A DNA stretch of 64,000 bases, from the sequence record OM632671.1. One strand, given 5' to 3'. Positions 1 to 64,000 of this stretch are shown here, piece after piece. This DNA is from Escherichia phage BEU50. A model generated the notes under the pieces. The model was given only the letters and a program-made list of their open reading frames with translations, did not search any database and had not been told where the DNA came from. Both the position numbers and the translations under genes were made by a program. Position 1 is the first letter of the stretch. Each line of letters begins with the position of its first letter.

Positions 1-189
1 ACCGAAGAAGTTATTCGCAACCGCCACCCTGAAGTTCGTATCGATTCAGTACAAGATTCCAAGTTCTGGACAACTGAGCTTAATCTGAGCGGCCCTTATG
101 AAGCTGTTAAGAAGTTCATGGTTGAAGAATACTGCGAAGGCATGCACCCCGAAGACGCCAAGTTTTATGTCAATTTGATTAAAAAATAA
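1..189 (+). CDS. 3' end of an upstream gene (partial, hypothetical)
   Basis: Open frame from position 1 to TAA at 187-189; no recognisable motif. Confidence 0.4.
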   Translation, partial: TEEVIRNRHPEVRIDSVQDSKFWTTELNLSGPYEAVKKFMVEEYCEGMHPEDAKFYVNLIKK

Positions 190-218
190 TTTACAAACTC
201 TTGAGAGCAGAGTATAAT
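189..218 (+). promoter_or_regulatory. sigma70-type early promoter (-35 TTTACA, -10 TATAAT), copy A of a duplicated cassette
   Basis: TATAAT at 213-218; short inverted repeat GAGAGC/GCTCTC flanks the -10. Confidence 0.5.
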
Positions 219-237
219 GCTCTCGTTGGATAATAAA
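192..237 (+). repeat. 46-bp promoter-leader cassette, copy A (second copy at 26356..26401)
   Basis: 43 of 46 nt identical between copies. Confidence 0.6.
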
Positions 238-259
238 CCACCAATTGAAAGGTAATAAT

Positions 260-853
260 ATGAACACACTGAAGAAACTTGTTGAATTCATCCGCACTAA
301 ACTGGGTACTGCTATGGCTAAAAATCTGACTGTCGAAGAACAGTATAACGCAGCTGCAGATAAGTTGATTACCCAAATCAAAGAACTAAAAACGGCTTCT
401 GTTAAATCTATTAATGAAGAAAAACGTATTCGCGAACTTGTTAATGAAAAGAACAAGCAAGCCGCTTCTAAGGAACGTGAAATTCGTAAGCTCCTTGCTG
501 AAGGACAAGATGTTACTATGCATGCTAAGCTTGGTCTTCTGTATCGTCGAACTGCCGAACAACTTAATACAAAGGCTGACGGGTATGCCGCTATGCGAAT
601 TGAAATTGCTCGTAAGGTGGTTGAACTTGACGATGCTCGTCAGAACCTGGCAATCAAACTCGAATACATTCGTGAAACTCGAGCAGCCAATGCCCTTGGT
701 ATCTCTACGGCCGATGATGTAATTGAAATAGCTGCACTGACTAAGGTTGATATCGAAGACACTCTGACTCGTGTTGAAACGTTCAATGGCACTCCAGCCG
801 GCGTCGAAACCACTTCTGCTGATGTACAAGAATATATTAACTCTTTGAAATAA
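260..853 (+). CDS. hypothetical protein, predicted coiled-coil (197 aa)
   Basis: ATG 260 after GAAAGG; ORF-track start at 245 is TTG; charged heptad-like sequence. Confidence 0.55.
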
Positions 854-861
854 AATAATAC

Positions 862-883
862 GGAGGACTCCGGTCCTCCTTTT
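862..883 (+). terminator. rho-independent terminator hairpin
   Basis: GGAGGAC-tccg-GTCCTCC followed by TTTT. Confidence 0.6.
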
Positions 884-902
884 GGATAATAAAGGAGTTA
901 AC

Positions 903-1385
903 ATGCGAAACCAAAATAATGATATTGACTCAATGTTCGAAGAGTTCCGAGATAAGGTAAATCCACCTACGTCTTTAGTTGATTCATTACGATATGTTGC
1001 AACTGGACGTAAATGGTACTGGTCGTCTTCTTATGAGACCACCGAGAAAACGGCTAGCCATAGCAGAAAATCTTTATTAGCCCCAGGTATTATGATTCAT
1101 GATATCGGAGCTATTGCTAAACTAGTTGCAGACCATGATATTAGATTCACCGATTTCGTTGCTCCTACATGGTCTGTTTGTTGTTTAAACACTGAATGGG
1201 AAGCTCCAGATCGTACTCTTCTTCAGTTTGATTGGCAAACATGGCACACTGGTTCTCGTGCAATTAGTAACGGATGGCGTTGGTTCGGACGTGTATCTCG
1301 TAATACAGACCGAGTTAAAAAGATTACCAATGAAATTCGTGTCAATGCCCAAGTTTATCTGGAATTCCCTATGGAAGGTTGGTAA
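903..1385 (+). CDS. hypothetical protein (160 aa)
   Basis: ATG 903 after AAAGGAG; ORF-track start 882 is TTG. Confidence 0.5.
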   Translation: MRNQNNDIDSMFEEFRDKVNPPTSLVDSLRYVATGRKWYWSSSYETTEKTASHSRKSLLAPGIMIHDIGAIAKLVADHDIRFTDFVAPTWSVCCLNTEWEAPDRTLLQFDWQTWHTGSRAISNGWRWFGRVSRNTDRVKKITNEIRVNAQVYLEFPMEGW

Positions 1386-1876
1386 TGATTAACAAAACAT
1401 ATTGGTCTAATATAGACGATGGCGACGAAGGTATTTCGTATTATTCGGTAGATTGGACAGGATGTCCATCCTACTTAGTGAAACATATTTGCCAAGAATT
1501 TAAAATCGACCAGCCAGCAGGTATTATTGTGAACAGATACATTAATGGATATCAACCTATCGATGAAGTAATACGAACAACTCAAGCTGAGCTTGAAAAG
1601 TTTTTCAATAAGTGTCAATGGATAACAGGATGGATTATATTTGTACCGTCGGTATGGTTTTTTAGTACTAAAGTAAGTGCCTTTGCTGTACTAGATATTA
1701 TCGCTATCTTATTAGCATCTACTATCGTAAGTATTATTGGTGGTATTATTGGTGGAGGTACTATAGGCATCATTATTAATCTTGTTAAAAGTAGTTTACA
1801 AGAACATAAAGACAAGATAAAAGCCAAGAATAATGAAGTTGAACGTTTTATTACCGAATGCAGGAATTTGAGATGA
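1385..1876 (+). CDS. hypothetical membrane protein (163 aa)
   Basis: ATG overlaps upstream stop (TAATG); hydrophobic Gly/Ile-rich segment. Confidence 0.5.
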   Translation: MINKTYWSNIDDGDEGISYYSVDWTGCPSYLVKHICQEFKIDQPAGIIVNRYINGYQPIDEVIRTTQAELEKFFNKCQWITGWIIFVPSVWFFSTKVSAFAVLDIIAILLASTIVSIIGGIIGGGTIGIIINLVKSSLQEHKDKIKAKNNEVERFITECRNLR

Positions 1877-2109
1877 GTATAGCAATTTACATTAAATCAG
1901 AATCATGTGATAGTTATCTGTACACATATGATAAAGATGTGTCAGAAGAAAAAATCAAAGACGACCTTAATATGGACCTTGATATGTTCTGTCCTATTGC
2001 AGATTACAAACTTGCGGTCTCTAATAGTGAAAGTCCATCTAAAGAAACGCGCATTGAAGAATTTATGTCCGAATTAATGGCCAAATCATGGGACCGAGAT
2101 GATGAGTAA
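1873..2109 (+). CDS. hypothetical protein (78 aa)
   Basis: ATGA start/stop overlap with upstream ORF. Confidence 0.4.
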   Translation: MSIAIYIKSESCDSYLYTYDKDVSEEKIKDDLNMDLDMFCPIADYKLAVSNSESPSKETRIEEFMSELMAKSWDRDDE

Positions 2110-2557
2110 GAAAAATAAAGTGAAAGAACTATCAGCCGGTATTATTTTCCTTACCGAAGATAAAGAATTATTCATGGGGCGTGTAACTGGTTCTCGTCCT
2201 AAAGGTGCATTAGCTCATCGGTGGGATATTCCTAAAGGCCGTGTCGAACCTGGCGAATCTCCTATCGAAGCCGCTATTCGTGAATGCGAAGAAGAAACTG
2301 GGTTTACACAATATGACCCTGCCTTCCTGAAAGACCTAGGCGAACATCATTACTCAGACAATAAGAATATTCATCTGTTCCTATATACCATCCCTGTAGA
2401 GCACGAGCAATTCAGAAACAGTGTTTGTAATTCCTATCATACATTCCCAGACGGACGACAGATTCCTGAATTTGATGCATTCGCTTTAATTAAACCTTCT
2501 CAATGGGAATATGTAATGGGCAAATCATTATATAAGGTGCTCACCACCCTCCTATAA
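2099..2557 (+). CDS. nudE: Nudix hydrolase
   Basis: Nudix box GRVEPGESPIEAAIRECEEETGF; sits immediately upstream of e as in T4. Confidence 0.85.
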   Translation: MMSKKNKVKELSAGIIFLTEDKELFMGRVTGSRPKGALAHRWDIPKGRVEPGESPIEAAIRECEEETGFTQYDPAFLKDLGEHHYSDNKNIHLFLYTIPVEHEQFRNSVCNSYHTFPDGRQIPEFDAFALIKPSQWEYVMGKSLYKVLTTLL

Positions 2558-2565
2558 GTAATAAA

Positions 2566-2589
2566 TACCTCCTATAAACGTGGGAGGTA
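2566..2589 (+). promoter_or_regulatory. hairpin sequestering the e ribosome-binding site
   Basis: TACCTCC (2566-2572) pairs with GGAGGTA (2583-2589); loop TATAAACGT. Confidence 0.45.
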
Positions 2590-2591
2590 TT

Positions 2592-3080
2592 ATGAATATA
2601 TTTGAAATGCTTCGTAATGACGAAGGTCTTAGACTGACTTTATACAAAGACACCGAAGGCTTTTGGACGATTGGCATAGGCCATTTAGTAACAAAGAACC
2701 CGTCTTTAGCCGTAGCTAAAGCTGAACTTGACAGAATGATCGGACGTAAATGCAACGGTACAATTACCCTTGATGAGGCTGAAAAGCTATTTAATGAAGA
2801 CGTTGATAAAGCCGTTCGCGGAATCTTGGGTAATGCTAAACTTAAACCGGTATATGATTCTTTAGATGCGGTTCGTCGTTGTGCATTGGTCAATATGGTC
2901 TTCCAAATGGGTGTAGCAGGCGTCGCCGGTTTTACTAATTCTCTTCGTATGCTTCAACAGAAACGTTGGGATGAAGCGGCAGTAAATCTAGCCCAATCTA
3001 AATGGTATCGTCAGACACCTAATCGCGCGAAACGTGTAATCTCAACATTTAAAACAGGAACTTGGAAAGCGTATATATGA
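2592..3080 (+). CDS. e: lysozyme (endolysin)
   Basis: MNIFEMLR...GIGHL...[13 protein letters not shown] matches T4 lysozyme along its length; ORF-track start 2580 is GTG. Confidence 0.95.
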
Positions 3081-3358
3081 AAACATATAGTGAATTTTTA
3101 TCAGAATCTATTCTTAACGAAGCTACTGACACATTTGCAACTAAGCTAGGTGCAGCTTTGGTTGAAGCTGAAAGTCTATTAGCACGTATTTCTGAACTTG
3201 CTAGTAAGATAGATACTCGCAAATTTGAACGTACCAGCGATATCGCTAAGCTTGAAGCTTTGTTACGTATGTGCGATAAACCGGAAGAAATCGCTAAGAA
3301 CGGCTCGTTAATGAAACAACGTCTTGAAAAATATATTTCAGGCGCTTCAGAAAAATAG
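3077..3358 (+). CDS. internal-protein-like protein with capsid targeting sequence
   Basis: N-terminus [10 protein letters not shown] resembles T4 IP targeting sequence MKTYQEFIAE; ATG overlaps e stop (ATGA). Confidence 0.55.
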
Positions 3359-3359
3359 T

Positions 3360-3412
3360 GTTTACTTCCTCCAAGGACTTTGATACTATACATTCATCAA
3401 CTACTTGGAGGA
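3360..3412 (+). promoter_or_regulatory. early promoter inside inverted repeat (upstream of denV)
   Basis: GTTTAC 3360-3365; arms TCCTCCAAG (3367-3375) and CTTGGAGGA (3404-3412), distal arm is the SD. Confidence 0.5.
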
Positions 3413-3416
3413 AATT

Positions 3417-3830
3417 ATGACTCGTATCAATTTAACACTTGTTTCTGAACTGACTGACCAACATCTTATGGCTGAGTATCGTGAATTACCACGCGTATTT
3501 GGTGCAGTCCGTAAACATGTTCAAAACGGTAAACGTGTAAAGGATTTTAAAATCTCTCCAACATTTATCTTAGGCACAGGTCACGTAACATTCTTTTACG
3601 ACAAACTCGAATTTTTACGTTTACGTCAAATCGAGCTAATCGCTGAATGTTTGAAACGTGGTTTCAAAATCAAGGACACGACAGTCCAGGATATTTCCGA
3701 CATCCCTGCCGAATTTCGTAATAATTATGTCCCGTCCGAAGCGTCCATTGCGATAAGTCAAGCACGCTTAGATGAAAAAATTGCTCAACGTCCGACTTGG
3801 TACAAATACTATGGTAAATCAATTTACTAA
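3417..3830 (+). CDS. denV: endonuclease V, pyrimidine-dimer DNA glycosylase
   Basis: [12 protein letters not shown]...[11 protein letters not shown] matches T4 DenV; ORF-track start 3405 is TTG. Confidence 0.95.
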
Positions 3831-3836
3831 GGAAAA

Positions 3837-4097
3837 ATGAAAATGTATCAAGAATTTATCATTGAAGCAGATGCCAAAGGTCCTAAATTTAAAGTTAAAG
3901 CTTTCATTGGTGATGCGGAAGACTTTGGCTCATTAAAACGTAATGGGTATTCTTTCTTAGGTGGCGATGGTAAAGAAATCAACACCTATGCAAAACGTAG
4001 TGAAATTGCTTATGTTGTAGCAAGTCCTAAAGTAGATGTTGACGATATTGGATATGATTTTAACAACTTCGGAATTATTTCTGGCGGTAAAGCTTAA
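3837..4097 (+). CDS. internal-protein-like protein with capsid targeting sequence
   Basis: N-terminus MKMYQEFIIE. Confidence 0.6.
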   Translation: MKMYQEFIIEADAKGPKFKVKAFIGDAEDFGSLKRNGYSFLGGDGKEINTYAKRSEIAYVVASPKVDVDDIGYDFNNFGIISGGKA

Positions 4098-4100
4098 ATT

Positions 4101-4130
4101 GTTTACGCTTAAGTATTAATATGGTATAAT
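4101..4130 (+). promoter_or_regulatory. early promoter
   Basis: GTTTAC 4101-4106, TATAAT 4125-4130. Confidence 0.5.
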
Positions 4131-4160
4131 TACTCTATCAAAACAAACAAGGAAACAAAA

Positions 4161-4475
4161 ATGAAAACGTATAAAGAATTTATTGCAGAATCCGCCAACC
4201 AACGCGTTGAAGGTGGTTATATTTGGATTGAACAAGTTGAGCCACCGAGCCGCACTTCTACAGGTAAATGGAAAATTACTGTTGACGGTCCTGGTGGTAA
4301 ACGTAGGACTCTTAAAGAAATTAATGGGTACTATGAAGAAGCTCTTTCGGATGCAGGAACTTACATGATGCAAATCATGATTAAAAACCCTGAAAACCGT
4401 TTTGCAGCTAAAGTCTTCCGTCGTATTGGTAATAAACTTTATGATGCATACTCTAAAAACTTCCCTAAAGAATAA
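4161..4475 (+). CDS. internal-protein-like protein with capsid targeting sequence
   Basis: N-terminus MKTYKEFIAE. Confidence 0.65.
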   Translation: MKTYKEFIAESANQRVEGGYIWIEQVEPPSRTSTGKWKITVDGPGGKRRTLKEINGYYEEALSDAGTYMMQIMIKNPENRFAAKVFRRIGNKLYDAYSKNFPKE

Positions 4476-4500
4476 CATAAATTAAAACAATAGGAACAAA

Positions 4501-4830
4501 ATGAAAACATATCAGGAGTTTATCACTGAAGTTACATTATCTGCGGAACAGAAAGCTGCTATCGAAGAAGGTAAAAATCCCAAAGTAACATACAAAGTAA
4601 ATAGTAAAGGCGTTTTTGATGGCTTGGTTCAAGACCCTGAATTGAAAAAAGCTCTTTCTAAAACTAATGCGTACTTTGCTCCTAAATTTAACACAGCCGG
4701 TGTACTTATTGGATTGGATGTATTCAACTCTAAAGGTGTTCTATCTAATGCCTTTGGTTATGCCGCTAACAAAATTACCAAAGCCGCATGGGAATCCAAT
4801 ACCAAACAAGCTCAAAAGCCTAGAGTATAA
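4501..4830 (+). CDS. internal-protein-like protein with capsid targeting sequence
   Basis: N-terminus MKTYQEFITE. Confidence 0.65.
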   Translation: MKTYQEFITEVTLSAEQKAAIEEGKNPKVTYKVNSKGVFDGLVQDPELKKALSKTNAYFAPKFNTAGVLIGLDVFNSKGVLSNAFGYAANKITKAAWESNTKQAQKPRV

Positions 4831-5003
4831 TTCTTGCCTAATAAAGGGAAACGCAACCTCTCCTCATGAACGTCGAGTCCTCTGAGTGATGTACCTTTTC
4901 CAACCTGTAATAAGGTCGAGCGCAATGCGGTAATGGGTTTACATAGCGAGTCGAAGGACCTAACATGTGCCACGGAATGGCCCCAACCTAAAAGAGAAAC
5001 TAA

Positions 5004-5543
5004 ATGAGAACATTTTTAACTGGACCTTATCTATCCCTGATGAATGCTTTTACACACCATTCTGATGCTAGAGTAGAAGAAATTTGTAAGAACGGTTATA
5101 TCCCACCGTTTGAAGACGTACTCAAGCAGTACTGTACACTTCGTTTAGACGGCGGCAGACAATCAGGTAAATCGACCGCAGTAACTAATTTTGCTGCTAA
5201 TTGGCTGTATGACGGTGGAACAGTTATTGTTCTTTCTAATACTTCAGCTTACGCTAAAATTTCTGCAAATAACATTAAAAAGGAATTTTCTCGTTATTCT
5301 AGCGATGATATTCGATTCCGTTTATTTACTGATTCTGTTCGTAGTTTTATTGGCAATGAAGGTTCTAAATTCCGTGGATTAACGCTTTCTCGTATTCTGT
5401 ATATAATTGACGAGCCTATTAAAGCTCCTGATATGGATAAGATTTACAATGTCCACATTAAAACAGTACAGCACTGCTGCAAAAGCAAATATTGCATCGG
5501 CGGTAATGCTCGTCCTCAATTTTTTGTGATTGGAATGCAATGA
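5004..5543 (+). CDS. hypothetical protein with P-loop-like motif (179 aa)
   Basis: GGRQSGKST motif. Confidence 0.5.
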   Translation: MRTFLTGPYLSLMNAFTHHSDARVEEICKNGYIPPFEDVLKQYCTLRLDGGRQSGKSTAVTNFAANWLYDGGTVIVLSNTSAYAKISANNIKKEFSRYSSDDIRFRLFTDSVRSFIGNEGSKFRGLTLSRILYIIDEPIKAPDMDKIYNVHIKTVQHCCKSKYCIGGNARPQFFVIGMQ

Positions 5544-5848
5544 TGACCACTATTGAAGTTTTTGAGTATTGTTATAACAGCCCAGTATGCAATAAAAGGG
5601 CTCTTGTAGAAAATTATGAGATTTACCATTTTAAACCTAAACGATATCGTTTGACTAAAGGTCCGTTCGCAGGGCAGCAGGTTCTTTGTACTGCTCCTAA
5701 TGCACGGTTGATGACTAGTATTCCGCATTTCAAAATGGAATTTATTGATGGGCCATTTAAGGGATTAATCACTCAAAGTTTAATGGCGTTTAATTCCGAC
5801 CCATTTTTGATTAAAGAAAAATCTTGGATAAATTTATTTTCTAATTGA
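5540..5848 (+). CDS. hypothetical protein (102 aa)
   Basis: ATGATGA overlap with upstream stop. Confidence 0.45.
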   Translation: MMTTIEVFEYCYNSPVCNKRALVENYEIYHFKPKRYRLTKGPFAGQQVLCTAPNARLMTSIPHFKMEFIDGPFKGLITQSLMAFNSDPFLIKEKSWINLFSN

Positions 5849-5854
5849 GGTTAT

Positions 5855-6217
5855 ATGAAAGCATATCAAATTCTTGAAGGTGCACATAAAGGCACTATTT
5901 ATTTTGAAGACAGTACTCAAGCCCGGATTATTGTCTCTAAGACTTTTAAAGAAGACGCTATTGTAGACCCGGAAATTTTCTACGGTTTGCATGCTCGTGA
6001 AATTGAAATTGAACATCAACCTAAAGTTAAAATTGAAGGTGGTCAACACCTGAACGTTAACGTTCTGCGTCGTGAAACTCTGGAAGATGCAGTTAAGCAT
6101 CCGGAAAAATATCCGCAGCTGACCATCCGTGTATCCGGATATGCAGTTCGCTTTAACTCTCTGACTCCGGAACAGCAGCGCGACGTTATCGCTCGTACCT
6201 TTACTGAGAGTCTATAA
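5855..6217 (+). CDS. autonomous glycyl radical cofactor (GrcA/YfiD-like)
   Basis: C-terminal [59 protein letters not shown] with RVSGY glycyl-radical motif. Confidence 0.85.
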
Positions 6218-6441
6218 TGGCTAAATTGATTATAGAAGGGTCTGAAGATGTTTTAAAATGTTTTGCCGCCTGGTTTAGTTGCTCAGGCGAGCAATCATTC
6301 ATTGAAGCATTTAGAATGGGTGATATTACTGGAAACTATCCGACAACTGATATCACTGTACATGGATATGGTATTAATGAGCCTATCCAATTGGTCGAAT
6401 ATGACCTTGCCACCGATGAGGAAATTCCTTATGTCGATTGA
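6217..6441 (+). CDS. hypothetical protein (74 aa)
   Basis: ORF track. Confidence 0.45.
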   Translation: MAKLIIEGSEDVLKCFAAWFSCSGEQSFIEAFRMGDITGNYPTTDITVHGYGINEPIQLVEYDLATDEEIPYVD

Positions 6442-6697
6442 AGACATCAAAGGCTACAAGCCGCATACCGATGATAAAATCGGTAAAGTGAACGCTATTA
6501 AAGATGCTGAAGTCCGTCTTGGATTGATGTTTGATGCTCTGATTGAAGAAGCATATATCTTGAAAGAAAATGAAACAGAGCAACAAACCAAAGAAGATAT
6601 GGATGCAGTGCAGGCTCTTAAGTATGCTAAGCAACATCTAAAAGAAGCCAGCATGTGGGCATGTCGTGCGGTATTTCGACCTGAGGAAAAATACTAA
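6431..6697 (+). CDS. hypothetical protein (88 aa)
   Basis: Start moved to ATG 6431, which overlaps the upstream stop. Confidence 0.45.
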   Translation: MSIEDIKGYKPHTDDKIGKVNAIKDAEVRLGLMFDALIEEAYILKENETEQQTKEDMDAVQALKYAKQHLKEASMWACRAVFRPEEKY

Positions 6698-6912
6698 TGG
6701 CTTCTACTATTACTGGGTTATTGGACTTCCAAGAAAAGGTCAACAAAATTTGTAGTGAATACTTAAAGTATCTTGAAGAAGACCTTGAAGATTGTAAGGA
6801 AGAAGGCGAAGAAGACTATGCTGACCAGCGTCGCCGCCAAATCGAAGAGATGAGGCATTTCGCCAATATGGTATCTAAAGAATCTTGGGCTTTAACTCCG
6901 TTTTATCAATAA
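6697..6912 (+). CDS. hypothetical acidic protein (71 aa)
   Basis: TAATG overlap. Confidence 0.45.
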   Translation: MASTITGLLDFQEKVNKICSEYLKYLEEDLEDCKEEGEEDYADQRRRQIEEMRHFANMVSKESWALTPFYQ

Positions 6913-6916
6913 AGTA

Positions 6917-6967
6917 GTTTACTTCTCCTCTAGTTGTGTTACTATAGACCTGTCAACTAGAGGAGAA
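6917..6967 (+). promoter_or_regulatory. early promoter inside 14-bp inverted repeat (upstream of regB)
   Basis: GTTTAC 6917-6922; arms TTCTCCTCTAGTTG (6923-6936) and CAACTAGAGGAGAA (6954-6967). Confidence 0.55.
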
Positions 6968-6973
6968 ATCAAA

Positions 6974-7432
6974 ATGACTATCAATTCGGAAGTTTTTATC
7001 CGCCGTAATAAACTCCGTCGAATCTTTGAAACGGAGTTCCGCAAAATAAATGCCAGTATAAAAGACGCTGCAAAGTCTCTTGGACTACCAGGCTTTCATA
7101 TCAAGTATTCTCAACATCTCTTAGATCGTGCTATCCAGAGAGAAATAGATGAGAATTACGTTTTTGAATTATTTCGTAAAGTAAAAAATCATGTTAAAGA
7201 AGTTGCAGAATTTTTATCAATGCCGGCACGTCCAGATGTTGATGAAGATTTTGTCGAAGGTGTCGAATATCGCCCGGGCCGTTTAGAAATAACTGATGGA
7301 AATCTTTGGTTGGGACTTACAGTTTGTCGCGAAAATCCGGCATTCAAAATGAAGACTCTTCAATGCAGAATGGCTATTATTAACAGTAAACGACTACCAG
7401 GAAAAGCTTCTAAAGCAGTGATTAAAATCTAG
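6974..7432 (+). CDS. regB: RegB site-specific endoribonuclease
   Basis: MTINSEVFIRRNKLRR...YSQHLLDRAIQREIDE matches T4 RegB. Confidence 0.9.
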   Translation: MTINSEVFIRRNKLRRIFETEFRKINASIKDAAKSLGLPGFHIKYSQHLLDRAIQREIDENYVFELFRKVKNHVKEVAEFLSMPARPDVDEDFVEGVEYRPGRLEITDGNLWLGLTVCRENPAFKMKTLQCRMAIINSKRLPGKASKAVIKI

Positions 7433-7440
7433 AGGTAAAC

Positions 7441-7983
7441 ATGAGAAAAGCACTACTCGCTGGTCTATTTGCTCTTTCATTATCAGCACATAGCTCCGAG
7501 CATACTTTTAGTAATGTCCAACTCGATAACTTGAATTATGCTTATCAGTTTGGGGAACAGTTTTCTAAGGACGGAAAATTTAAAACGCATGAAAATATGC
7601 ATAAGAAAGGACTTGGATACATAATGGCCGCAATACTATGGCAGGAATCATCTGCCGGTATTAATCTTAAAGATAAGAAAGGTCACCATGCGTATGGAAT
7701 GTTCCAAAATTATCTACCAACAATGAGGGCAAGAATTAACCAGCTTGGTTATAATATGACTGATGCCCAAATTAAGAAAATGCTATCTAAGCGGTCTAAT
7801 TCAACCAGATGGGCTTATATCGAATTTTCTTATTGGTTAAATATACATAACGGGGATATAAGAAAAGCTATATCCTCATATAATGCGGGATGGAAGACAA
7901 GCGCTGGAAGTAAATATGCTTCTGAAGTCCTAGAAAAGGCTAATTACCTTAAATCAAATAAACTACTGGAAATAAAAGAATGA
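7441..7983 (+). CDS. secreted lytic-transglycosylase-like protein (SLT domain)
   Basis: Signal peptide; ILWQESS catalytic-Glu context and YNAG motif. Confidence 0.55.
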   Translation: MRKALLAGLFALSLSAHSSEHTFSNVQLDNLNYAYQFGEQFSKDGKFKTHENMHKKGLGYIMAAILWQESSAGINLKDKKGHHAYGMFQNYLPTMRARINQLGYNMTDAQIKKMLSKRSNSTRWAYIEFSYWLNIHNGDIRKAISSYNAGWKTSAGSKYASEVLEKANYLKSNKLLEIKE

Positions 7984-8327
7984 CCAAAATGTTGGCTTTA
8001 ATAGTTGGCTTGGTTTCATTTAACGCTCTTGCTAATACTACATATACTGATGTAACGGAGTATACAAACAGAACGGCGTCTGATTATTGTGGTAAAAGTC
8101 AAGAGTGTAAAGTAGATTTTTCACAAAAATTGTTATATGCGTATAAAGACGGAGAAAAAGATGGGGCGTCTAGTAGGTTCAAGGCGTCTACCTTAATTAA
8201 AAGATACTATAAAAAATGGCAAATATTAGAATGCTCTGTGGCGGAACCTAAAGATAAGGCAGCATGCAATTCTATGGTGGACCGTCTAGTTGACTCTTAT
8301 ACTAGAGGACTTGCAGCAAGTGATTAA
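7980..8327 (+). CDS. secreted hypothetical protein (115 aa)
   Basis: N-terminal signal-peptide-like segment, several Cys. Confidence 0.5.
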   Translation: MTKMLALIVGLVSFNALANTTYTDVTEYTNRTASDYCGKSQECKVDFSQKLLYAYKDGEKDGASSRFKASTLIKRYYKKWQILECSVAEPKDKAACNSMVDRLVDSYTRGLAASD

Positions 8328-8784
8328 AAACTATATCAAGGGCGATATTGTCGCCCTGTTTTCTAAAGGTAATAATATTGCTCATGGGTGTAATTGTTTT
8401 CATACAATGGGCGCCGGTGTAGCAGGCCAATTAGCAAAGGCTTATCCAAAAATTCTGGAAGCCGATAAACTTCAAACCGAATTCGGAGACAAGTCTAAAC
8501 TCGGGACTTATTCGGTTTATGAAAAATATTTTAAGACCCATAAAGCTTATTGCTTTAATCTTTATACACAGTTTGAGCCGGGACCTAATTTTGAGTACTC
8601 TGCTTTAATGAATTGTATAATAGAATTAAATGAATTCGGAAAGAATAAGATAATAAAGCCTGTAATTTATATGCCTAGAATTGGTGCAGGTATTGGTGGT
8701 GGAAACTGGGATATCATCGAAGAGATTTTAGATACGTATTCCACTAAACTAGAAATTGTGATTGTTGATTGGGAACCTAAATGA
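8320..8784 (+). CDS. macrodomain-like protein (ADP-ribose binding/hydrolase fold)
   Basis: IAHGCNCFHTMGAGVAGQL and IGAGIGGGNW resemble macrodomain motifs; no in-frame ATG before the motif, GTG 8320 proposed. Confidence 0.55.
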   Translation: MIKNYIKGDIVALFSKGNNIAHGCNCFHTMGAGVAGQLAKAYPKILEADKLQTEFGDKSKLGTYSVYEKYFKTHKAYCFNLYTQFEPGPNFEYSALMNCIIELNEFGKNKIIKPVIYMPRIGAGIGGGNWDIIEEILDTYSTKLEIVIVDWEPK

Positions 8785-8963
8785 AATTAACTAAAGAAGA
8801 GAAAGCTAAATTGTTCGAACTTATCCATGACCTATTGGATGAGCAAGCAGCCACCAATGCGTATGATGAATATGCTCCTTTAACAGATGAAGAATATCAA
8901 GCATTGATGGAATCATTTGACAGGAAAGAACAAGAACTCATTGACTACGTGAATTCACTATAA
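8781..8963 (+). CDS. hypothetical protein (60 aa)
   Basis: ATGA overlap. Confidence 0.4.
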   Translation: MKLTKEEKAKLFELIHDLLDEQAATNAYDEYAPLTDEEYQALMESFDRKEQELIDYVNSL

Positions 8964-8972
8964 GGGGCTCTT

Positions 8973-9554
8973 ATGGCTAGTTTAATTTTTACATATGCCG
9001 CTATGAACGCCGGTAAGTCTGCTTCATTACTTACTGCCGCACATAACTATAAAGAACGTGGCATGGGTGTATTAGTTCTTAAACCGGCTATTGATACTCG
9101 TGATTCAAAAGGTGAAATAGTCTCTCGTATTGGTATTCGTCAGGATGCCAATATAATTACAAAAGACATGGATATCTTTGAATTCTATAAATGGGCTGCA
9201 GCACAAAAGGATATTCACTGTGTATTTGTTGACGAAGCTCAGTTCTTAACTACTGAAAAGGTGTATCAACTTAGTCGTATTGTTGACGTATACAATGTGC
9301 CGGTAATGGCATATGGACTACGAACAGATTTTAAAGGTAATCTATTTGAAGGTTCTCAAGCATTAATGGCTATTGCCGATAAGCTTGTTGAACTTAAAGG
9401 TGTCTGTCATTGTGGTAAAAAGGCCACAATGGTAGCTAGAGTCACGGAAGACGGACTTCCAATTACAGATGGCAGTCAAATTGAAATTGGTGATACTGAT
9501 AGATATGTGTCATTATGCCGGAAGCATTGGAATGATTTGACAGGATTGTTATAA
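8973..9554 (+). CDS. tk: thymidine kinase
   Basis: NAGKSASLL P-loop, VDEAQFL, C-terminal Zn-ribbon cysteines. Confidence 0.95.
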   Translation: MASLIFTYAAMNAGKSASLLTAAHNYKERGMGVLVLKPAIDTRDSKGEIVSRIGIRQDANIITKDMDIFEFYKWAAAQKDIHCVFVDEAQFLTTEKVYQLSRIVDVYNVPVMAYGLRTDFKGNLFEGSQALMAIADKLVELKGVCHCGKKATMVARVTEDGLPITDGSQIEIGDTDRYVSLCRKHWNDLTGLL

Positions 9555-9557
9555 ATA
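9550..9557 (+). promoter_or_regulatory. late promoter core TATAAATA
   Basis: Exact TATAAATA octamer. Confidence 0.45.
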
Positions 9558-9581
9558 CTAATATCTAACCAAGAGGTATAT

Positions 9582-9794
9582 ATGCAGCAATTAAACGAAA
9601 GACAACTTCGTAATCTTACTGTAACCCAATTGGATGAAATCCGAAGAGAATTAGGACATTCTATTTCTCATTTAAACGAGGATATCCGTCAAACTGGTTC
9701 TAAAGCTGATTATACACGCAAGCGCAAGCTGGAAAAATACCTCACAGATGTTAAGGCCGTCCAAAGGCGAAAAATAAATACTGGCCAAAATTAA
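9582..9794 (+). CDS. hypothetical basic protein (70 aa)
   Basis: ATG after AAGAGG. Confidence 0.45.
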
Positions 9795-9806
9795 CAGGAG
9801 GCCTAT

Positions 9807-10109
9807 ATGGCCTTAAGAGCGATAGCTGTCATGGCGATGCTGGGGTTTTTTGCAGCAACAACTCCTATCGTTGGTACTGCATATGTTGACCCATATTTTG
9901 ATAACTTTATGGAATCAGGGATTAAAAACGTATATACTTTGTTTGAAATTCAAAATGTCGAGAATTCTGAAAAATTCTATAAGTATATGGCAAAGCATTA
10001 CAAAAATAGCCCCTGTGATGATGCATTTGAATGTCACGAACAAGGCATAAAAACTGCCAGACAATTTGCCGAGTTCATGAAAATAAAATTAGAGCCTACA
10101 TCTATCTAA
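9807..10109 (+). CDS. rI: lysis-inhibition regulator rI
   Basis: Signal-anchor N-terminus; DPxFDxFMESGI...KYM similarity to T4 RI; adjacent to tk. Confidence 0.8.
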   Translation: MALRAIAVMAMLGFFAATTPIVGTAYVDPYFDNFMESGIKNVYTLFEIQNVENSEKFYKYMAKHYKNSPCDDAFECHEQGIKTARQFAEFMKIKLEPTSI

Positions 10110-10115
10110 TTTACT

Positions 10116-10143
10116 AGCCCCTTCCGAAAGGTTGGGGCTTTTT
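10116..10143 (+). terminator. rho-independent terminator
   Basis: AGCCCC...GGGGCT hairpin followed by TTTTT. Confidence 0.6.
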
Positions 10144-10154
10144 GGCATCTATCA

Positions 10155-10205
10155 GTTTACTTCTCCTCAGGTTGTGTTATAGTAAACCTTACTTACTAGA
10201 GGAGA
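10155..10205 (+). promoter_or_regulatory. early promoter with imperfect inverted repeat
   Basis: GTTTAC 10155-10160, TATAGT 10178-10183. Confidence 0.45.
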
Positions 10206-10210
10206 ACGTT

Positions 10211-10390
10211 ATGACACGTAAAGAAAAAATTTCTAAGTTAATGTTTTTGATTGAAGAGTACGCTAATGCGGTATCTGATTGGGAAAATGCTCATGGTTGC
10301 GAAGATGGAGACATCGACATTAACAGAGCTATGAAAAAGATGGCTGATGCCCACACCGAATTGCAAATGTATGTTAACGAGATTATGTGA
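10211..10390 (+). CDS. hypothetical protein (59 aa)
   Basis: ATG 10211 after GAGGAGAA. Confidence 0.4.
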   Translation: MTRKEKISKLMFLIEEYANAVSDWENAHGCEDGDIDINRAMKKMADAHTELQMYVNEIM

Positions 10391-10397
10391 GGATATT

Positions 10398-10604
10398 ATG
10401 CTTTACGATTATACTGGAAAATCTGAAGACGGTGTACTTGAACTTTTACCTGAAAGCGCTGAAGATGATGATATGGTGGCGATGTTTTGTAAAAATGGCC
10501 CTGGGGATAAGGGATGGATTTATCTTCGTCAAGAAAATGACTTAATTGTTTTGGACCCTAAACAAGTTGAAGAACTTTATCAACATTTAAAACACAATCG
10601 GTAG
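10398..10604 (+). CDS. hypothetical acidic protein (68 aa)
   Basis: ATG 10398 after GAGGA. Confidence 0.4.
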   Translation: MLYDYTGKSEDGVLELLPESAEDDDMVAMFCKNGPGDKGWIYLRQENDLIVLDPKQVEELYQHLKHNR

Positions 10605-10642
10605 TTTACAACTTGGTAGGACTATGTTATAGTAGTCCTACC
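10604..10642 (+). promoter_or_regulatory. early promoter inside 9-bp perfect inverted repeat
   Basis: GTTTAC 10604-10609; GGTAGGACT (10615-10623) / AGTCCTACC (10634-10642). Confidence 0.5.
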
Positions 10643-10661
10643 AAAACAAATGGAGAACAAA

Positions 10662-10772
10662 ATGAAACTTTTGCTTATCGCTTATGTTGTAGTACAATAC
10701 AATTATCCGATGTTTACGTATAACATGGTAAATGGTGTAATGAATCTTATTGAAGCGAGTATGGTAAAATGA
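10662..10772 (+). CDS. small hydrophobic peptide (36 aa)
   Basis: ATG after GGAGAA; below ORF-track cutoff. Confidence 0.25.
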   Translation: MKLLLIAYVVVQYNYPMFTYNMVNGVMNLIEASMVK

Positions 10773-10869
10773 CCTGTGAAATGGATCTTATTTAATTTTT
10801 ATAGAAATCAGGTTGATGCTCGTCAGAATGATTTGGTGAATTTTGTTGAAACTTTAATTGGTGAATAAT

Positions 10870-11400
10870 ATGAAAACTGTAATTGAAACGACTGAGTTGT
10901 TTGGTGATTTATGTATCGAAAAACGTGGTTATGCGTACGTTCTGACGCAAGAAGATGATGTTGTTACTATTCTTCCTATGGAACTAGACAAGATTTTGAA
11001 ACTCAATCCACCAGGTCATGCATCTGTAATTAACATTGATGAAGACCTCCAAGTTCGTTTTTATCACGGACTTTATAGTGGGGTTAATATCGAAACCGAA
11101 GACGAATGTTTTTCTATTAATAATTGGAAAACATTTGTCACTAAGGTGAAAGAATTCATGGAATCTGAAACAGCCAAAAAGGCCAAACTTCAATGGGCTA
11201 AATGCCGTAATGCTTTTATTACAAATCAGGACCGCCCTGACTATACAACAGTCCTAGGCGTTAATCCTTCTTATGAAGATGGTGATGTCGTAGTTATTCG
11301 CCAAATTGATGACCTTCGTCAACATATCATTACATTAGACAAAGATGAAGCAGTTGCTCTTAAAGCTTATCTCGATTCTATTATCCCAACTTTGAAATAA
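10870..11400 (+). CDS. hypothetical protein (176 aa)
   Basis: ORF-track start 10858 is TTG; first ATG at 10870. Confidence 0.5.
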   Translation: MKTVIETTELFGDLCIEKRGYAYVLTQEDDVVTILPMELDKILKLNPPGHASVINIDEDLQVRFYHGLYSGVNIETEDECFSINNWKTFVTKVKEFMESETAKKAKLQWAKCRNAFITNQDRPDYTTVLGVNPSYEDGDVVVIRQIDDLRQHIITLDKDEAVALKAYLDSIIPTLK

Positions 11401-11409
11401 GGAATTATT

Positions 11410-11886
11410 ATGATTATCAATGAAAACTCTTGGCACTTTAAAATTTATGCCGCGTTCAATAGTACATGGAATCGTCCGAAAACGTTATGTGCTTATTTTT
11501 GGAAAACGTTTCTCCCGGTATTGGCTGCTTCAATTATTGGATTTGCGATTTTAGCAGCAGTCACAATCATTGGCCAGGAAATTTTAACTAAATTCTTTGT
11601 TTTTAGCAGTCTATGGACATTAGTTCTGGCTTCAATTGGTGTAGGCATTTTAATGGTAGCAGTCATGGCTTTTATTGCTACCGGGTTGGTAATTGGTCCG
11701 TCTTGGTTGTTAGACAAATATAACGACAGAAAATATTATAAAGAAATTGAGCTCATTGCACAAAACCAAGAACGAATTAAAAATGGACTTGAGCCTATTG
11801 AACGTAAGAAATCGATTATCGTTGAATTTTTAAAAGCTCGTAAAGCTAAAGTGTGTCCTACTCTTGAATACAAGCCAGGCAAATGA
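11410..11886 (+). CDS. hypothetical membrane protein (158 aa)
   Basis: Two hydrophobic helices. Confidence 0.5.
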   Translation: MIINENSWHFKIYAAFNSTWNRPKTLCAYFWKTFLPVLAASIIGFAILAAVTIIGQEILTKFFVFSSLWTLVLASIGVGILMVAVMAFIATGLVIGPSWLLDKYNDRKYYKEIELIAQNQERIKNGLEPIERKKSIIVEFLKARKAKVCPTLEYKPGK

Positions 11887-12665
11887 ATTATATCAAATGT
11901 TATGATGCAATAATTCAACGAGGAAAACTTAGAGGCAGTGATAAGTCTGAGTTGAATTATTATACTGAATCCCATCACATAATCCCTTCATGTATTGGAG
12001 GGAGTGATGACCCGAGTAATAAAGTTTTATTGACTGCCAGGGAACATTTTATCGCTCATTGGTTATTATCAAAAATTCACCCAAACTCTGAAGGATTGAT
12101 TTACGCTTACTGGGCGTTCTATAATTTAGGCGAAGATGCTTTAGGACGAAATCTTAAATTAACCTCAAGAGGCTATAAAGACGTAAGGGAAAAGTTTTCA
12201 GAAATTCACTCTAATAGAATGAAAGATATATGGGAATCACAAGAATATCGTGATAAGCGTTCAGCGACCATGAGCCTCCCTGAGATAAAGGCTAAAATGT
12301 CAGATTCTCAAATAGAGGCACAGAATAGACCTGAAGTTAAAGCAAAAATATCTACTGCTATCAAAGAGGCCTTTAAGAGAGATGATGTTAAAGAACGGCA
12401 TTCAAGAGCTGTTAAAAAGGCCCTAGATAATCCAGAAACTAAAAAGAGACAGTCTGAAGCGTCTAAAGCTAGACAACGAACTGGTAAACACTGGGAAGAT
12501 TATGATATGCTTTACGAACTTTGGATTAAATTGAATCGACCTAAGCGTGGGGCTTTCGGAACCCATATTAGTAAAATGGGTTATCCTAAATCAAATTACC
12601 AACGCTTAATATTACAGTTCATTGAAGATTATGAAAGGAAAGTGAATAATGAAAACGATTGTTAA
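11883..12665 (+). CDS. HNH homing endonuclease
   Basis: MNY N-terminus; HHIIPSCIGGSDDPSNKVLLTAREH motif; C-terminal NUMOD-like repeats. Confidence 0.8.
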   Translation: MNYIKCYDAIIQRGKLRGSDKSELNYYTESHHIIPSCIGGSDDPSNKVLLTAREHFIAHWLLSKIHPNSEGLIYAYWAFYNLGEDALGRNLKLTSRGYKDVREKFSEIHSNRMKDIWESQEYRDKRSATMSLPEIKAKMSDSQIEAQNRPEVKAKISTAIKEAFKRDDVKERHSRAVKKALDNPETKKRQSEASKARQRTGKHWEDYDMLYELWIKLNRPKRGAFGTHISKMGYPKSNYQRLILQFIEDYERKVNNENDC

Positions 12666-13635
12666 GGCTTACTTTGGTAGCCACCTTTATGGAACGTCTA
12701 CCCCTGAATCTGACGTTGATTTTAAAGAAATTTATGTCCCTCATGCTCGTGATATCTTGACCGGTAACGTTAAAGAACATATGAGCAAGAACACGAATAA
12801 CACATCTTCTAAGAACACAAAAGACGACGTGGACCATGAGTTATATAGTCTCAAATATTTCTTTAAACTAGCTGCAGATGGTGAAACTGTCGCATTAGAT
12901 ATGCTTCACACTCCACCAAGTCTAGTAGTTAAATCTGATTTGCCTGATGTATGGAAGTATATTCAAGATAACAGGTCTCGTTTCTATACCACTAACATGA
13001 AATCTTATTTAGGGTATGTCCGTAAGCAAGCTTCTAAATACGGTGTCAAGGGTTCTCGACTGGCTGTTCTTCGTCAAGCCCTTAAACGTTCTAATGAATG
13101 GGGACAATACTTTGATAATGGTGCAGTAATTCGTTTATCACATATGAAGAATGTTCTGCCTGTAGGTGAATTTGCTTCATGGGTTGAAACCGAAAACGAG
13201 AAAACAGGTAAGCAAACATTCTATAATCTGTTAGACCGTAAATTCCAAGATACGTTAACCAATAAAGAGTTCAATGCCATCCTGGTTAAACTGGAAGAGA
13301 ACTACGGTGAACGTGCTCGTAAGGCGGAAGCCAACGAAGGTATTGACTGGAAAGCATTGAGTCATGCATGCCGTGGTGGACTTCAACTATTGGAAATTTA
13401 CAAAACCGGCGACCTGGTTTACCCACTTCAGGATGCTCCATTTATTCTCGATGTTAAGCTTGGTAAACATACGTTTAAAACTGTACAAGAATTCCTAGAA
13501 GATATCGTTGACCAAGTTGAACAAGCATCAGAACAAGCCGCTAAGAACGGTATGCAACAAAAAGTAGATATGAGTTTCTGGGATGACTTCCTTGAACAAG
13601 TCTATCTCGAAAATCATAATTCTTACTATAAATAA
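12649..13635 (+). CDS. predicted nucleotidyltransferase (Pol-beta-like fold)
   Basis: YFGSHLYGTSTPESDVDF minimal NTase motif. Confidence 0.55.
   Translation: MKTIVKAYFGSHLYGTSTPESDVDFKEIYVPHARDILTGNVKEHMSKNTNNTSSKNTKDDVDHELYSLKYFFKLAADGETVALDMLHTPPSLVVKSDLPDVWKYIQDNRSRFYTTNMKSYLGYVRKQASKYGVKGSRLAVLRQALKRSNEWGQYFDNGAVIRLSHMKNVLPVGEFASWVETENEKTGKQTFYNLLDRKFQDTLTNKEFNAILVKLEENYGERARKAEANEGIDWKALSHACRGGLQLLEIYKTGDLVYPLQDAPFILDVKLGKHTFKTVQEFLEDIVDQVEQASEQAAKNGMQQKVDMSFWDDFLEQVYLENHNSYYK
13627..13634 (+). promoter_or_regulatory. late promoter core TATAAATA
   Basis: Exact TATAAATA upstream of the secreted ORF at 13667. Confidence 0.45.
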
Positions 13636-13666
13636 GTAGATAAATAACCATTAACTTGAGGTAAAT

Positions 13667-13948
13667 ATGAAAAAATTAGTAATTGGTTTATTCGCAGTAA
13701 TGATGGCATTCTCTGTTGGTGCTACCACAGGTGCTGCTGGCGGTAGTGCAGGAGCTGGTGGTAACCAGTCTTCTGGGCCTTCCAATGGTTCGGTAAATGC
13801 ATCACATTCTCAGGGTATTGAGAACATTAAATCAAGCTATATTAATAGCACGGCAGGTCAAGCAACTGAAGCATGGTCAAAGGGCCGAGTAGTTACTCGC
13901 TCCGTATTCTGTGATATGCCTAATTATGTTGCTAAGTGCGATAAGTAA
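13667..13948 (+). CDS. secreted Gly/Ala/Ser-rich protein (93 aa)
   Basis: Signal peptide followed by low-complexity Gly-rich region. Confidence 0.5.
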   Translation: MKKLVIGLFAVMMAFSVGATTGAAGGSAGAGGNQSSGPSNGSVNASHSQGIENIKSSYINSTAGQATEAWSKGRVVTRSVFCDMPNYVAKCDK

Positions 13949-13953
13949 ATGTG

Positions 13954-13973
13954 GGGACCTTCGGGTCCCTTTA
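13954..13973 (+). terminator. UUCG-tetraloop hairpin, weak terminator
   Basis: GGGACC-ttcg-GGTCCC then TTT. Confidence 0.45.
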
Positions 13974-13999
13974 GGGGGTTAAAATATTTTTAAAAAGTA

Positions 14000-14028
14000 G
14001 TGTACATGCTTTTAGGATATGTTATTAT
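14000..14028 (+). promoter_or_regulatory. early promoter
   Basis: GTGTAC 14000-14005, TATTAT 14023-14028. Confidence 0.4.
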
Positions 14029-14066
14029 AGACCTATCGAAACGAAATGAGTAAATTGGAGAATAAA

Positions 14067-15047
14067 ATGTTCAACGTTCAAATCAAAAAAGGTATCTATC
14101 GTAATAACGAAATCTCTGGTTCTTATGTTGCCACAAAGACATGGTTCCCGGCAAAGCTTAATCCTGAATGTTCCCACTTAGGTGATGGTAAAATTTTCGT
14201 TATGATTGATGGTTCTGAACGTGGAGTATGGGTCTTCAAATCAGACATCGTAATGGAAGGAGTTGAGACATCTCCAGTTTCAGTTGTTGAAAGCACTGAA
14301 GATATGAAAACTCGTATCAACAAACGCTTTAAAGTAATGAACATGATGACGAATGGCATTATCGATGGCAAAATTCGTTCACTCATTATTTCAGGTGCAG
14401 CCGGTATTGGTAAGACGTATTCTCTGGATAAAGCACTTAATAATGCTAATGATAATGGTTTCATCAAATACAAAAGCATTAATGGTAAAATCTCTGGTAT
14501 TGGCCTTTACGAACAACTTTGGCTCAACCGTGATGCATACAGCGTTCTCTTAATCGACGACGTTGATGTATTCTCAGATATGGACATCTTGAACCTTCTT
14601 AAAGCAGCATTAGATACCGGAGATAAACGCAAAGTTTGTTGGAGCACTGCGTCATCTTATCTCGATGATAAGGGTATTGATAAAGAATTTGAGTTTGAAG
14701 GTACTATCGTTTTCATTACAAACGTTGATATCGATAAAGAGTTAGAACGCGGTTCGAAACTTGCTCCGCACCTTCAAGCTTTAGTATCTCGTTCAGTGTA
14801 TTTGGACCTTGGAGTACACTCTAATGAAGAGATTATGGTTCGAGTTGAAGATGTAATATTATCTACTGACATGATGCAGAAACGTGGCCTGACGGATGCA
14901 GAAACGTATAAAGCATTGTCCTGGATGAAGGCTAACGTATCTCGTCTTCGCAATGTATCATTACGTACGGCTCTTTATGTAGCGGATTTTATTTCAACTG
15001 ATAAAGATGGTTGGGAGGAAATCTCTGAAGTAACTTTACTGAAATAA
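14067..15047 (+). CDS. P-loop NTPase of unknown function
   Basis: Walker A GAAGIGKT, Walker B LLIDDVD; ATG 14067 has the better SD. Confidence 0.55.
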   Translation: MFNVQIKKGIYRNNEISGSYVATKTWFPAKLNPECSHLGDGKIFVMIDGSERGVWVFKSDIVMEGVETSPVSVVESTEDMKTRINKRFKVMNMMTNGIIDGKIRSLIISGAAGIGKTYSLDKALNNANDNGFIKYKSINGKISGIGLYEQLWLNRDAYSVLLIDDVDVFSDMDILNLLKAALDTGDKRKVCWSTASSYLDDKGIDKEFEFEGTIVFITNVDIDKELERGSKLAPHLQALVSRSVYLDLGVHSNEEIMVRVEDVILSTDMMQKRGLTDAETYKALSWMKANVSRLRNVSLRTALYVADFISTDKDGWEEISEVTLLK

Positions 15048-15185
15048 GCTTATAGGAAGTTCTGAGGTAACAAAAGCCATAAAGATGAATAATCATATGG
15101 CTTACCTCAAAGAAGGACACCAGGAACCTACTGAGGGCATAGAAATATTTAAAAATAATGATGTACAAATCAAAGAGGATATGTT

Positions 15186-15473
15186 ATGGATTTTATGCAA
15201 AAAATTAAAGCCGCAGTCGAACTCTATGCTCATCGTATGGTTAGTTCTACAATGCAATATAGCGAGGAGGTTCGCCAGGACTCTTCCTTGAAAGGAAAAA
15301 CTAGAGCCTTAATTACCTTAGACCGTCTACAAAAGAATGCCATAGAGATGCTCCAGTACGACAAGGGTGTATATAAGAAAGAACAGGAAGAGAAACTTAA
15401 ATCTGAAAAATTACAAAAAATCCCGAAGTCTGTTTGGTTCAGTGGAAAAAATACCGAAAAAAGTTTCTTTTAG
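15186..15473 (+). CDS. hypothetical protein (95 aa)
   Basis: ATG after AGAGGA. Confidence 0.45.
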   Translation: MDFMQKIKAAVELYAHRMVSSTMQYSEEVRQDSSLKGKTRALITLDRLQKNAIEMLQYDKGVYKKEQEEKLKSEKLQKIPKSVWFSGKNTEKSFF

Positions 15474-15475
15474 TT

Positions 15476-15510
15476 GTTTACAAGGTCTATGGTTATGTTA
15501 TTATAGACCT
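15476..15510 (+). promoter_or_regulatory. early promoter inside 8-bp inverted repeat
   Basis: GTTTAC 15476-15481; AGGTCTAT / ATAGACCT; TATTAT 15499-15504. Confidence 0.5.
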
Positions 15511-15531
15511 ATCAACTACTGGAGGTAAAAC

Positions 15532-16059
15532 ATGAACGCTAAAGATATTTTCAACCTGGTAAATTATAACGACGGTAAATTTAAATCTGAAGCACAAAGC
15601 AAGTTCTTTAATGACGTTGCTTATGGTAACGAGATTACCGTGGACGGAGGTCAGATTTTCAAATCTCGCTGGAATTGGATTGTTATCATCGATTCAGTTG
15701 GAATTGTGGAAGTCTACAAAAACACTAACAAAAAACGTACATTATTCTGGTCTCGTGAAACTAACGAGCAGTACAAAAAGGATAAAGCATCTCGTTTATC
15801 CAAAGTAACCCAGGAAGATATCGAGTTTATCAAGAAAGATATCGAGATGTACGAAAATTTAATCGCTGAAGACCAGGCAGTACTCGATAAGTTTGATGAA
15901 ATTAAAGCTTCTCGTGAAATCCCTGACTTCATGAAAGAAACAGTAAACGAACGATACGCTCTCACTTCAGAACGTATTGCAAACTATACAAAACAGAAAG
16001 CAGAACGTATTAGTACTCTTCGGAAATTTGAAGAACGTTTAAAGACGGTTCACGCATAA
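15532..16059 (+). CDS. hypothetical protein (175 aa)
   Basis: ATG after GGAGGT. Confidence 0.5.
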   Translation: MNAKDIFNLVNYNDGKFKSEAQSKFFNDVAYGNEITVDGGQIFKSRWNWIVIIDSVGIVEVYKNTNKKRTLFWSRETNEQYKKDKASRLSKVTQEDIEFIKKDIEMYENLIAEDQAVLDKFDEIKASREIPDFMKETVNERYALTSERIANYTKQKAERISTLRKFEERLKTVHA

Positions 16060-16061
16060 AC

Positions 16062-16086
16062 GCTTTACCCAAGGACGGGTTATAAT
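16062..16086 (+). promoter_or_regulatory. promoter of the CCAAGGA-spacer subfamily
   Basis: GCTTTACCCAAGGACGGGTTATAAT. Confidence 0.4.
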
Positions 16087-16121
16087 GGTTTTGAGTTCCA
16101 ATTCAATCTGAGGAAATAGTT

Positions 16122-17117
16122 ATGAGCATTACATCTGATGCGGTAAAACATGAAATTAACGGTTTATGTGCTTCACAGATTAAAGTGTGGTTTAAAGACC
16201 ATAATGATCGCAGAGCACTTAATTATGAGCAAATTGCTATCCAAGTTCATCAATTACTGACTAGTAAATTTGATTTTCATATGCCGTCTGAAATCTATAC
16301 TAATCTGCCGCGAGCGCTTATTAAAGCGTGTAAAGGTTACGGAAAATCAATGGCTGATGGAATCTTCAGCGCGCTGAATAAACTTAACGTTCTGTCGATG
16401 ATTAACTCTAACAACATCCTGCGTAATCTAGGACGTACTGATTTGTTCGGTCGTGAACAGTGTAAAATGCCTTTGAAATGGATTGTTGCTCATCTTAACG
16501 AGAACCAAACACGTTTTATGGCCGTATCAGCACGCTTACAAATGGGTCTAGATCGTCAGATGAACTTTAAAACTCATCCATGTTATTCAGGTTCAACAGA
16601 CTTTTATAAATGTGAGCTTCAAAAGGTTGGTGGCAAAACTGTCTTAGTAGTTCGTGTAACGTTTGAAGGACGACGTCAAGGATATTTTAACCTAATCGGC
16701 TCTGGTCTTAAACATTGTGGATTTATCGACGAAGTTGATATCAAGCGAGACGGCACTGGATATCGTATTGGATATGTTTGTACTCTTAAAGAAGAGATTT
16801 CAGGACCAGCTCCAGGACTAAAAGATGTTAGATATAAAGATGAGCTCGTTGAAGAAATAAAAGAAGTTGAATATGATATCAACCAAGAAGATGCTCTTAA
16901 AGACCTTATTGATGAACTAAACCAAGACGTTATTCCGGTTCAGAAATTTGAATCAAAACATGCTGAGCAAATCAAATACTTTGAAGCTTTGATTAACGAA
17001 CTTAATGTAACTATTCAACAGACCGACGATGAAATCTCACGATTAGCAGGCTTAAACGGTAAAAATAAAACAGAACGAGCTAATCTTATTCAAGTAGTAA
17101 AACTTCTTAAGGAATGA
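16122..17117 (+). CDS. hypothetical protein with C-terminal coiled coil (331 aa)
   Basis: Own promoter and SD. Confidence 0.55.
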   Translation: MSITSDAVKHEINGLCASQIKVWFKDHNDRRALNYEQIAIQVHQLLTSKFDFHMPSEIYTNLPRALIKACKGYGKSMADGIFSALNKLNVLSMINSNNILRNLGRTDLFGREQCKMPLKWIVAHLNENQTRFMAVSARLQMGLDRQMNFKTHPCYSGSTDFYKCELQKVGGKTVLVVRVTFEGRRQGYFNLIGSGLKHCGFIDEVDIKRDGTGYRIGYVCTLKEEISGPAPGLKDVRYKDELVEEIKEVEYDINQEDALKDLIDELNQDVIPVQKFESKHAEQIKYFEALINELNVTIQQTDDEISRLAGLNGKNKTERANLIQVVKLLKE

Positions 17118-17146
17118 TGTACAACCAAGGATGGTTGGAGTATAAT
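17116..17146 (+). promoter_or_regulatory. early promoter, CAACCAAGGATGGTTGG subfamily
   Basis: TGTACA..CAACCA-agga-TGGTTG..TATAAT 17141-17146. Confidence 0.5.
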
Positions 17147-17172
17147 AAATTTTTCAACATGAGGAATATAAA

Positions 17173-18132
17173 ATGGCTTTTATTACACGTAGAGAACTTA
17201 TCAAAGAATTTACCTCGAACGCATATACTCCAGGACCTAATCCTATCCGTATGCCTGTAAAGACTCCTGAAGAGATTGAGGAAATCTGTTCATATTATGG
17301 GATTACTTCTCGTAAGTTTACTCAATTTGAATGCGTTACTAACACACCCGTTAAAGAGTTCATTAAAAATGGTGAGTTCAGCCGTTTATTAGCCAAACAG
17401 AAACTTCGTAATTTTTGTATTGGTGGTGAAGGACAATATTTCGCTAAGCAGTTCCGGAATAACCTTAACAATCTGATGGCCATTGCTTCTCGTATTCGTC
17501 CTCAAGCAATTAACATGAAACATTTGAAATATACTTACGATAAGTTAGAAATCATGGTTATCGGTGAGAACGAGTTCACTCTTACGTATAAACCTAAGAA
17601 TGATAACGTTGCTCGTGTATTCCACCAAGCGTTGGAAGTTTTAGGTGATAATATCCACCAGATTAAAGCAATTTATTCTCGTGAGCTTAATATTATCGAC
17701 CCTATCAAGAATAAGGGCCATATCGCTATCCAGGCTCGTGTATCTATTGGTAAAAAGGTTCCTGCGCCATGGTGGCACAAAGACTCTGAATACTATCAAA
17801 ATCTTAAAAAGGAAAATGCATTGTTTGAAGCATCGCTTACTGGGACCCCAATTGAACAGGCCGAAGTCCTAAGTGCTTATTCTACTTCGGGTAAATCAAT
17901 GTTTAAAGGTTTGCCAAATGTGTGCAAACTGTCTGCAGTAAAACTAAATGTTTCTAATGACCTTCTTCCGGCCGAAGATTACCGTTACAATCAAATCAAG
18001 GCCACTATGGACCAACTGTCTGTTGAACTTGACAAAGCACAAGCTAAGCTTCGTGATGCTCAAAGTGTTGTAACGAATCTCCAGTTGCAGTATTCTAAAC
18101 TTTTTAACGCAATGAATGCATTAAAATCATAA
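17173..18132 (+). CDS. hypothetical protein with C-terminal coiled coil (319 aa)
   Basis: Own promoter and SD. Confidence 0.55.
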   Translation: MAFITRRELIKEFTSNAYTPGPNPIRMPVKTPEEIEEICSYYGITSRKFTQFECVTNTPVKEFIKNGEFSRLLAKQKLRNFCIGGEGQYFAKQFRNNLNNLMAIASRIRPQAINMKHLKYTYDKLEIMVIGENEFTLTYKPKNDNVARVFHQALEVLGDNIHQIKAIYSRELNIIDPIKNKGHIAIQARVSIGKKVPAPWWHKDSEYYQNLKKENALFEASLTGTPIEQAEVLSAYSTSGKSMFKGLPNVCKLSAVKLNVSNDLLPAEDYRYNQIKATMDQLSVELDKAQAKLRDAQSVVTNLQLQYSKLFNAMNALKS

Positions 18133-18136
18133 AATA

Positions 18137-18166
18137 GTTTACAACCAAGGATGGTTGGAGTATAAT
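18137..18166 (+). promoter_or_regulatory. early promoter, CAACCAAGGATGGTTGG subfamily
   Basis: GTTTAC 18137-18142, TATAAT 18161-18166. Confidence 0.55.
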
Positions 18167-18194
18167 GAATCTATCTTAACGAGAGGAAAATATT

Positions 18195-19145
18195 ATGACA
18201 CGTTCACATTACATTGAATACTTTGCAGGTCTTATCGCTAACGTTCATGCCCAACGTGCTTCTGGTTCATTAGGATTTGATGTTCCACACCGAGATGTAG
18301 TAAGTGGTATTCTTCGAGATTTTGGTACATACATAGGCCAAGAAAATCATATCTGTAAAGATACTCAAAATGCGTATTCTCATTCGTTAGGGACGTTGCT
18401 TCAATGGTTCAAACGTTCTCGTTTATTATCTTCTACTGTAGCTCGCGATAACATTAAAAACTTTATGAAGCCGAGCTTTATTAAATCTGTGACATCTAAA
18501 ACCGATTTGGTTGAATTCACTATTGTTAATGATGTTAAAAAGACTCATTTGGCTGATTGGTTAACTACCATTCCTGAAACTAAATTTGCTGATAAATTTG
18601 CTTGTGAATTCAATAACCAAGTGAATATGCTTTTTAAACATTCTCGTAAATTATTCACAGGCGGCGATGATCGTACAAATAAAGTTCATGCTAAAGATTG
18701 GGTTACTGCAGTGTTCAAACCAACCGGTAATGGTACCGCATCATTATCAATTGATATTCAGGTTCCTTATTATTACTCACGTAATCTCGGCACCATGAAA
18801 GCTGAAGAAATTAAGAAGCACAATAAAACCATTCGTTCGCTGTCTTATAAACTTCGCATGATGTTAAGAATCATGGACGTGGTAGAAATGTATGATGAAA
18901 CCGAAGATAATGGTTCAATGTTATACAGTTCTCGCATTCAAATTAAGTTGAAGAACCCTAACGAGTATAAGCCTAAGCCTATTAAAGAGCCTAAAGCAGA
19001 AAAAGTTGATAACTTAAGAGAAGAACGCGAATATCTCAAATCTCGTCTGAAAGAAGTCGAAGCCCAGATTGCAGAACAAACTAAATCATTAAAAGCTCTG
19101 AATGCAAAAGCGGATGGTTTACGAAATGCCATTGAGGTTTTATAA
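18195..19145 (+). CDS. hypothetical protein with C-terminal coiled coil (316 aa)
   Basis: Own promoter and SD. Confidence 0.55.
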   Translation: MTRSHYIEYFAGLIANVHAQRASGSLGFDVPHRDVVSGILRDFGTYIGQENHICKDTQNAYSHSLGTLLQWFKRSRLLSSTVARDNIKNFMKPSFIKSVTSKTDLVEFTIVNDVKKTHLADWLTTIPETKFADKFACEFNNQVNMLFKHSRKLFTGGDDRTNKVHAKDWVTAVFKPTGNGTASLSIDIQVPYYYSRNLGTMKAEEIKKHNKTIRSLSYKLRMMLRIMDVVEMYDETEDNGSMLYSSRIQIKLKNPNEYKPKPIKEPKAEKVDNLREEREYLKSRLKEVEAQIAEQTKSLKALNAKADGLRNAIEVL

Positions 19146-19450
19146 TGAAACTACGTCTTTTAGAGGATATTGATATGAGCACTAATCATGACTTGGTTAA
19201 GTTTATTGACGATAGTTCAAAGATTGAATTTGTTCAGCGAGATAAAATCCACGGTGAAGAAGAGTTCGTTCCTCCGGCATGGAACGAAATCATGAAAATG
19301 GTTGAACGACGTGAAAATGCTGCCAAATCGGCAGCAAAACATCCATGTCCGGAATGTGGAACTATCCAAGTCCAACTGGTTAACTGGACCACTGATAACT
19401 TGAAATTGAAATGCCGTAAATGCTTCCACAAATTTGAGAGAACATTATAA
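19145..19450 (+). CDS. zinc-ribbon protein (101 aa)
   Basis: CPECG...CRKC motif. Confidence 0.5.
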   Translation: MKLRLLEDIDMSTNHDLVKFIDDSSKIEFVQRDKIHGEEEFVPPAWNEIMKMVERRENAAKSAAKHPCPECGTIQVQLVNWTTDNLKLKCRKCFHKFERTL

Positions 19451-19863
19451 TGAGATATAGCCTTCGTTGTTTTATTGCAGCTTTAGTTTTTGCCATCATT
19501 CCATTCATTTGGAACAGCCAGAATACTTACATGGAAACTAAAGTAATTCCTGTGGAGGTAGTGGAATTAATTTCAGGTCAATCTACAGGAAAATATTCTA
19601 AATTAGAATTTATTGCCGTCTATAAAGATGAGCAAGGACGAGTTTTTGACAGGCGTGTATCACCGTCGTTTTATACGCTTCTGAATAAAGGTGATACGAT
19701 AGCTATAGAAATTCGTGAGATGGATATCAAACAAACTACTAAAGATAACCTGATTTGGTTCTTTGGTACAGTGTTGATGTTCTCTATCGGTATCACAGGT
19801 TTTATTACATGTATTGTATTTGGTGTTGCATATTTAATCGATGAAAGGAAAAATAATGTTTAA
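19450..19863 (+). CDS. hypothetical membrane protein (137 aa)
   Basis: N- and C-terminal hydrophobic helices. Confidence 0.5.
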   Translation: MRYSLRCFIAALVFAIIPFIWNSQNTYMETKVIPVEVVELISGQSTGKYSKLEFIAVYKDEQGRVFDRRVSPSFYTLLNKGDTIAIEIREMDIKQTTKDNLIWFFGTVLMFSIGITGFITCIVFGVAYLIDERKNNV

Positions 19864-20119
19864 AGTGTACGGGTATGACTCTACTATTCACCGTTGTGTT
19901 TTCTGTGATAATGCGAAAAGATTGCTGACTGTTAAGAAACAGCCATTCGAATTCATTAATGTTATGCCAGAAAAAGGTGTGTTCGATGATGAGAAAATTG
20001 CTGAGCTTCTGGTTAAGCTTGGTCGTGAATCACAAGTCGGATTGACTATGCCTCAAGTGTTTGCTCCTGACGGAAGTCACATTGGTGGATTTGACCAACT
20101 GCGAGAATATTTTAAATGA
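19856..20119 (+). CDS. nrdC: glutaredoxin/thioredoxin NrdC
   Basis: MFKVYGYDS..CVFCDNAKRLL matches T4 NrdC; start moved to ATG 19856. Confidence 0.9.
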   Translation: MFKVYGYDSTIHRCVFCDNAKRLLTVKKQPFEFINVMPEKGVFDDEKIAELLVKLGRESQVGLTMPQVFAPDGSHIGGFDQLREYFK

Positions 20120-20451
20120 ACAATATTGATTTCGCCAAAGCATATAAATTTGTAGCAACTCTTCTCGGCCCTGACGCTCCTACTAAGCTTGAAGTTTTAA
20201 ATTTGATTCCGACTTCATTGGTTCGAGATGCTGAAATATGGACATGGGACGACCCAGCTGTTTGTGAAGACCTGTACATTCTGATGAATGACATGATGGT
20301 TAAAAAGCCTGAAACAATGGTTACTATTACTGTTGAAGAATATAATCGCCTACAAGCCATCGAAGAGCTTCTGTGGAATGTTGAATCTGATTTGCCGTCC
20401 GGACTAGAATCCTGGATTGATTATGAAGAGCTCGATAAGCTCCGCGGTTAA
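20116..20451 (+). CDS. hypothetical protein (111 aa)
   Basis: ATGA overlap with nrdC. Confidence 0.5.
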   Translation: MNNIDFAKAYKFVATLLGPDAPTKLEVLNLIPTSLVRDAEIWTWDDPAVCEDLYILMNDMMVKKPETMVTITVEEYNRLQAIEELLWNVESDLPSGLESWIDYEELDKLRG

Positions 20452-20579
20452 ACCGTGGTATTCGGCTCGATGGGAGACAGTCGAGCCAGACGTCGAAACA
20501 GTTTACAACGACGAAGAAACGTGTTATGATGAACCTTCAATAAATGAATTAATTAATATGGAAATGGGAAGAGATTATT

Positions 20580-20750
20580 ATGCAAGTTAAATTATTGTAC
20601 CGTTTATTAAAAAATGGCAAGCATGATTGGTATTTGCTTATTAAAACCGATCCGAATTTTTTCTCCGGACAACCATTTACAGTTCGTCCTACTAAACGTC
20701 AGCTTCGCAAAGCTAAACGTTCTCATCGTAACTTTTATAACGTTTACTAA
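20580..20750 (+). CDS. small basic protein (56 aa)
   Basis: Below ORF-track cutoff; Lys/Arg-rich. Confidence 0.3.
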   Translation: MQVKLLYRLLKNGKHDWYLLIKTDPNFFSGQPFTVRPTKRQLRKAKRSHRNFYNVY

Positions 20751-20759
20751 ATAATAAAT

Positions 20760-20787
20760 ACCCTTATCTATTTAAGGTAAGGGTTTT
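20760..20787 (+). promoter_or_regulatory. hairpin immediately 5' of the gene 49 start
   Basis: ACCCTTA...TAAGGGT stem followed by TTTT and ATG 20791. Confidence 0.4.
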
Positions 20788-20790
20788 ATC

Positions 20791-21262
20791 ATGTTATTAT
20801 CAGGCAAAATATAAAGAAGAAAAACAAAAATTTTATGATGCACAGAATGGTAAGTGTCCTATTTGCCACCGTGAATTAGACCCTGATGTTCAAGGTAACC
20901 ATCTTGACCACGACCACGAATTAAACGGGCCAAAAGCCGGTAGAGTTCGTGGATTACTCTGTAATCTGTGCAACGCAGCAGAAGGTCAAATGAAGCATAA
21001 GTTCAACCGTTCCGGTCTTAAAGGACGTGATGTTGACTACCTCGAATGGCTTGAAGCTCTTCTTGCTTATTTGAAACAAGATTATTCTTATAATAATATC
21101 CATCCTAATTTTGTTCCAGACAAAACTAAAGAGTTCTCAAGACTAGGTAAAGAGGAAATGATGGCTGAGATGCTTCAAAGAGGATTTGAATATAATGAAT
21201 CTGACACCAAAACACAGTTAATAGCTTCATTTAAGAAGCAACTTAGAAAGAGTTTAAAATGA
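20791..21262 (+). pseudogene. 49: endonuclease VII (gene 49) homologue with disrupted 5' reading frame
   Basis: ATG 20791 gives MLLSGKI then TAA at 20812; the homologous frame (YKEEKQKFYDAQNGKC...HLDHDHELNG...) runs 20807..21262 with no ATG before 20990. Confidence 0.6.
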
Positions 21263-23076
21263 CAATTGAAAAAGAAATTGAAGGATTGATTCATAAAACT
21301 AATAAAGACCTTTTAAACGAGAATGCTAATAAAGATTCTCGTGTTTTTCCAACTCAACGGGACCTTATGGCTGGTATTGTGTCTAAACACATTGCCAAAA
21401 ATATGGTCCCGTCTTTTATTATGAAAGCGCATGAAAGCGGAATTATCCATTTCCACGATATTGATTATTCCCCTGCTCTTCCATTTACTAATTGCTGTTT
21501 AGTAGATTTAAAAGGAATGCTTGAGAACGGGTTTAAGCTCGGTAATGCACAGATTGAAACTCCTAAATCAATCGGTGTTGCTACTGCAATTATGGCACAA
21601 ATTACTGCACAAGTTGCTTCACACCAGTATGGCGGAACGACTTTTGCTAATGTAGATAAAGTACTTTCTCCTTATGTTAAACGCACCTATGCAAAACATA
21701 TTGAGGATGCAGAAAAATGGCAAATCGCTGATGCGTTGAATTATGCTCAATCCAAAACAGAAAAAGATGTCTATGACGCATTCCAAGCTTATGAATATGA
21801 AGTAAACACTCTCTTTAGTTCAAACGGACAAACGCCTTTTGTAACAATTACATTTGGTACGGGAACTGACTGGACTGAACGAATGATTCAGAAAGCAATT
21901 CTGAAAAATCGTATTAAAGGTCTTGGTCGTGATGGGATAACTCCTATTTTCCCTAAGCTTGTTATGTTCATTGAAGAAGGTGTTAATCTTTATAAAGACG
22001 ATCCGAACTATGATATTAAGCAGCTTGCGTTAGAATGTGCAAGCAAAAGAATGTATCCTGACATTATTTCGGTTAAGAATAATAAAGCTATTACCGGTTC
22101 ATCTGTTCCTGTTTCTCCAATGGGTTGCCGTAGTTTCTTGAGTGTATGGAAAGATTCAACCGGTAATGAAATTCTTGATGGTCGCAATAATCTTGGTGTT
22201 GTAACATTGAATCTTCCTCGCATCGCGTTAGATTCTTATATTGGAACGCAATTTAACGAACAGAAATTTGTTGAATTATTCAATGAACGAATGGATTTAT
22301 GTTTTGAAGCTTTGATGTGTAGAATTAGTTCCTTAAAAGGAGTTAAAGCGACTGTTGCTCCTATTCTTTACCAAGAAGGTGCATTCGGGGTTCGTCTTAA
22401 ACCTGATGACGATATAATTGAGTTATTTAAAAATGGTAGAAGTTCAGTGTCCCTAGGATACATTGGTATTCACGAATTGAATATTCTTGTCGGTCGTGAT
22501 ATTGGACAAGAAATTTTAACTAAAATGAATGCTCATCTTAAACAGTGGACTGAAAGAACTGGATTTGCTTTTAGTTTATATTCGACTCCTGCTGAAAACC
22601 TTTGTTATCGCTTCTGTAAACTTGATACAGAAAAATATGGAAGTGTAAAAGATGTTACCGATAAAGGCTGGTACACTAACAGTTTCCACGTTTCAGTAGA
22701 AGAAAATATTACTCCGTTTGAAAAGATTTCTCGTGAAGCGCCATATCATTTCATTGCGACAGGTGGTCACATTTCTTATGTTGAACTTCCTGATATGAAA
22801 AATAACTTAAAGGGTCTTGAGGCCGTATGGGATTATGCTGCACAACATTTAGATTATTTTGGTGTTAATATGCCAGTAGATAAATGTTTTACATGCGGAA
22901 GTACCCATGAAATGACTCCTACTGAAAACGGATTTGTTTGTTCTATTTGTGGAGAAACTGATCCTAAAAAGATGAATACCATAAGAAGAACATGCGGCTA
23001 TCTTGGAACTCCTAGCGTTGTTCCATGGAATTTAGGTAAAATGAAAGAAATGGTAAAACGAGTAAAACATGCATAG
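21259..23076 (+). CDS. nrdD: anaerobic ribonucleoside-triphosphate reductase
   Basis: 605 aa; C-terminal Zn-ribbon cysteines and glycyl-radical motif RRTCGYLG. Confidence 0.95.
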   Translation: MTIEKEIEGLIHKTNKDLLNENANKDSRVFPTQRDLMAGIVSKHIAKNMVPSFIMKAHESGIIHFHDIDYSPALPFTNCCLVDLKGMLENGFKLGNAQIETPKSIGVATAIMAQITAQVASHQYGGTTFANVDKVLSPYVKRTYAKHIEDAEKWQIADALNYAQSKTEKDVYDAFQAYEYEVNTLFSSNGQTPFVTITFGTGTDWTERMIQKAILKNRIKGLGRDGITPIFPKLVMFIEEGVNLYKDDPNYDIKQLALECASKRMYPDIISVKNNKAITGSSVPVSPMGCRSFLSVWKDSTGNEILDGRNNLGVVTLNLPRIALDSYIGTQFNEQKFVELFNERMDLCFEALMCRISSLKGVKATVAPILYQEGAFGVRLKPDDDIIELFKNGRSSVSLGYIGIHELNILVGRDIGQEILTKMNAHLKQWTERTGFAFSLYSTPAENLCYRFCKLDTEKYGSVKDVTDKGWYTNSFHVSVEENITPFEKISREAPYHFIATGGHISYVELPDMKNNLKGLEAVWDYAAQHLDYFGVNMPVDKCFTCGSTHEMTPTENGFVCSICGETDPKKMNTIRRTCGYLGTPSVVPWNLGKMKEMVKRVKHA

Positions 23077-23088
23077 GGTTAAACACCA

Positions 23089-23721
23089 ATGAATTATGAC
23101 AGAATCTATTCAAATCTAGTTAATTCTGCTGAACACCCATCTAAGCCCCGTCAAACTAAAGCCGGGTATGAACTTCATCATATAATTCCAAGAAGCATGG
23201 GTGGTCCAGATGATTTAGACAACTTAGTATTTTTAACTTATAAGGCCCACTATACTGCTCACCATTTATTGGCTAAAATATATGGTGGAAAGATGTATGA
23301 TGCATATTGGATAATGAGTAATAGTAAGCATAGAAAAGTTACTTCTTCACAATACGCGTATGCAAAAGCTAAGAAATTTGAAAATCAGCGTGGCGCAAAA
23401 AGAAGCGATAAAACTAAGAAGCTAATGAGCATAGCTAGGTCTAAAGTAACTCTTCCTGATGATTTTGGAAAAAGGATATCTGATGGGCTAACAGGAAGAA
23501 CTTTGTCTACTAGTCATAAAGAGCATATCAAAAATAGTTCTAGAAATCGCTTTAACACCAAAACGGTTATTGGCTATTCACCAGACGGAAATACAATAGA
23601 ACTAACTGGAGCAACTGAAATAAGAAATGCAGGATTTTTTCATTCTGCTGTTTATAAATGTTGCAAAGGAATTCAATCTATTCATAAGGGATATACTTGG
23701 AAATATAAAGATGAATTATGA
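23089..23721 (+). CDS. HNH homing endonuclease
   Basis: MNYDRIY N-terminus; HHIIPRSMGGPDDLDNLVFLTYKAH motif; lies between nrdD and nrdG. Confidence 0.8.
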   Translation: MNYDRIYSNLVNSAEHPSKPRQTKAGYELHHIIPRSMGGPDDLDNLVFLTYKAHYTAHHLLAKIYGGKMYDAYWIMSNSKHRKVTSSQYAYAKAKKFENQRGAKRSDKTKKLMSIARSKVTLPDDFGKRISDGLTGRTLSTSHKEHIKNSSRNRFNTKTVIGYSPDGNTIELTGATEIRNAGFFHSAVYKCCKGIQSIHKGYTWKYKDEL

Positions 23722-24181
23722 TAGAATATACCCGTGCTGCTTTGTTAATGGTCCTGGATGCAGGGTCGTTCTCTTCGTCACTGGATGTTTGCATAAATGC
23801 GAAGGTTGTTATAATCGTAGTACTTGGAATGCTCGTAACGGACAGTTATTCACTATGAATACCGTTAAAGAACTTGCGTCCCATTTAAGCAAATCGTATA
23901 TCCAAGGCCTTACCTTAACCGGTGGTGACCCACTTTATCCACAGAACCGAGAAGAGATTTCAAATTTAGTTTCTTGGGTTAAAGCAAGATTTCCGGAGAA
24001 AGATATCTGGTTGTGGACAGGATATAAGTTTGAAGATATTAAACAGCTAGAAATGCTTAAATATGTTGATGTTATTATTGATGGGAAGTATGAGAAAAAT
24101 CTTCCGACTAAAAAGCTGTGGCGAGGATCAGATAATCAGCGACTTTGGTCAAATACCGATGGGGTGTGGAAACATGATTAA
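23711..24181 (+). CDS. nrdG: anaerobic ribonucleotide reductase activating protein (radical SAM)
   Basis: MNYDRIYPCCFVNGPGCR and CLHKCEGC (CxxxCxxC); ORF-track start 23627 is an upstream extension. Confidence 0.9.
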   Translation: MNYDRIYPCCFVNGPGCRVVLFVTGCLHKCEGCYNRSTWNARNGQLFTMNTVKELASHLSKSYIQGLTLTGGDPLYPQNREEISNLVSWVKARFPEKDIWLWTGYKFEDIKQLEMLKYVDVIIDGKYEKNLPTKKLWRGSDNQRLWSNTDGVWKHD

Positions 24182-24291
24182 ATTGAATTACATTATGGAT
24201 ACTATAAATGATATGATTTTTCGTTTTGGTCCAGAATTTTATTCGCAATATAGTTTAGTGCTTATCAATGCTTAGTTAATTAAGGGTAAAT

Positions 24292-24504
24292 ATGTATAAA
24301 TTTCGTAAAGGTTTAGCTGATTTTCTTACAACTGTAACATTCTTTTTGTTTATGGCAGTTGGAGCTATTTTTCTTATTCCTTTTACTGCTGTATTTTTCG
24401 TGATTAGTTTAATTTCTCCGGAAAAGGGTTTATCCTCCAGCGAATTCAATGAACGTTTGGACAAAATTACTAATAAACTGAATTCTGTTCTTGGCAAGGA
24501 ATAA
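24292..24504 (+). CDS. small membrane protein (70 aa)
   Basis: Two hydrophobic helices. Confidence 0.45.
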   Translation: MYKFRKGLADFLTTVTFFLFMAVGAIFLIPFTAVFFVISLISPEKGLSSSEFNERLDKITNKLNSVLGKE

Positions 24505-24506
24505 TT

Positions 24507-24815
24507 GTGGAACACAACAAGATTGAAATTTATGGCATCCCTGAAGAAGTAGGACGTTGTCCAGGATGTTATACTGTTACAAAACTTTTAAAGGAGCTCA
24601 ATGCTCCTTATACATTTTATAAAGTCCTCACTAATAATGGTAAGATTGAATATGACCGTCCTTTAATCGTATCTCTTGCTAAACGTGCAGGATTCACTTC
24701 ACTTAATATTCGTTATCCTGTCATATTTTTAAATGATAAGAAACAAAAGAATATTGCAGAGTTTAAAAAGTCCTTGATTTCATTAGGATATGACTCTGAT
24801 ATCATAGAAGATTGA
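24507..24815 (+). CDS. nrdH: glutaredoxin-like NrdH
   Basis: CPGC redox motif; GTG start; adjacent to nrdG. Confidence 0.75.
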   Translation: MEHNKIEIYGIPEEVGRCPGCYTVTKLLKELNAPYTFYKVLTNNGKIEYDRPLIVSLAKRAGFTSLNIRYPVIFLNDKKQKNIAEFKKSLISLGYDSDIIED

Positions 24816-24838
24816 CCAGGTGCCGCCTGGTCTTCTTT
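24814..24838 (+). terminator. rho-independent terminator
   Basis: GACCAGG-tgccg-CCTGGTC followed by T-rich tract. Confidence 0.55.
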
Positions 24839-24923
24839 ATCTCATTTCTAATATAATCCATTGGAATCTTCACTTCACTATCTCCTTGTGCCCCTCTCAA
24901 ATCGAAAATATTTTCATAAAACA

Positions 24924-24952
24924 GTTTACATCCTCAATAGACGTGTTAAGAT
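24924..24952 (+). promoter_or_regulatory. early promoter
   Basis: GTTTAC 24924-24929. Confidence 0.4.
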
Positions 24953-24980
24953 TAAACCATCTACTATAGAGGAAAATAAA

Positions 24981-25163
24981 ATGACAATTGAAGATAAAGA
25001 AATTAAGGTTGACCAGTACTATTCTGTCAACGGTAATGCAGTACAGATAACCAGAGTTTCAAGCCTGGATGTTTGGTACCGTTTAATCAAATATCCAGAA
25101 ATTGGCGAAATGCTTTGTGACCGTGGTATCTTCTGTTCAATTGCGAAGGAAATTAAGCCATGA
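24981..25163 (+). CDS. hypothetical protein (60 aa)
   Basis: ATG after GAGGAAAA; ORF-track start 24861 is TTG. Confidence 0.35.
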   Translation: MTIEDKEIKVDQYYSVNGNAVQITRVSSLDVWYRLIKYPEIGEMLCDRGIFCSIAKEIKP

Positions 25164-25408
25164 TTAGTTTAGATTCAAAGAAAGTTGTTCTAACCCTTAA
25201 AGTTAATGACGAGCGACCGGTATTCGTTACCATTTCCGATTTGCATGTTGAAATTGCTAATGGCGTTCGTACTTATCAAGCAAATAAAACTCAATGGGAT
25301 TATATCCCGATGTTGACGCTTACTCAGCGTTTAGAAGCAATTGGCCTTAAAGACCTTTCAGTAAGTGAAGTGAATTTTATCAAACGCATTGTATCAATCA
25401 ACCTCTGA
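25160..25408 (+). CDS. hypothetical protein (82 aa)
   Basis: ATGA overlap. Confidence 0.45.
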   Translation: MISLDSKKVVLTLKVNDERPVFVTISDLHVEIANGVRTYQANKTQWDYIPMLTLTQRLEAIGLKDLSVSEVNFIKRIVSINL

Positions 25409-25415
25409 GGTACTT

Positions 25416-25709
25416 ATGGGTAAAACATATCGTCGTAAAGATTTGAAAGTTCGCGATTACGACTATTTTGGTAAGCGTAAAGCTCCTGATGGTGTTAGCC
25501 ACAAAGACATGGTTGAAAACATTTTCCGCTCAGATAAATGGAAACGTATGAAAGGCGTTGATTCTGAAGTCAAGAATGAAATGAATCGACAACTCCGCAA
25601 AGAAGTTCGTAAGTTGAAAAAAGATGTTTACAGTAAAGAAGAGTATGATTATAATACTTCTCATACTGAAGCCAAACGTAAAGCTAACGAATGTTATCGT
25701 TACAGTTGA
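25416..25709 (+). CDS. hypothetical basic protein (97 aa)
   Basis: ATG after TGAGG; Lys/Arg-rich. Confidence 0.45.
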   Translation: MGKTYRRKDLKVRDYDYFGKRKAPDGVSHKDMVENIFRSDKWKRMKGVDSEVKNEMNRQLRKEVRKLKKDVYSKEEYDYNTSHTEAKRKANECYRYS

Positions 25710-25848
25710 GGAAATTATGAATATCAAACGCTGGCTTTTTAAGCAAGGGTTCTACACTTTAAATGCTACTCCAAAAGGCGATACAACTAAGTGGTCAGTA
25801 ACTGACTGGATTAAATTTATTGATGAAAATGGCAATTGGGAAATTTAA

Positions 25849-26049
25849 ATGAATCCTGAATCTATGTTATCTCAAAAACTTCGTGAAGAACGTGCCGAAT
25901 TCTTTGCCAATATGAAACTCAACGGTGTTGAGGATGAAGACTTCTTACGCTGGTTCTGGATTTACAAATACAAAGAATGCCAGCACGCTGTACTACTGAC
26001 TTGTGCAGTTATGTACGAAGGCTGGAAAGGCGCTAAAAAGTTCGGTTAA
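25849..26049 (+). CDS. hypothetical protein (66 aa)
   Basis: ORF track. Confidence 0.4.
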   Translation: MNPESMLSQKLREERAEFFANMKLNGVEDEDFLRWFWIYKYKECQHAVLLTCAVMYEGWKGAKKFG

Positions 26050-26058
26050 TAATGTACA

Positions 26059-26093
26059 ACGATAGGAAGACATGTTATTATCTTTCCTATCGT
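26059..26093 (+). promoter_or_regulatory. promoter-like element inside an 11-bp imperfect inverted repeat
   Basis: ACGATAGGAAGA...TCTTTCCTATCGT flanking CATGTTATTA. Confidence 0.4.
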
Positions 26094-26113
26094 CTTAAAA
26101 TGAGGAAAATATC

Positions 26114-26353
26114 GTGGCCCAAGAATTAGATTTTATCAAATTCAAAAAACACCTCGACGTTAAAATTGGGGATTCAATTGTTAGGATTGAGTATGACATT
26201 TTAACAGATGCTATTACTGTTAGTTGTGATGGAAATAGTTTCAGCTTCGATACAACCGAAAACAAGTACCCAATCTATAAAGGCATCTTTGATATGGGTG
26301 TTGATATTACTCCACGTGATACAAATTACTTACTTTTCATGCTTAAAAAATAG
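26114..26353 (+). CDS. hypothetical protein (79 aa)
   Basis: GTG start after GAGGAAAA. Confidence 0.45.
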   Translation: MAQELDFIKFKKHLDVKIGDSIVRIEYDILTDAITVSCDGNSFSFDTTENKYPIYKGIFDMGVDITPRDTNYLLFMLKK

Positions 26354-26382
26354 TATACAAACTCTTGAGAGATGAGTATAAT
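26354..26382 (+). promoter_or_regulatory. early promoter, copy B of a duplicated cassette
   Basis: GTATAC..TATAAT 26377-26382; inverted repeat GAGAGA/TCTCTC. Confidence 0.5.
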
Positions 26383-26401
26383 TCTCTCGTTGGATAATAA
26401 A
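26356..26401 (+). repeat. 46-bp promoter-leader cassette, copy B
   Basis: Near-identical to 192..237. Confidence 0.6.
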
Positions 26402-26419
26402 ATAACCGAGGAAAATAAT

Positions 26420-26752
26420 ATGTCTACTAAAATCAAAAACGTAGTTAATTCTTTCGCTTTCGATAAAGTTGTTGCTCTTCTGGAATCCGGCAATATTGTT
26501 ACTCCTCAAGTTCTTGACGCGTGGGAATTCCGTCTTTATGAAATCATGCAAAAACACGACCAGAAAATTGGACGTAATTCTATTCGTGAAATTCTAGTAC
26601 AATATATTCTTTCTGAATTTGACGTTGCTGCATTTGGTGTTGAATCTAAAGCTTATCAGAAACATGAAATCTCTGAAAAGACTATCCGTCGTATGAAAAA
26701 TCAACGTAAGAAAAAATTCGTTGACCTGAAAATTGTTAAGGCGGTAAAATGA
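26420..26752 (+). CDS. hypothetical protein (110 aa)
   Basis: ATG 26420 after GAGGAAAA; the ORF-track ATG at 26372 lies inside the -10 hexamer. Confidence 0.5.
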   Translation: MSTKIKNVVNSFAFDKVVALLESGNIVTPQVLDAWEFRLYEIMQKHDQKIGRNSIREILVQYILSEFDVAAFGVESKAYQKHEISEKTIRRMKNQRKKKFVDLKIVKAVK

Positions 26753-26976
26753 GCGTATTAACAGAAACTTTGATTAATGACCTGCGTCTAGCTGGTTACG
26801 AAGTTGGTACAAATAGCCTAGGTCTTCCTCAGATTGAAGGGCCTGGATTTATCCTAGAATATGAATTCAAACAATGGTGGTTATATGCTACGGTTGACGA
26901 TGCGTTGAATATTGATTTTGTTGACCAATTTGATTCGTTGGATGCTGCTCTTGAAGCAGCAAAGGAACTAGAATGA
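26749..26976 (+). CDS. hypothetical acidic protein (75 aa)
   Basis: ATGA overlap. Confidence 0.45.
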   Translation: MSVLTETLINDLRLAGYEVGTNSLGLPQIEGPGFILEYEFKQWWLYATVDDALNIDFVDQFDSLDAALEAAKELE

Positions 26977-27242
26977 AATTAACTCGAATCAGTATAACTG
27001 AAGAAAAGCTGGGCGAATTTTATGTTGACGAATACATGAAAGTCACGTATTTTCCATTCGTTAAAGGTGTTGGTTTTTGGGAAACTCATGTATCTCAATT
27101 AAACGAAGGCGACTATAACGAAACACATGAGAACTTTTTAGATTTTCTTTATAATGCCGGTCTTACTGAGCTTTATATCGATATCCATGAGTTCAAACGT
27201 TTAATGGAAAAAGTGTTTCAGGCTTATTGTTTGCTCCGATAG
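26973..27242 (+). CDS. hypothetical protein (89 aa)
   Basis: ATGA overlap. Confidence 0.45.
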   Translation: MKLTRISITEEKLGEFYVDEYMKVTYFPFVKGVGFWETHVSQLNEGDYNETHENFLDFLYNAGLTELYIDIHEFKRLMEKVFQAYCLLR

Positions 27243-27249
27243 TATCTCG

Positions 27250-27293
27250 TGCTTTAAGATAGGTCTCTAAATATTATGATATAATAGACCTAT
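27250..27293 (+). promoter_or_regulatory. promoter-like element with 8-bp inverted repeat upstream of gene 55
   Basis: TGCTTTAA box; ATAGGTCT / AGACCTAT arms flanking TATTAT and TATAAT. Confidence 0.4.
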
Positions 27294-27314
27294 GAATTGA
27301 GCCAAGAGGTACTT

Positions 27315-27872
27315 ATGACTGAACAAAAACCTAAAAATAACTATGTGAATAATAAAGAGCTTCTCGCTGCTATAATCGAGTGGAAAAAGGAGCTCTTAAA
27401 TAATAAAGACCCAAACAAAATTATTCGTCAGAATGATACCATCGGATTAGCAATTATGCTTATCGCCGAAGGCCTGTCCAAACGTTTCAACTTTTCAGGA
27501 TATACCCAGTCTTGGAAGCAGGAGATGATTGCAGATGGGATTGAAGCCTCTATTAAAGGTCTTCATAATTTCGACGAAACTAAGTACAATAACCCACATG
27601 CATACATAACTCGAGCTTGTTTTAATGCTTTTGTCCAACGTATCAAAAAAGAACGTAAGGAAGTTGCAAAGAAATATAGTTACTTCGTTCATAATGTCTA
27701 CGACAGTCATGACGATGATATGGTAGCGTTGGTAGATGAAACGTTTATTCAAGACATCTACGATAAAATGACGCATTATGAAGAATCCGCTTATAAAGCT
27801 CCTGGGGCTGAAAAGAAGGAAGTTGTTAGCGATTCGCCTAGTTTGGATTTTTTATATGAGGATGACAATTGA
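27315..27872 (+). CDS. 55: late-transcription sigma factor gp55
   Basis: 185 aa, [17 protein letters not shown]...[25 protein letters not shown] matches T4 gp55. Confidence 0.95.
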
Positions 27873-28071
27873 CATCTCTAACTATTTAGAAGAACCTTTT
27901 GACGAAGCAATCCCTTATTTGGTAAAACTGTTGGGTCGTGAATTTAAAATTAATTTTGACATCGACCCTTTGAACCCACATGACGTGTCATTTTCGATAA
28001 ATGGGACTCCGGTTGAGTATGAGTTCTGTATTGAAGAGGATGGGCGTTTTTATTTTAATTTAATGAGATAA
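27862..28071 (+). CDS. hypothetical protein (69 aa)
   Basis: Start chosen at ATG 27862, overlapping the gp55 end. Confidence 0.4.
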
Positions 28072-28072
28072 T

Positions 28073-28396
28073 ATGACTACCGAGATTATTGAAAATAAAG
28101 AAGCAGAAGATGCAGTAGCTAAAATGCTACAAGAAATCCAAAAGAAAAATGAAGCTGAAGCACGTAAAAAATCCGAAAAGATTCTTAAAAAGAATCGTTT
28201 TGAACTAAACCGTCTTTATGCTCATGCTCAAGAAGCAGCAATTCAAAACAACTTCGAAGCTTACGAATATGCTATTAAGAAATCTCGGGATATTCTACGA
28301 CAACCATATAATGACAAGTTAATTAAAATCCAGTGGGTTACTACTCGTCAGGCTATTGAGGACATCATTAATGGCGCTAGTTCAAACAAAGTTTAA
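28073..28396 (+). CDS. hypothetical protein (107 aa)
   Basis: ORF track. Confidence 0.5.
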   Translation: MTTEIIENKEAEDAVAKMLQEIQKKNEAEARKKSEKILKKNRFELNRLYAHAQEAAIQNNFEAYEYAIKKSRDILRQPYNDKLIKIQWVTTRQAIEDIINGASSNKV

Positions 28397-28577
28397 ACGT
28401 CTGAAGCTGAACGCAGGGTTCACCCTTAAATTGGGAGGTCCTCTTTGTGTTAAAATTTCTGAAAAGGAATATCACGACGGTTCTATTACAGAAATTTGTC
28501 CGCCTATTGTAAAGGCAGACCCAAAACAACTCGTGTGGGTCGATTCATTTCAAGTTAAGAAATGGTGGAAACGATGA
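28371..28577 (+). CDS. hypothetical protein (68 aa)
   Basis: ATG 28371 after GAGGA; ORF-track start is TTG. Confidence 0.4.
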   Translation: MALVQTKFKRLKLNAGFTLKLGGPLCVKISEKEYHDGSITEICPPIVKADPKQLVWVDSFQVKKWWKR

Positions 28578-28616
28578 GAGAAATTGATTTAGGCATTTTC
28601 TGAGAGGTGCTTATGC

Positions 28617-28790
28617 ATGACGAACGACCTGACCTCTGAAAATTTCGATAAAATCCGTAAAGGCAAAGCAGAAAGAATGAGACGTTTTAAAGAGTCTTAT
28701 GATAAAGCTAAAGCCGAAGGAACTATTACATACAAGCCCATTAGATTTAAAAGTTCAAATGAGCCTCTGTACGGTGTACTATGTGGATAG
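28617..28790 (+). CDS. small hypothetical protein (57 aa)
   Basis: ATG after GAGAGG; below ORF-track cutoff. Confidence 0.3.
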   Translation: MTNDLTSENFDKIRKGKAERMRRFKESYDKAKAEGTITYKPIRFKSSNEPLYGVLCG

Positions 28791-28814
28791 GAACTCTTCG
28801 GAGTTCCTTTTTTT
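28790..28814 (+). terminator. rho-independent terminator (UUCG tetraloop)
   Basis: GGAACTC-ttcg-GAGTTCC followed by TTTTTTT. Confidence 0.7.
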
Positions 28815-28837
28815 GCTTTATAAACGGATGATAAAAT
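28812..28837 (+). promoter_or_regulatory. MotA-box-like middle promoter upstream of gene 47
   Basis: TTTGCTTTA 28812-28820, then 11 nt, then TAAAAT. Confidence 0.45.
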
Positions 28838-28860
28838 GAATTAACTAATGAGGAAATAAT

Positions 28861-29880
28861 ATGAAAATTTTGCACTTAGGCGACTTCCATATCGGAGTCA
28901 AACAAGACGACCCATGGGTTCAAGATATTCAACGTGATGGTATTCGTCAAGCAATTGAATACTCTAAGAAACACGGGATTAAAACTTGGATTCAGTACGG
29001 TGATTGGTTCGACGTCCGTAAAGCAATAACACATCGTACAATGGAATTCAATCGTGAAATCGTTGATATGATTTCTAAAGCAGGCATTCACGTTCATGTC
29101 ACGATAGGAAACCATGACATGGCGTTTAAGAATACAATAACACCCAACACTGTTTCTGAATTGTTAACTCAATTTGAAAATTTTACTATTTACGAGCATC
29201 CAACTACTGTAGATTTTGACGGATGTCTTATTGATATCATTCCATGGATGTGTGAAGAAAATACAGGTGAAATCTTAGAGCACATCAAGACTTCTTCTGC
29301 AGCGTATTGTGTTGGGCACTGGGAACTGAACGGCTTTTATTTCTATAAAGGGATGAAGTCTCATGGGCTTGAACCTGATTTCTTAAAGACCTATAAACAA
29401 GTCTGGTCCGGCCACTTCCACACAATCTCTGAAGCTGCTAACGTCAAATATATTGGGACACCATGGACCCTTACTGCAGGTGATGAGAACGACCCACGCG
29501 GATTCTGGGTATTTGACACTGATGTTGAACGTATGGAATTTATTCCTAATGAAACAACATGGCATCGACGAATCACTTATCCGTTTAAAGGCAAAATCAA
29601 TTATTCTGATTATACTAATCTAGCCGTACGTGTTATAGTATCAGAAATTGATTCAGAGTTGACTAAGTTTGAATCTGAACTTGAAAAAGTAGTTCACTCT
29701 CTTCGTATGGTTTCTAAAGTTGATAACAGTGTTGAATCTGATGACGACCAGGAAATCGAGATTAAATCACTTCAAGATATCATTAAAGAATATATTGACG
29801 CGATTCCAGATATCTCAGACGAAGACAGAGAAGCGCTGGTCAAATATTCCAACGAACTTTATATTGAGGCAACACAATGA
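28861..29880 (+). CDS. 47: recombination nuclease subunit gp47 (Mre11-like)
   Basis: LHLGDFHIG, GNHD phosphoesterase motifs. Confidence 0.95.
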   Translation: MKILHLGDFHIGVKQDDPWVQDIQRDGIRQAIEYSKKHGIKTWIQYGDWFDVRKAITHRTMEFNREIVDMISKAGIHVHVTIGNHDMAFKNTITPNTVSELLTQFENFTIYEHPTTVDFDGCLIDIIPWMCEENTGEILEHIKTSSAAYCVGHWELNGFYFYKGMKSHGLEPDFLKTYKQVWSGHFHTISEAANVKYIGTPWTLTAGDENDPRGFWVFDTDVERMEFIPNETTWHRRITYPFKGKINYSDYTNLAVRVIVSEIDSELTKFESELEKVVHSLRMVSKVDNSVESDDDQEIEIKSLQDIIKEYIDAIPDISDEDREALVKYSNELYIEATQ

Positions 29881-30140
29881 CTTTAGATGAATTTAACAAT
29901 GCTGGACTCAGGCTTGAAGTTGAAATGGACGTTAAAGATGATGATGGATTCGAGAACACTATCAAGTATTGGATTGAGCCATTACGCGTTGAAGGCAATG
30001 AAGTTAAAGCAGTTCATGTCTGCACCGACTGGGCTGTATCCTTTAACTTCAACATTTTAGATAATGACACACCTAAATCATTGCGAGATATGGCTGTATC
30101 TTGTATTAAGGATGCATACTGTGAAGTTTTCGACATTTGA
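29877..30140 (+). CDS. hypothetical protein (87 aa)
   Basis: ATGA overlap with gene 47. Confidence 0.45.
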   Translation: MTLDEFNNAGLRLEVEMDVKDDDGFENTIKYWIEPLRVEGNEVKAVHVCTDWAVSFNFNILDNDTPKSLRDMAVSCIKDAYCEVFDI

Positions 30141-30156
30141 CATTAATGATGAATTC
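30108..30156 (+). repeat. diverged direct repeat, copy A (SD + GTGAAG start + first codons)
   Basis: AAGGA, GTGAAG and GA(C/T)ATTAATGA(T/C)GAATT in the same spacing as 30312..30358. Confidence 0.5.
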
Positions 30157-30327
30157 ATAGCAAACATTGATTATACCGAAGAAGATTCTAGATATGTTGG
30201 AATAATTTATATTACATCAAAAACAGCACAAGGCGTTGTTTGCATGGCTGAATTTGATGAATACTTTTTAGATTATGATGATATGATAGAATGGTCTAAA
30301 AGATACATTAAAAGGAATCTTTTGTGA
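30121..30327 (+). CDS. hypothetical protein (about 68 aa)
   Basis: GTG start with AAGGA SD; N-terminus duplicated at the start of the downstream HNH gene. Confidence 0.4.
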   Translation: MKFSTFDINDEFIANIDYTEEDSRYVGIIYITSKTAQGVVCMAEFDEYFLDYDDMIEWSKRYIKRNLL

Positions 30328-30358
30328 AGAATTTTAAACTTGATATTAATGACGAATT
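30312..30358 (+). repeat. diverged direct repeat, copy B, at the start of the HNH gene
   Basis: Collinear with 30108..30156. Confidence 0.5.
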
Positions 30359-31178
30359 TTTAATAAAGGAATTAGTTGAAAAATTAGTGTTGAGCGAAGA
30401 AGACGCCAAGTCTTACATTAATTTTATTTCTATGAATTCAACTGTTAAAACTCCGGGTAAAACGGAAGCACATCACGTGCTTCCTAAATCAATATTTCCT
30501 GAATATTTAAAATCTACATGGAATTTAGTTAATTTAAGTCATTTTAATCATTTCAAAGCACATTTCTTATTAGCAAAAGGTAAAAATGGAAAAATGCTAA
30601 ATGCTTTAAATAGAATGATGTCAGGAAAAACATATAAAAATTTATCTTTAGCCGAAGTTGATTTAATAGCTGCTGAATATAGTTTTATAAGACAAGATGT
30701 AAGTGACACAATATCAAAAAGGCTTCAACAATATTATTCAAATCCGCAAAATAGAAATGCTGCTAGAGAAAGGGCATTAAAATATTTTTCAGTAGCAAAA
30801 AATAGGAAAGATAACAAAGAAAGATTAAATAATTTTAAAACAAAACAAAAAATTTCAATGGCTTCAAGGGAATGGTTTAATAACGAAGAAAATAAAATTA
30901 AACACCAAAAGGCTGTTCGTGCTGCTTTATCAAAACCTGAATATAAAATAGCTATATCAAATTCAGTAGCTGCTAGTTGGAAAAATCCGGAGATTAGAAA
31001 AGCTCATATAGCATCTCGACGAAAAGGCTATCATTGGGATAATAAAGATAAATTGTATGAATTGTGGATATCATATAATCGTCCTAAACATGTGATGTTT
31101 AGGAAAATGTTAGTTAAGAATGGATATCCAATAGAGGCTTCATTACAGGCTTTAGTTAAAGAATTTTCTTCATTGTGA
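30324..31178 (+). CDS. HNH homing endonuclease inserted between genes 47 and 46
   Basis: GTG start; AHHVLPKSIFPEY...LVNLSHFNHFKAH motif; Lys-rich NUMOD-like C-terminus. Confidence 0.75.
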   Translation: MKNFKLDINDEFLIKELVEKLVLSEEDAKSYINFISMNSTVKTPGKTEAHHVLPKSIFPEYLKSTWNLVNLSHFNHFKAHFLLAKGKNGKMLNALNRMMSGKTYKNLSLAEVDLIAAEYSFIRQDVSDTISKRLQQYYSNPQNRNAARERALKYFSVAKNRKDNKERLNNFKTKQKISMASREWFNNEENKIKHQKAVRAALSKPEYKIAISNSVAASWKNPEIRKAHIASRRKGYHWDNKDKLYELWISYNRPKHVMFRKMLVKNGYPIEASLQALVKEFSSL

Positions 31179-31193
31179 ACAATTGGATACAAA

Positions 31194-32882
31194 ATGAAAT
31201 CATTTAAACTTAATAGAGTAAAATATAAAAATATAATGTCAGTTGGTCAAAATGGAGTTGACATTCAATTAGATAAAGTCCAAAAGACATTAATCACTGG
31301 TAAAAATGGCGGTGGTAAATCTACGATGTTAGAAGCCATCACTTTTGGACTTTTCGGCAAACCATTTCGTGATGTTAAGAAAGGACAAATCATTAATAGC
31401 ACGAACAAGAAAGAGCTCTTAGTTGAGCTTTGGATGGAATTCGATGATAAAAAATACTTCATTAGACGTGGCCAAAAGCCCAATATTTTCGAAATCTCCG
31501 TTGACGGTGTTCGTCTTGATGAATCTGCCAGCAGTCGTGACTTCCAAGAAGAATTTGAACGTAGCATCGGAATGTCATACGCGTCTTTTAAACAAATCGT
31601 TGTGCTTGGGACGGCAGGGTATACCCCTTTCATGGCTCTTAGCACCCCTGCTCGTAGAAAACTTGTCGAAGACCTTTTAGAAGTCGGCACACTCGCTGAA
31701 ATGGATAAAATCAATAAGTCTCAAGTTCGAGAACTTAATTCCCAGGGACAAGTTCTCGATGCCAAGAAAGATGGTGTTATCCAACAAATTAAGATTTATA
31801 ACGAGAATATCGAACGTCAAAAGAAATTATCTGGTGATAATGTAGCGCGTCTACAGAATATGTATGACGACCTAGCCAAAGAAGCTCGTTCATTAAAAGC
31901 AGAAATCGAAGAAGCTAATGAGCGACTACTTAATATCGTTCTTGATGAAGACCCTACTGAGGCATTCAACAAGATCGGACAAGAAGCATTCTTGATTAAA
32001 TCTAAAATTGACTCATATAACAAAGTTATTAAGATGTATCATGATGGTGGTACATGTCCTACTTGTGCATCACAGTTGCACCAGGGTGATCCTATTGTCT
32101 CTAAGATTACCGATAAGCTTCACGAATGTAATCACTCATTCGAGCAACTTACATGTCACAGAGATAATCTGAGTGTCCTAGTGGACGAATATAGAGCTAA
32201 TGTTAAGACTAAACAGGACCTTGCATCTGATATTCGTACCAAGAAACAAGCAATGATTGCCACTATTGATAAAGCTAAGAAAGTTAAAGCTGCAATAGAA
32301 CAAGCCTCGGCGGAATTTATCGACCATGCCGATGAGATAGCTTTGCTTCAAAAAGAACTTGATAAAATCATTAAAACAAAATCGGATATCGTTCTTGAAA
32401 AATACCATCGCGGTATTATCACAGATATGTTAAAAGATTCTGGTATTAAAGGTGCTATCATTAAAAAATATGTGCCTCTGTTCAACAAGCAGATTAACCA
32501 TTATCTTAAAATCATGGAAGCTGATTATGTGTTTTCTATTGACGAAGAATTCAATGAATCTATAAAATCACGTGGACGTGAAGAATTCAGTTATGCTTCG
32601 TTTAGTCAAGGTGAAAAGGCACGTATCGATATCGCATTGTTGTTTACATGGCGAGATATCGCTGAAAAGGTCTCTGGCGTTAGAATCAATACATTAATTA
32701 TGGACGAAGTCATGGATTCCGCGACTGATTCTGAAGGTATTAAAGCTATTTCAACAATTCTTAACTCTCTAACCGATGCAAACGTGTTTATAATTAGTCA
32801 CAGAGACCATGACCCACAAGCTTATGGACAACATCTTCAAATGAGCAAAGTTGGACGATTTACTGTAATGAAAGCCTCTTAA
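31194..32882 (+). CDS. 46: recombination ATPase gp46 (Rad50-like)
   Basis: Walker A GKNGGGKST, CPTC zinc hook, long coiled coil, C-terminal signature region. Confidence 0.95.
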   Translation: MKSFKLNRVKYKNIMSVGQNGVDIQLDKVQKTLITGKNGGGKSTMLEAITFGLFGKPFRDVKKGQIINSTNKKELLVELWMEFDDKKYFIRRGQKPNIFEISVDGVRLDESASSRDFQEEFERSIGMSYASFKQIVVLGTAGYTPFMALSTPARRKLVEDLLEVGTLAEMDKINKSQVRELNSQGQVLDAKKDGVIQQIKIYNENIERQKKLSGDNVARLQNMYDDLAKEARSLKAEIEEANERLLNIVLDEDPTEAFNKIGQEAFLIKSKIDSYNKVIKMYHDGGTCPTCASQLHQGDPIVSKITDKLHECNHSFEQLTCHRDNLSVLVDEYRANVKTKQDLASDIRTKKQAMIATIDKAKKVKAAIEQASAEFIDHADEIALLQKELDKIIKTKSDIVLEKYHRGIITDMLKDSGIKGAIIKKYVPLFNKQINHYLKIMEADYVFSIDEEFNESIKSRGREEFSYASFSQGEKARIDIALLFTWRDIAEKVSGVRINTLIMDEVMDSATDSEGIKAISTILNSLTDANVFIISHRDHDPQAYGQHLQMSKVGRFTVMKAS

Positions 32883-33595
32883 TGAGGCTTATATTTACAA
32901 TTATCGAAATGCCAACGATGCATATTAGCAGGGATCCCTATTTTATCGCAATGAGGACATTTAATTTTCTTGTCCTCTTTTTTCTTTCTGTTAGGATTTG
33001 ATTTACAGAATTTTATATGTGGCTTTAACGCCGATAACTTAGTAGTTAAGCCACAAAACGGGCAAGAATCTTCTTTCCAAATTTTCGTGGCCATGGTTTT
33101 AATTATTTTATCTTTTGTTTCTTGATCAAGTTTTACTATTTTAGGCGTTGGACCTTGTTTACAATTATCAAAATGCCAACGTCGCATGTTTCCTTCAGTT
33201 CCAGTTAAACCACAATGTGGACAGGTAATCTTTGGTTTATTTTTTGCAGACTCGGACATTTTCTTACGGGTTTCAGCAGTGAATTCTTTATTCTTTTGAA
33301 CTTCTTGATTCTTACGTCGAAGCCATCCAAATAATTTGTTTTTGCTTCTATCTGCTTTAGGAGATGATATGGTCATCATACGAGCGGCATATATTAAAGA
33401 GGCATTATCTGGATGGATTTTTACCAACAGTTGATGTGCCAAATAATGTTCTTCCGGTGTTAAGTCTACTAAGTTTAAAGCATCATCACTTCCACCTAAA
33501 CATTGTGGTATAATGTGATGACGTTCTGTATAACCATCTAAACTTCTTGATTTAGCATTGGTGATAAGCTTTTCGTATATTGAGTTATAATTCAT
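32879..33595 (-). CDS. HNH homing endonuclease (minus strand)
   Basis: MNYNSIY N-terminus; HHIIPQCLGGSDDALNLVDLTPEEH; C-terminal CPxCG zinc-finger repeats. Confidence 0.8.
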   Translation of the reverse strand: MNYNSIYEKLITNAKSRSLDGYTERHHIIPQCLGGSDDALNLVDLTPEEHYLAHQLLVKIHPDNASLIYAARMMTISSPKADRSKNKLFGWLRRKNQEVQKNKEFTAETRKKMSESAKNKPKITCPHCGLTGTEGNMRRWHFDNCKQGPTPKIVKLDQETKDKIIKTMATKIWKEDSCPFCGLTTKLSALKPHIKFCKSNPNRKKKEDKKIKCPHCDKIGIPANMHRWHFDNCKYKPH

Positions 33596-33672
33596 TTACT
33601 AAATCCTTATTTGATACAGCAACAGATAAATTGATAAACCTATTTATATTGCTTTAATCACGGAGATTTATA

Positions 33673-33864
33673 ATGGCGGAGTATTCAACCGGACAACATC
33701 TTCTCGTTGTCCCTGAAATTAAAAGATATGTTTTGACCAATACGTTTTCAGGTGAAGAACATATTGTTACTGAACAAATGCTCAAATCTGCTTTTAAAGA
33801 TGAGTATAATAAAATAATGTCTAATCGCAATTCCGCATGGACAGTTACCGACTTCTACGAATAA
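33673..33864 (+). CDS. hypothetical protein (63 aa)
   Basis: ORF track; upstream GCTTTA box. Confidence 0.45.
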   Translation: MAEYSTGQHLLVVPEIKRYVLTNTFSGEEHIVTEQMLKSAFKDEYNKIMSNRNSAWTVTDFYE

Positions 33865-33876
33865 GAGAGAAATAAT

Positions 33877-34293
33877 ATGTTTACTACTGCTAAAGGTTTC
33901 ACTGCTGCTGATCTGAAAGTTACTTCTATCCGTACTGACGCTAACCCACATAACCATAATCGTGTTCGTAAAGCATGGGTCCTGCATTGTGATGACGCAA
34001 GTGCTAAAAAACTCCAATCTTTGCCACAAGAAACTCGTTTTATGATTTATGGTTTTATTGATAACGATGTATCTGATATGTGGATTCATCTGATGCGTAA
34101 GCACTATAAAGATTCTATTGAAGCTGGCGGAAAAATCGTTCTTGATAAAGACGGTTCTGAGCGTCTGGAAGATTTCTATTGTGTTGATGCCGACGAACAA
34201 CTAATTGCAGCTGGCGAAATTGTTGCTTCTAAAATTCCAGAATATATTGAATCACTGCCTGAAGCTATTAAAAAGCAGATGGTTGCTGCATAA
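33877..34293 (+). CDS. rpbA: RNA polymerase binding protein RpbA (by position)
   Basis: 138-aa ORF immediately upstream of gene 45; assignment by synteny only. Confidence 0.5.
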   Translation: MFTTAKGFTAADLKVTSIRTDANPHNHNRVRKAWVLHCDDASAKKLQSLPQETRFMIYGFIDNDVSDMWIHLMRKHYKDSIEAGGKIVLDKDGSERLEDFYCVDADEQLIAAGEIVASKIPEYIESLPEAIKKQMVAA

Positions 34294-34335
34294 TAAATTT
34301 GTTATAAACTTTGAATTGTCTTGAAAGGAAATAAA

Positions 34336-35022
34336 ATGAAACTGTCTAAAGATACTATCGCTATTCTGAAAAACTTTGCCTCTATTAACTCCGGCATTCT
34401 GCTTAGTCAAGGTAAATTTATTATGACTCGTGCAGTTAATGGCACCACTTATGCGGAAGCAAATATCTCCGATGAAATTGATTTTGACGTAGCACTTTAT
34501 GATTTGAATAGCTTCTTAAGCATTTTGAGTCTAGTGTCTGATGATGCTGAAATTTCAATGCACACTGATGGCAATATTAAAATTGCAGACACACGTTCCA
34601 CAGTTTATTGGCCTGCCGCTGACAAGAGCACCATTGTTTTTCCTAATAAGCCAATTCAATTCCCAGTGGCTTCTGTGATTACTGAAATTAAAGCCGAAGA
34701 CCTTCAACAATTGCTTCGAGTTTCACGTGGTCTTCAGATTGATACAATTGCTATTACAAATAAAGATGGTAAAATTGTTATCAACGGCTATAATAAAGTT
34801 GAAGATTCTGGACTAACTCGTCCTAAGTATTCTTTGACTCTTACCGATTATGATGGTTCTAACAACTTTAACTTCGTAATCAATATGGCTAATATGAAAA
34901 TCCAGCCAGGTAACTATAAAGTAATGTTGTGGGGAGCTGGTGATAAAGTTGCAGCTAAGTTTGAAAGCTCTCAAGTAAGTTATGTTATTGCGATGGAAGC
35001 CGATTCTACCCACGACTTCTAA
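34336..35022 (+). CDS. 45: sliding clamp gp45
   Basis: 228 aa; MKLSKDTIAILKNFASINSGI...ALEADSTHDF close to T4 gp45. Confidence 0.95.
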   Translation: MKLSKDTIAILKNFASINSGILLSQGKFIMTRAVNGTTYAEANISDEIDFDVALYDLNSFLSILSLVSDDAEISMHTDGNIKIADTRSTVYWPAADKSTIVFPNKPIQFPVASVITEIKAEDLQQLLRVSRGLQIDTIAITNKDGKIVINGYNKVEDSGLTRPKYSLTLTDYDGSNNFNFVINMANMKIQPGNYKVMLWGAGDKVAAKFESSQVSYVIAMEADSTHDF

Positions 35023-35054
35023 GTCAAAGCTTTACGTTTATTGTGATACGTTTA

Positions 35055-35072
35055 TGGAGGAGAAATCCTCCA
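35055..35072 (+). promoter_or_regulatory. GNRA-tetraloop hairpin between genes 45 and 44
   Basis: TGGAGGA-gaaa-TCCTCCA. Confidence 0.45.
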
Positions 35073-35097
35073 GTTTAATGATAATGAGGAAAATTAC

Positions 35098-36060
35098 ATG
35101 ATTACTATCAATTCCAAAGAACACATTCTAGAACAGAAATATCGTCCTTCTTCCATTGACGAATGTATTCTGCCTGCGTATGACCATGAAACATTCAAGT
35201 CTTTAGTATCTAAAGGAAAACTTCCTCATATTATTTTGCACTCTCCTTCTCCTGGTACAGGTAAAACAACCGTAGCAAAAGCATTATGTAACGATATCAA
35301 CGCTGAAATGATGTTCGTCAACGGTTCTGATTGTAAGATTGATTTTGTGCGTGGTCCGTTAACTGCATTCGCTCGTTCAGTCTCAATGGAAGGCAAGCCG
35401 AAAGTTATCGTTATCGATGAATTTGACCGTAGTGGCCTTGCTGAATCACAACGGCACCTTCGTACATTCATGGAAGAATTCTCTAGTAACTGTTCTATTA
35501 TTATTACTGCTAACAACATCGATGGAATTATTGAACCATTACGTAGTCGTTGTCGAGTTATCGAATTCGGACGTCCAACCGAAGAAGATAAAATCTCGAT
35601 GATGAAGAAAATGATTCATCGTATGGTTGAAATCTGTAAGAACGAAAATATCGAAATCGCTGATATGAAAGTTGTTGCAGCTCTGGTTAAAAAGAACTTC
35701 CCGGACTTTCGTCGTACAATTGGACAATTAGACCAGTACTCGTCTAAAGGTGTTCTCGATGCAGGTATTCTGTCTATCGTAACTAATGACCGTGGCACAG
35801 TCTCTGATGTTATCGAAGCAATGAAGAACAAAGATATCAAACAACTTCGTGCATTAGCTCCAAAATATGCTGCAGATTATTCATGGTTCATCGATAAATT
35901 AGTTTCAGAATGTTATGACCAAGTTGCACCTGGTAAAAGTATTATTTCGCTTTACGAAATTGCAGGCGAAAATAATAAGTTTCATGGACTAGCTAGTAAT
36001 ATTGAATTACATGTTATGTATATGCTTCTTCAATTGACTTGTGAACTGACTTGGAAATAA
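35098..36060 (+). CDS. 44: clamp loader large subunit gp44
   Basis: AAA+ motifs GTGKTT, DEFD, SRC. Confidence 0.95.
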
Positions 36061-36061
36061 T

Positions 36062-36625
36062 ATGAACTTATTCGATGATGACGTCCGGCTTAACGAGCAC
36101 CAAATTGCATGGAAGTCTAATGACGCTGATGCGATTCAAAAATGTGCTGACATGTTTAAAGAAAAACCTGAGAATGAATTCTTTAAAATCATTAATGCTA
36201 TTAATGAAAAGAAATCTATGTCAATTGCTCAGGTCGACTACTCAAAATTTATGGTTGAGAACTCATTATCCCAGTTCCCGGAATGTATGCCAGCTGTTTA
36301 CATGATGAACTTAGTCGGTTCTGAATTAAGTGATGAAGCACACTTCAACTATATGATGGCGGCAATTCCGCGTGGTCGTCGATTCTCTAAATGGGCTAAA
36401 CTAGTTGAAGACACTTCAGAGTTACTAGTTATCAAACTGTTGATGAAACATTACACAATCAACATGAATGATGCTACCGAGTATAAGCGGCTCCTTGAAA
36501 AAAATAACAAGTTGCCAATAGTCCTTAAAGAACTGAAGGCCATGGTCACTGATGAGTTTCTCAAAGAAGTTACAAAAAATGTGAAAGAACAAAAACAATT
36601 TAAAAAATTAGCATTGGAATGGTAA
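36062..36625 (+). CDS. 62: clamp loader small subunit gp62
   Basis: Position and size between 44 and regA. Confidence 0.85.
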
Positions 36626-36627
36626 AA

Positions 36628-36996
36628 ATGATCGAAATTAAATTGAAGAACCCTGAAGATTTTCTGAAAGTCAAAGAGACTTTGACCCGTATGGGCATCG
36701 CTAATAACAAGGATAAAGTCCTTTATCAGTCCTGTCATATACTCCAAAAGCAAGGTAAATATTACATCGTCCACTTTAAAGAAATGTTGCGTATGGATGG
36801 ACGACAAGTTGATATCGATGGTGAAGACTACCAACGACGTGATTCGATTGCTCAGTTGCTTGAAGACTGGGGCTTGATTGTTATTGAAGACTCTGCTCGT
36901 GAAGATCTGTTTGGCCTGACTAATAACTTCCGTGTTATCTCTTTTAAACAGAAAGATGACTGGACTTTGAAAGCAAAATATACAATTGGTAATTAA
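36628..36996 (+). CDS. regA: translational repressor RegA
   Basis: 122 aa; MIEIKLKNPEDFLKVKETLTRMGIANNKDKVLYQSCHIL matches T4 RegA. Confidence 0.95.
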   Translation: MIEIKLKNPEDFLKVKETLTRMGIANNKDKVLYQSCHILQKQGKYYIVHFKEMLRMDGRQVDIDGEDYQRRDSIAQLLEDWGLIVIEDSAREDLFGLTNNFRVISFKQKDDWTLKAKYTIGN

Positions 36997-37000
36997 AGCA

Positions 37001-37020
37001 ATGGGACTTCGGTCCCATTT
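37001..37020 (+). terminator. UUCG-tetraloop hairpin, weak terminator or RNA stability element
   Basis: ATGGGAC-ttcg-GTCCCAT then TT; TATAAT follows at 37025. Confidence 0.4.
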
Positions 37021-37077
37021 GGAGTATAATAAGTTCATCAACAAACAAAAGACAATAACTCGTCTAAAGGAAATTAA

Positions 37078-39789
37078 ATGAAAGAATTTTACTTAACGGT
37101 TGAACAGATTGGTGATTCAATTTTTGAACGTTACATCGATTCTAATGGCCGTGAACGTACTCGTGAAGTAGAATATAAACCATCACTGTTTGCTCATTGT
37201 CCAGAAAGTCAGGCTACGAAATATTTCGATATCTACGGTAAACCGTGTACTCGTAAGTTGTTCGCTAATATGCGTGATGCCTCCCAATGGATTAAACGCA
37301 TGGAAGATATCGGACTTGAAGCACTTGGCATGGACGATTTCAAATTGGCGTATTTGTCTGACACTTATAACTATGAAATCAAATACGACCATACAAAAAT
37401 TCGTGTGGCTAACTTCGACATCGAAGTAACATCTCCGGATGGGTTCCCTGAGCCGTCACAAGCAAAACATCCTATTGATGCTATCACCCATTATGACTCA
37501 ATTGACGACAGGTTCTACGTATTTGATCTATTGAATTCTCCATATGGTAATGTGGAAGAATGGTCTATCGAAATTGCGGCTAAGCTTCAAGAACAAGGCG
37601 GTGATGAAGTTCCATCCGAAATTATCGACAAAATCGTTTATATGCCGTTCGATAACGAAAAAGAATTGTTGATGGAATATCTCAACTTCTGGCAACAGAA
37701 AACTCCTGTCATTTTGACTGGATGGAACGTTGAGTCATTTGATATTCCATATGTGTATAACCGAATCAAGAATATTTTTGGCGAATCTACTGCGAAACGT
37801 TTATCACCACATCGTAAAACTCGTGTTAAAGTTATCGAAAACATGTATGGTTCTCGTGAAATCATTACATTGTTCGGTATCTCTGTTCTTGATTACATTG
37901 ACCTTTACAAAAAATTCTCTTTTACCAATCAACCGTCGTATTCTCTGGATTACATTTCAGAATTTGAATTGAACGTTGGTAAACTGAAATATGACGGCCC
38001 TATTTCTAAGCTTCGTGAAAGCAATCACCAACGATATATTTCTTATAACATTATCGACGTGTATCGTGTATTGCAAATTGATGCTAAGCGTCAGTTCATC
38101 AACTTGAGCTTGGACATGGGTTATTATGCTAAGATACAGATTCAATCTGTGTTTAGCCCAATTAAAACATGGGATGCTATTATTTTTAATAGCCTTAAAG
38201 AGCAGAACAAGGTGATTCCACAAGGTCGTTCTCACCCAGTTCAACCTTACCCTGGTGCTTTTGTTAAGGAACCTATTCCAAATCGATACAAATATGTAAT
38301 GAGTTTCGACCTTACATCTCTGTATCCAAGTATTATTCGCCAAGTGAATATTAGCCCGGAAACAATAGCAGGAACGTTTAAAGTAGCTCCACTGCATGAT
38401 TATATTAACGCAATCGCTGAACGTCCTTCAGATGTGTACAGTTGCTCTCCTAACGGCATGATGTATTATAAAGACCGTGATGGTGTAGTTCCAACTGAAA
38501 TCACTAAGGTCTTTAATCAACGTAAAGAACATAAAGGTTACATGCTTGCAGCTCAACGTAATGGTGAAATAATTAAAGAGGCATTGCATAATCCTAATCT
38601 TTCTGTTGACGAACCATTAGATGTTGATTATCGTTTCGACTTCAGTGATGAGATTAAAGAAAAGATTAAAAAGTTGTCTGCTAAATCTCTTAATGAAATG
38701 TTGTTTAGAGCTCAACGTACTGAAGTTGCAGGTATGACTGCACAGATTAACCGTAAATTGCTCATCAACTCACTTTATGGTGCACTTGGCAACGTTTGGT
38801 TCCGTTATTATGATTTGCGTAATGCTACTGCAATCACAACATTTGGTCAAATGGCTTTACAGTGGATTGAACGTAAAGTTAATGAATATCTGAATGAAGT
38901 TTGTGGTACAGAAGGTGAAGCTTTCGTTCTATATGGTGATACAGACTCCATTTACGTATCTGCAGATAAAATTATTGATAAGGTTGGTGAATCTAAATTC
39001 CGTGATACCAACCATTGGGTAGACTTCTTAGATAAGTTCGCTCGTGAACGTATGGAACCTGCTATTGATAGAGGTTTCCGTGAAATGTGCGAATACATGA
39101 ACAATAAACAACACTTAATGTTCATGGACCGAGAAGCTATCGCTGGTCCTCCGCTCGGTTCTAAAGGTATTGGTGGATTTTGGACTGGTAAGAAACGTTA
39201 TGCATTAAACGTGTGGGATATGGAAGGAACCAGATACGCTGAACCTAAGCTTAAAATCATGGGTCTCGAAACACAGAAATCTTCGACTCCTAAAGCAGTA
39301 CAGAAAGCTCTTAAAGAATGTATTCGTCGTATGCTTCAAGAAGGTGAAGAATCATTACAAGAATATTTTAAAGAGTTTGAAAAAGAATTCCGTCAATTGA
39401 ATTATATTAGCATCGCGTCGGTATCTTCTGCGAATAACATTGCTAAATATGATGTAGGTGGATATCCAGGACCTAAATGCCCGTTCCATATTCGTGGAAT
39501 TCTGACGTATAACCGGGCTATCAAAGGTAATACCGATGCACCGCAAGTTGTAGAAGGTGAAAAAGTATATGTTCTGCCTTTACGTGAAGGAAACCCATTC
39601 GGTGATAAATGTATCGCATGGCCTTCTGGTACTGAAATCACAGATTTAATTAAAGACGATGTACTTCATTGGATGGACTACACTGTTCTCCTTGAGAAGA
39701 CATTTATTAAACCACTTGAAGGATTCACATCAGCAGCGAAACTCGATTACGAGAAGAAAGCATCTCTGTTCGATATGTTCGATTTTTGA
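37078..39789 (+). CDS. 43: DNA polymerase gp43 (family B)
   Basis: 903 aa; exonuclease and polymerase motifs (DIE, YGDTDS); sequence matches my recollection of RB69 gp43. Confidence 0.97.
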   Translation: MKEFYLTVEQIGDSIFERYIDSNGRERTREVEYKPSLFAHCPESQATKYFDIYGKPCTRKLFANMRDASQWIKRMEDIGLEALGMDDFKLAYLSDTYNYEIKYDHTKIRVANFDIEVTSPDGFPEPSQAKHPIDAITHYDSIDDRFYVFDLLNSPYGNVEEWSIEIAAKLQEQGGDEVPSEIIDKIVYMPFDNEKELLMEYLNFWQQKTPVILTGWNVESFDIPYVYNRIKNIFGESTAKRLSPHRKTRVKVIENMYGSREIITLFGISVLDYIDLYKKFSFTNQPSYSLDYISEFELNVGKLKYDGPISKLRESNHQRYISYNIIDVYRVLQIDAKRQFINLSLDMGYYAKIQIQSVFSPIKTWDAIIFNSLKEQNKVIPQGRSHPVQPYPGAFVKEPIPNRYKYVMSFDLTSLYPSIIRQVNISPETIAGTFKVAPLHDYINAIAERPSDVYSCSPNGMMYYKDRDGVVPTEITKVFNQRKEHKGYMLAAQRNGEIIKEALHNPNLSVDEPLDVDYRFDFSDEIKEKIKKLSAKSLNEMLFRAQRTEVAGMTAQINRKLLINSLYGALGNVWFRYYDLRNATAITTFGQMALQWIERKVNEYLNEVCGTEGEAFVLYGDTDSIYVSADKIIDKVGESKFRDTNHWVDFLDKFARERMEPAIDRGFREMCEYMNNKQHLMFMDREAIAGPPLGSKGIGGFWTGKKRYALNVWDMEGTRYAEPKLKIMGLETQKSSTPKAVQKALKECIRRMLQEGEESLQEYFKEFEKEFRQLNYISIASVSSANNIAKYDVGGYPGPKCPFHIRGILTYNRAIKGNTDAPQVVEGEKVYVLPLREGNPFGDKCIAWPSGTEITDLIKDDVLHWMDYTVLLEKTFIKPLEGFTSAAKLDYEKKASLFDMFDF

Positions 39790-39829
39790 TATAATGTCAT
39801 GGACGGTAAACTAATTAAATGAGAGAAAT

Positions 39830-40465
39830 ATGAAAACTACTCCTATTACTATCGCTATTGACGCAATCATAAAACAAGCTTCTTCTTTGGCCGCTATGGC
39901 CAAAGTAATTAGTCAAAACCCTGCTCGTTATAATGCTATTCTAGAAACTCTTCGACGCCCGGGACTTAGTAATTATGAAAGCCGAGTAATTATTACAGGT
40001 GTTGGTAAGAATGCTAATATTGCAACTAAAGCTTCTGAGACATTTGCTTCACTCGGTATCCCGAGTATGTACTTGAACACTGGGCATTATTCTCACGGTG
40101 ATGCAGGATTCATTGCGCCTAATGATGTGTTGATTCATATTAGTCGTTCTGGTAAAACTGAAGAAATGATAGGCGTGGCTAAGCATCTTAAAATGATTCG
40201 ACCGAACGTCAAACAGATTCTGTTGCATTGTAACCCAGACATTCCACAAGAAAATGAAGCCCTTTTTGATTACTCTTTCTGTACAGGCATCGCAGTAGAG
40301 GTTGATGAGAATTCTCTGGCTCCGACTATGTCCACTACATTGTTGTTAGCGCTTATCGATACGTTTGCTATCAACCTTTCGTCTGAACGTGGATTTACCT
40401 CTAATGACTTCCTTAAGTTCCACCCTGGTGGTGCACTAGGTGCCATGTTACGAGGCGAACAATGA
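39830..40465 (+). CDS. SIS-domain sugar-phosphate isomerase, KdsD/GutQ-like arabinose-5-phosphate isomerase without CBS domains
   Basis: ITGVGKNANIATKASETFASLGIPS, HGDAGFIAPNDVLIHISRSGKTEE, LAPTMSTT...FHPGGALG parallel the KdsD SIS-domain motifs. Confidence 0.75.
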   Translation: MKTTPITIAIDAIIKQASSLAAMAKVISQNPARYNAILETLRRPGLSNYESRVIITGVGKNANIATKASETFASLGIPSMYLNTGHYSHGDAGFIAPNDVLIHISRSGKTEEMIGVAKHLKMIRPNVKQILLHCNPDIPQENEALFDYSFCTGIAVEVDENSLAPTMSTTLLLALIDTFAINLSSERGFTSNDFLKFHPGGALGAMLRGEQ

Positions 40466-40605
40466 AAGCAATAACAATAGGACTTTTACTATTGATGCTT
40501 GTCATGACTATCTACTGGAGCTTAACGGCTCCAGTAATGATTCCAACACTTGTAATTGGATGGATTATGATTGGACTACAAGCAAAGTATGAATGCTTTA
40601 ACTAG
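40462..40605 (+). CDS. small membrane protein (47 aa)
   Basis: ATGA overlap with the isomerase stop; two hydrophobic segments; below ORF-track cutoff. Confidence 0.3.
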   Translation: MKAITIGLLLLMLVMTIYWSLTAPVMIPTLVIGWIMIGLQAKYECFN

Positions 40606-40646
40606 AATAGTGTACAATACTCCTACTTACCAATGAGGACCACAAC

Positions 40647-42332
40647 ATGAAAAAAGCTGTTATTCTTGGTGCTGGACTGGCAACTCGTTTATATCCAATT
40701 ACTCACCATATTCCTAAGGTGCTTGTTAACTATAAACAAGACACTATTCTGAGCAATTTGTATACAATTTATTCTGACCTAGGCGCAGATGAAATTATTG
40801 TAGTAGTTCATTCAAAATTTGCTGAAACTGTTCGAGCTTATTGTGAGCAAGAAGGGTTCAATGTGACTATTCGTACAGTTGATGAAGCGTATGGTTCTGC
40901 TTATGCTCTTGCTAAATTACACAAAGATTTAGACGGCCATAATGTAATTGTTAACTGGTGTGATATTATTCCGGATTTTGGTTCATGGTCTTGGAATGTT
41001 AACGCAATCTATGTTAAGGGTGACGAATGTCGATATAATTTCGACGGTGAAAATATCACTAACGTAGGTTCAACAGGTGGTAATGTTGTAGGAATTTATC
41101 AGTTCAAAGACTGGGAATTCTATATGGGTTCTACTGATGAGGAAATTCATGAATACTGCAAAGGACGTGATTTCGTAGAATTCCTTTACGGCAGCGCATT
41201 CAATAAATCAGAGCTTATGAATCTAATTGATTTAGGTGATATGCCTAAACTTGAAAAAGCTCATGAAGTTCGTGAACTTAATCGTAGTTTTAATGCAGTT
41301 GAAATTGGTGAAGAAACTGTAACTAAATTCGCATTAACCGAACAGGGCCGAGCTCTTCAGAAAGATGAGATTTCGTGGTATTTGAAAGTGAAATCAGATT
41401 CAGTCCCTCAGTTAGTTTCTGTTAATGAAAATAACTTTGAAATGGAACGCATTAAAGGTAAGCCGGCATTTGAATATATTAAATCCAAATCAAGTCTTGC
41501 TCGTCCACAAATTGTTGATGCAATTTTAGATGCACTGAAATTCAGCACAGACACTTATTTTGTAAGTCCTGAAACTGTTCGTCGTGATTTCACTAAAGAA
41601 TTCTATACGAAAGTTATTGATCGTTGTGAAAGCATTCAACCATTGATTGATTCATTTGGTAAAATCACACATGTGAACTACACTAAGATTGGACGTCTGA
41701 AGCCAATGCTGAAACAAGCTTTAGAACACCTTATTCGTTATCATAACCGTTCTCAGGGACAGTACTCTGTTATTCATGGTGACCCGAACTTCAGTAATAC
41801 TATGATTACTGATAACGGCGAAGTCAAATTTATCGACCCTCGTGGATATTTTGGCGAAACCAAGATTTACGGGCCAAAATTGTACGATGAAGCTAAAGTG
41901 CTTTACGCTGTTTCAGGTTATGATGAATTCAATGCTAATCCGACCTGGGGACAGTTTACTATTGATGAAACAACTTGTAATGTGACTATTAACATCAATC
42001 CATTAGTTTACAAATATGGAAAGATGAGTTCGTTTAACGAGTATCATCATTTGGCAGTGGCAATTATCTGGATTGCATTAGGTGGTTATTTCAAGAATAA
42101 TCCACTTAAAGCGGTAGCCGCATATTATAAAGGTATGGAACTTCTGACTAAGCAATTACGTAACATGGGCCGTGTACTTCAGGACGGCTCTATTAGTTAT
42201 GACGTAGCAGAACCTGTAACGGCTACTCTGATTACAAAAAATCCTGGTAAATGGGTACTAACTGATAAAGAAACTGGTGTTTCCTATCGTCCAATCGGTG
42301 GCGATATCACTCATCAATGGGAACGAATTTGA
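40647..42332 (+). CDS. bifunctional sugar-1-phosphate nucleotidyltransferase / sugar kinase
   Basis: N-terminal ILGAGLATRLYPIT NTP-transferase motif; C-terminal VIHGDPNFSNTMITDNGEVKFIDPRGYFG kinase catalytic loop. Confidence 0.7.
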   Translation: MKKAVILGAGLATRLYPITHHIPKVLVNYKQDTILSNLYTIYSDLGADEIIVVVHSKFAETVRAYCEQEGFNVTIRTVDEAYGSAYALAKLHKDLDGHNVIVNWCDIIPDFGSWSWNVNAIYVKGDECRYNFDGENITNVGSTGGNVVGIYQFKDWEFYMGSTDEEIHEYCKGRDFVEFLYGSAFNKSELMNLIDLGDMPKLEKAHEVRELNRSFNAVEIGEETVTKFALTEQGRALQKDEISWYLKVKSDSVPQLVSVNENNFEMERIKGKPAFEYIKSKSSLARPQIVDAILDALKFSTDTYFVSPETVRRDFTKEFYTKVIDRCESIQPLIDSFGKITHVNYTKIGRLKPMLKQALEHLIRYHNRSQGQYSVIHGDPNFSNTMITDNGEVKFIDPRGYFGETKIYGPKLYDEAKVLYAVSGYDEFNANPTWGQFTIDETTCNVTININPLVYKYGKMSSFNEYHHLAVAIIWIALGGYFKNNPLKAVAAYYKGMELLTKQLRNMGRVLQDGSISYDVAEPVTATLITKNPGKWVLTDKETGVSYRPIGGDITHQWERI

Positions 42333-43078
42333 TACATTATCTCTACAAAACTACTAATCTTATAAACGGTAAAGTTTATTTAGGAATGCACTCGGCTGAA
42401 GAAGCCGAGCCTTTAGATTTATATAAAGGTTCTGGTAAATTATATAAAAAGGCTGAAAGGAAATACGGTAAGGAAAATTTTCTTAAAGAAATCATTTCCT
42501 ACCATAGCTCAAGAGAAGAATTAAAAATAGCTGAAAAGGCTCTAATAACATTAGACATAGTTAAAGACCCGAATTATTACAATCTTAAAACTGGTGGCGA
42601 AGGTGGTTCTGACGGGTTATCCCAAAGGTCCAAGGATAAAATTTCTAAGGCAAATAAAGGACGTTTAGTTGGTGATAAAAACCCAAGATGGGGTAAAACT
42701 TTGTCAGCTGAATCTATAGCTAGGGGTAAAGAAAAGCACAGGAGGTATGGTAAACCTGCATTACATGGTCTAAAGATTAATGTAGATGGCAAATATTATG
42801 AATCCTGTCGGGAAGCGGCTAAAGATTTGGGTATATCTTCTGCCACGATTCAAAAGAGAGTAAAATCGCCTAAATATCTTAATTATCGATATCAGGACGA
42901 AAGCAAAAATGCTCACAAGTCTCAAAAATTTGTTAAAATAAACGAAAATTACTATGAATCTCTTAGGATAGCTGAAAAGAAAACGGGTATTCCTAGAAAG
43001 CGTATAGCTGATAATATTAAAAATTCTATTGAAGGATATTGCTATGAAACCATTACATCTTTGCGTGGACGTCGATGA
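42317..43078 (+). CDS. GIY-YIG homing endonuclease (Seg-like)
   Basis: IHYLYKTTNLINGKVYLGMH GIY-YIG motif; C-terminal NUMOD/HTH-like region; overlaps both neighbours. Confidence 0.75.
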   Translation: MGTNLIHYLYKTTNLINGKVYLGMHSAEEAEPLDLYKGSGKLYKKAERKYGKENFLKEIISYHSSREELKIAEKALITLDIVKDPNYYNLKTGGEGGSDGLSQRSKDKISKANKGRLVGDKNPRWGKTLSAESIARGKEKHRRYGKPALHGLKINVDGKYYESCREAAKDLGISSATIQKRVKSPKYLNYRYQDESKNAHKSQKFVKINENYYESLRIAEKKTGIPRKRIADNIKNSIEGYCYETITSLRGRR

Positions 43079-43418
43079 TTGTATAACAGAGTGGAATAAC
43101 AATCGTGATTACGTGAACTTCAAACCAGACGTCGAAATGGTGTCTGCCATTAATGCCCTGTATGAGGCAGGGCATACCATAACGCTTTACACTGCTCGCG
43201 GTATGAAGTCAGTAGGTCCTGGTCGTATAGCAATTGACATTCTCCCAAGTCTGATTCAGAACTTGGCAAACATTGGCTTGAAGTACCATAATTTGCTAAC
43301 ACATAAACCAGTATATGATTGGATTATCGACGACAAAGCTATGCGTCCTGACGAATTCAAAGCTCTTATGAATAAAGGCGAATTCGAAACATTTAAATCA
43401 TATAAACCGAATCTATAA
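43044..43418 (+). CDS. HAD-superfamily phosphatase
   Basis: DVDDCIT motif I, downstream T, K and IIDD motifs; ORF-track start 43029 is TTG. Confidence 0.6.
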   Translation: MKPLHLCVDVDDCITEWNNNRDYVNFKPDVEMVSAINALYEAGHTITLYTARGMKSVGPGRIAIDILPSLIQNLANIGLKYHNLLTHKPVYDWIIDDKAMRPDEFKALMNKGEFETFKSYKPNL

Positions 43419-43464
43419 TAATTTAAGTAAGACCTGCAAAAACCATCGCATCAATTAACGTGAG

Positions 43465-44637
43465 ATGCAAAAAAAAATGAATACTTTTAAAATCGGAACG
43501 AATTTTGATTTAGCTCTTCTTGATAAAATCGTAGAGCTCAATAAAACTTATCCTAATAGCTTGATAAACGAAGTATACGGCTCTACAAGAGAAATGGCTT
43601 TTGTAGCAGCCAGACCTGATTTTAGGCTTCCTGACGTTGACAAAAAGATGTTAGAAGATTACGTTAAACGTTGTAACGAATTAGGTATTTGCTTTAACTA
43701 TACACTCAACACGATAAATCCTGGTTCAAAAAGAGAACTAGTTGAGTGGAAGAAGAAAGCTATTCAGGATTATGTTCAGTATCTTTGGTCAATAGGCGTA
43801 TGGCGTATTACTATCGCTAACCCTGTTGTTATGGAAATTGTTCGTGAAGTCAATAAAGACATTGAGATTGAAGTTTCAACAATTCTACATGTCGATGCTG
43901 TAACTCAAATCAAATACTTGCATGACCAATATAATATCAAAAAGGTCTGCTGTGGAATTCATAAGAACCGTTCAGTTTCTTTCCTGAAGCGTGCAGCAGA
44001 GTTTTGCAATAAGAACAATATAATATTTGAAGTTCTTGTAAATGAGTTCTGTTCTAATGCTGGTAAAGGGTATACAACACATTGTAGCTATCGTGACTCT
44101 TGCTATATTTTCCATAGTACTGATGTTACAGCTGATGATGCTAAATCCTTAAACGGATATCCAATGCAGCACTGTATTAAAGCTCGTGATACAGACCCAT
44201 TTAACTGGTTGAGAACTCGTTTTGTTCGTCCTCAAGATTTGAAACTTTATAATGATATTGGTATCACTCAATTCAAAGTTTCAGGACGTACAGGTAGCAC
44301 AGACTACATTTTGAAAGTTCTTGAAGCATACGCTTCTGAAAAGTTTGAAGGTAATTTGTTAGAACTGTGGAAGCCTTTAGAGACTATTTTCACTCTTGAA
44401 AACGAAACTGAGTTTTCACATACGGTAAATATTGAAACCTCTTTGTTAGATGGCTTTTTAGAAAAAAGGTGGTTCAGACATCCAGATTTCGATTGTGCTA
44501 ATGAAATCTGCGGGACGACGTGTACATATTGTGAAAGATATTATAAACGTCAGTTATCTAAAAATGGGTTATCAGAAAATTCTATATCTATTATTGATAT
44601 AACTAACTCTGACGACGCTTTGAGGTACCCGGAATGA
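43465..44637 (+). CDS. hypothetical Cys-rich protein, possible Fe-S enzyme (390 aa)
   Basis: C-terminal CANEICGTTCTYC (CxxxCxxC within it) plus CSYRDSCYIF; family not assignable by eye. Confidence 0.5.
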   Translation: MQKKMNTFKIGTNFDLALLDKIVELNKTYPNSLINEVYGSTREMAFVAARPDFRLPDVDKKMLEDYVKRCNELGICFNYTLNTINPGSKRELVEWKKKAIQDYVQYLWSIGVWRITIANPVVMEIVREVNKDIEIEVSTILHVDAVTQIKYLHDQYNIKKVCCGIHKNRSVSFLKRAAEFCNKNNIIFEVLVNEFCSNAGKGYTTHCSYRDSCYIFHSTDVTADDAKSLNGYPMQHCIKARDTDPFNWLRTRFVRPQDLKLYNDIGITQFKVSGRTGSTDYILKVLEAYASEKFEGNLLELWKPLETIFTLENETEFSHTVNIETSLLDGFLEKRWFRHPDFDCANEICGTTCTYCERYYKRQLSKNGLSENSISIIDITNSDDALRYPE

Positions 44638-44873
44638 TTTCTAGAAAAACTTTTAATTATAAACTTAATGAAGAGATTTTGACTATGAAACTGAACACCA
44701 ACGAACAAATTCTTAAAAAGGCCCTTATGGGCCTGTTTGAAACCAAAGCGGCTAAAGTGATTAAAGAACCTATTCAATTGGAATACTATGCTGATGCATT
44801 TCTTCATAGTGTTCTTGGAAGTATCGATGCTGAAGCTTTACGTTATATCAACATTGCCAAGAAATTCAAATAA
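44634..44873 (+). CDS. hypothetical protein (79 aa)
   Basis: ATGA overlap. Confidence 0.45.
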   Translation: MISRKTFNYKLNEEILTMKLNTNEQILKKALMGLFETKAAKVIKEPIQLEYYADAFLHSVLGSIDAEALRYINIAKKFK

Positions 44874-44896
44874 GCTTTACGAATTGAGTATATAAT
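44873..44896 (+). promoter_or_regulatory. middle-promoter-like element upstream of the gene 42 homologue
   Basis: AGCTTTA box, 11 nt spacer, TATAAT 44891-44896. Confidence 0.35.
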
Positions 44897-44915
44897 AAAT
44901 TGTATTGAGGTAAAC

Positions 44916-45632
44916 ATGGGAAAACATAACACAATGAAATATATCAAAGCCGCAGATTTTCAAGCCGCATTTAAAGCAGTCAATCGTGAAATTTTAGAAA
45001 ACCCGGAATTCGTAACTGATTCTCGTATTGGGCGTTGTAATGAAATTGGGTCTATGACAGTAGTTGTTGACACTCCATCATCATTCAAAATGACCGACCC
45101 ACGTATTAACCGCATCTCTTATGAATATGCCGAAGACTTCTGGAAGTTTATGATTTCTGGTGGTACCAACGCAGAAGAAGCGTTTAAGGCATATCCTAAT
45201 GTCGCTAAATTTATTTCTAAACCAAAATCAGATGTTTTGCCGGCGAACTTCAACACTTTCTATGGTCCTCGCATTGCGGCCCAATTACCAGCTCTTCTAA
45301 AAGAACTTAAAGAGAAGCCTAACTCTCGAAGAGTTGTGTTCCAAATTCTAGAAAGTTCTGATCAGGCTTTGCTTGATTCAGACGAAACGCTTGAATATCC
45401 ATGTACTGACTCAGTGACTTATTATATTCGTGATGGTAAGCTTTATACCCACTGTCATATGCGTTCTCAGAACTGTGCTGTTGTTATGCAGTTGGATTTT
45501 TATCTCCAAGGAAAATTACTTCATTATATCGCTAACGAATGTGGTGTAGAAGTTGGTGATTATACTCATACCATGGTAAGTGCCCATGTGTTTGAACGTG
45601 ATTTTGATTATGTTAAAGGATTCCTTGACTAA
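44916..45632 (+). CDS. 42: thymidylate-synthase-family deoxypyrimidylate hydroxymethylase (gene 42-like, divergent)
   Basis: PNSRRVVFQI, CTDSVTYYIRDGKLYTHCHMRSQN and SAHVFERDF parallel T4 gp42/ThyA catalytic regions, with low overall similarity to T4 gp42 as I recall it. Confidence 0.65.
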   Translation: MGKHNTMKYIKAADFQAAFKAVNREILENPEFVTDSRIGRCNEIGSMTVVVDTPSSFKMTDPRINRISYEYAEDFWKFMISGGTNAEEAFKAYPNVAKFISKPKSDVLPANFNTFYGPRIAAQLPALLKELKEKPNSRRVVFQILESSDQALLDSDETLEYPCTDSVTYYIRDGKLYTHCHMRSQNCAVVMQLDFYLQGKLLHYIANECGVEVGDYTHTMVSAHVFERDFDYVKGFLD

Positions 45633-46531
45633 TGGCTATTTTCCGCGTACCTATTTTGAGTATGCGGTCTTATGAAACTGGACAGTATGCCATCCTTAAG
45701 GATGGCAACTTCCAACTTCATTTGCACCGTGCTAATCCAGGTGATGTGATTACATATCCACGTAATGCATCCGATATTAAAGAATGTGAACGTCTTTTCC
45801 CAGAATTTAAGTTTGTTCCATTATGGTATAAAGATAACGCGTATAACACTCGTAAATATTTCTGGTCTGAAAATGAATTTGTGGTTGATTCATTAATCGC
45901 TTATTATGATTGTGATTTTCTAATCACAGATATCACTGGATACGACGGCGCTTTTGATGTAGAATTCAATTTCAATATCACTGCAGACCCTAATAAACCA
46001 CGTTTTTATATTGACGAATTCTTAAAAACCGACATGTTGTCGGTTAATCGTTCAATCCAAACAACTGTGTTGAATAAACGTCAAAAGGAAGTGCTGGTTA
46101 ACGCAGGTGCAGATGGTAATAAGATTATCATAACCCAGAAAGTTATACGTCCTTCCATCATGCAGCGTCTTGTAGGTGATTTAGCTCCTATTCATCTAGA
46201 TGGTATTTTTCATCCATTTCGAATTAGTGACCCGTGCTATCGGTTTGAACAAGTGGTTGAATGTGCAATTCAATTAGGCCAACCGCTTTATATAACCGAT
46301 CCAAATAATAGCTTCGACAGAAATAAGTATCCTGAAGAAGCGCTGATTCGAATTTTTAAACCAACTAAAACTGAGTACTATCAAATTCTTAAAGGACGTC
46401 CGAAGATTCAATATTTCGAAAATCCTGAAGAAGTATTCCATCCAGGTCTTGGTGAGTTCATCTACTTTAATGCTTTAATTTCTTCACCGTATAATATACC
46501 TAAATACGAAGATGTCGTAATCGAGGAATAA
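45632..46531 (+). CDS. hypothetical protein in the beta-glucosyltransferase position (299 aa); candidate DNA sugar transferase
   Basis: No recognisable motif; placement between gene 42 and uvsX only. Confidence 0.45.
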   Translation: MAIFRVPILSMRSYETGQYAILKDGNFQLHLHRANPGDVITYPRNASDIKECERLFPEFKFVPLWYKDNAYNTRKYFWSENEFVVDSLIAYYDCDFLITDITGYDGAFDVEFNFNITADPNKPRFYIDEFLKTDMLSVNRSIQTTVLNKRQKEVLVNAGADGNKIIITQKVIRPSIMQRLVGDLAPIHLDGIFHPFRISDPCYRFEQVVECAIQLGQPLYITDPNNSFDRNKYPEEALIRIFKPTKTEYYQILKGRPKIQYFENPEEVFHPGLGEFIYFNALISSPYNIPKYEDVVIEE

Positions 46532-46532
46532 A

Positions 46533-47081
46533 ATGGCTAAAATTATTTTAGTAGATGGCCCGGATAATGCTGGTAAAACAACTTTCATTAATGACATAAT
46601 GGAAATTAGTGAAAGATATGTAAAGATTGATTTCCCTAAACGAACAGTTGATGGACGTTTCGATGTTAAGTCTCGAAATGAAGTTGGCTGTTTCGAAACG
46701 ATGTTGAATTATTTAGACCCTACTAAGATTTATCTGTTAGACCGTGGATATATTAGTAACTGGGTTTACGGACGTATTCGACAAGATGCGGACTCTGTTC
46801 TTGACGTTTATGAACAGGATTATGTTCGTCTTTGCCAAAACCATGATGTGTTCACAATTATTTTAACACGTAACGAAATGACTGAAAGTTTTGAAGACGA
46901 CCTTATTACTTTGTCTTCATTCGGTTTTAATACAGTCATTTCACATTTTGAAGAGTTTGCAATTCATAACAAAATCCAAACGTATCAATTACTTAATCAT
47001 GATGGTGCTAACAAAGTTATAGGATTTAATGCAAGCGAACGTAATGTTTTGATTACAGAAATCATCAAATGGGCTCGTTAA
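46533..47081 (+). CDS. P-loop nucleotide kinase (thymidylate-kinase-like)
   Basis: Walker A VDGPDNAGKTT and DRGY (DRY-like) motif. Confidence 0.6.
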   Translation: MAKIILVDGPDNAGKTTFINDIMEISERYVKIDFPKRTVDGRFDVKSRNEVGCFETMLNYLDPTKIYLLDRGYISNWVYGRIRQDADSVLDVYEQDYVRLCQNHDVFTIILTRNEMTESFEDDLITLSSFGFNTVISHFEEFAIHNKIQTYQLLNHDGANKVIGFNASERNVLITEIIKWAR

Positions 47082-47101
47082 GAGCCATTTAAAGTTTTAA
47101 A

Positions 47102-47126
47102 TGCTGTATAACCCTTAGTATATAAT
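47102..47126 (+). promoter_or_regulatory. middle-promoter-like element upstream of uvsX
   Basis: TGCTGTA box, 12 nt, TATAAT 47121-47126. Confidence 0.35.
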
Positions 47127-47179
47127 CATCTTATCTTTTAAACATGAGTAAAATATAATGATGCCTATGGAAAAATACA

Positions 47180-48352
47180 ATGTCTGATTTAAAATCTCGT
47201 CTGATTAAAGCTTCTACTTCTAAAATGACTGCAGACTTGACTAAGTCTAAGCTGTTTAATAATCGTGATGAAGTCCCTACTCGTATTCCGATGTTGAATA
47301 TTGCATTAGGTGGTGCACTGAATGCAGGGTTGCAATCAGGCTTAACTATTTTTGCTGCTCCTTCTAAACACTTTAAAACGTTGTTTGGGCTGACTATGGT
47401 TGCAGCGTATATGAAGAAATATAAAGATGCAATCTGTTTGTTTTATGACTCAGAATTCGGTGCTTCAGAATCTTATTTTCGTTCAATGGGTGTTGATTTA
47501 GACCGTGTAGTTCATACTCCGATTCAATCTGTCGAACAACTTAAAGTCGATATGACTAATCAGCTTGACGCTATTGAACGCGGTGATAAAGTTATTATCT
47601 TTATTGACTCGATTGGTAATACTGCATCTAAGAAAGAAACCGAAGATGCATTGAACGAGAAAGTTGTAGGTGATATGTCTCGTGCTAAGGCACTTAAATC
47701 TCTGTTCCGCATTGTGACTCCTTATCTGACTATTAAAGATATTCCATGTGTTGCAATTAACCATACAGCAATGGAAATCGGCGGATTGTATCCTAAAGAG
47801 ATTATGGGCGGTGGTACAGGTATTCTTTATTCTGCCAACACGGTATTTTTTATCTCTAAACGTCAGGTTAAAGAAGGTACAGAATTGACCGGTTATGACT
47901 TCACGTTGAAAGCAGAAAAATCTCGCACAGTTAAAGAGAAATCTACTTTCCCGATCACGGTTAATTTTGATGGCGGTATTGACCCATTCAGTGGCTTGTT
48001 AGAAATGGCAACTGAAATTGGTTTTGTAGTTAAGCCTAAAGCCGGTTGGTATGCTCGCGAATTCCTTGACGAAGAAACAGGTGAAATGATTCGTGAAGAA
48101 AAATCATGGCGTGCTAAAGCTACTGATTGTGTAGAATTCTGGGGACCTTTGTTTAAACACAAACCTTTCCGAGATGCAATTGAAACTAAATATAAACTAG
48201 GTGCTATCTCTTCTATTAAAGAAGTTGATGACGCTGTTAATGACCTTATTAATTGCAAAGCAACAACTAAAGTTCCGGTTAAAACTTCTGATGCTCCGTC
48301 TGCAGCAGATATAGAAAACGACCTTGACGAAATGGAAGATTTCGATGAATAA
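47180..48352 (+). CDS. uvsX: RecA-like recombinase UvsX
   Basis: 390 aa; RecA-fold Walker motifs; acidic C-terminus. Confidence 0.95.
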   Translation: MSDLKSRLIKASTSKMTADLTKSKLFNNRDEVPTRIPMLNIALGGALNAGLQSGLTIFAAPSKHFKTLFGLTMVAAYMKKYKDAICLFYDSEFGASESYFRSMGVDLDRVVHTPIQSVEQLKVDMTNQLDAIERGDKVIIFIDSIGNTASKKETEDALNEKVVGDMSRAKALKSLFRIVTPYLTIKDIPCVAINHTAMEIGGLYPKEIMGGGTGILYSANTVFFISKRQVKEGTELTGYDFTLKAEKSRTVKEKSTFPITVNFDGGIDPFSGLLEMATEIGFVVKPKAGWYAREFLDEETGEMIREEKSWRAKATDCVEFWGPLFKHKPFRDAIETKYKLGAISSIKEVDDAVNDLINCKATTKVPVKTSDAPSAADIENDLDEMEDFDE

Positions 48353-48686
48353 TCTCGATGATTTAAATCTAGAAATCGTTGATGAATCCCCTTCTTCGGA
48401 AGGGGAAGACATTCGCAAAGAACGAGTGTTTAATGAATCTCTTAAAATTATCCGTTCAGCAATGGAAAATGTCATTCAAGAGATTCTGATTACACTTGAA
48501 GACGGTTCCCATCATATAGTCTATATTACAAAACTAGACTGGGTTGATGGTAAAATCGTAATGGACTTTGCAGTTCTTGACCAGGACAGAAAAGCAGAAC
48601 TTGCACCACATGTTGAAAAATGTGTTACAATGCAAGTACAACAAGCTTTTAATGAACGAACCAAGAAAAAATTTAAATTCTTTTAA
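48345..48686 (+). CDS. 40: gp40 head vertex assembly chaperone (by position)
   Basis: Between uvsX and 41 as in T4; start overlaps the uvsX end. Confidence 0.55.
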   Translation: MNNLDDLNLEIVDESPSSEGEDIRKERVFNESLKIIRSAMENVIQEILITLEDGSHHIVYITKLDWVDGKIVMDFAVLDQDRKAELAPHVEKCVTMQVQQAFNERTKKKFKFF

Positions 48687-48695
48687 GGAGTTATC

Positions 48696-50138
48696 GTGGT
48701 AGAAATTATTTTGTCTCATCTAGTATACGACCAGGCTTATTTTTCTAAGGTCTGGCCTTATATGGATTCTGAGTATTTTGAGCGTGGACCGGCAAAAAAC
48801 GTCTTTAAAATTATAAAGAGCCACGTTAACGAATATAATGCAATGCCATCTATCAATGCATTAAAGGTGGCTTTAGATAACAGTTCTTTAACTGAAGCCG
48901 AATATAAAGGAACTTCAGACCTAATTGAAAAATTGGCTGATACTCCTGAAGACCACGAATGGTTGGTTAAAGAAACTGAGAAATATGTCCAGCAAAAAGC
49001 GATGTATAATGCTACATCCAAAATCATTGAGATTCAGTCTAATGCTGAACTACCTCCAGAACAACGTAACAAGAAAATGCCTGATGTAGGAGCTATTCCT
49101 GATATTATGCGTCAAGCACTTTCAATTTCGTTTGATAGTTATGTTGGACATGACTGGATGGAAGACTACGAAGCACGCTGGCTTTCTTATCTAAATAAAG
49201 CACGTAAGGTCCCGTTCAAATTAAACATTCTGAATAAAATCACTAAAGGTGGTGCTGAAACAGGTACACTAAACGTTTTAATGGCTGGTGTTAACGTTGG
49301 TAAATCTTTAGGCCTTTGTTCACTTGCTGCAGATTATCTTCAAACAGGTCATAATGTTCTTTATATTTCCATGGAAATGGCTGAAGAAGTTTGCGCTAAG
49401 CGTATAGATGCAAACATGCTTGACGTATCACTTGATGATATCGATGATGGTAACGTATCTTATGCTGAATATAAAGCCAAGATGGAAAAATGGCGTTCAA
49501 AATCCACATTAGGACGTTTAGTAGTTAAACAGTATCCTACTGGTGGAGCTAATGCTAATACATTTCGTGCATTGCTTAATGAGTTAAAACTTAAGAAGAA
49601 CTTTGTGCCATCTGTAATCATGGTTGATTACTTAGGTATTTGTGGGTCTTGTCGTATCAGAGTTTACACTGAAAATAGCTACACATTAGTTAAAGCTATC
49701 GCAGAAGAACTTCGTGCATTAGCAGTAGAATCTGAAACAGTTCTATGGACTGCAGCTCAAGTAGGACGTGCAGCATGGGATGCTTCGGATATGAACATGA
49801 GTGATATTGCAGAATCAGCAGGTTTACCAGCAACGGCAGATTTCATGTTGGCCGTAATTGAAACCGAAGAACTTGCACAAGCTGAACAACAACTTATCAA
49901 ACAAATCAAATCACGATATGGTGATAAGAATAAGTGGAATAAATTCCTGATGGGTGTACGTAAAGGCAACCAGAAATGGATTGAGATTGAGCAAGAAGGC
50001 ATGAACACACCTAACACAGTAAATGAAAACGCAGGTGCTCAGATGCGTCAGGCAGAGGTGAATCGTACGGAACGCGTAGGTAAAGCCAAAGCAACACGGG
50101 CTGACCTAGATAGCTTAGCCAATGAGTTAAAATTTTAA
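48696..50138 (+). CDS. 41: replicative DNA helicase gp41 (DnaB-like)
   Basis: GTG start after AAGGAG; MVEIILSHLVYDQAYFSKVW...GVNVGKSLGL Walker A. Confidence 0.95.
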   Translation: MVEIILSHLVYDQAYFSKVWPYMDSEYFERGPAKNVFKIIKSHVNEYNAMPSINALKVALDNSSLTEAEYKGTSDLIEKLADTPEDHEWLVKETEKYVQQKAMYNATSKIIEIQSNAELPPEQRNKKMPDVGAIPDIMRQALSISFDSYVGHDWMEDYEARWLSYLNKARKVPFKLNILNKITKGGAETGTLNVLMAGVNVGKSLGLCSLAADYLQTGHNVLYISMEMAEEVCAKRIDANMLDVSLDDIDDGNVSYAEYKAKMEKWRSKSTLGRLVVKQYPTGGANANTFRALLNELKLKKNFVPSVIMVDYLGICGSCRIRVYTENSYTLVKAIAEELRALAVESETVLWTAAQVGRAAWDASDMNMSDIAESAGLPATADFMLAVIETEELAQAEQQLIKQIKSRYGDKNKWNKFLMGVRKGNQKWIEIEQEGMNTPNTVNENAGAQMRQAEVNRTERVGKAKATRADLDSLANELKF

Positions 50139-50144
50139 TAAAAA

Positions 50145-50164
50145 GGAGACTTCGGTCTCCTTTC
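50145..50164 (+). terminator. rho-independent terminator (UUCG tetraloop)
   Basis: GGAGAC-ttcg-GTCTCC then TTTC. Confidence 0.55.
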
Positions 50165-50167
50165 GGG

Positions 50168-50197
50168 GTTTACATCTTCCTCTAGGCATGATATGAT
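50168..50197 (+). promoter_or_regulatory. early promoter
   Basis: GTTTAC 50168-50173, TATGAT 50192-50197. Confidence 0.45.
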
Positions 50198-50226
50198 GTA
50201 CTTACACCAACCAAGAGGAAAACATT

Positions 50227-50601
50227 ATGAATATGTCTCAAGCAATTTTTACTGCAATCACCGAAAACACAACTGTTGAAGTAGTTTCTCCACTGGCAAC
50301 CTACGTTATTCTTGCTCCTAAAACTATTGTATCTCGTATGGAAAACATGGGCAAACGTATCGTACAAATAGTTGGAGCCGGAAATCAAAAACTTGATTAT
50401 CTACGAACCATCAAAGCTTATGAACATTTCCAACTCGAAAAAGGTTCTCCTATCCAGGTAGAACTCGTAAATGGTGATATCGTTCGAGCAATGTTCCATC
50501 ATTTCTATGCATTGAATGACCCATCTAAAGCGGTTCGTTTAATTGCATACGATGCAAACCAAAACGAAATCAACGCAGATATATCTAAATTACGTTTTTA
50601 A
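50227..50601 (+). CDS. hypothetical protein (124 aa)
   Basis: ATG after AAGAGGAAAA. Confidence 0.5.
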   Translation: MNMSQAIFTAITENTTVEVVSPLATYVILAPKTIVSRMENMGKRIVQIVGAGNQKLDYLRTIKAYEHFQLEKGSPIQVELVNGDIVRAMFHHFYALNDPSKAVRLIAYDANQNEINADISKLRF

Positions 50602-50650
50602 GTTTACTTCTCCAGTAGTTGTGTTATTATAGATCTATCAACTACTGGAG
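50602..50650 (+). promoter_or_regulatory. early promoter inside 12-bp perfect inverted repeat
   Basis: GTTTAC 50602-50607; CTCCAGTAGTTG (50610-50621) / CAACTACTGGAG (50639-50650); TATTAT in the loop. Confidence 0.55.
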
Positions 50651-50656
50651 AACAAA

Positions 50657-50974
50657 ATGAAAACCATCGATTGTAAAGCAGAATTTAAGATTTTTTATCA
50701 CGGTTCAAGTAGTTCAGCTAACATCGAAAACATGCTTTGTCCTCCTGAGGAAACAGGAGTTCTGTCTGAAACTGGACGTAAGAAAAACTTGGATCGTGTA
50801 TTCTTTACTGAAGATATCGGTTTAGCAAAGATTTATGCAGGACGAGCAGCACGCTCTTATGGAGGTGAACCACGTCTCTACCGAGTAATTTCTCCGGTAG
50901 ATGTAGTTCAAATGAATGATACTAAAGGCGCTACAGTTTATCACGCTGAATGGGCATTTTGCGAGGAAATATGA
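50657..50974 (+). CDS. hypothetical protein (105 aa)
   Basis: ORF track. Confidence 0.5.
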   Translation: MKTIDCKAEFKIFYHGSSSSANIENMLCPPEETGVLSETGRKKNLDRVFFTEDIGLAKIYAGRAARSYGGEPRLYRVISPVDVVQMNDTKGATVYHAEWAFCEEI

Positions 50975-51159
50975 GCAAATTAACTAAAGTTACTTTTATC
51001 GGTTGGTTTAAAAGCGGTGAGATGTTCACTAAAGATATGATGTTATCAGGTGATCGCGAAGAAATCGAGTGGGTTACGGTACAACTTGCTGAAGTGAACA
51101 AAGCATTAGTTAAAGCATTTGTTAATGACGAGAAAGTTTTCGAAGCAGATTTTCGATAA
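50971..51159 (+). CDS. dmd: Dmd-like antitoxin (inhibitor of host RnlA/LsoA RNase toxins)
   Basis: VTFIGWFKSGEMFTKDMM...AEVNKALVKAFVNDEKV resembles T4 Dmd; ATGA overlap. Confidence 0.75.
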   Translation: MSKLTKVTFIGWFKSGEMFTKDMMLSGDREEIEWVTVQLAEVNKALVKAFVNDEKVFEADFR

Positions 51160-51172
51160 TTTTAAAATAACT

Positions 51173-51202
51173 GTTTACAAGCCCCACATACTGTGTTACT
51201 AT
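51173..51202 (+). promoter_or_regulatory. early promoter
   Basis: GTTTAC 51173-51178, TACTAT 51197-51202. Confidence 0.45.
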
Positions 51203-51230
51203 CTTTCTATCAACTACAGAGGAAATTGAA

Positions 51231-51599
51231 ATGAAAAAATTAATCGCTTTAGCAATGGTATTCGGATTAACCGGATGTGGTGCCCATGGCTTTATCCCTA
51301 ATAACGTTGGCCAACTGATTTACAATCCGAATGTTAAACAGTACGACCAACCTAAAGTTGAAGTGGAAGACCCGGTTACTGTAGGTAATCGAATGATTCA
51401 AGCTGATGCCCATGCTCAACGTTATCGTGACTCTGATACTGTAGCATTGTCAAAAGAACAACGCGTTAAAGAACATTGCTTACAGGCTACTGAAATCGCA
51501 TTCATTCGCTATGTTGAAACAACTGGTAAAGAGCCTACCCAGAAACAAATAGCGAATAACTACGTCCAGTGTATTGAACGTTTAAACAAATTTAATTAA
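51231..51599 (+). CDS. predicted lipoprotein (122 aa)
   Basis: Signal peptide ending LTGC lipobox. Confidence 0.5.
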   Translation: MKKLIALAMVFGLTGCGAHGFIPNNVGQLIYNPNVKQYDQPKVEVEDPVTVGNRMIQADAHAQRYRDSDTVALSKEQRVKEHCLQATEIAFIRYVETTGKEPTQKQIANNYVQCIERLNKFN

Positions 51600-51660
51600 T
51601 TGGTTTACACCAAAGTTAAAACAAGATACTATAAACATAACAAATCAAGAGGAAATTAAC

Positions 51661-51909
51661 ATGGAATTATTCGTAGCTAGTTCAGTAGCAGTTTTAATCG
51701 CAGGTATTGGTTCAATCATCATTTACATGTTGCCTTGGGTAATCGCACTTATTCGTGGCACAAAAGGCACAACAGCAATCTTCTTTGTATCTTTACTCTT
51801 TAACTGGACGATGGTTGGTTGGATTGGAACTTTAATTTGGTCTATCGTTGCCGAAAAGAAATCTGCTCAGCAGCCTCAACAAGTAATTATTATTCGCGAA
51901 AAAGAATAA
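51661..51909 (+). CDS. small membrane protein, superinfection-immunity (Imm)-like
   Basis: Two TM helices with a GW-containing loop. Confidence 0.45.
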   Translation: MELFVASSVAVLIAGIGSIIIYMLPWVIALIRGTKGTTAIFFVSLLFNWTMVGWIGTLIWSIVAEKKSAQQPQQVIIIREKE

Positions 51910-51913
51910 ACTT

Positions 51914-51948
51914 GTTTACATTATAGATGGACTATAGTATAGTAGTCC
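51914..51948 (+). promoter_or_regulatory. early promoter with inverted repeat
   Basis: GTTTAC 51914-51919; GGACTA / TAGTCC arms. Confidence 0.45.
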
Positions 51949-51972
51949 TATCAAATCAACTAAGGAGTTAAA

Positions 51973-52266
51973 ATGAAAAAGTTATCATTGGCAGCAATCT
52001 TACTTGCAGTATCATGTGCACCGGCTCCAGTTACGGCAGGTTATGATAAAGACCTCTGTGAGTGGTCAATGACTGCAAATCAAGAAGATGTTGAACAACA
52101 AATCTTCTCTGATATCATGAACATCACTAAACGAGACCGTCCTAATATGGTTAATAAAGTTGTTGAACAACTTAAGTCTGGCGGTATCATGCAGTACAAC
52201 TATGTTTTGTATTGTGACCCTAATTTCGATAACAAAGATATCGTAACCGAAATCACAGGTGAATAA
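51973..52266 (+). CDS. sp: Spackle-like periplasmic superinfection-exclusion protein
   Basis: 97 aa with signal peptide; AGYDKDLCEWSMTA...GGIMQYNYVLYCD matches T4 Sp as I recall it. Confidence 0.7.
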   Translation: MKKLSLAAILLAVSCAPAPVTAGYDKDLCEWSMTANQEDVEQQIFSDIMNITKRDRPNMVNKVVEQLKSGGIMQYNYVLYCDPNFDNKDIVTEITGE

Positions 52267-52267
52267 T

Positions 52268-52918
52268 ATGATTTATTATATGCACAAAAATGCGCCATTT
52301 AAATATGGTAAATTTCCTAATGCACAATGTTATAATATAACGCCGAATGAAAATAATAACGGATACCATCTCGGTGTAATTTTTGTAATTGTTAAAGATA
52401 ACGAAATCGTTGCCTGGGCAGATTTTAAAGGTACAACATATGACGTTAATCCTGTGCCTTTCACATATTACAATATAATGGATTTGGCATATGATTATAA
52501 TTGGTTTAATCATGACACGTTGGCTCATATTGAAGGTGTAGGATTTGACATCTCTTATTCTAGTTATTCATTATGTCCTATGAGCCGAGCTCACGGTAAA
52601 GATGCATCATATCTTTCAATTCGGAAACGTGTAAACTTCAAACGTAGTACAGAGTATGTTGGTGGACTCTTTGTTAAAGATAATAAAATAACCCGTATTA
52701 GTTATCCTCTAAGTGTAGGCCAAAAAGATGTTGATGTTGATTTGGACTTAACTGAAAATAACATTAATCGTATTGCTTCTGTATATTTTGATATCGATGA
52801 AAAAATTGTAGTGTGTGGATATGAATTACCACCTGAAGAAAAGGCTGAAGCAATTGAAGTCGAATTAGAAATTTCTGTTGATGACCAAATATTTAATGCA
52901 TTTATGAATCGAGGTTAA
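52268..52918 (+). CDS. hypothetical protein (216 aa)
   Basis: ATG after AGGTGA; ORF-track start is GTG. Confidence 0.5.
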   Translation: MIYYMHKNAPFKYGKFPNAQCYNITPNENNNGYHLGVIFVIVKDNEIVAWADFKGTTYDVNPVPFTYYNIMDLAYDYNWFNHDTLAHIEGVGFDISYSSYSLCPMSRAHGKDASYLSIRKRVNFKRSTEYVGGLFVKDNKITRISYPLSVGQKDVDVDLDLTENNINRIASVYFDIDEKIVVCGYELPPEEKAEAIEVELEISVDDQIFNAFMNRG

Positions 52919-52919
52919 A

Positions 52920-53117
52920 ATGACTACTGCAATTTGCACTGGTTCTAAAATTAGTGTTTTTACAAGTTTTGAAGATTATGAAGTTGTTTCAAAACACCAA
53001 TGCCATATTAGCGTAAAAGCTAATGACGGTGTAATTTGGAATATTCCACAGTATGAAGGCACTACATATGAAGTCACAGATATAAATGGTGACAAAGCGA
53101 TCTTTGTAATTGATTAA
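52920..53117 (+). CDS. hypothetical protein (65 aa)
   Basis: ORF track. Confidence 0.4.
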   Translation: MTTAICTGSKISVFTSFEDYEVVSKHQCHISVKANDGVIWNIPQYEGTTYEVTDINGDKAIFVID

Positions 53118-53136
53118 ATATACTCAGGAGGTACCT

Positions 53137-53604
53137 ATGGGTATTATTAACACTGCAATAGATTCTGTTTATGCATATAAGTTTATTCGACTAATGCAAA
53201 AACCTTTTACCGAATGGAAAGCATACGAAGCCAAAATCATCGATGAACGTGGAAGTGTTCTTAAACGTCCTTCTACTCCCGAAGAAAAAGCGGCGTATAC
53301 ACCTTTTCATGCTTCAGTTCGTTCAATGAAGCGAATGATGAGCACTGTTCCGGGTCTTAATGGAATGGCCTCAATGATGTCTGCCTGGAGTGCTGTAGCT
53401 TCACGCTATAACATTACGGAAGAACAACAGAAAGAAATATTTAAAGAACTCCCTTTATTTGAGGATATGGTTGCTGGTGATTCAGGCGGCAGTCCTCAAG
53501 CTATTGCATCAGGAACAACTACAGGTGCAGTCGTAAATAAAGGTCCAGACCAAATTCCTTCCAAGAAAAGAAAGCGAATTAAAGTAAATATTAATAAGTT
53601 GTGA
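53137..53604 (+). CDS. hypothetical protein (155 aa)
   Basis: ATG after CAGGAGG. Confidence 0.5.
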   Translation: MGIINTAIDSVYAYKFIRLMQKPFTEWKAYEAKIIDERGSVLKRPSTPEEKAAYTPFHASVRSMKRMMSTVPGLNGMASMMSAWSAVASRYNITEEQQKEIFKELPLFEDMVAGDSGGSPQAIASGTTTGAVVNKGPDQIPSKKRKRIKVNINKL

Positions 53605-53610
53605 TATGAT

Positions 53611-53632
53611 GGCCTTAAATTAATTTAAGGCC
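53611..53632 (+). promoter_or_regulatory. perfect 22-bp palindrome upstream of gene 61
   Basis: GGCCTTAAATTAATTTAAGGCC. Confidence 0.4.
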
Positions 53633-53645
53633 TCTGGAGAATACT

Positions 53646-54668
53646 ATGGCTGAATGGATAGATAATGAATTTGCTTATCGTGCGTTTTCTCACCTCCCTC
53701 GTTTTAGACAAATCAATAATTCAAGCACATTTAAATTAACGTTTCGTTGTCCAGTTTGTGGCGACTCTCAGACAGATGCAATGAAAGCTCGCGGTTGGTA
53801 TTATGGCGGTACTCCTGGTAATGTACATTGCTATAACTGTCAATACCACAATACAATTTCCGGATACTTAAAAGAGTATGATGAAGAGCTTTATCGCGAA
53901 TATCTAATGGAAGTTCGTAAAGAAAAAGCTAGAATGGAACCAAAGATTGAAAAGGTTCCTGAAGCTAAGCCAGAGCCAGAGAAAAAGACTATAAATTCTT
54001 TGCCGTCTTGTTCTCGTCTGGACAAGTTGCCTGAAGAGCATCCTATTGTGAAATATGTTAAGTCTCGGTGTATTCCTAAAGAATCATGGAACAGATTATG
54101 GTTCACATTAGAATGGCCCAAATTGGTCAACAAGATTCAACCTGGTACGTATAAGAAAGAGATTCCAGAACCACGTTTAGTGATTCCTATTTTTAATAAA
54201 GATGGGAAGGCCGAGTCATTCCAAGGACGTGCACTTCGTAAAGATGCTCCTCAGAAATATATCACTATTAAAGCGTTTGAGTCTGCAACAAAAATTTATG
54301 GTGTTGAACGTGTTAAGGAAGGAGACGTCTGGGTAATGGAAGGCCCTATTGATAGTTTATTCATACCCAATGCAATCGCTATTACAGGCGGCTCAATAGA
54401 TTTAGATGTGGTACCATTTAAAGAACGTCGGGTATGGGTAATGGATAATGAACCTAGGCATCCGGATACTATAGCTCGCATGAAGCGATTAGTTGATGCA
54501 GGCGAACGTGTCATGTTCTGGGATCGAGCTCCATGGAGATCAAAGGATGTGAATGATATGGTAATGAAAGAAAATGCAACACCACAAGAAATTTTAGAAT
54601 ATATGAAACAGAATATTTCAAGTGGGTTGCATGCTAAAATGAGATTATCTCGTTATTCGAAGATTTAA
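53646..54668 (+). CDS. 61: DNA primase gp61
   Basis: Zn-ribbon FRCPVCGD...HCYNCQYH; strong match to T4 gp61 throughout. Confidence 0.95.
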   Translation: MAEWIDNEFAYRAFSHLPRFRQINNSSTFKLTFRCPVCGDSQTDAMKARGWYYGGTPGNVHCYNCQYHNTISGYLKEYDEELYREYLMEVRKEKARMEPKIEKVPEAKPEPEKKTINSLPSCSRLDKLPEEHPIVKYVKSRCIPKESWNRLWFTLEWPKLVNKIQPGTYKKEIPEPRLVIPIFNKDGKAESFQGRALRKDAPQKYITIKAFESATKIYGVERVKEGDVWVMEGPIDSLFIPNAIAITGGSIDLDVVPFKERRVWVMDNEPRHPDTIARMKRLVDAGERVMFWDRAPWRSKDVNDMVMKENATPQEILEYMKQNISSGLHAKMRLSRYSKI

Positions 54669-54853
54669 ACAAGCCCTATAATAGCAAAGGCCAAATCAAC
54701 TACAGTATCCAATGGAACAGAAGGAACTATAATACCATGGGCAACTAACAATGGTGCAATCCCGAAGTTCCATGAAATAATGCCACCTACAACTATTGCA
54801 GTTTTCTTTTTATTGCCTTTAATAGCGTTGATTAACGATGGAAGTTTAAACAT
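54665..54853 (-). CDS. small membrane protein (62 aa, minus strand)
   Basis: Hydrophobic; ORF track only. Confidence 0.35.
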   Translation of the reverse strand: MFKLPSLINAIKGNKKKTAIVVGGIISWNFGIAPLLVAHGIIVPSVPLDTVVDLAFAIIGLV

Positions 54854-54941
54854 AATATCTCCTTAGTTACCTATTATTTATTACGCTTTATAAAATTAAT
54901 GTTAGAATTAACTCTCTTATACTGAATTGAAAGGAAAAATA

Positions 54942-55463
54942 ATGGCACACTTTAACGAATGTTCACAACTTATTTCTGGTGTTGATAAAGCAGAAGAAGC
55001 TTATTTTAATGCTCTGATTCACGAAGATAAAGACCCACTGCAGGTAATGCTTGATATGCAGAAATCTTTACAGGTTCGTCTGGCAAATGACAAGCCTGAA
55101 CATAACAAACATCCTGATGAATTGGCCACTGCTGGTGATGTTGTTGATTGGCTGCGTAATCAGAAAGATTATATTGATGATGAATTCCGTGAACTGCTGA
55201 CTTCACTTGGTGGTATGAGCAATGGTGAGAAAACCGCTAGCTCTGTATGGAAGCCATGGAAAGCACAACATGCTGAATATCGAAATCGTCGTATCGATGA
55301 ACTGTCTCCTGAAGACCAGCTTGAAATTAAATTCGAGATGATTGATATCCTCCACTTTGTTCTGAATATGTTCCAAGGTCTGGGTCTTTCCGCTGAAGAA
55401 ATCTTTAAACTTTACTACTTGAAAAACCAACACAACTTTGAACGTCAGGATAATGGTTACTGA
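54942..55463 (+). CDS. 56: dCTPase/dUTPase gp56 (MazG-like)
   Basis: MAHFNEC start as in T4 gp56; ORF-track start 54927 is TTG. Confidence 0.9.
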   Translation: MAHFNECSQLISGVDKAEEAYFNALIHEDKDPLQVMLDMQKSLQVRLANDKPEHNKHPDELATAGDVVDWLRNQKDYIDDEFRELLTSLGGMSNGEKTASSVWKPWKAQHAEYRNRRIDELSPEDQLEIKFEMIDILHFVLNMFQGLGLSAEEIFKLYYLKNQHNFERQDNGY

Positions 55464-55469
55464 TTAAGT

Positions 55470-55477
55470 TATAAATA
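55470..55477 (+). promoter_or_regulatory. late promoter core TATAAATA upstream of soc
   Basis: Exact octamer about 30 nt before the soc ATG. Confidence 0.55.
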
Positions 55478-55508
55478 CACCTGTAATTAAACAACAAAGG
55501 AGTTAATT

Positions 55509-55745
55509 ATGGGTGGTTACGTTAATATCAAAACCTTTACACATCCGGCTGGTGAAGGCAAAGAAGTTAAAGGTATGGAAGTTTCTGTACCGTTTGAGAT
55601 TTATTCAAACGAACATCGGATTGCAGATTCTCATTACCAAATCTTTCCATCAGAAAAGGCAGCTTATTCTGATGTCGTTTCTGATGCAGCAACTTGGAAA
55701 ACTAAGAACGCTGCAATGTTTACCCCTACACCAGTAAGTGGTTAA
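55509..55745 (+). CDS. soc: small outer capsid protein Soc
   Basis: GYVNIKTF...HYQIFPSEKAAYS resembles T4 Soc. Confidence 0.85.
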   Translation: MGGYVNIKTFTHPAGEGKEVKGMEVSVPFEIYSNEHRIADSHYQIFPSEKAAYSDVVSDAATWKTKNAAMFTPTPVSG

Positions 55746-55753
55746 ATAATTTA

Positions 55754-55781
55754 AGGAATCCTTCGGGATTCCTTTTTTTTT
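55754..55781 (+). terminator. rho-independent terminator (UUCG tetraloop)
   Basis: AGGAATCC-ttcg-GGATTCCT followed by nine T. Confidence 0.75.
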
Positions 55782-55790
55782 GTTTCTACA

Positions 55791-55820
55791 GTTTACATCC
55801 ACTAAAAACTGTGTTAAGAT
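55791..55820 (+). promoter_or_regulatory. early promoter
   Basis: GTTTAC 55791-55796. Confidence 0.4.
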
Positions 55821-55848
55821 ATTCTTACTTACTCAAGAGGAGAACAAT

Positions 55849-56076
55849 ATGTTAAATCGTTGGATTAAACCTAATAACACATTAGGTGCTTTGATTGCTC
55901 AAGAAGTTTCATTGAAATACGGTCTTGGATATTACGATGATGTAGTCGTACACTCATTCATGATGGATGGTGAAGACGTCAAATTTAATGCCGAAATCCG
56001 TTGGGATGATGGTGGTGTTCGTTTTGTTCGAGGAACAATTAATGCTTACGATACTGAAGAAGTTGTTTGCTGTTAA
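55849..56076 (+). CDS. hypothetical protein (75 aa)
   Basis: ATG after GAGGAGAA. Confidence 0.45.
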   Translation: MLNRWIKPNNTLGALIAQEVSLKYGLGYYDDVVVHSFMMDGEDVKFNAEIRWDDGGVRFVRGTINAYDTEEVVCC

Positions 56077-56089
56077 ACCAGGCGAAGGT

Positions 56090-56290
56090 ATGATGCCTAT
56101 TCCTGATACACATGAAAAGGCTTGGGAATACATTGGTGACGGCATGATAGAAGAAGTTGTTCGTCCAAAAACAAAACATGTTAATGCTTCAAGCTCTTCA
56201 AGTTATAATCATTCATACGTATCGTCTTGGCCTGGTGATTCTGGGTCAAGTTATTCTGATTGTGGTTCAAGCTCAGGGAGCTGCGAATGA
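56090..56290 (+). CDS. hypothetical Ser-rich protein (66 aa)
   Basis: ATG after GGCGAAGG. Confidence 0.4.
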   Translation: MMPIPDTHEKAWEYIGDGMIEEVVRPKTKHVNASSSSSYNHSYVSSWPGDSGSSYSDCGSSSGSCE

Positions 56291-56466
56291 ACAAGATAGT
56301 TAAATGGTTTAAAAGCTGGGACGATGGTGTCGGTCCAGAAGATTGGCTGGATGTTCTTGAAGAGAATATGGCTAAAGAATTCCAGAAACATGAAGAAAAG
56401 CTCGTCGAAGATGAAGGCGAACGTATTGTAAAACTTTATATGGGTGAACCATCGAGGAAATTATAA
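56287..56466 (+). CDS. hypothetical protein (59 aa)
   Basis: ATGA overlap. Confidence 0.35.
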   Translation: MNKIVKWFKSWDDGVGPEDWLDVLEENMAKEFQKHEEKLVEDEGERIVKLYMGEPSRKL

Positions 56467-56930
56467 TGGATGCTATGTTATTTAAAATGTATTTGCTTGA
56501 AGCCAAGTCATTTAAACATATACCAGTGGAAGATAAGACTCCACTAGAAATAGCTATTCTCATTAACAAAAGTCTAAATAATCCGCAATATATCGTAGAA
56601 GAATTCTGCAAATTGCAGATTCCTAAAGGTTACAAAATTCGTGTAGAGCGAGTTGGAGCTATTACTCATTCTAAAAATTCTCCGTTTAGTCTTGAAGAAG
56701 GCATAAAGGACTTAGGTTATGAATCTACGGAAAATGCCGTTTATGTGAATCCTGAAAAGCGTTTAGACTTGTTTGAAAAGCGAGACCATAAGTATTTTGC
56801 CAAAAAATACTTTATTACATCATTAGCAGATTTAATCCATTTGCAACGAGCTATTTGGAAATTTTTTAAGACAAAAGGTGTAGCGCTAGAAACATTCTCC
56901 GAGCAGCCTAGTTTTTATTTAGGTGAATAA
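56466..56930 (+). CDS. hypothetical protein (154 aa)
   Basis: TAATG overlap. Confidence 0.5.
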   Translation: MDAMLFKMYLLEAKSFKHIPVEDKTPLEIAILINKSLNNPQYIVEEFCKLQIPKGYKIRVERVGAITHSKNSPFSLEEGIKDLGYESTENAVYVNPEKRLDLFEKRDHKYFAKKYFITSLADLIHLQRAIWKFFKTKGVALETFSEQPSFYLGE

Positions 56931-56931
56931 T

Positions 56932-57111
56932 ATGGACCTTATGAGTATGTTTGACGAGCCTGAAGTTGAGGCTCCTAAAGTGCATCGTAGTGAACTTGTT
57001 GATGAACTAGATAGTATTATACAACGACACGGCTTTAGTTTACCTGTTGAAGCCCTGAAAGACCTTGCCTCTTATTATGACGACCCTCCGCCATGGAGTC
57101 CTTGGAAATGA
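56932..57111 (+). CDS. hypothetical acidic protein (59 aa)
   Basis: ATG just after upstream stop. Confidence 0.35.
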   Translation: MDLMSMFDEPEVEAPKVHRSELVDELDSIIQRHGFSLPVEALKDLASYYDDPPPWSPWK

Positions 57112-57272
57112 AAGAGAAATTTAAAGAGAAATTCTTACTAGAAATCAAGGAAAAAGACTTTGAGACATGGTATCGAATGGTGAAAGGGTTGACATTGCTT
57201 TTTAAAGCATCCTTATTCATGTTAGAACAACCTGGTCCTGATGGTCCTTTAGTAGGAAAGCTTAAAAAGTAG

Positions 57273-57300
57273 TTTACATTCCCTCCTCTCGTGTTATGAT
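57273..57300 (+). promoter_or_regulatory. early promoter
   Basis: GTTTAC 57273-57278, TATGAT 57295-57300. Confidence 0.45.
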
Positions 57301-57327
57301 AGGCTTATCTTTAAATGGAGGTCTATC

Positions 57328-57909
57328 ATGACATGTCAATCTGAACTTCAAGAACGTGAATACCTAACAAATCTGATTGATAGCAAATTCACCCGCCAAG
57401 AACAAAACATTCTCTGGGCTTGCACCGATTCTAAGGAAGACCCGGATTTCCACTATGAATTAGACCATCTTGTTCGTAAGCATATGACTTCTACAGTACC
57501 AGTAGAACTCTACCGTGGTGTAACTCCAGAAGAAGTAGAACGTCTTTCCCTTCTTTCTGTTGGATGCCATTGGTCTCCTGGACGAGTAACATCGTTCACA
57601 ACTGATTTCAGTACAGCTCGTCAATTCTCCGGGAGTTGGGAATATCAGACGTACACTATTCTTAGTCTCAGGAATGCTCCATTCATTTTTGATTACTACC
57701 AAAACATGATTAACATTGTACTTGCCGGAAAGAACCCTAAGCATGTTATGGAAGAAACTCGTATCGATGTCCTAGATATGATTGAATCTGAACAAGAGTA
57801 CATGGTCTCAGGCATCTCTCGATTTGAGATTGTGGAAATTGAAGACTTAGAATATGACCCTTTATCTCGATTATACAAAATCATTCATTTGAAAATGTTG
57901 AATTTTTAG
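57328..57909 (+). CDS. ADP-ribosyltransferase, ModB/ModA-like
   Basis: YRG (Arg), STS-like segment and EQEYMV (ExE-like) motifs; paralogous to next gene; between soc and dda. Confidence 0.65.
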   Translation: MTCQSELQEREYLTNLIDSKFTRQEQNILWACTDSKEDPDFHYELDHLVRKHMTSTVPVELYRGVTPEEVERLSLLSVGCHWSPGRVTSFTTDFSTARQFSGSWEYQTYTILSLRNAPFIFDYYQNMINIVLAGKNPKHVMEETRIDVLDMIESEQEYMVSGISRFEIVEIEDLEYDPLSRLYKIIHLKMLNF

Positions 57910-57938
57910 TGTACAAACTCTTCCGATGATGATATTAT
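57909..57938 (+). promoter_or_regulatory. early promoter
   Basis: GTGTAC 57909-57914, TATTAT 57933-57938. Confidence 0.45.
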
Positions 57939-57966
57939 ACCTTTATCAACCACAGGAGAAACCTAA

Positions 57967-58575
57967 ATGTTTATGCCGTATAACGAGTGTGAAATTGAAG
58001 AAATGGTTCGTCGTGCTCAAAACCCCGAATATCAAGATGTATTGCAGTACGAAATTGATAGTCAATTCAACGATAATGAACAAAGCATCCTTTGGCAGTG
58101 TATGGAAAACAAGCCAGACTGTATTCAACAGGAGTTAAGTTCAATCGTTCGTAGAAATTGGACGTCTTCTGTTCCTGAGACAATGTATCGTGGAATCTCT
58201 AAGAAAACTATGGCCACACTTGATGATAAAGGCATTGGTAGTATTATTAAATTTGACAGAGTAATGAGCTTCAGCCCAGTGTTCGGTGTAGCACGTAACT
58301 TTGCTTCGTATAATTTTTACGGAACATTTAATATGTTCTGCATCAAAGATGCACCATTTGCTTTCAACTTCCGTGAACATATGCTTAACATGATTCTGGC
58401 CGCGCCATCTTGCGAGTTCAATGGAGCTTTCCCTGAAGCGACAAGACGGTCTAATGCTAGACTTATATCTGACGAATGTGAATTTATGCTCCCTATAGGG
58501 ACTACACTGCGTGTAGATTCTATTATTCAAGATGGACGTTATACAATCTGGAATCTATCTATTGTCAGTTACTGA
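57967..58575 (+). CDS. ADP-ribosyltransferase, ModA/ModB-like
   Basis: YRGIS, SFSPVFGVA, ECEFMLP motifs; paralogue of the preceding gene. Confidence 0.65.
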   Translation: MFMPYNECEIEEMVRRAQNPEYQDVLQYEIDSQFNDNEQSILWQCMENKPDCIQQELSSIVRRNWTSSVPETMYRGISKKTMATLDDKGIGSIIKFDRVMSFSPVFGVARNFASYNFYGTFNMFCIKDAPFAFNFREHMLNMILAAPSCEFNGAFPEATRRSNARLISDECEFMLPIGTTLRVDSIIQDGRYTIWNLSIVSY

Positions 58576-58649
58576 CTGAATTGGAATAACCGGATGGAAC
58601 TCAGAACCATTATAACACATAAAAAATTAAAGCATTTTACGAAAAAAGA

Positions 58650-58678
58650 GTGTACACTACCTGAGGGCATGATATTAT
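58650..58678 (+). promoter_or_regulatory. early promoter
   Basis: GTGTAC 58650-58655, TATTAT 58673-58678. Confidence 0.45.
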
Positions 58679-58727
58679 AAGCTTATCAGCTAAATGACCT
58701 AACGTCCGTAAGACAGAGGAAAATATT

Positions 58728-59474
58728 ATGTTATCAAATAATAAAATTAACAAAATCAATCGTCGTCTTGACCACACCAGAGCTTCTGCGAAGAGACGCT
58801 CTAAGGATTTTAACTTAGACTTTAATTACCTTAAAAACATTCTTGATCAAAAGGTCTGCGCTTACTCAGGTGAATCTTTTAATAACTCTGTTGAAGGTGA
58901 GAAATTATCCTTAGAACGTTTTAATAATGATATAGGCTACATTAAAGGTAATGTTATCCCAGTTAAGAAAAAATATAACACGGCTCGTTCTGATTTAACA
59001 TTAGAAGAACTTATTGGGAAACGTGATGCCATTGCAAGACGTATCGCTAATCCTTCTGTCAGTAAAGTAGAGAAACTTAATCTTGACGAGAAGAAATGGG
59101 CCCAAATTAAAAAGGTTTATGATACTATTTTAAAAATCCGAGCAAAACGTGAAAATCGTGTTAAGCATATGGCGAACATGATGAAAAATCAACCTTTATC
59201 TAACGAATCTAAACTTAGAATTGTTGCTTTGAAAGCACGCATTAATGGCTCACATCAAGCACTAGGCCATGAACTTACTAAACTCAACGTTCTTCTTAAA
59301 GGCTCTGACTGGAAAACTAAAACTAAATTAACTGACGCTGAATCGCTTTTCGATACATATGATAAAGTTATCCAAGGTCTGCAACGTTTTGAAAAGATTG
59401 GTTTCATTGGTAAATTAAAATTGAAACGTGGCTTACCACTTAGCGCATCATTATTCCAACTGATTAAAGGTTAA
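58728..59474 (+). CDS. srd: Srd-like protein (by position)
   Basis: 248-aa basic protein between the mod genes and dda; synteny only. Confidence 0.5.
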   Translation: MLSNNKINKINRRLDHTRASAKRRSKDFNLDFNYLKNILDQKVCAYSGESFNNSVEGEKLSLERFNNDIGYIKGNVIPVKKKYNTARSDLTLEELIGKRDAIARRIANPSVSKVEKLNLDEKKWAQIKKVYDTILKIRAKRENRVKHMANMMKNQPLSNESKLRIVALKARINGSHQALGHELTKLNVLLKGSDWKTKTKLTDAESLFDTYDKVIQGLQRFEKIGFIGKLKLKRGLPLSASLFQLIKG

Positions 59475-59476
59475 TT

Positions 59477-59788
59477 ATGGTTTATGTATATGCAATAGTT
59501 TATCGAGATATGGAAGGATTTACTGTCCCGGTTCCACTTGATGAGCATCGTCCTGCAGTATTTTTTAGAAAGGATATTGCAGATAAAGTTTTCGATACTT
59601 TGAAAACACAGTATAAAACAGATTTAAAAATGGGAGTTCTAAGAATGGTCGAAACTCCGCGTAAGTTCTGGTTTAATAAGCTTGAAATGAAACACGTTAA
59701 ACTAGATGCGGAGACGCAAAGATTGTATCAACGAATCCTGGACACAGGCCGTATTGTTAGTATTCCAATTGCAGGGACTTTACGATGA
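59477..59788 (+). CDS. hypothetical protein (103 aa)
   Basis: Immediately upstream of dda. Confidence 0.5.
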   Translation: MVYVYAIVYRDMEGFTVPVPLDEHRPAVFFRKDIADKVFDTLKTQYKTDLKMGVLRMVETPRKFWFNKLEMKHVKLDAETQRLYQRILDTGRIVSIPIAGTLR

Positions 59789-61098
59789 CATTTGATGATT
59801 TGACTGAAGGTCAGAAAAACGCCTTCAACGTTGTTATGAACGCTATTAAAGAAAAGAAACATCACGTAACTATTAATGGGCCTGCTGGTACAGGTAAAAC
59901 AACCCTTACTAGATTCATCGTTGAAGCCCTTATTTCTTCTGGAGAATCAGGTATTATTTTAGCAGCCCCTACACATGCTGCTAAAAAGGTTCTAAGCAAA
60001 CTTGCTGGTCAAGAAGCATCGACTATTCATAGCATTCTTAAAATCAACCCAACTACATACGAAGAAAACGTATTGTTTGAACAGAAAAAGGTTCCCGACT
60101 TAGCCTTGTGCCGTGTACTGTTATTTGATGAAGCGTCAATGTGCGACCGTTCTCTGTTTAAAATAATGTTAGCTAGTATCCCTAAATGGTGTACAGTAAT
60201 TGGAATCGGCGACCGATGCCAGATTCGACCGGTAGACCCAGGCGAATCAACTGCGTATCTAAGTCCTTTCTTCACTCACAAAGACTTCGTGCAATGCAAC
60301 CTTACAGAAGTTAAACGTAGCAATGCACCAATTATTGATGTTGCGACTGATATTCGTAATGGCAAATGGATTTACGATAAAGTAGTTGATGGGCACGGTG
60401 TTCATGGATATACAGACCTTAAATCGTATATGATGAACTATTTTAACGTTGTTAAAACTCCTGAAGACCTTTTCGAAAATCGAATGATGGCATTCACAAA
60501 TAAGTCAGTGGACAAGTTAAATTCAATTATTCGCCGAAAACTTCTTGAAACAGAAAAACCATTTATTAAAGACGAAGTCATTGTTCTACAAGAGCCATTT
60601 ACTAAGACATATAAGCTAGATGGTAAAAATATGACCGAAATGCTTTTCAATAACGGGCAATTCGTTCGTATTCGAGATGCTGTAGAAACGTCTACATTCG
60701 TTAAAGCACGTGGTGTTTCAGGCGAATATATGATACGATACTGGAATCTTACAGTAGAAACATATGGGGATGATGAAGAATATATCCGCGAAGATATAAA
60801 GGTTATTTCTTCTGAAGAAGAGCTTTATAAATTCAATTTGTTTTTGGCTAAGACTGCAGAAACATACAAATTCTGGAATAAAGGTGGTAAAGCTCCATGG
60901 AGCGAATTCTGGGATGCTAAACGTATGTTCACTAAGGTGAAGGCACTACCTGTATCAACCTTCCATAAGGCCCAGGGTATGTCTGTTGACACGGCCTTTG
61001 TTTATACACCGTGTATCCATTATGCTGATTCAGAATTAGCTAAACAGTTATTGTATGTCGGCACGACTCGTGGTCGTTTTGACGTCCATTTTATTTGA
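59785..61098 (+). CDS. dda: Dda DNA helicase (SF1B)
   Basis: Walker A GPAGTGKTT, Walker B LLFDEASM. Confidence 0.95.
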   Translation: MTFDDLTEGQKNAFNVVMNAIKEKKHHVTINGPAGTGKTTLTRFIVEALISSGESGIILAAPTHAAKKVLSKLAGQEASTIHSILKINPTTYEENVLFEQKKVPDLALCRVLLFDEASMCDRSLFKIMLASIPKWCTVIGIGDRCQIRPVDPGESTAYLSPFFTHKDFVQCNLTEVKRSNAPIIDVATDIRNGKWIYDKVVDGHGVHGYTDLKSYMMNYFNVVKTPEDLFENRMMAFTNKSVDKLNSIIRRKLLETEKPFIKDEVIVLQEPFTKTYKLDGKNMTEMLFNNGQFVRIRDAVETSTFVKARGVSGEYMIRYWNLTVETYGDDEEYIREDIKVISSEEELYKFNLFLAKTAETYKFWNKGGKAPWSEFWDAKRMFTKVKALPVSTFHKAQGMSVDTAFVYTPCIHYADSELAKQLLYVGTTRGRFDVHFI

Positions 61099-61107
61099 GA
61101 GAAAATT

Positions 61108-61785
61108 ATGAGCACTGATGTTATTATAGATTTTGAAACATTCGGCAATACATCAAAAGCGGCTGTTATTGACCTTGCGGTTATTGCATATAATTCCGAC
61201 CCTGAAGTTGTTGAATCATTTGAAGAACTTGTTCAACGAGGTAAGCGAATTAAATTTAATTTAGCTTCTCAGAAAGGGAAGCGAGTTTTCGCTAAATCCA
61301 CTATGAAATGGTGGAAAGAACAATCGGCTGAAGCGCGTAAAAACTTGGCTCCGTCTGAAGACGATGTCACTACGCTTGAAGGCATTAAAATCTTTTTAGA
61401 CTATTGCCGAGCTAATAAAGTTGACCAATGGAAATCACAGATGTGGTGCCGTGGTATGAGCTTTGACTTCCCGATCTTGGTCGATTTGATTCGTGACCTC
61501 TATCGTGATGAAGGTGTTCTTGAACCAGATATTGATACTGATAAATTAGAACCGGTTAAATTCTGGGCTCAACGCGATATTCGTACGGCAATCGAAGCTT
61601 ACTCTTTGACACGAGGATTAAGTATGTGTCCATTACCGATGGGTACGCTAAAAGGATTCGTTGCCCATGATAGTATTCATGATTGTGCTAAAGATATTTT
61701 GATGTTAAAATATGCTCAGCGTTATGCGCTTGGCCTTGAAGATGTACCTGAGAATCCTGACCCGTTAAGTGTAAAACAGCGATAA
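61108..61785 (+). CDS. dexA: exonuclease A (DEDD family)
   Basis: IIDFETFG...AHDSIHDCAKDI matches T4 DexA. Confidence 0.85.
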   Translation: MSTDVIIDFETFGNTSKAAVIDLAVIAYNSDPEVVESFEELVQRGKRIKFNLASQKGKRVFAKSTMKWWKEQSAEARKNLAPSEDDVTTLEGIKIFLDYCRANKVDQWKSQMWCRGMSFDFPILVDLIRDLYRDEGVLEPDIDTDKLEPVKFWAQRDIRTAIEAYSLTRGLSMCPLPMGTLKGFVAHDSIHDCAKDILMLKYAQRYALGLEDVPENPDPLSVKQR

Positions 61786-61789
61786 AACA

Positions 61790-61819
61790 GTTTACAACCA
61801 AGGACGGTTGGAGTATAAT
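61790..61819 (+). promoter_or_regulatory. early promoter, CAACCAAGGA subfamily
   Basis: GTTTAC 61790-61795, TATAAT 61814-61819. Confidence 0.55.
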
Positions 61820-61850
61820 CTTTCTATCTTAACCAAACAGGAAAAACATT

Positions 61851-62345
61851 ATGAATATCAATACTACGGCTACTTACATCCTGAAAGACGAAAAACAAAT
61901 CAACTGGTACGGTGCTTCAGTGAGAGCTTATGAAAAGTTTTGTGAAATTTTAGGTGCCACTCAAGGTAATAGTTTCACTATTGTTAACTTCATCAAACAA
62001 GCTGAAGGCCCTTGGTTATTCTTAGAAATTAAAAATTCATACGGTACAATTTCTACTACCGCCCTTCCAAGCACCGACTTTGAACTGTTGATTGAAGAAG
62101 TAGAACCCGGTAAAGACATCTGTATTGATATGGATATCGCTTGTATGTACGGTACTCTGATTAAGCCTATTGAGCCTACTGATTTGTTGTGTAAAGCTGT
62201 TTCAATTCGACGTCCGTTCGCAGGTCCAGTGAGTGGATGGGTAACTGATCAATGGATTGAAGACGGTGTTGAACTTCTGAACGTTGTTCATGCAGGTGAT
62301 TTTAGTGTAGTTCCACGTAGTGCTGTGGTTAATATCCTTAATTAA
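61851..62345 (+). CDS. member of a tandem paralogous family (164 aa)
   Basis: Shares C-terminal GWVTDQWIEDG...LNVVHAGDFSVV with the next two genes. Confidence 0.55.
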   Translation: MNINTTATYILKDEKQINWYGASVRAYEKFCEILGATQGNSFTIVNFIKQAEGPWLFLEIKNSYGTISTTALPSTDFELLIEEVEPGKDICIDMDIACMYGTLIKPIEPTDLLCKAVSIRRPFAGPVSGWVTDQWIEDGVELLNVVHAGDFSVVPRSAVVNILN

Positions 62346-62346
62346 T

Positions 62347-62378
62347 GTTGTACATCCAAGGATGGATGGAGTATAGTG
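62347..62378 (+). promoter_or_regulatory. early promoter, CCAAGGATGG subfamily
   Basis: TTGTAC..CCAAGGATGGATGG..TATAGT. Confidence 0.45.
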
Positions 62379-62407
62379 AATTCAATTTAAACAAAGAGAG
62401 AAAAATT

Positions 62408-62863
62408 ATGATTACTATTGGTGAAATTAAGCGTGTATCGTCTGCATCTCGTTCTAAAGCTGCAGGTCGTCTAGTTGAAGTGGTAGGACTTCGTACTAAT
62501 GGTACTGGTCGTGTTAAAGAAGTTAAAGTTCGAATCATTCCTAGTTCTGGAAAAACTGAAACTCAGTACGCTTACGTAAGTCCTAAATTTTTGGAAACTC
62601 CTGTGAGCGCTCATTTTGCTTCTACTGAACCTAATGCACAGTTCAAATGGGCCCTTTGCAAAGGTGTTGAATTCCAGACGGATAAAGAATTTGACTTCAT
62701 CGATGAATACGGTTATCCAAGCAAAACTGATACTATGTGTGGCTTCATTAGTGACCAATGGGTTGAAGATGGTGAAAAGTTATACAATATCGTATTCTTA
62801 GGTGACTTCCGAGTTGTTAAAGAATCTGAAATCACTCGCTATGTGTCTCCTCGTAAAGCTTAA
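62408..62863 (+). CDS. member of a tandem paralogous family (151 aa)
   Basis: GFISDQWVEDGEKLYNIVFLGDFRVV; ATG 62408 after AGAGAG. Confidence 0.55.
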   Translation: MITIGEIKRVSSASRSKAAGRLVEVVGLRTNGTGRVKEVKVRIIPSSGKTETQYAYVSPKFLETPVSAHFASTEPNAQFKWALCKGVEFQTDKEFDFIDEYGYPSKTDTMCGFISDQWVEDGEKLYNIVFLGDFRVVKESEITRYVSPRKA

Positions 62864-62872
62864 GGAATTATT

Positions 62873-63292
62873 ATGAATATTGTAAATCTCTCTACAGGTG
62901 ATTATGTATATGTATCCGTTGCTTCTCGCTCTAAAGTTGCCGGGAAGTTGGTTGAAGTTCTTTCTGTGAGTGATCCGGTTTTTGGACGTAACGAAGTTAA
63001 AGTTCGTGACGCTGATGGTAACATTGGTTATGTCTCAAGCCAATTCATTGAACCAGAAGAAAAAGCGTTCAAATGGGGACTATGCAGATCAGTTTCTGTT
63101 GAAAAAGACCATGAATTCACTATTGCTGCGGCAACTGATGGAACACCGTGGAAAACTAAGCAAATCGCTGGATTTATTAGCGACCGTTGGGTAGAAGATG
63201 GTGTTAAGCTTTATAACATCGTTTTCGCTGGACAGTTCATGGTAGTTCCTGAATTCCAAATTAAAAAATATAGCCCAGCTGCTTTCGCATAA
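62873..63292 (+). CDS. member of a tandem paralogous family (139 aa)
   Basis: GFISDRWVEDGVKLYNIVFAGQFMVV. Confidence 0.55.
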   Translation: MNIVNLSTGDYVYVSVASRSKVAGKLVEVLSVSDPVFGRNEVKVRDADGNIGYVSSQFIEPEEKAFKWGLCRSVSVEKDHEFTIAAATDGTPWKTKQIAGFISDRWVEDGVKLYNIVFAGQFMVVPEFQIKKYSPAAFA

Positions 63293-63296
63293 AGTT

Positions 63297-63345
63297 GTTT
63301 ACTTCTCCTCTGGTTTTGGTATTATAACCATATCAACCAGAGGAG
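63297..63345 (+). promoter_or_regulatory. early promoter inside 11-bp perfect inverted repeat
   Basis: GTTTAC 63297-63302; CTCCTCTGGTT (63305-63315) / AACCAGAGGAG (63335-63345). Confidence 0.55.
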
Positions 63346-63351
63346 AATAAT

Positions 63352-63876
63352 ATGTTAGTTTACCGCGTAGAACGTAGTTTTTGTACTCAACGTGAATCAT
63401 TACCAGGAATTGCTATCGAAGACGGTAAAGCCGTCAGAATTTGGGAAACCTCTTGGAATAAAGAACCTCGCTCACCATACGGTTGGTCGGGCACCGACAA
63501 CTCTGAAGAAACATGGGAGTTCCTTGATAAACATGGAATAATCTCAGGTAATTTCTACCATCACGGCGACAACTATAACGTCCCTAATCGTCCTACAGTA
63601 AATGAAGACAAACTCCTTGAACAAAATATCTTAAGATACTATAGAATTGAGCACACATTTGAATTGAGTGAAGATTGGGCTCAAGGGTTCTATTTTGGAT
63701 TTGAAAGTGTTGACGCGGTTTATGCATGGTTTGATGACCAGGTGGATGTTGAACTCTTGAAAGCTAAAGGATACTACATCGCGGTCTATGAAGCACCTGA
63801 TTTCATCCTCGGAAGTTGTCAATTAATGTTCAGACGTTCATTGGCAGAACAAGTTGATTTTATTTTGCTAAAATGA
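63352..63876 (+). CDS. hypothetical protein (174 aa)
   Basis: ATG after AGGAGAA. Confidence 0.5.
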   Translation: MLVYRVERSFCTQRESLPGIAIEDGKAVRIWETSWNKEPRSPYGWSGTDNSEETWEFLDKHGIISGNFYHHGDNYNVPNRPTVNEDKLLEQNILRYYRIEHTFELSEDWAQGFYFGFESVDAVYAWFDDQVDVELLKAKGYYIAVYEAPDFILGSCQLMFRRSLAEQVDFILLK

Positions 63877-63910
63877 TGTACAACAACTATGGTCTATGAT
63901 ACTATAGACC
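63876..63910 (+). promoter_or_regulatory. early promoter with 7-bp inverted repeat
   Basis: ATGTAC; GGTCTAT / ATAGACC arms; TACTAT. Confidence 0.45.
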
Positions 63911-63933
63911 TATCAAAACAAGAGGAGAATATT

Positions 63934-64000
63934 ATGAAACGTCAAATCATTAAAAACGTAACTACTGATTCAAACATCGATGAGTTTGAAGATGTTCTGT
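63934..64000 (+). CDS. 5' end of a gene truncated by the window edge
   Basis: ATG after GAGGAGAA; open to the end of the window. Confidence 0.4.
   Translation, partial: MKRQIIKNVTTDSNIDEFEDVL

Follow-up and report, generated by a model that had tools for sequence, protein, structure and literature searches.

What does a cysteine-rich protein contribute to a phage gene cluster for DNA arabinosylation, when the route from Ru5P through Araf5P, Araf1,5P2 and Araf1P to UDP-Araf is completed by other genes without it? The protein, gp50, is encoded in a stretch of 64,000 nucleotides from Escherichia phage BEU50 (OM632671.1), referred to here as the window. RB69-type DNA carries arabinosylated 5-hydroxycytosine (5hoC), and RB69 replaces its cytosine completely and pre-replicatively; gp48, the only known phage hydroxylase, binds flavin and takes its oxygen atom from 18O2 (Lee et al. 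2026, PMC13326640). The window contains the following genes of the cluster, together with an anaerobic ribonucleotide reductase and its activase.

21259..23076, + strand: NrdD, anaerobic ribonucleotide reductase (Pfam NRDD, E = 1e-171)
23627..24181, + strand: NrdG, radical-SAM activase of NrdD (Pfam Fer4_12, E = 3e-50; Radical_SAM)
39830..40465, + strand: arabinose-5-phosphate isomerase (A5PI; SIS domain; RB69 gp55; Pfam, PHROG)
40647..42332, + strand: bifunctional sugar-1-kinase/nucleotidyltransferase (RB69 gp52:53, AfhE-like)
42317..43078, + strand: GIY-YIG/NUMOD homing endonuclease (Pfam), inserted in the cluster and outside the pathway
43029..43418, + strand: HAD-type phosphatase (RB69 gp51/AfhF-like; Araf-1,5-P2 to Araf-1-P; PHROG)
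43465..44637, + strand: putative Fe-S protein of the U32 family, ATG-to-stop ORF of 390 aa (RB69ORF050c/gp50 orthologue)
44634..44873, + strand: ORF049c, an ORFan of 79 aa with only close homologues, often truncated; its start overlaps the U32 stop
44916..45632, + strand: thymidylate synthase (TS) homologue, 5-hydroxy-dCMP synthase (RB69 gp48 orthologue; PF00303; PMC13326640)
45632..46531, + strand: DNA arabinosyltransferase 1 (RB69 gp46:47 orthologue; PHROG 3891)
46533..47081, + strand: thymidylate-kinase-like nucleotide kinase (RB69 gp45 orthologue; PHROG 761)

Since both NrdD and NrdG are present, the phage should replicate anaerobically, where gp48 cannot work. Phages with 5hoC destroy dCTP and need 5hodCTP for replication.

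The gene and its setting

A preliminary description of this DNA had noted a cysteine-rich protein of 390 aa encoded at 43465-44637, within a sugar-pathway cluster. These points held: the ORF runs from ATG to stop at exactly these coordinates, the reverse strand over the same interval is full of stops, and the gene is flanked by arabinose-activation genes on one side and, on the other, by those for the 5hodCMP synthase, a glycosyltransferase and a kinase. The protein has 13 cysteines (3.3%), against 1.36% pooled over the 79 window ORFs of at least 100 aa, among which it ranked fifth. Homologues and most database annotations begin at a second ATG (43477; MNTFK...), which may be the true start. 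The gene is 99.5% identical to RB69ORF050c at the nucleotide level, the source phage being a Mosigvirus, and its product belongs to PHROG 5757. Labels currently attached to gp50 include 'putative enzyme involved in UDP-arabinose biosynthesis', 'sugar or heterocycle reductase' and 'epimerase'.

Membership of the peptidase U32 family

The protein is a TIM barrel of the peptidase U32 family. Residues 98-290 matched PF01136 (Peptidase_U32; E = 7.5e-11, 42.2 bits against a cut-off of 22.4), and the AF2 model was a TIM barrel with pLDDT 93.5 and pTM 0.92. A Foldseek comparison, proposed in the preliminary description, gave as its best PDB match the U32 protein Mk0906 (5d88; E = 1.7e-7, TM 0.71 normalised to the target), likewise a TIM barrel. 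This match was found by fold comparison only; a sequence search of the PDB returned nothing even at E <= 1. The model otherwise showed generic TIM-barrel likeness, at low TM-scores, to flavin or sugar enzymes, and a fold search of BFVD returned only its own orthologue and generic TIM barrels.

Among the four E. coli paralogues, RlhA was the closest by profile (hhalign 80%, E = 1.3e-5, 202 columns). The score against the UbiU equivalog NF047963 (NCBIfam) was 18.4 bits, far under the cut-off of 440. A motif within the core domain, K271-x2-G274-R275, aligned with the K-I-E-G-R of UbiU, TrhP and RlhA, and both K271 and R275 were conserved in 124 of 124 distant family representatives. The C-terminal extension domains of TrhP and RlhA had no counterpart in gp50, either in the alignment or in Pfam, where PF01136 was the sole domain. 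The positions of the core domain and of two predicted metal sites are given below.

43756..44334, + strand: Peptidase_U32 core domain, residues 98-290 (PF01136), including K271-x2-G274-R275
44050..44175, + strand: predicted metal site A, C196, C207, C213 and C237 (C-x10-C-x5-C-x23-C), from alignment and conservation
44494..44532, + strand: predicted metal site B, C-terminal cluster of four cysteines (C344, C349, C353 and C356), from conservation

Conserved cysteines and predicted metal sites

Two cysteine motifs picked out previously, a CxxxCxxC arrangement and a CSYRDSC segment, were both real and conserved. The first lies in CANEICGTTCTYC, i.e., C344-x4-C349-x3-C353-x2-C356, while the second is C207-x5-C213. 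When the composition of gp50 was shuffled, CxxxCxxC appeared in 209 of 20000 sequences (~1%) and four closely spaced cysteines in ~1.6%; the pattern alone was therefore just mildly unusual. The weight of the cysteine evidence lies in conservation. Across 98 homologues (46-87% identity), C162, C196, C207, C213, C237, C344, C349, C353 and C356 were invariant, while C70, C76, C163 and C181 were not conserved. Among the 124 distant representatives (23-47% identity), conservation approached 100% for C196, C207 and C237 and was ~95% for the four C-terminal residues; at position 213, 73 had Cys and 50 had His, so that 123 of 124 had one or the other.

The ligands would thus divide into two four-ligand metal sites. 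C207, C213 and C237 aligned with C169, C176 and C193 of UbiU, which are experimentally proven cluster ligands, and with the CX6C of RlhA and TrhP, a cysteine pair that is essential in both proteins. On this alignment, site A is predicted to be the catalytic [4Fe-4S] site of the U32 fold. It matched the canonical CX6CX15CX3/4C at three positions, reading CX5C-X23-C without the CX3/4C, and its fourth conserved cysteine was C196, upstream; UbiV and UbiU likewise deviate from the canonical form. TrhP E162 and RlhA E161 are essential glutamates upstream of the cysteine pair. Two gp50 residues precede C207, namely E189 (at least 90% conserved) and E194 (invariant among close homologues), and either could be the equivalent, the assignment being ambiguous because of an 8-residue insertion. 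Site B may hold a second Fe-S cluster or Zn. As judged from the sequence, the suggestion that the cysteine spacing resembles that of Fe-S-binding TIM-barrel enzymes appears sound, since gp50 has the barrel of a family that binds [4Fe-4S]. Of the description of gp50 as an Fe-S or radical enzyme, the Fe-S part is favoured by the alignment of CSYRDSC with validated ligands and by the conserved C-terminal Cys4, so that Fe-S binding is probable; the radical part was not upheld, for reasons given below.

Linkage to chorismate mutase in T4-like phages

Chorismate mutase (CM) makes prephenate. A CM gene adjoined the U32 gene in 18 of 22 T4-like U32 loci, in every sampled genus except Mosigvirus and Marfavirus. 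In Serratia phage LC53, the CM_2 gene (E = 1.7e-11) begins within the U32 stop codon, and in Shewanella phage Thanatos-1, where the cluster is rearranged, U32 and CM had been relocated as a pair. A phage CM was found by tblastn in 54 phage records and lay within the cluster of U32 and TS homologue in all matches listed. Across T4-like genera, U32 was the best-conserved gene of the cluster (79-89% aa). A phage Tn-seq preprint reported no essentiality data for the LC53 genes.

No CM of its own was found in the window's Mosigvirus; the link therefore applies to this phage by orthology with other genera, and its gp50, if prephenate-dependent, would have to rely on host PheA/TyrA activity. The position of ORF049c is where other T4-like genera carry CM, and this ORF was considered as a diverged CM. 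The idea was rejected: ORF049c had no BLASTP similarity to the LC53 CM and no match to an HMM of phage CMs, nor any Pfam or NCBIfam match at E <= 10. Yersinia, Pectobacterium and Serratia-92A1 phages carry ORF049c alongside a CM, which is a further reason not to regard it as one.

Absence of U32 was also patterned. Acinetobacter phages (57 records with an AfhE homologue) and Dhakaviruses had the A5PI, AfhE, HAD, TS, glycosyltransferase (GT) and kinase genes, and lacked both U32 and CM. Acinetobacter is an aerobe, and its phages are reported to contain arabinosylated 5hoC. Dhakaviruses (the JS98 group) are also E. coli phages, and since they do without U32, it is not universally required even in enteric hosts. 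Cultured phages that bear U32 had only facultative anaerobes as hosts (Enterobacterales, Shewanella).

Loci outside the T4-like phages

Homologues were also found outside the T4-like phages, in uncultivated phages and MAG contigs of anaerobes. The genome matches came from Erysipelotrichales, Oscillospiraceae, Romboutsia, Gastranaerophilaceae, Tannerella, Phocaeicola and similar. DAHP synthase-CM fusions or stand-alone CMs adjoined U32 in 11 of 33 IMG/VR loci, as did CM-matching genes in 4 of 11 genome loci. Where DAHP_synth_1 occurred as a gene of its own (L004, L032), the product may be a KDO8P synthase instead of a DAHP synthase. Glycosyltransferases of the gp46:47 type (PHROG 3891) lay within 6 kb of U32 in 25 of 38 non-T4 loci, and A5PI/AfhE homologues occurred together with U32 in about 10-17 of them. 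Further neighbours included PHROG-761 kinases, dCMP deaminase, dUTPase, a TET-associated glycosyltransferase and UDP-galactopyranose mutase. Enzymes of mononucleotides were found near U32 in many lineages (thymidylate-kinase-like, dCMP deaminase, dUTPase, NT5C, dNK), and some homologues sat with nucleotide-metabolism genes only (dCMP deaminase, kinase or dUTPase). In one locus (L007), U32 was beside GLF/TAGT, that is, non-arabinose sugar genes.

A TS homologue of the gp48 type was found within up to 10 kb of U32 in none of the 38 loci (phmmer, with gp48 and E. coli ThyA as queries); the single TS-family match, in L035, was ThyA-like. In these contigs, a hydroxylase of the TS type may still be encoded farther than 10 kb from U32.

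Proposed function

All U32 proteins characterised so far (RlhA, TrhP and UbiU/V) are required for hydroxylations that depend on prephenate but not on O2 and that take place at aromatic carbons, C5 of cytidine among them, in the formation of ho5C, ho5U and ubiquinone; in vitro hydroxylation has so far been achieved with no U32 protein. By analogy, gp50 is probably, on balance, an O2-independent, prephenate-dependent pyrimidine C5-hydroxylase, serving as a 5-hydroxy-dC(MP) synthase. The linkage to CM and the chemistry of the U32 family are the reasons for favouring base hydroxylation over sugar chemistry. The proposed product fits because the phage DNA has arabinosylated 5hoC while gp48 needs O2. 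We infer the use of prephenate, the substrate, the product and the role of site B from these parallels.

The reaction would proceed as follows. A [4Fe-4S] cluster at site A would act with prephenate as the oxygen-atom donor, as in UbiU/V, TrhP and RlhA, and prephenate would be released as phenylpyruvate and CO2. A deoxycytidine nucleotide, most probably dCMP, would thereby become 5-hydroxy-dCMP, to be phosphorylated by the phage dNMP kinase(s) and incorporated by the polymerase, after which the 5hoC would be arabinosylated on DNA by the gp46:47/gp3 transferases. Site B would hold a second cluster that passes the two substrate electrons to a host acceptor. The protein would thus be the anaerobic counterpart of gp48, the O2/FMN-dependent, TS-like 5hodCMP synthase, and most likely would let the phage make sugar-coated DNA where its hosts live without oxygen, e.g., in the gut. 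The broader claim that gp50 founds a viral U32 subfamily, which hydroxylates a free deoxynucleotide with prephenate as stoichiometric oxygen donor, we hold at even odds. A literature survey, whose coverage stopped short of He et al. 2026 and Mahler et al. 2025, turned up nothing that connects U32, prephenate or chorismate mutase to the modification of phage DNA.

Alternative explanations

The hydroxylase might instead act on cytosine in DNA, or on dCTP/dCDP, rather than dCMP, in one version as a post-replicative 'proof-reading' of residual cytosine. Both characterised pyrimidine-directed U32 proteins do act on polynucleotides (tRNA, rRNA), and the TET-associated glycosyltransferase, found in L007, belongs to a family that elsewhere partners DNA-level hydroxylases. 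With PF01136 the only domain detected, gp50 nevertheless lacks an extra nucleic-acid-binding domain; its neighbours in many lineages are enzymes of mononucleotides, and the cytosine replacement of RB69 is already complete before replication (PMC13326640). This substrate was judged unlikely. Somewhat more doubtful is a sugar or sugar-nucleotide enzyme, by which gp50 would reduce, epimerise or ring-contract arabinose-5-P or UDP-arabinose before transfer to DNA; the preliminary description had similarly envisaged epimerisation, dehydration or rearrangement of the sugar. The placement of the gene among arabinose genes, the presence of A5PI/AfhE homologues at some of the non-T4 loci and the low-scoring barrel likeness to flavin or sugar enzymes are consistent with it. 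Against these stand the complete route from Ru5P to UDP-Araf, the arabinose clusters that work without U32 in Acinetobacter phages and Dhakaviruses, and the homologues located beside other sugar genes or beside just dCMP deaminase, kinase or dUTPase. The adjacent CM and DAHP synthase genes would be left unexplained, and the surveyed literature contains no U32 member with activity on sugars. A function connected with the sugar nucleotide is thus unlikely, and the sugar chemistry first suggested probably does not apply.

A TrhP/RlhA-like hydroxylase of host or phage tRNA (ho5U34) or rRNA, tuning translation during infection, would suit the U32 family, the proximity of RlhA by profile and the fact that prephenate is also a cofactor of the tRNA and rRNA pathways. 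It was considered very improbable, given that gp50 homologues lie constantly within DNA-modification clusters of unrelated phage lineages, that the C-terminal domains of TrhP and RlhA are missing, and that E. coli has TrhP and RlhA of its own. The chances are slimmer still for a radical-SAM-like enzyme with a SAM-cleaving cluster at the C-terminal CxxxCxYC. C349-x3-C353-x-Y-C356 fits the CX3CXΦC spacing, but four cysteines are conserved and not the expected three, their spacing differs among family members (Cx3-4Cx2-3Cx2C), Tyr355 is conserved in 77 of 124 representatives, and the motif lies in the C-terminal tail, whereas that of radical SAM proteins follows β1 of a partial TIM barrel. Nor did gp50 match PF04055 (Radical_SAM), though NrdG of the same window was detected. 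The radical-SAM reading of CxxxCxxC was rejected on these grounds, and gp50 is probably not a radical enzyme. A protease, the 'collagenase-like peptidase U32' of most GenBank records, has only the historical family name in its favour and is scarcely credible: the U32 functions characterised in the surveyed literature are all hydroxylations, and neither the Fe-S-type cysteine sites nor the genomic context has any connection with proteolysis.

Implications

If gp50 is a prephenate-dependent hydroxylase, it would close a gap in the 5hoC pathway of phages that have an anaerobic ribonucleotide reductase and yet a sole known hydroxylase that depends on O2. Prephenate-dependent hydroxylation would then reach beyond RNA and quinones to DNA precursors and viruses, and phage DNA hypermodification would have a second, oxygen-independent entry. 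It would be a backup in enteric T4-like phages, and many uncultivated phages whose hosts are strict anaerobes would have no other. Phage CM and DAHP synthase would become auxiliary metabolic genes that feed DNA-base hydroxylation. Anaerobes of gut and sediment would be hosts to many uncultivated phages that are predicted to make glycosylated 5-hydroxypyrimidine DNA with no TS-like enzyme involved, which bears on the interpretation of metagenomes, on restriction/CRISPR evasion and on sequencing artefacts. Being small and soluble and taking a mononucleotide as its substrate, gp50 would give the first workable system in which to reconstitute U32/prephenate chemistry in vitro and study its mechanism. 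For phage therapy, Mosigvirus-type DNA modification, and hence defence evasion, may vary with oxygen and with the aromatic amino-acid metabolism of the host.

Comparison with known systems

RlhA (YdcP), the U32-family 5-hydroxycytidine-2501 synthase of E. coli 23S rRNA, shares with gp50 the U32 core and the aligned Glu, Cys-x5/6-Cys and KxxGR motifs. By analogy the chemistry would also be shared, i.e., a prephenate- and Fe-S-dependent, O2-independent formation of 5-hydroxy-cytosine on a building block of nucleic acid. RlhA, in contrast, is a protein of 653 aa that has large C-terminal domains and the ribosome as its substrate, while gp50 has 390 aa without such domains and a deoxynucleotide as its proposed substrate; gp50 also has CX5C, a fourth ligand at C196 in place of CX3C, and the additional C-terminal Cys4 site. 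Mk0906, the only U32 structure matched (a match also given by Lee et al., PMC13326640), resembles gp50 in fold but is a minimal barrel of 247 aa and unknown function, with 11% identity and nothing to match the C-terminal region.

The proposed pairing of gp50 with gp48 has parallels in TrhP versus TrhO, UbiU/V versus UbiH/F/I and, in the same phage, NrdD/G versus NrdA/B. In tRNA, ho5U34 arises by two routes, one through TrhP (YegQ), which depends on prephenate, and one through TrhO, which depends on O2. As proposed for the phage, two non-homologous hydroxylases, one using O2 and one prephenate, would serve a single pyrimidine C5-OH, and the U32 core is shared; the differences are the tRNA substrate and the O2-dependent partner, which is a rhodanese there and a flavin-binding TS homologue in the phage. 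UbiU-UbiV, an O2-independent ubiquinone hydroxylase with prephenate as oxygen donor, is the anaerobic alternative to flavin mono-oxygenases. UbiU has the fold and three aligned ligands of gp50, but UbiU-UbiV is a heterodimer with one cluster per subunit, a lipid-binding partner (UbiT) and a lipid substrate, whereas gp50 has two Cys4 sites in one chain, which would do the work of the two-cluster heterodimer. RB69 gp48, encoded two genes downstream, DLP3 gp80 and the HY126 homologue would have the same product as gp50, 5-hydroxy-dCMP; gp48 is flavin- and O2-dependent and experimentally proven, while gp50 has an unrelated fold and a proposed function. The analogy with NrdD/NrdG and NrdA/NrdB is conceptual: although reaction and family differ from those of gp50, T4-like phages there have two enzymes for one step in making DNA precursors, the first aerobic and the second strictly anaerobic.

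The U32 gene and its conserved cysteines

The source phage is a T4-like Mosigvirus, in which the U32 protein, gp50, is encoded as follows:

43465–44637, + strand, U32 gene (390 aa), orthologue of RB69ORF050c (RB69p050)

This ORF had 99.5% nucleotide identity to RB69ORF050c and was found in 176 phage records by megablast. Cysteine accounted for 13 of its 390 residues (3.3%, vs 1.4% in the other ORFs of the window), and the two cysteine segments noted in the preliminary description were both present, as C344-x4-C349-x3-C353-x2-C356 and C207-x5-C213. These motifs are significant because they are conserved, composition alone giving CxxxCxxC in approximately 1% of shuffles. Nine cysteines (162, 196, 207, 213, 237, 344, 349, 353 and 356) were invariant in 98 homologues of 46–87% identity. 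Among 124 representatives of 23–47% identity, C196, C207 and C237 were conserved at ~100% and C344/C349/C353/C356 at ~95%, while position 213 was Cys in 73 and His in 50. Conservation across both sets therefore identified two four-ligand sites, site A (C196/C207/C213/C237) and site B (C344/C349/C353/C356). In Escherichia phage OLB35, another Mosigvirus, the annotated U32 gene is in two parts, of 269 and 108 aa (BFVD hits A0A3G3MCS7 and A0A3G3MCT7); whether from a frameshift or a sequencing error, the split detaches the barrel from the Cys4 site at the C-terminus.

The Pfam profile Peptidase_U32 spanned residues 98–290 (E = 7.5e-11, above the curated cut-off). An AlphaFold2 model from 99 input sequences was confident (pLDDT 93.5, pTM 0.92), and the Foldseek-type comparison that had been proposed returned a U32 TIM barrel, Mk0906 (5d88), as its top PDB match; all remaining matches were generic TIM barrels, and a PDB sequence search with gp50 gave no match. 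Alignment with the four U32 paralogues from the E. coli K-12 genome placed C207 and C213 on the Cys-x6-Cys of the family and C237 on its third Cys. These residues correspond to C169, C176 and C193 of UbiU, whose ligation of a [4Fe-4S] cluster was proven by mutagenesis (Pelosi et al.), and C207/C213 also match the Cys pairs essential for TrhP (C170/C177) and RlhA (C169/C176). The Cys motif of gp50 is a variant, lacking the usual fourth U32 cysteine (CX3/4C), for which the universally conserved C196 would be the obvious substitute. The sequence K271-x2-G274-R275 was 100% conserved and aligned with the KIEGR strand of the paralogues. Through its U32 fold and the cysteines aligned to the UbiU ligands, gp50 is predicted to be an Fe-S protein, as the preliminary description had proposed; site B may hold another cluster with a full set of ligands, or possibly Zn instead.

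gp50 is orthologous to none of the four E. coli paralogues. Its score for the UbiU equivalog was 18 bits (cut-off 440), and neither Pfam nor alignment showed a counterpart of the C-terminal TrhP and RlhA domains. The nearest paralogue by profile comparison was RlhA, a 5-hydroxycytidine synthase (80% probability over 202 columns). In a set of 1.84 billion representatives, 491 clusters (50% identity) belonged to the gp50 family at E ≤ 1e-30.

Relationship to the arabinose cluster

RB69 DNA contains mono- and di-arabinosylated 5-hydroxycytosine (Lee et al., NAR 2026, PMC13326640). According to the same study, the thymidylate synthase (TS) homologue gp48 (here 44916–45632) binds flavin and makes 5hodCMP with oxygen from 18O2, while the route from Ru5P to UDP-arabinofuranose is covered on paper by gp55 (A5PI), gp52:53 (AfhE-like) and gp51 (HAD phosphatase). 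RB69p050 appears there in Table 1 only, as 'Sugar or heterocycle reductase', on the basis of the 5d88 match. Databases label the U32 gene as peptidase, protease or 'putative enzyme involved in UDP-arabinose biosynthesis', and another paper seems to place it among sugar-modifying genes. Nothing in the openly readable papers searched tied U32, prephenate or chorismate mutase (CM) to phage DNA modification. Other features of the cluster were:

40647–42332, AfhE-like gene, intact single ORF (561 aa), split in the RB69 reference (ORF052c/053c)
42317–43078, + strand, GIY-YIG/NUMOD homing endonuclease (I-TevI/SegE-like), between the AfhE-like gene and the HAD phosphatase, overlapping both
45632–46531, arabinosyltransferase, intact single ORF (299 aa), split in the RB69 reference (ORF046c/047c)

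The intact ORFs agree with the attribution of the RB69 splits to sequencing errors (PMC13326640). Phages LC53 and phiR1-RT had a different endonuclease at a slightly shifted place, and some genera had none.

The preliminary description raised the possibility of an Fe-S or radical enzyme that epimerises, dehydrates or rearranges the sugar, and the CxxxCxYC spacing does resemble radical-SAM in the window gp50 sequence alone. Against this, site B has four conserved cysteines, its spacing drifts within the family (Cx3-4Cx2-3Cx2C), it lies in the C-terminal tail, and the Radical_SAM profile did not match gp50, though the NrdG activase in the window was readily detected. The arabinose cluster also exists without U32, and the radical and sugar part of the proposal is probably wrong. 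Of 373 phage records with the AfhE homologue, 57 were from Acinetobacter phages and others from E. coli Dhakaviruses; U32 occurred in 221, all at ≥80% identity and with hosts only among Enterobacterales or Shewanella. Acinetobacter phage Maestro and JS98 had contiguous A5PI, AfhE, HAD, TS, glycosyltransferase and kinase genes without U32 or CM, and the Dhakaviruses had no U32 at all.

Comparison loci around U32 homologues (L-numbers) from outside the T4-like phages showed that the constant companions of U32 were a gp46:47-type glycosyltransferase and nucleotide enzymes, not arabinose genes. The glycosyltransferase was present in 25 of 38 such loci, and the full A5PI/AfhE/KdsC-like-HAD set in about 10. 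The nucleotide enzymes were a thymidylate-kinase-like protein (PHROG-761, shared with gp45), dCMP deaminase, dUTPase/dCTP deaminase, NT5C and dNK. In L007, U32 was flanked by gp46:47-type and TET-associated glycosyltransferases, the former matching the same PHROG (3891) as that of the window; a UDP-galactopyranose mutase close by indicates a different sugar, and TET was not found in this neighbourhood. No gp48-type TS homologue occurred in the 38 loci, within the ≤10 kb per side that was fetched and visible around metagenomic U32 genes; the sole TS-family gene (L035) was ThyA-like (E = 8e-41 to ThyA vs 6e-5 to gp48). On the simplest reading, U32 is the hydroxylase component of a kinase-glycosyltransferase-hydroxylase module in non-T4 phages, and was added on top of the TS-type hydroxylase in enteric T4-like phages.

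Directly upstream of U32 in 16 non-T4 loci (L041–L063, cluster 'c2'; e.g., L044:9468–9953) was a KdsC-like HAD phosphatase of ~160–215 aa with the motif DCDGV(L/M)TDG, probably a functional counterpart of AfhF/gp51. At L002:15227–16360 and L068:13242–14267, ~5 kb away from the first U32 gene, lay another that was strongly diverged (22% identity to gp50). It was surrounded by genes for a radical-SAM/SPASM protein, deoxynucleoside kinase, NT5C nucleotidase, PnuC-like transporter and nucleoside 2-deoxyribosyltransferase, and may belong to a separate module for nucleoside modification or salvage in Bacillota.

Chorismate mutase and DAHP synthase beside U32

Every characterised U32 protein works in O2-independent, prephenate-requiring hydroxylation. 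Prephenate was identified as the oxygen donor for ubiquinone hydroxylation by 18O labelling, and a pheA tyrA mutant regains activity when given only the CM domain of PheA. The start of a genuine CM gene (CM_2, E = 1.7e-11) overlapped the U32 stop codon in Serratia phage LC53. By tblastn, 54 phage records had this CM type, every one of them from a T4-like phage infecting Enterobacterales or Shewanella, and it lay within the U32/TS-homologue cluster in every case among the matches listed. With a small HMM, CM adjoined U32 in 18 of 22 fetched T4-like loci; the four without were Mosigvirus loci (the window and L018) and the Marfavirus-type L019 (two records, one locus type). The cluster of Shewanella phage Thanatos-1 is rearranged (AfhE-HAD-TS-GT-kinase-U32-CM), and its U32 and CM stay together with overlapping stop and start. 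Mosigviruses have no CM of their own, and the CM slot of other genera is occupied here by:

44634–44873, + strand, ORF049c, 79-aa ORFan overlapping the U32 stop codon

ORF049c is unrelated to CM and was ruled out as one; it is confined to Mosigvirus, Tegunavirus and a few others, often shortened to 47–58 aa.

U32 was the most conserved cluster protein across T4-like genera (79–89% identity, L011–L015 and L019–L033 vs the window; AfhE 42–73%, glycosyltransferase 44–72%, kinase 38–73%, TS homologue 70–83%), which points either to very strong constraint or to a U32(-CM) module that has recently spread laterally.

Among 33 IMG/VR loci (homologues at 40–58% identity), 11 had a CM domain less than ~2 kb from U32, in several cases as the C-terminal domain of DAHP synthase, for example in an uncultivated phage:

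L058:11085–12200, DAHP synthase-CM fusion beside U32 (DAHP_synth_1 2e-32, CM_2 1e-9)

The same fusion lay by U32 in L044, L046, L047, L049 and L071–L073, and the arrangement also occurred in contigs binned with Gastranaerophilaceae and Romboutsia. Stand-alone DAHP_synth_1 genes (L004, L032) might be KDO8P synthases. No account of shikimate-pathway genes in phages was found in the literature searched. First-committed-step and prephenate-forming shikimate enzymes beside U32 are expected if prephenate is consumed stoichiometrically; at ~6x10^4 cytosines per genome and a burst of 100–200, a rough estimate is ~10^7 hydroxylations per infected cell.

Oxygen and the proposed function

The hosts of cultured U32-carrying phages were all facultative anaerobes, and phages of strictly aerobic Acinetobacter hosts were without U32. 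The family occurred in only 11 of 185,579 species-representative genomes, nearly all strict anaerobes living in gut or sediment (Erysipelotrichales, Oscillospiraceae, Romboutsia, Gastranaerophilaceae, Tannerella and Phocaeicola), and the same phage-like modules recurred in them. Genes for NrdD (E = 1e-171) and for the activase NrdG are present in the window, which is therefore from a phage built for dNTP synthesis without oxygen:

21259–24181, + strand, nrdD (605 aa) and nrdG (184 aa), with an HNH homing-endonuclease ORF (23089–23721) between, partly overlapping

Since gp48 requires O2 and T4-type phages eliminate dCTP, another hydroxylase would logically be needed for anaerobic replication. 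The dCTPase, gp28, is listed in Lee et al. (PMC13326640).

gp50 is accordingly put forward, with somewhat better than even confidence, as a candidate O2-independent, prephenate-dependent 5-hydroxy-deoxycytidylate synthase. The pairs TrhP/TrhO, UbiUV/UbiHFI and NrdDG/NrdAB are exact parallels to the proposed pairing of gp50 with gp48. It is the kinase and deaminase neighbours alone that suggest the substrate level (dCMP, dCTP or DNA), and no U32 family member has to date been reconstituted as a hydroxylase in vitro. If correct, the U32 hydroxylases would extend to a further class of substrate and, newly, to viruses.

A dCMP deaminase gene stood directly before U32 in L001 (a 466-kb contig; 9447–11086, the two genes overlapping) and L005/L006 (7504–9083). 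These loci were jumbo-phage-like, with a split PolIIIα and with UDG-fold and thymidylate-kinase-like genes nearby, and U32 may there act on, or produce, a uracil nucleotide instead of a cytosine one.

Follow-up and report, generated by a model that had tools for sequence, protein, structure and literature searches.

The interval 44916-47081 of Escherichia phage BEU50 (record OM632671.1, analysed as a single-strand window of 64,000 nucleotides) is probably the core of a cytosine-replacement module of the RB69-like Mosigvirus type. Its last two genes, for a 299-aa protein and a 182-aa kinase, correspond to the published putative first arabinose-adding enzyme and its companion nucleotide kinase. 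The pair is thus real and not new; a first-pass annotation had called it unknown, which is outdated in view of papers from 2025-2026 that already describe the cluster. The genes have reportedly been identified and placed in a pathway by Mahler et al. in 2025 and He et al. in 2026, beside Lee et al. in 2026. With arabinosylated 5-hydroxycytosine in their DNA, a large group of T4-like phages that is used in therapy withstands restriction enzymes, DNA glycosylases and some CRISPR systems. The remaining questions are narrow: the substrate of the kinase and the reason why it accompanies the hydroxylase and the transferase in unrelated lineages, and whether attachment of the first sugar precedes or follows replication. 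The features to be considered, all on the + strand, are the following.

39830..40465, +, arabinose-5-phosphate isomerase (SIS), RB69 gp55 equivalent; the equivalents in NRG-P0074 and RB69 carry this annotation
40647..42332, +, bifunctional protein, sugar-1-P nucleotidyltransferase (N-terminal) and APH/choline-kinase-like kinase (C-terminal), RB69 gp52:53 equivalent, AfhE-like; evidence given below
43029..43418, +, HAD-type phosphatase, RB69 gp51 equivalent, AfhF-like (phrog_1238, E 1.3e-41; annotated equivalents)
43465..44637, +, peptidase-U32-like protein, RB69 gp50 (Pfam PF01136, E 7.5e-11; phrog_5757)
44634..44873, +, conserved 79-aa protein, RB69 gp49 (phrog_8601, E 6.7e-51)
44874..44896, +, T4 middle-promoter-like site (GCTTTA, 11 nt, TATAAT) from a pattern search, with the synthase ATG 20 nt downstream
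44916..45632, +, predicted 5-hydroxy-dCMP synthase, RB69 gp48 equivalent, thymidylate-synthase fold, flavin-dependent (PF00303; identity to PDB entries)
45632..46531, +, compact GT-B glycosyltransferase of 299 aa, RB69 gp46:47, putative alpha-arabinofuranosyltransferase 1 (predicted fold, homology, synteny)
46472..46495, +, second middle-promoter-like site, within the 3' end of the glycosyltransferase gene, with the kinase ATG about 40 nt downstream
46533..47081, +, P-loop kinase of 182 aa with thymidylate-kinase fold, RB69 gp45 (motifs, predicted fold)

Both reading frames of the pair were confirmed, each starting with ATG. The stop codon of the synthase gene overlaps the start of the glycosyltransferase gene (TAATG), and a single base separates the stop of the latter from the ATG of the kinase gene; UvsX is encoded downstream at 47180-48352 (PF21134, E 1e-38). 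The first-pass annotation was right that the pair occupies the position of the β-glucosyltransferase gene, the gene order in T4 being 42, b-gt, segA, uvsX. Chance reading frames or an artefact are ruled out by the conservation of both proteins in more than 340 phage genomes: the family of the 299-aa protein was found in 348 phage records and that of the kinase in 343, and the 1450 bases covering the two genes are 95-99% identical across 153 phage records. A scan for sigma-70 promoters and terminators between 44600 and 47300 gave no enrichment over shuffled sequences, and therefore the T4 middle-promoter-like pattern was used instead. On the plus strand of the window it matches 12 times, compared to about one match expected from shuffles, and the two sites listed above may function as promoters.

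The protein encoded at 44916-45632 belongs to the thymidylate synthase family (E 2.3e-15) and is 97% identical to PDB entries 9iqc, 9ir2 and 9iqu. It carries the D169N and N177D signature (E. coli ThyA numbering), which is diagnostic of 5-hydroxy-dCMP (5hodCMP) synthases (PMC13326640): in an alignment with S. aureus thymidylate synthase (4dq1) an Asn stands opposite D169 and an Asp opposite N177, and the motif reads MRSQN...D as compared to MRSND...D in T4 gp42. For RB69 gp48 the 5-hydroxy-dCMP synthase activity was shown, and RB69-type DNA contains arabinofuranose (Araf) linked as Araf-O-5-cytosine, without a hydroxymethyl group (PMC13326640). Judged by these residues and identities the upstream "gene 42" is a 5-hydroxy-dCMP synthase, which excludes a dCMP hydroxymethylase. 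The hydroxymethylcytosine framework in which the locus had first been read is therefore not supported.

The 299-aa protein was at first said to have no recognisable motif, and at the level of sequence this holds: no Pfam family was matched at E values up to 0.1, including Glycos_transf_1 and Glyco_transf_4, no relevant match was found in NCBIfam, and none among PDB sequences. Structure prediction was informative where these searches gave nothing. The model has two Rossmann-like domains and a cleft between them, the arrangement of a GT-B enzyme, and its best structural matches are all glycosyltransferases. The proposal of a candidate DNA sugar transferase is thus supported, and the fold comparison suggested for checking it came out in favour of a transferase, in agreement with the RB69 and DLP3 orthologues (RB69 gp46:47 and DLP3 gp79), which Lee et al. 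(NAR 2026, PMC13326640) list as putative "arabinosyltransferase 1". The protein belongs to phrog_3891 (E 5.8e-156) and is 98% identical to its RB69 counterpart, which comes in two pieces; the BFVD models ORF047c and ORF046c superpose on its N- and C-terminal parts, respectively. In GT4-like GT-B enzymes the donor is bound in the C-terminal domain by an Arg/Lys for the diphosphate and by the Glu of EX7E. Candidate counterparts here come from the family alignment, in which R197, K246 and the stretch H270-P271-G272 do not vary and 87% of the members have E275. The window's protein shows EX7E as E267-x7-E275, but E267 is not conserved across the family. Members are encoded immediately after a D169N 5hodCMP synthase in the window and in Thanatos, Marfa and L014. 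From the predicted fold, the synteny and the published prediction, we infer that the 299-aa protein is very probably the first arabinosyltransferase.

A highly diverged homolog of the β-glucosyltransferase was also considered. It was ruled out, the fold neighbours being GT4-type enzymes and the T4 α-glucosyltransferase rather than the β-enzyme, and neither sequence homology nor close structural homology to T4 b-gt was found. The isoelectric point (9.05 for T4 b-gt, 6.33 for RB69 gp3 and 5.30 for the 299-aa protein) does not discriminate whether the first transferase binds DNA less than the DNA-acting ones.

The 182-aa protein is thymidylate-kinase-like, as had been noticed: its model has the TMPK fold, and the motifs GPDNAGKTT (residues 9-17) and DRGY (residues 70-73) are present, together with FPKR. 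Residues G9, D11, K15, T16, F34, P35, K36, D70 and R71 are invariant, and the profile from the P-loop through FPxR could be aligned to the vaccinia, yeast and human enzymes. The P-loop Asp and the FPxR/REP and DR(Y/H) residues presumably have the roles known from TMPK structures. The dNMP-binding motifs of free-nucleotide kinases are kept. Many records annotate the protein as thymidylate kinase; however, PF02223 was not reported in the Pfam search, and the score against the TIGR00041 dTMP-kinase equivalog was 16.0 bits compared to a cutoff of 83.25. Judged by genomic linkage, the substrate would be a cytosine derivative and not dTMP. The kinase is linked to N169 synthases and glycosyltransferases in nine out of nine contexts, including PolA-type phages, and the trio of synthase, transferase and kinase recurs in phages of unrelated lineages. 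In six more metagenomic contexts relatives of the kinase are always at most three genes away from a D169N synthase and usually adjoin a glycosyltransferase, and those on PolA-type phage contigs carry a fused MBD4-like DNA glycosylase domain. The linkage in the six metagenomic contexts and the fusions are new here. Within the 5-hydroxycytosine module the protein probably serves as a deoxypyrimidine monophosphate kinase, with 5-hydroxy-dCMP as the most likely substrate.

In view of the above, a pathway of four steps can be considered. In step 1 the thymidylate-synthase homolog would hydroxylate dCMP to 5-hydroxy-dCMP, as shown for the RB69 orthologue. In step 2 a nucleotide kinase would convert this to the diphosphate and the host NDP kinase to the triphosphate, which the phage polymerase would incorporate. 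There is about an even chance that the 182-aa protein is the module's own 5-hydroxy-dCMP kinase, acting alongside the T4 gp1 homolog. Step 3 would provide UDP-arabinofuranose by means of the isomerase, the bifunctional kinase/uridylyltransferase and the HAD phosphatase encoded upstream. The isomerase opens the sugar-donor branch, and the AfhF-like phosphatase converts Araf-1,5-P2 to Araf-1-P (PMC13326640); the true start of its gene is probably an internal ATG near 43044. The product of 40647..42332 (Pfam NTP_transferase, E 8.5e-10, weak kinase-family matches, phrog_4098) is the putative UDP-arabinofuranose-forming enzyme, by analogy with the AfhE homolog of HY126 cited in PMC13326640. In step 4 the 299-aa GT-B enzyme would place the first arabinofuranose on the 5-OH of 5-hydroxycytosine, and the RB69 gp3 homolog, a second transferase with its gene outside the window, would add the next sugar. 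The resulting DNA would be resistant to restriction and CRISPR nucleases.

This pathway as a whole is likely, but several observations weigh against it. No activity in sugar transfer from an NDP-sugar is reported by Lee et al. for the family of the 299-aa protein, and single DLP3 transferases did not arabinosylate DNA containing 5-hydroxycytosine (5hoC) with UDP-Araf or UDP-Arap (PMC13326640). The failure of all sequence-family models on the 299-aa protein and the scores of the kinase below the Pfam and TIGR thymidylate-kinase thresholds also count against it. Moreover, RB69 gp159, a gp1 homolog, already phosphorylates 5hodCMP to 5hodCDP in vitro (PMC13326640), and thus the kinase of the cluster may duplicate this activity or do something else.

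The last point would be explained if glycosylation precedes replication. The 299-aa enzyme would then arabinosylate free 5hodCMP, the kinase would be specialised for the bulky Araf-5hodCMP that gp1-type kinases refuse, and the first sugar would enter DNA via the polymerase. This would give the cluster kinase, left without an obvious job by the gp1 homolog, a function that agrees with its dNMP-binding motifs, with the tight packing of the three genes and with the recurrence of the trio. It would also account for the inactivity of single transferases on 5hoC DNA, and Lee et al. could not tell mononucleotide and DNA apart as the acceptor of the first arabinose (PMC13326640). However, the characterised phage DNA glycosylations are all post-replicative, as is established (PMC13326640, introduction), later arabinoses go onto DNA (PMC13326640), kinase and transferase are not adjacent in Marfa, and acceptance of an arabinosylated dNTP by the polymerase is an assumption. 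We consider the scenario unlikely; if true, DNA glycosylation before replication would be seen here for the first time.

That the kinase is an ordinary auxiliary dTMP/dNMP kinase which boosts the canonical supply, with no specific role in modification, is slightly less probable still. The fold, the motifs and the common annotation would fit, but not the strict linkage to N169 synthases and glycosyltransferases, the lack of a kinase between 42 and uvsX in T4, or the failed equivalog model.

It is quite improbable that the 299-aa protein is a UDP-pentose pyrophosphorylase which makes the sugar donor and is not a transferase. This is suggested by Thanatos TH1_063, which is 47% identical and is described as forming UDP-xylose in vitro when given UTP and xylose-1-P (PMC12838424); as such it also counts against the preferred pathway. 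The protein assayed was His-tagged and from E. coli, the control described is one without enzyme, and no transfer was found because the acceptors were unmodified cytosine (PMC12838424). The predicted fold is GT-B and not that of a nucleotidyltransferase, and the cluster has its own protein with an NTP-transferase domain, the HY126 homolog of which, AfhE, reportedly forms UDP-arabinose (cited in PMC13326640).

Action of the kinase on a modified base in DNA, as by 5-HMUDK in thymidine hypermodification, is highly improbable: the fusion of distant relatives to a base-flipping MBD4-like domain would place at least those versions near DNA, but RB69-type DNA lacks the hydroxymethyl group, so that a 5-HMUDK-like phosphorylation has no substrate here. 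Of the two activities first proposed for the kinase, action on a modified nucleotide is thus plausible though unproven, whereas phosphorylation of hydroxymethylcytosine in DNA falls away. The linkage of the kinase to D169N synthases and its fusions to MBD4-like domains offer concrete starting points for both remaining questions.

As compared to known systems, the 299-aa protein shows no substantive difference from RB69 gp46:47 and DLP3 gp79, except that the reading frame is intact here and split in two in the RB69 reference record. Mahler et al. in 2025 reportedly named a transferase Aat, which may be the same enzyme and is listed here beside arabinosyltransferase 1 as the closest system. The T4 β-glucosyltransferase occupies the same slot between a thymidylate synthase homolog and uvsX and is likewise a GT-B enzyme, which uses a UDP-sugar to modify a 5-substituted cytosine. 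With GT4-type GT-B enzymes (sucrose-phosphate synthase 6kih, BshA 6n1x, PimA 2gej) the identity is only 7-12%; these enzymes are longer by 60-100 residues, the first Glu of EX7E is not conserved in the family of the 299-aa protein, and neither of the two Pfam families named above is matched. The kinase is 7-19% identical to type I thymidylate kinases (vaccinia 2v54, human, yeast), has Asn in place of the basic P-loop residue, and is linked to a dCMP hydroxylase and not to dTMP synthesis. Like 5-HMUDK it is a P-loop kinase within a phage base-modification cluster, but by description 5-HMUDK turns a hydroxymethyl in DNA into a leaving group, and the cluster kinase has the motifs of a nucleotide kinase. 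It would resemble the T4 gp1 dNMP kinase and RB69 gp159 (PMC13326640) as a putative further phage nucleotide kinase that handles modified dCMP.

Both open reading frames, encoding the 299-aa protein (GT) and the 182-aa kinase, lie exactly where the first-pass annotation had placed them. They belong to the following set of features.

39830-40465: isomerase, UDP-arabinofuranose synthesis
40647-42332: bifunctional AfhE-like enzyme, UDP-arabinofuranose synthesis
about 43029-43418: AfhF-like phosphatase, UDP-arabinofuranose synthesis
43465-44637: peptidase-U32-like protein (390 aa), conserved within the cluster
44634-44873: 79-aa protein, conserved within the cluster
44916-45632: thymidylate-synthase-family gene (synthase), upstream of the GT
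45632-46531, plus strand: GT (299 aa)
46533-47081, plus strand: kinase (182 aa), with GPDNAGKTT and DRGY
47180-48352: uvsX, downstream of the kinase, as are genes 40 and 41
12138, 12509, 16062, 21172, 28815, 32345, 33651, 40595, 44874, 46472, 47103, 56186, plus strand: middle-promoter-like sites from a pattern search

The synthase, GT and kinase genes are tightly packed: the synthase stop overlaps the GT start in TAATG, and the kinase ATG follows the GT stop after a single base. The isomerase, AfhE-like enzyme and AfhF-like phosphatase upstream of the synthase make UDP-arabinofuranose. A 253-aa GIY-YIG homing endonuclease gene (42317-43078), present in NRG-P0074 and absent from RB69, lies between the genes for the bifunctional UDP-arabinose enzyme and the HAD phosphatase and overlaps both. 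The U32 family includes the O2-independent hydroxylases UbiU and UbiV; the match of Thanatos TH1_065 to UbiU is negligible (E 0.049, 12.8 bits vs a 440-bit cutoff). For the U32-like protein Lee et al. proposed only a "sugar or heterocycle reductase" (PMC13326640). The T4 middle-promoter-like pattern (GCT[TG][TC]A, 10-13 nt, TA[TAC]A[AT]T) occurs 12 times on the plus strand vs about one expected, which is a roughly 12-fold enrichment over mononucleotide shuffles for the coding strand. Several sites lie just 5' of gene starts, including those of the UDP-arabinose gene, the synthase (44874), the kinase (46472, within the 3' end of the GT gene) and uvsX (47103). Judged by the T4 consensus, they may be T4-type middle promoters.

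The 1450 bases of the gene pair match 153 phage records at 95-99% identity; those with names are all Mosigvirus or RB69-like phages. Some records, NRG-P0074 among them, carry the 299-aa gene uninterrupted and annotate it as "glycosyltransferase". The RB69 reference record splits this frame into ORF047c and ORF046c; the RB69 match comes in two pieces by tblastn, and Foldseek against BFVD confirmed the split, with ORF047c on the N-terminal 181 and ORF046c on the C-terminal 116 residues. In the phage collection the GT is found in 348 and the kinase in 343 records, with identical genus distribution. Synthase, GT and kinase are consecutive in Thanatos (kinase 44% identical), and Klebsiella phage Marfa has the kinase in the same cluster at another place. 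In Marfa (L004 4298-9900) it lies between the HAD phosphatase and U32-like genes, not after the GT, and the stretch from the polymerase gene to that of the bifunctional enzyme lacks an arabinose-5-phosphate isomerase gene; the order of genes in the module is thus not fixed.

The synthase is 97% identical to solved structures (9iqc, 9ir2, 9iqu); in E. coli ThyA numbering, D169 is replaced by Asn and N177 by Asp. In RB69 the equivalent enzyme, gp48, makes 5-hydroxy-dCMP in a flavin-dependent reaction for which D169N is diagnostic, and the modified base, beta-D-Araf-(1-3)-alpha-D-Araf-O-5-deoxycytidine, lacks a hydroxymethyl bridge (Lee et al., NAR 2026, PMC13326640). The former "arabinosyl-hmC" assignment was called erroneous by a later paper (PMC13390438). 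The hmC framework of the first-pass annotation is therefore outdated and needs correcting: a 5-HMUDK-like kinase would find no hmC as substrate. The gene pair itself has already been described in papers of 2025-2026, so that the observation is correct but known. RB69 gp45-gp55 form the modification cluster, in which gp46:47 was modelled as "arabinosyltransferase 1" and proposed to add the first, alpha-linked arabinose to 5-hydroxycytosine (5hoC) (PMC13326640).

By sequence, the GT had no match in Pfam or the PDB and no relevant one in NCBIfam; phrog_3891, of unknown function, was the only family match. A structure model (137 homologs collected, 39 aligned; mean pLDDT 94.4, pTM 0.88) has a GT-B fold. 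Its structural matches include sucrose-phosphate synthase (6kih, 17.7, 269 residues aligned), BshA (6n1x, 16.8), PimA (2gej, 15.7), phage HY126 glycosyltransferase (9iqz, 14.3) and T4 alpha-glucosyltransferase (1y6f, 13.3). Structure prediction and fold comparison, as proposed in the first-pass annotation, thus bear out its guess of a sugar transferase. A compact GT-B fold is also seen in a 308-aa protein of Serratia phage Muldoon (BFVD A0A5P8PH66; 18% identity, Foldseek E 1.6e-16, TM 0.74), which may be a divergent member for another sugar or base.

A kinase profile search over 1.8 billion representatives gave 313 matches, 44 with E <1e-10, and seven of the relatives were looked up in context. 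In every context with enough flanking DNA (metagenomic contigs L006, L009/L010, L011, L012/L013, L014 and L016/L017) a TS homolog, always with N169 and D177, lies at most three genes from the kinase. A GT family member adjoins the kinase relative in four contexts (L014, profile E 9e-120; L012, 5e-111; L011, 3e-30; L007, 5e-9), and a Glyco_transf_4-like transferase does so in L009 and L016. Several contigs in this set are not of the T4-like type and encode a family A polymerase. The kinase is therefore part of a portable module of synthase, kinase and transferase that goes with 5-hydroxycytosine, and not specifically with arabinose or with T4-type nucleotide metabolism.

In the family-A-polymerase contigs the kinase forms a fusion protein with an MBD4-like HhH-GPD DNA glycosylase domain at its C-terminus (E 1e-9 to MBD4 structures), which retains the catalytic-Asp position in GLGKYAxDS. 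These fusions of 314-357 aa, only distantly related to the 182-aa kinase, adjoin D169N TS homologs and GT4-like transferases.

L006:8001-9074: kinase::MBD4-like fusion
L009:6205-7173: kinase::MBD4-like fusion
L016:863-1807: kinase::MBD4-like fusion
L007:127-1092: kinase::MBD4-like fusion

One guess is that they serve repair of 5-hydroxyuracil:G arising by deamination of 5-hydroxycytosine. The L006 TS homolog (394 aa) has an additional N-terminal domain of about 150 aa. Two genes 3' of it, directly after the fusion, lies an NADPH-dependent FMN reductase gene (L006:9068-9613; PF03358, E 7.9e-12); next come genes for a SIS isomerase and for an AfhE-like protein of 624 aa. The reductase would fit supply of reduced flavin to the hydroxylase, consistent with the flavin chemistry of the synthase. 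Two fusion-bearing PolA-type contigs have a radical SAM/SPASM gene after the GT4-like transferase (L009:8385-9377; L016:2928-3866), suggesting another, different sugar or base modification.

Among 17 kinase homologs, P-loop residues G9, D11, N12, A13, G14, K15 and T16, F34-P35-K36 and D70-R71 are invariant. In thymidylate kinases (TMPK) the deoxyribose 3'-OH is contacted by the P-loop Asp and the dNMP phosphate by the arginines of FPxR and DR. Conservation of these motifs points to a free deoxypyrimidine monophosphate, rather than DNA, as the probable substrate.

A pathway can be proposed in which the synthase would convert dCMP to 5ho-dCMP, as shown for orthologues. For the next step, formation of the diphosphate, the chances that the cluster kinase is the module's own enzyme seem about even. 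The June 2025 preprint (bioRxiv 10.1101/2025.06.16.659550, Figure 3 legend) gives the cluster kinases DLP3 gp78 and RB69 gp45, co-expressed with the synthase, as "cognate dNMP kinases". The published version instead names the T4 gp1 homologs gp169 and gp159, of which RB69 gp159 converts 5hodCMP to 5hodCDP, and assigns no step to gp45, which it calls just a "nucleotide kinase" (PMC13326640). Host NDP kinase would provide the triphosphate for incorporation by the polymerase. The GT would then very probably transfer Araf from UDP-Araf to the 5-OH, and a second GT encoded outside the window would extend the sugar.

Glycosylation could also precede replication, the kinase serving the glycosylated nucleotide; we consider this order unlikely. 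Lee et al. detected no transfer of arabinose to 5hoC DNA by individual DLP3 transferases, and their experiments did not tell apart addition of the first arabinose to mononucleotide or DNA (PMC13326640). Slightly less likely again is a plain dTMP kinase: RB69p045 is annotated "thymidylate kinase", and the TMPKs of vaccinia, yeast and human align with the family profile over the stretch from the P-loop to FPKR. For the GT, a pyrophosphorylase has to be weighed, since Thanatos TH1_063 (47% identical) is reported to form UDP-xylose from UTP and xylose-1-P (PMC12838424). As a physiological role this is improbable, because the protein has a GT-B fold and the cluster has its own dedicated nucleotidyltransferase. 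Kinase action at the DNA level is the least credible, given the TMPK-type motifs. The preferred reading remains a nucleotide-level kinase followed by an arabinosyltransferase.

The equivalent T4 interval reads 42, b-gt, segA, uvsX, so the first-pass annotation was right that the pair occupies the beta-gt slot. By blastp the GT has no similarity to T4 beta-GT or RB69 gp3, and T4 beta-GT is not among its best 60 structural matches. For the gene preceding this slot, T4 gp42 has the motif MRSND...D, whereas the synthase in the window has MRSQN...D.

Follow-up and report, generated by a model that had tools for sequence, protein, structure and literature searches.

Which enzyme do RB69-like phages encode at the map position where T4 has gene 42, the gene for its dCMP hydroxymethylase? 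The question is raised by an ORF of Escherichia phage BEU50 (44916..45632, plus strand, 238 aa) within the stretch of 64,000 nucleotides that was analysed (sequence record OM632671.1, here called the window). The window is a segment of a Mosigvirus (RB69-like T-even) genome, and in the 10 kb around the ORF identity is 99% with Escherichia phages NRG-P0074 and a20, as against 98% with RB69. The ORF is located between gene 43 and uvsX, beside a glycosyltransferase gene. In GenBank, its homologues are labelled "dCMP hydroxymethylase" in many records and "thymidylate synthase" in others. The original prediction had placed a thymidylate-synthase-family enzyme at this gene-42 position, and both the synteny and Pfam bear this out: PF00303 (Thymidylat_synt) matches with 56.9 bits (cutoff 24.3), the match covering only residues 122-235, in the C-terminal half of the protein. 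The start codon is an ATG with a GAGG 7 nt upstream, and the TAA stop overlaps the ATG of the following ORF (45632..46531). A candidate MotA-type middle promoter upstream of 44916 (AAGCTTTA, 13 nt, TATAAT) was read by eye and is possible; sigma-70-like sites are not in excess in a scan of 43300-47300, with 14 found and 15.3 expected from shuffles. The identical protein is present in at least one other isolate (AV109).

When the T4 proteins from NC_000866 were run by tblastn against the window, gp42 matched the ORF with 24.8% identity over 218 aa (E 1e-10). The corresponding values for its neighbours are 85.6% for gp41, 82.5% for gp46, 78.9% for gp45, 78.7% for RegA, 77.5% for gp44, 74.0% for gp61, 67.7% for UvsX and 61.6% for gp43. 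The protein has thus diverged from T4 to a much greater extent than its neighbours (24.8% versus 62-86%), just as had been predicted; an identity to T4 gp42 above 60%, which would have spoken against divergence, was not reached. In the reverse search with T4 gp42, true orthologues were found at 55-100% identity, and at least 55% was kept even in Aeromonas phages, whereas the Mosigvirus copies have 24.8% (E about 4e-6), which is level with the thymidylate synthases of Bacillus phages. As true orthologues are conserved to this extent, the contrast between the gene-42 product and its neighbours is not ordinary rate variation. With phmmer, the protein scores 41.8 bits against E. coli ThyA (in the catalytic core) and 29.8 bits against T4 gp42, and the latter two score 30.5 bits against each other. 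Judged by these scores, the three proteins are roughly equidistant branches of one superfamily.

A three-way alignment of the window protein, E. coli ThyA and T4 gp42 was used to compare signature positions, for which the residue numbering of ThyA is given in brackets. The catalytic cysteine is Cys163 (C146), and the other signature residues are Asn186 (D169N), Asp194 (N177D) and Glu160 (L143E). The phosphate-binding residues R138, R139, R183 and S184 are kept, as are Tyr116 and His224. Hence, the core motifs which had been described as shared with T4 are real, the RR pair being R138/R139, followed by the segment with Cys163 and the C-terminal region with His224. On the folate side, W80 is replaced by Ala97, W83 by Ile100, G173 by Val190 and F176 by Leu193, and the long C-terminus of ThyA is missing. 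Cys163, Asn186, Asp194 and Glu160 occur in all of the 120 closest cluster representatives from a search of 5.8 billion proteins, while both T4 gp42 and ThyA have Asp at the D169 position. Across 46 homologues, down to 52% identity, 53 positions are invariant, including the whole active site. The window protein has Asn85 at a position where at least 97% of the family have Asp.

The closest characterised relatives define the enzyme much more precisely than the protein family does. RB69 gp48 (NP_861738) is 98.7% identical and differs by three substitutions (A17T, N85D, V107A). A sequence search of the PDB retrieved the near-identical chains 9IQC/9IR2 (238 aa) and 9IQU (about 98% identity), which represent AfhB of phage HY126 and are titled "Monooxygenase dependent on riboflavin with dCMP and FAD" and "phage HY126 dCMP hydroxylase-AfhB with substrate dCMP". 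An AlphaFold model of the window protein (pLDDT 86, pTM 0.85) superimposes on 9IQC with a TM score of 0.93 at 98% identity (Foldseek). The next structural neighbours are MilA (TM 0.84, 23% identity) and then ordinary thymidylate synthases; no T4 gp42 structure is among the best 50 Foldseek or the best 60 phmmer matches of the window protein in the PDB.

Biochemical data for the orthologues have been published. RB69 gp48 and gp80 of Acinetobacter phage DLP3 convert dCMP to 5-hydroxy-dCMP (Lee et al., Nucleic Acids Res 2026, PMC13326640). Expressed alone, gp48 yields 5hodC (243 Da) in vivo and incorporates 18O from 18O2; after purification, the protein has a yellow colour and gives off FMN (PMC13326640). 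In RB69 DNA, arabinose is ether-linked directly to C5 via 5-hydroxycytosine, not hydroxymethylcytosine (PMC13326640). The same authors consider D169N (ThyA numbering) diagnostic for the hydroxylase, alongside N177D and L143D/E, and report that it predicts 5hodC activity in nine further homologues (PMC13326640). As far as it is summarised in PMC13326640, the study of He et al. (Nat Chem Biol 2026) provides a crystal structure of the HY126 enzyme with flavin and its reconstitution in vitro. The flavin is named differently in these sources, being FMN according to Lee et al. (PMC13326640) but riboflavin and FAD in the PDB titles.

We are thus almost certain that ORF 44916..45632 codes for a dCMP 5-hydroxylase (5-hydroxy-dCMP synthase), which is AfhB in HY126 and gp48 in RB69. 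The activity of the exact variant in the window is predicted from proteins which are about 98% identical to it. The enzyme class is already known from at least three papers of 2025-2026 with crystal structures, so that the window represents a new isolate and not a new kind of enzyme. What had been predicted was a divergent enzyme with a link to sugar metabolism, and this part has stood; orthologues which are flavin- and O2-dependent hydroxylases do not fit a dCMP hydroxymethylase that has drifted or changed its substrate. Altered substrate handling had also been suggested, but Asp194 is retained and the substrate is still dCMP; it is the cofactor and the chemistry that have changed. An assay on dCMP and dUMP with methylene-THF would miss the activity, because the orthologues hydroxylate C5 by means of flavin and O2.

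The same evidence leaves little room for a diverged yet functional hydroxymethylase of the T4 type, which would convert dCMP and methylene-THF to 5hmdCMP and lead to DNA with arabinosyl-hmC. Such an enzyme would be in keeping with the syntenic position of the gene relative to gene 43, uvsX and the glycosyltransferase gene, with the annotation in many GenBank records, and with the thymidylate-synthase fold, the catalytic Cys, the Asp at N177 and the acidic residue at the L143 position, all of which are found in T4 gp42. It would also agree with the ara-hmC that was assigned to RB69 in 2018 (Thomas et al., PMC6024577), but this ara-5hmC report has explicitly been termed erroneous (PMC13390438). 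Moreover, real gp42 orthologues keep at least 55% identity, the pterin-binding Asp169 has become Asn, W80 and W83 are gone, the orthologue binds flavin and makes 5hodC with 18O from O2 (PMC13326640), and the crystal structure has been deposited as that of a flavin-dependent monooxygenase. We therefore consider a T4-type hydroxymethylase very improbable.

Even less can be said for an ordinary thymidylate synthase which converts dUMP to dTMP. PF00303 and the NCBIfam thymidylate synthase models are the only library matches, and the label is found in GenBank records, but the NCBIfam models score between 17 and 68 bits where their cutoffs are 108-427 (for example, 68 versus 174.55). The Asp that goes with cytosine stands in place of Asn177 and an Asn in place of Asp169, neither the folate-binding Trp residues nor the C-terminal tail is present, and the measured product of the orthologue is 5hodCMP (PMC13326640). 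We regard this function as next to impossible.

Cys addition to C6 activates C5 in every enzyme of the thymidylate synthase family. From this established chemistry, together with the published flavin and 18O2 data, a reaction sequence can be proposed for the dCMP 5-hydroxylase. The substrate dCMP would be held by the phosphate-binding residues R138, R139, R183 and S184, and Asp194 would recognise its base as cytosine. Cys163 would then attack C6 and thereby activate C5 in a presumed covalent adduct. Instead of attacking methylene-tetrahydrofolate, C5 would be oxygenated by a flavin-derived oxygen species from O2, presumably in a flavin-peroxide step, and elimination of Cys163 would free 5-hydroxy-dCMP. 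Kinases would convert this to the triphosphate, and the phage polymerase would insert the 5-hydroxy base instead of dC. In T4, the gp56 dCTPase makes dCMP and removes dCTP. Its homologue in the window (54942..55463, plus strand, 71.7% identity to T4) would likewise strip dCTP from the pool and supply dCMP, a role also listed in Table 1 of PMC13326640. Finally, DNA arabinosyltransferases would join arabinose straight to the 5-oxygen, for which UDP-arabinose would be provided by three enzymes with genes just upstream, namely an isomerase, a phosphatase and a bifunctional kinase/pyrophosphorylase.

These genes are all present. Homologues of RB69p045-p055 were found without exception in the window, at 92-100% identity. 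Upstream of the dCMP 5-hydroxylase, and like it on the plus strand, are the genes for an arabinose-5-phosphate isomerase (RB69p055, 39830..40465, 100% identity), for a bifunctional arabinose-phosphate kinase / UDP-arabinose pyrophosphorylase (RB69p052:53, AfhE-like, 40647..42332, 561 aa, intact), for a HAD-family sugar phosphatase (RB69p051, AfhF-like, 43029..43418) and for a U32-family protein (RB69p050, 43465..44637), followed by a 79-aa ORF with no assigned role (RB69p049, 44634..44873). On the other side of the hydroxylase, on the same strand, there is DNA arabinosyltransferase 1 (RB69p046:47, 45632..46531, 299 aa, a single intact ORF; assigned in PMC13326640, Table 1) and a thymidylate-kinase-like (Tmk-like) nucleotide kinase with a P-loop (RB69p045, 46533..47081, 182 aa). 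This kinase, which travels with U32 and glycosyltransferase genes in other phages, probably acts on the modified dNMP. As genes for UDP-arabinose synthesis and arabinose transfer surround the ORF, the predicted tie to an alternative sugar pathway has proved correct. While p052/p053 and p046/p047 are split in the RB69 reference, each pair is a single intact ORF in the window, which agrees with the explanation by sequencing errors in RB69 (PMC13326640).

A GIY-YIG homing endonuclease gene (42317..43078, 45% identity to T4 SegA), which RB69 lacks, is inserted between the AfhE-like and the HAD genes and changes the N-terminus of the phosphatase. At another position, between genes 46.1 and 46, there is an HNH endonuclease ORF (30324..31178). 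A flanking tract of about 300 bp (about 30050-30345) has 98-100% nucleotide identity to T4, compared to 62-82% in the neighbouring DNA, and looks like a co-conversion footprint.

It is awkward for a gut phage that the dCMP 5-hydroxylase requires O2, and the neighbouring U32 gene was inspected for this reason. PF01136 (U32) matches the protein from 43465..44637 with 42.2 bits (cutoff 22.4). To our knowledge, all functionally characterised bacterial U32 proteins are O2-independent hydroxylases which require prephenate. TrhP makes ho5U34 of tRNA, and UbiU/UbiV are likewise U32 hydroxylases. RlhA reportedly forms ho5C2501 of 23S rRNA (credited to Kimura 2017; Lauhon 2019 is also cited for U32 hydroxylases). 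The annotation of E. coli also has RlhA as making 5-hydroxycytidine in rRNA. The phage family has ten invariant Cys in 25 homologues, which are candidate ligands of an Fe-S cluster, and shows an extra C-terminal CX4CX3CX2C cluster. Aligned by hhalign, it matches RlhA with a probability of 77% (E 2e-5), the Cys pair of the U32 signature (two of the ten) being aligned, while the probability is about 6% for TrhP and UbiU. In phmmer comparisons with RlhA, TrhP, UbiU and UbiV from E. coli, similarity was insignificant, and a PDB sequence search with the phage U32 protein gave no matches. In PMC13326640, RB69p050 is labelled "sugar or heterocycle reductase", and U32, prephenate and chorismate are never mentioned.

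The U32 protein is more strongly conserved than the dCMP 5-hydroxylase. That of the window is 86% identical to its homologue in Klebsiella phage PWKp16, where the thymidylate-synthase-like gene has 77.6%, and 82% identical to that of Shewanella phage Thanatos-2. Across T4-like phages of facultative anaerobes, conservation is 82-100%, above that of the thymidylate-synthase-like gene. U32 was found in 221 phage records, and every organism named in these is a phage of Enterobacterales or Shewanella. Acinetobacter is absent from this tally, although the thymidylate-synthase-like gene occurs in 65 phages of this host genus, and U32 is not present in the cluster of Acinetobacter phage Konradin. It is also lacking from the DLP3 cluster, yet DLP3 makes tri-arabinosyl-5hoC (PMC13326640). 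The hosts of these two phages are strict aerobes. Since DLP3 arabinosylates without it, U32 is not needed for the synthesis of UDP-arabinose. A rule that phages of facultative anaerobes always have U32 was considered and rejected, as the thymidylate-synthase-like gene is present but U32 absent in the E. coli Dhakavirus WG01. Among unrelated phages, homologues with 45-58% identity are common in metagenomic contigs, where they occur within nucleotide-metabolism modules.

The ORF that separates U32 from the thymidylate-synthase-like gene in PWKp16 codes for an AroQ chorismate mutase (PF01817, 39.5 bits, cutoff 27). By tblastn, 51 phage records covering more than 10 host genera show a chorismate mutase at this position. 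Mosigviruses have the unrelated 79-aa ORF instead, which was rejected as a chorismate mutase since that of the window (44634..44873) has no match in Pfam or NCBIfam and no similarity to the PWKp16 enzyme. Chorismate mutase makes prephenate, the compound which characterised U32 hydroxylases require.

We surveyed the surroundings of U32, using flanks of 8-10 kb, and obtained 54 loci, 15 from T4-like phages and 39 from others. A gene of the thymidylate synthase family is found beside U32 in all 15 T4-like loci but in only one of the 39 others, and in this single case it is a canonical ThyA (L143, D169, N177). The remaining 38 loci are kinase-glycosyltransferase(-arabinose) cassettes which have no gene of this family within 10 kb. 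Among the 39 loci, there are 29 with a Tmk-like kinase, 26 with a homologue of the 299-aa glycosyltransferase, 17 with an AfhE-like protein and 10 with the isomerase. Compact co-directional gene orders are kinase-glycosyltransferase-U32, kinase-glycosyltransferase-isomerase-AfhE-U32, glycosyltransferase-isomerase-AfhE-kinase-DAHP-synthase::chorismate-mutase-U32 and U32-chorismate mutase-glycosyltransferase-AfhE. The non-T4-like cassette thus corresponds to that of RB69 without its thymidylate-synthase-like gene, and U32 occupies the slot of the hydroxylase. A chorismate mutase is encoded near U32 at 24 of the 54 loci (13 of the 15 T4-like and 11 of the 39 others); for the non-T4-like loci, tblastn alone gave one case, and the count is based on an iterative HMM search with confirmation in Pfam. 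All nine matches that were checked in Pfam are above the cutoff, seven of them being from non-T4-like loci. Five of the chorismate mutases are DAHP-synthase::chorismate-mutase fusions which directly adjoin U32.

Based on the cassettes without a thymidylate synthase gene, the linkage to chorismate mutase and the conservation of the protein, we propose that U32, by analogy with RlhA and TrhP, may be a prephenate-dependent, O2-independent hydroxylase of cytosine C5, which would represent a second, non-homologous route to 5-hydroxy-(d)cytosine beside the dCMP 5-hydroxylase. We give this assignment an even chance. U32 may act at the level of the mononucleotide, and this would explain the constant partnership with a kinase. 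T4-like phages of facultative anaerobes would then bear both hydroxylation routes, and the U32 route would permit DNA modification in the anoxic gut. A parallel exists in T4, which carries an aerobic and an anaerobic ribonucleotide reductase. No literature was found that links U32, prephenate or chorismate mutase to phage 5-hydroxycytosine, so this side result may be new, but He 2026 or Mahler 2025 may treat the subject. If true, it would mean an anaerobic route to DNA hypermodification and, for the U32 hydroxylases, a first function connected with DNA.

It is hardly credible that U32 does all of the hydroxylation and that the thymidylate-synthase-like gene is left over as a relic without catalytic activity: the U32 cassettes of other phages do manage without this gene, but its invariant positions include the entire active site, the orthologue gives 5hodC when expressed alone (PMC13326640), and Acinetobacter and Dhakavirus phages have it without U32.

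In summary, the main confirmation obtained here is that a reader who had only the sequence was able to spot the divergent enzyme. The enzyme class itself, as published in 2025-2026, shows how a scaffold for folate-dependent one-carbon transfer became a flavin monooxygenase; it also puts right the long-held belief that RB69 DNA contains arabinosyl-hydroxymethylcytosine. In the databases, hundreds of phage genomes carry wrong labels for this gene, such as "thymidylate synthase" and "dCMP hydroxymethylase". Hydroxylases can be told from hydroxymethylases by the Asn at the D169 position, and this distinction bears on the predicted sensitivity to restriction, CRISPR and type IV systems and on how easily therapeutic phages can be sequenced.

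Several known systems can be compared with those of the window. The U32 protein has in common with RlhA, TrhP and UbiU/UbiV the U32 domain, and RlhA can be aligned to it by profile; the genomic linkage to chorismate mutase, which makes prephenate, is a further resemblance. It differs from them in the insignificant pairwise similarity, in the extra C-terminal Cys cluster and in its proposed substrate, which would be a deoxynucleotide or DNA.

For the enzyme encoded by ORF 44916..45632, HY126 AfhB (9IQC, 9IR2, 9IQU) and RB69 gp48 are equivalent in length, signature residues and gene neighbourhood. They are distinguished from it by 3-5 conservative substitutions, one of which is the Asn85 of the window protein at a nearly invariant Asp, and on functional grounds no difference is to be expected. 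More distant is MilA, a CMP hydroxymethylase (5JNH, 5B6D), which is the closest solved structure outside the family, aligns over its full length and has the cytosine-specific Asp. However, at 23% identity, it is folate-dependent, acts on a ribonucleotide and has a larger C-terminal extension. ThyA belongs to the same superfamily and shares the covalent activation chemistry between Cys and C6, but it is specific for dUMP through Asn177, uses a folate cofactor and transfers a methyl group, and the window enzyme has not kept its residues W80, W83, D169, G173 and F176.

T4 gp42 resembles the window enzyme in its thymidylate-synthase fold, its substrate dCMP, the catalytic Cys, the Asp at the N177 position and the acidic residue at the L143 position, and its gene also maps beside that of a DNA glycosyltransferase. 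Cys148 and Asp179 of T4 gp42 are matched by Cys163 and Asp194 but, being common to the hydroxylase branch, are not discriminating. It is the folate site that differs, with Asp171 (D169) and Trp82 (W80) in T4 gp42 as opposed to Asn186 and Ala97 in the window protein. T4 gp42 performs a folate-dependent hydroxymethyl transfer, while the hydroxylase branch uses flavin and O2 for hydroxylation. The product of the latter is one carbon shorter, and the sugar is attached to an ether oxygen directly at C5 (PMC13326640). The logic of the pathway is nevertheless common to both, as synthesis of the modified dNMP precedes replication and glycosylation follows it.

The hydroxylase gene (44916..45632, + strand), which codes for a dCMP 5-hydroxylase, is adjoined by a U32-family gene (43465..44637, + strand), for which neighbourhood data were evaluated for the window together with phage loci L002 and L009-L062 of the U32 census. 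Chorismate mutase is linked to the U32-family gene in 24 of 54 phage loci, sometimes as a DAHP-synthase::chorismate mutase fusion. Nearly all loci that are not T4-like (38 of 39) have kinase-glycosyltransferase(-arabinose pathway)-U32 cassettes without a nearby thymidylate-synthase-like gene, and no U32-family gene was found in the Acinetobacter phage clusters checked. Together, these three observations suggest that the U32-family gene product may be an O2-independent, prephenate-dependent cytosine 5-hydroxylase. The slot of chorismate mutase in related phages is occupied in the window by a 79-aa ORF (RB69p049, 44634..44873, + strand), which is kept across Mosigvirus and which gave no family match. 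In Yersinia and Pectobacterium phages, both chorismate mutase and this ORF are present.

Upstream of the hydroxylase gene, AAGCTTTA is followed 13 nt on by TATAAT (44872..44898, + strand; read by eye). This arrangement resembles a T4 MotA-dependent middle promoter and is considered a putative one. A sigma-70 promoter scan of 43300-47300 showed no excess over chance.

A GIY-YIG homing endonuclease gene (42317..43078, + strand), which has 45% identity to T4 SegA and is not found in RB69, is inserted between the AfhE-like and HAD phosphatase genes, overlaps each of them and has replaced the first ca. 7 residues of the HAD phosphatase. An HNH endonuclease ORF (30324..31178, + strand) is located between genes 46.1 and 46. 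Next to it, ca. 300 bp (gp46.1) match T4 DNA at 98-100% identity, against 62-82% in the flanking sequence. This pattern, seen in the region 30050..31178, is suggestive of a tract acquired from a T4-type donor by homing or co-conversion.

Matches to the hydroxylase in hundreds of GenBank phage records are labelled 'thymidylate synthase', 'dCMP hydroxymethylase' or 'hypothetical protein', and none of the annotations among the phage-collection matches listed uses the hydroxylase function. Codon 85 of the hydroxylase gene (45168..45170) specifies Asn. At this position at least 97% of the family have Asp, RB69 gp48 and the HY126 enzyme of the crystal structure among them. Phage AV109 has an identical protein, including Asn85.

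The bifunctional kinase/pyrophosphorylase (561 aa, 40647..42332, + strand) and the arabinosyltransferase (299 aa, 45632..46531, + strand) are each encoded by one intact ORF in the window. In the RB69 reference, however, they are split into p052/p053 and p046/p047, respectively. That both are undivided here lends support to the published interpretation of frameshift sequencing errors in the RB69 record (PMC13326640).
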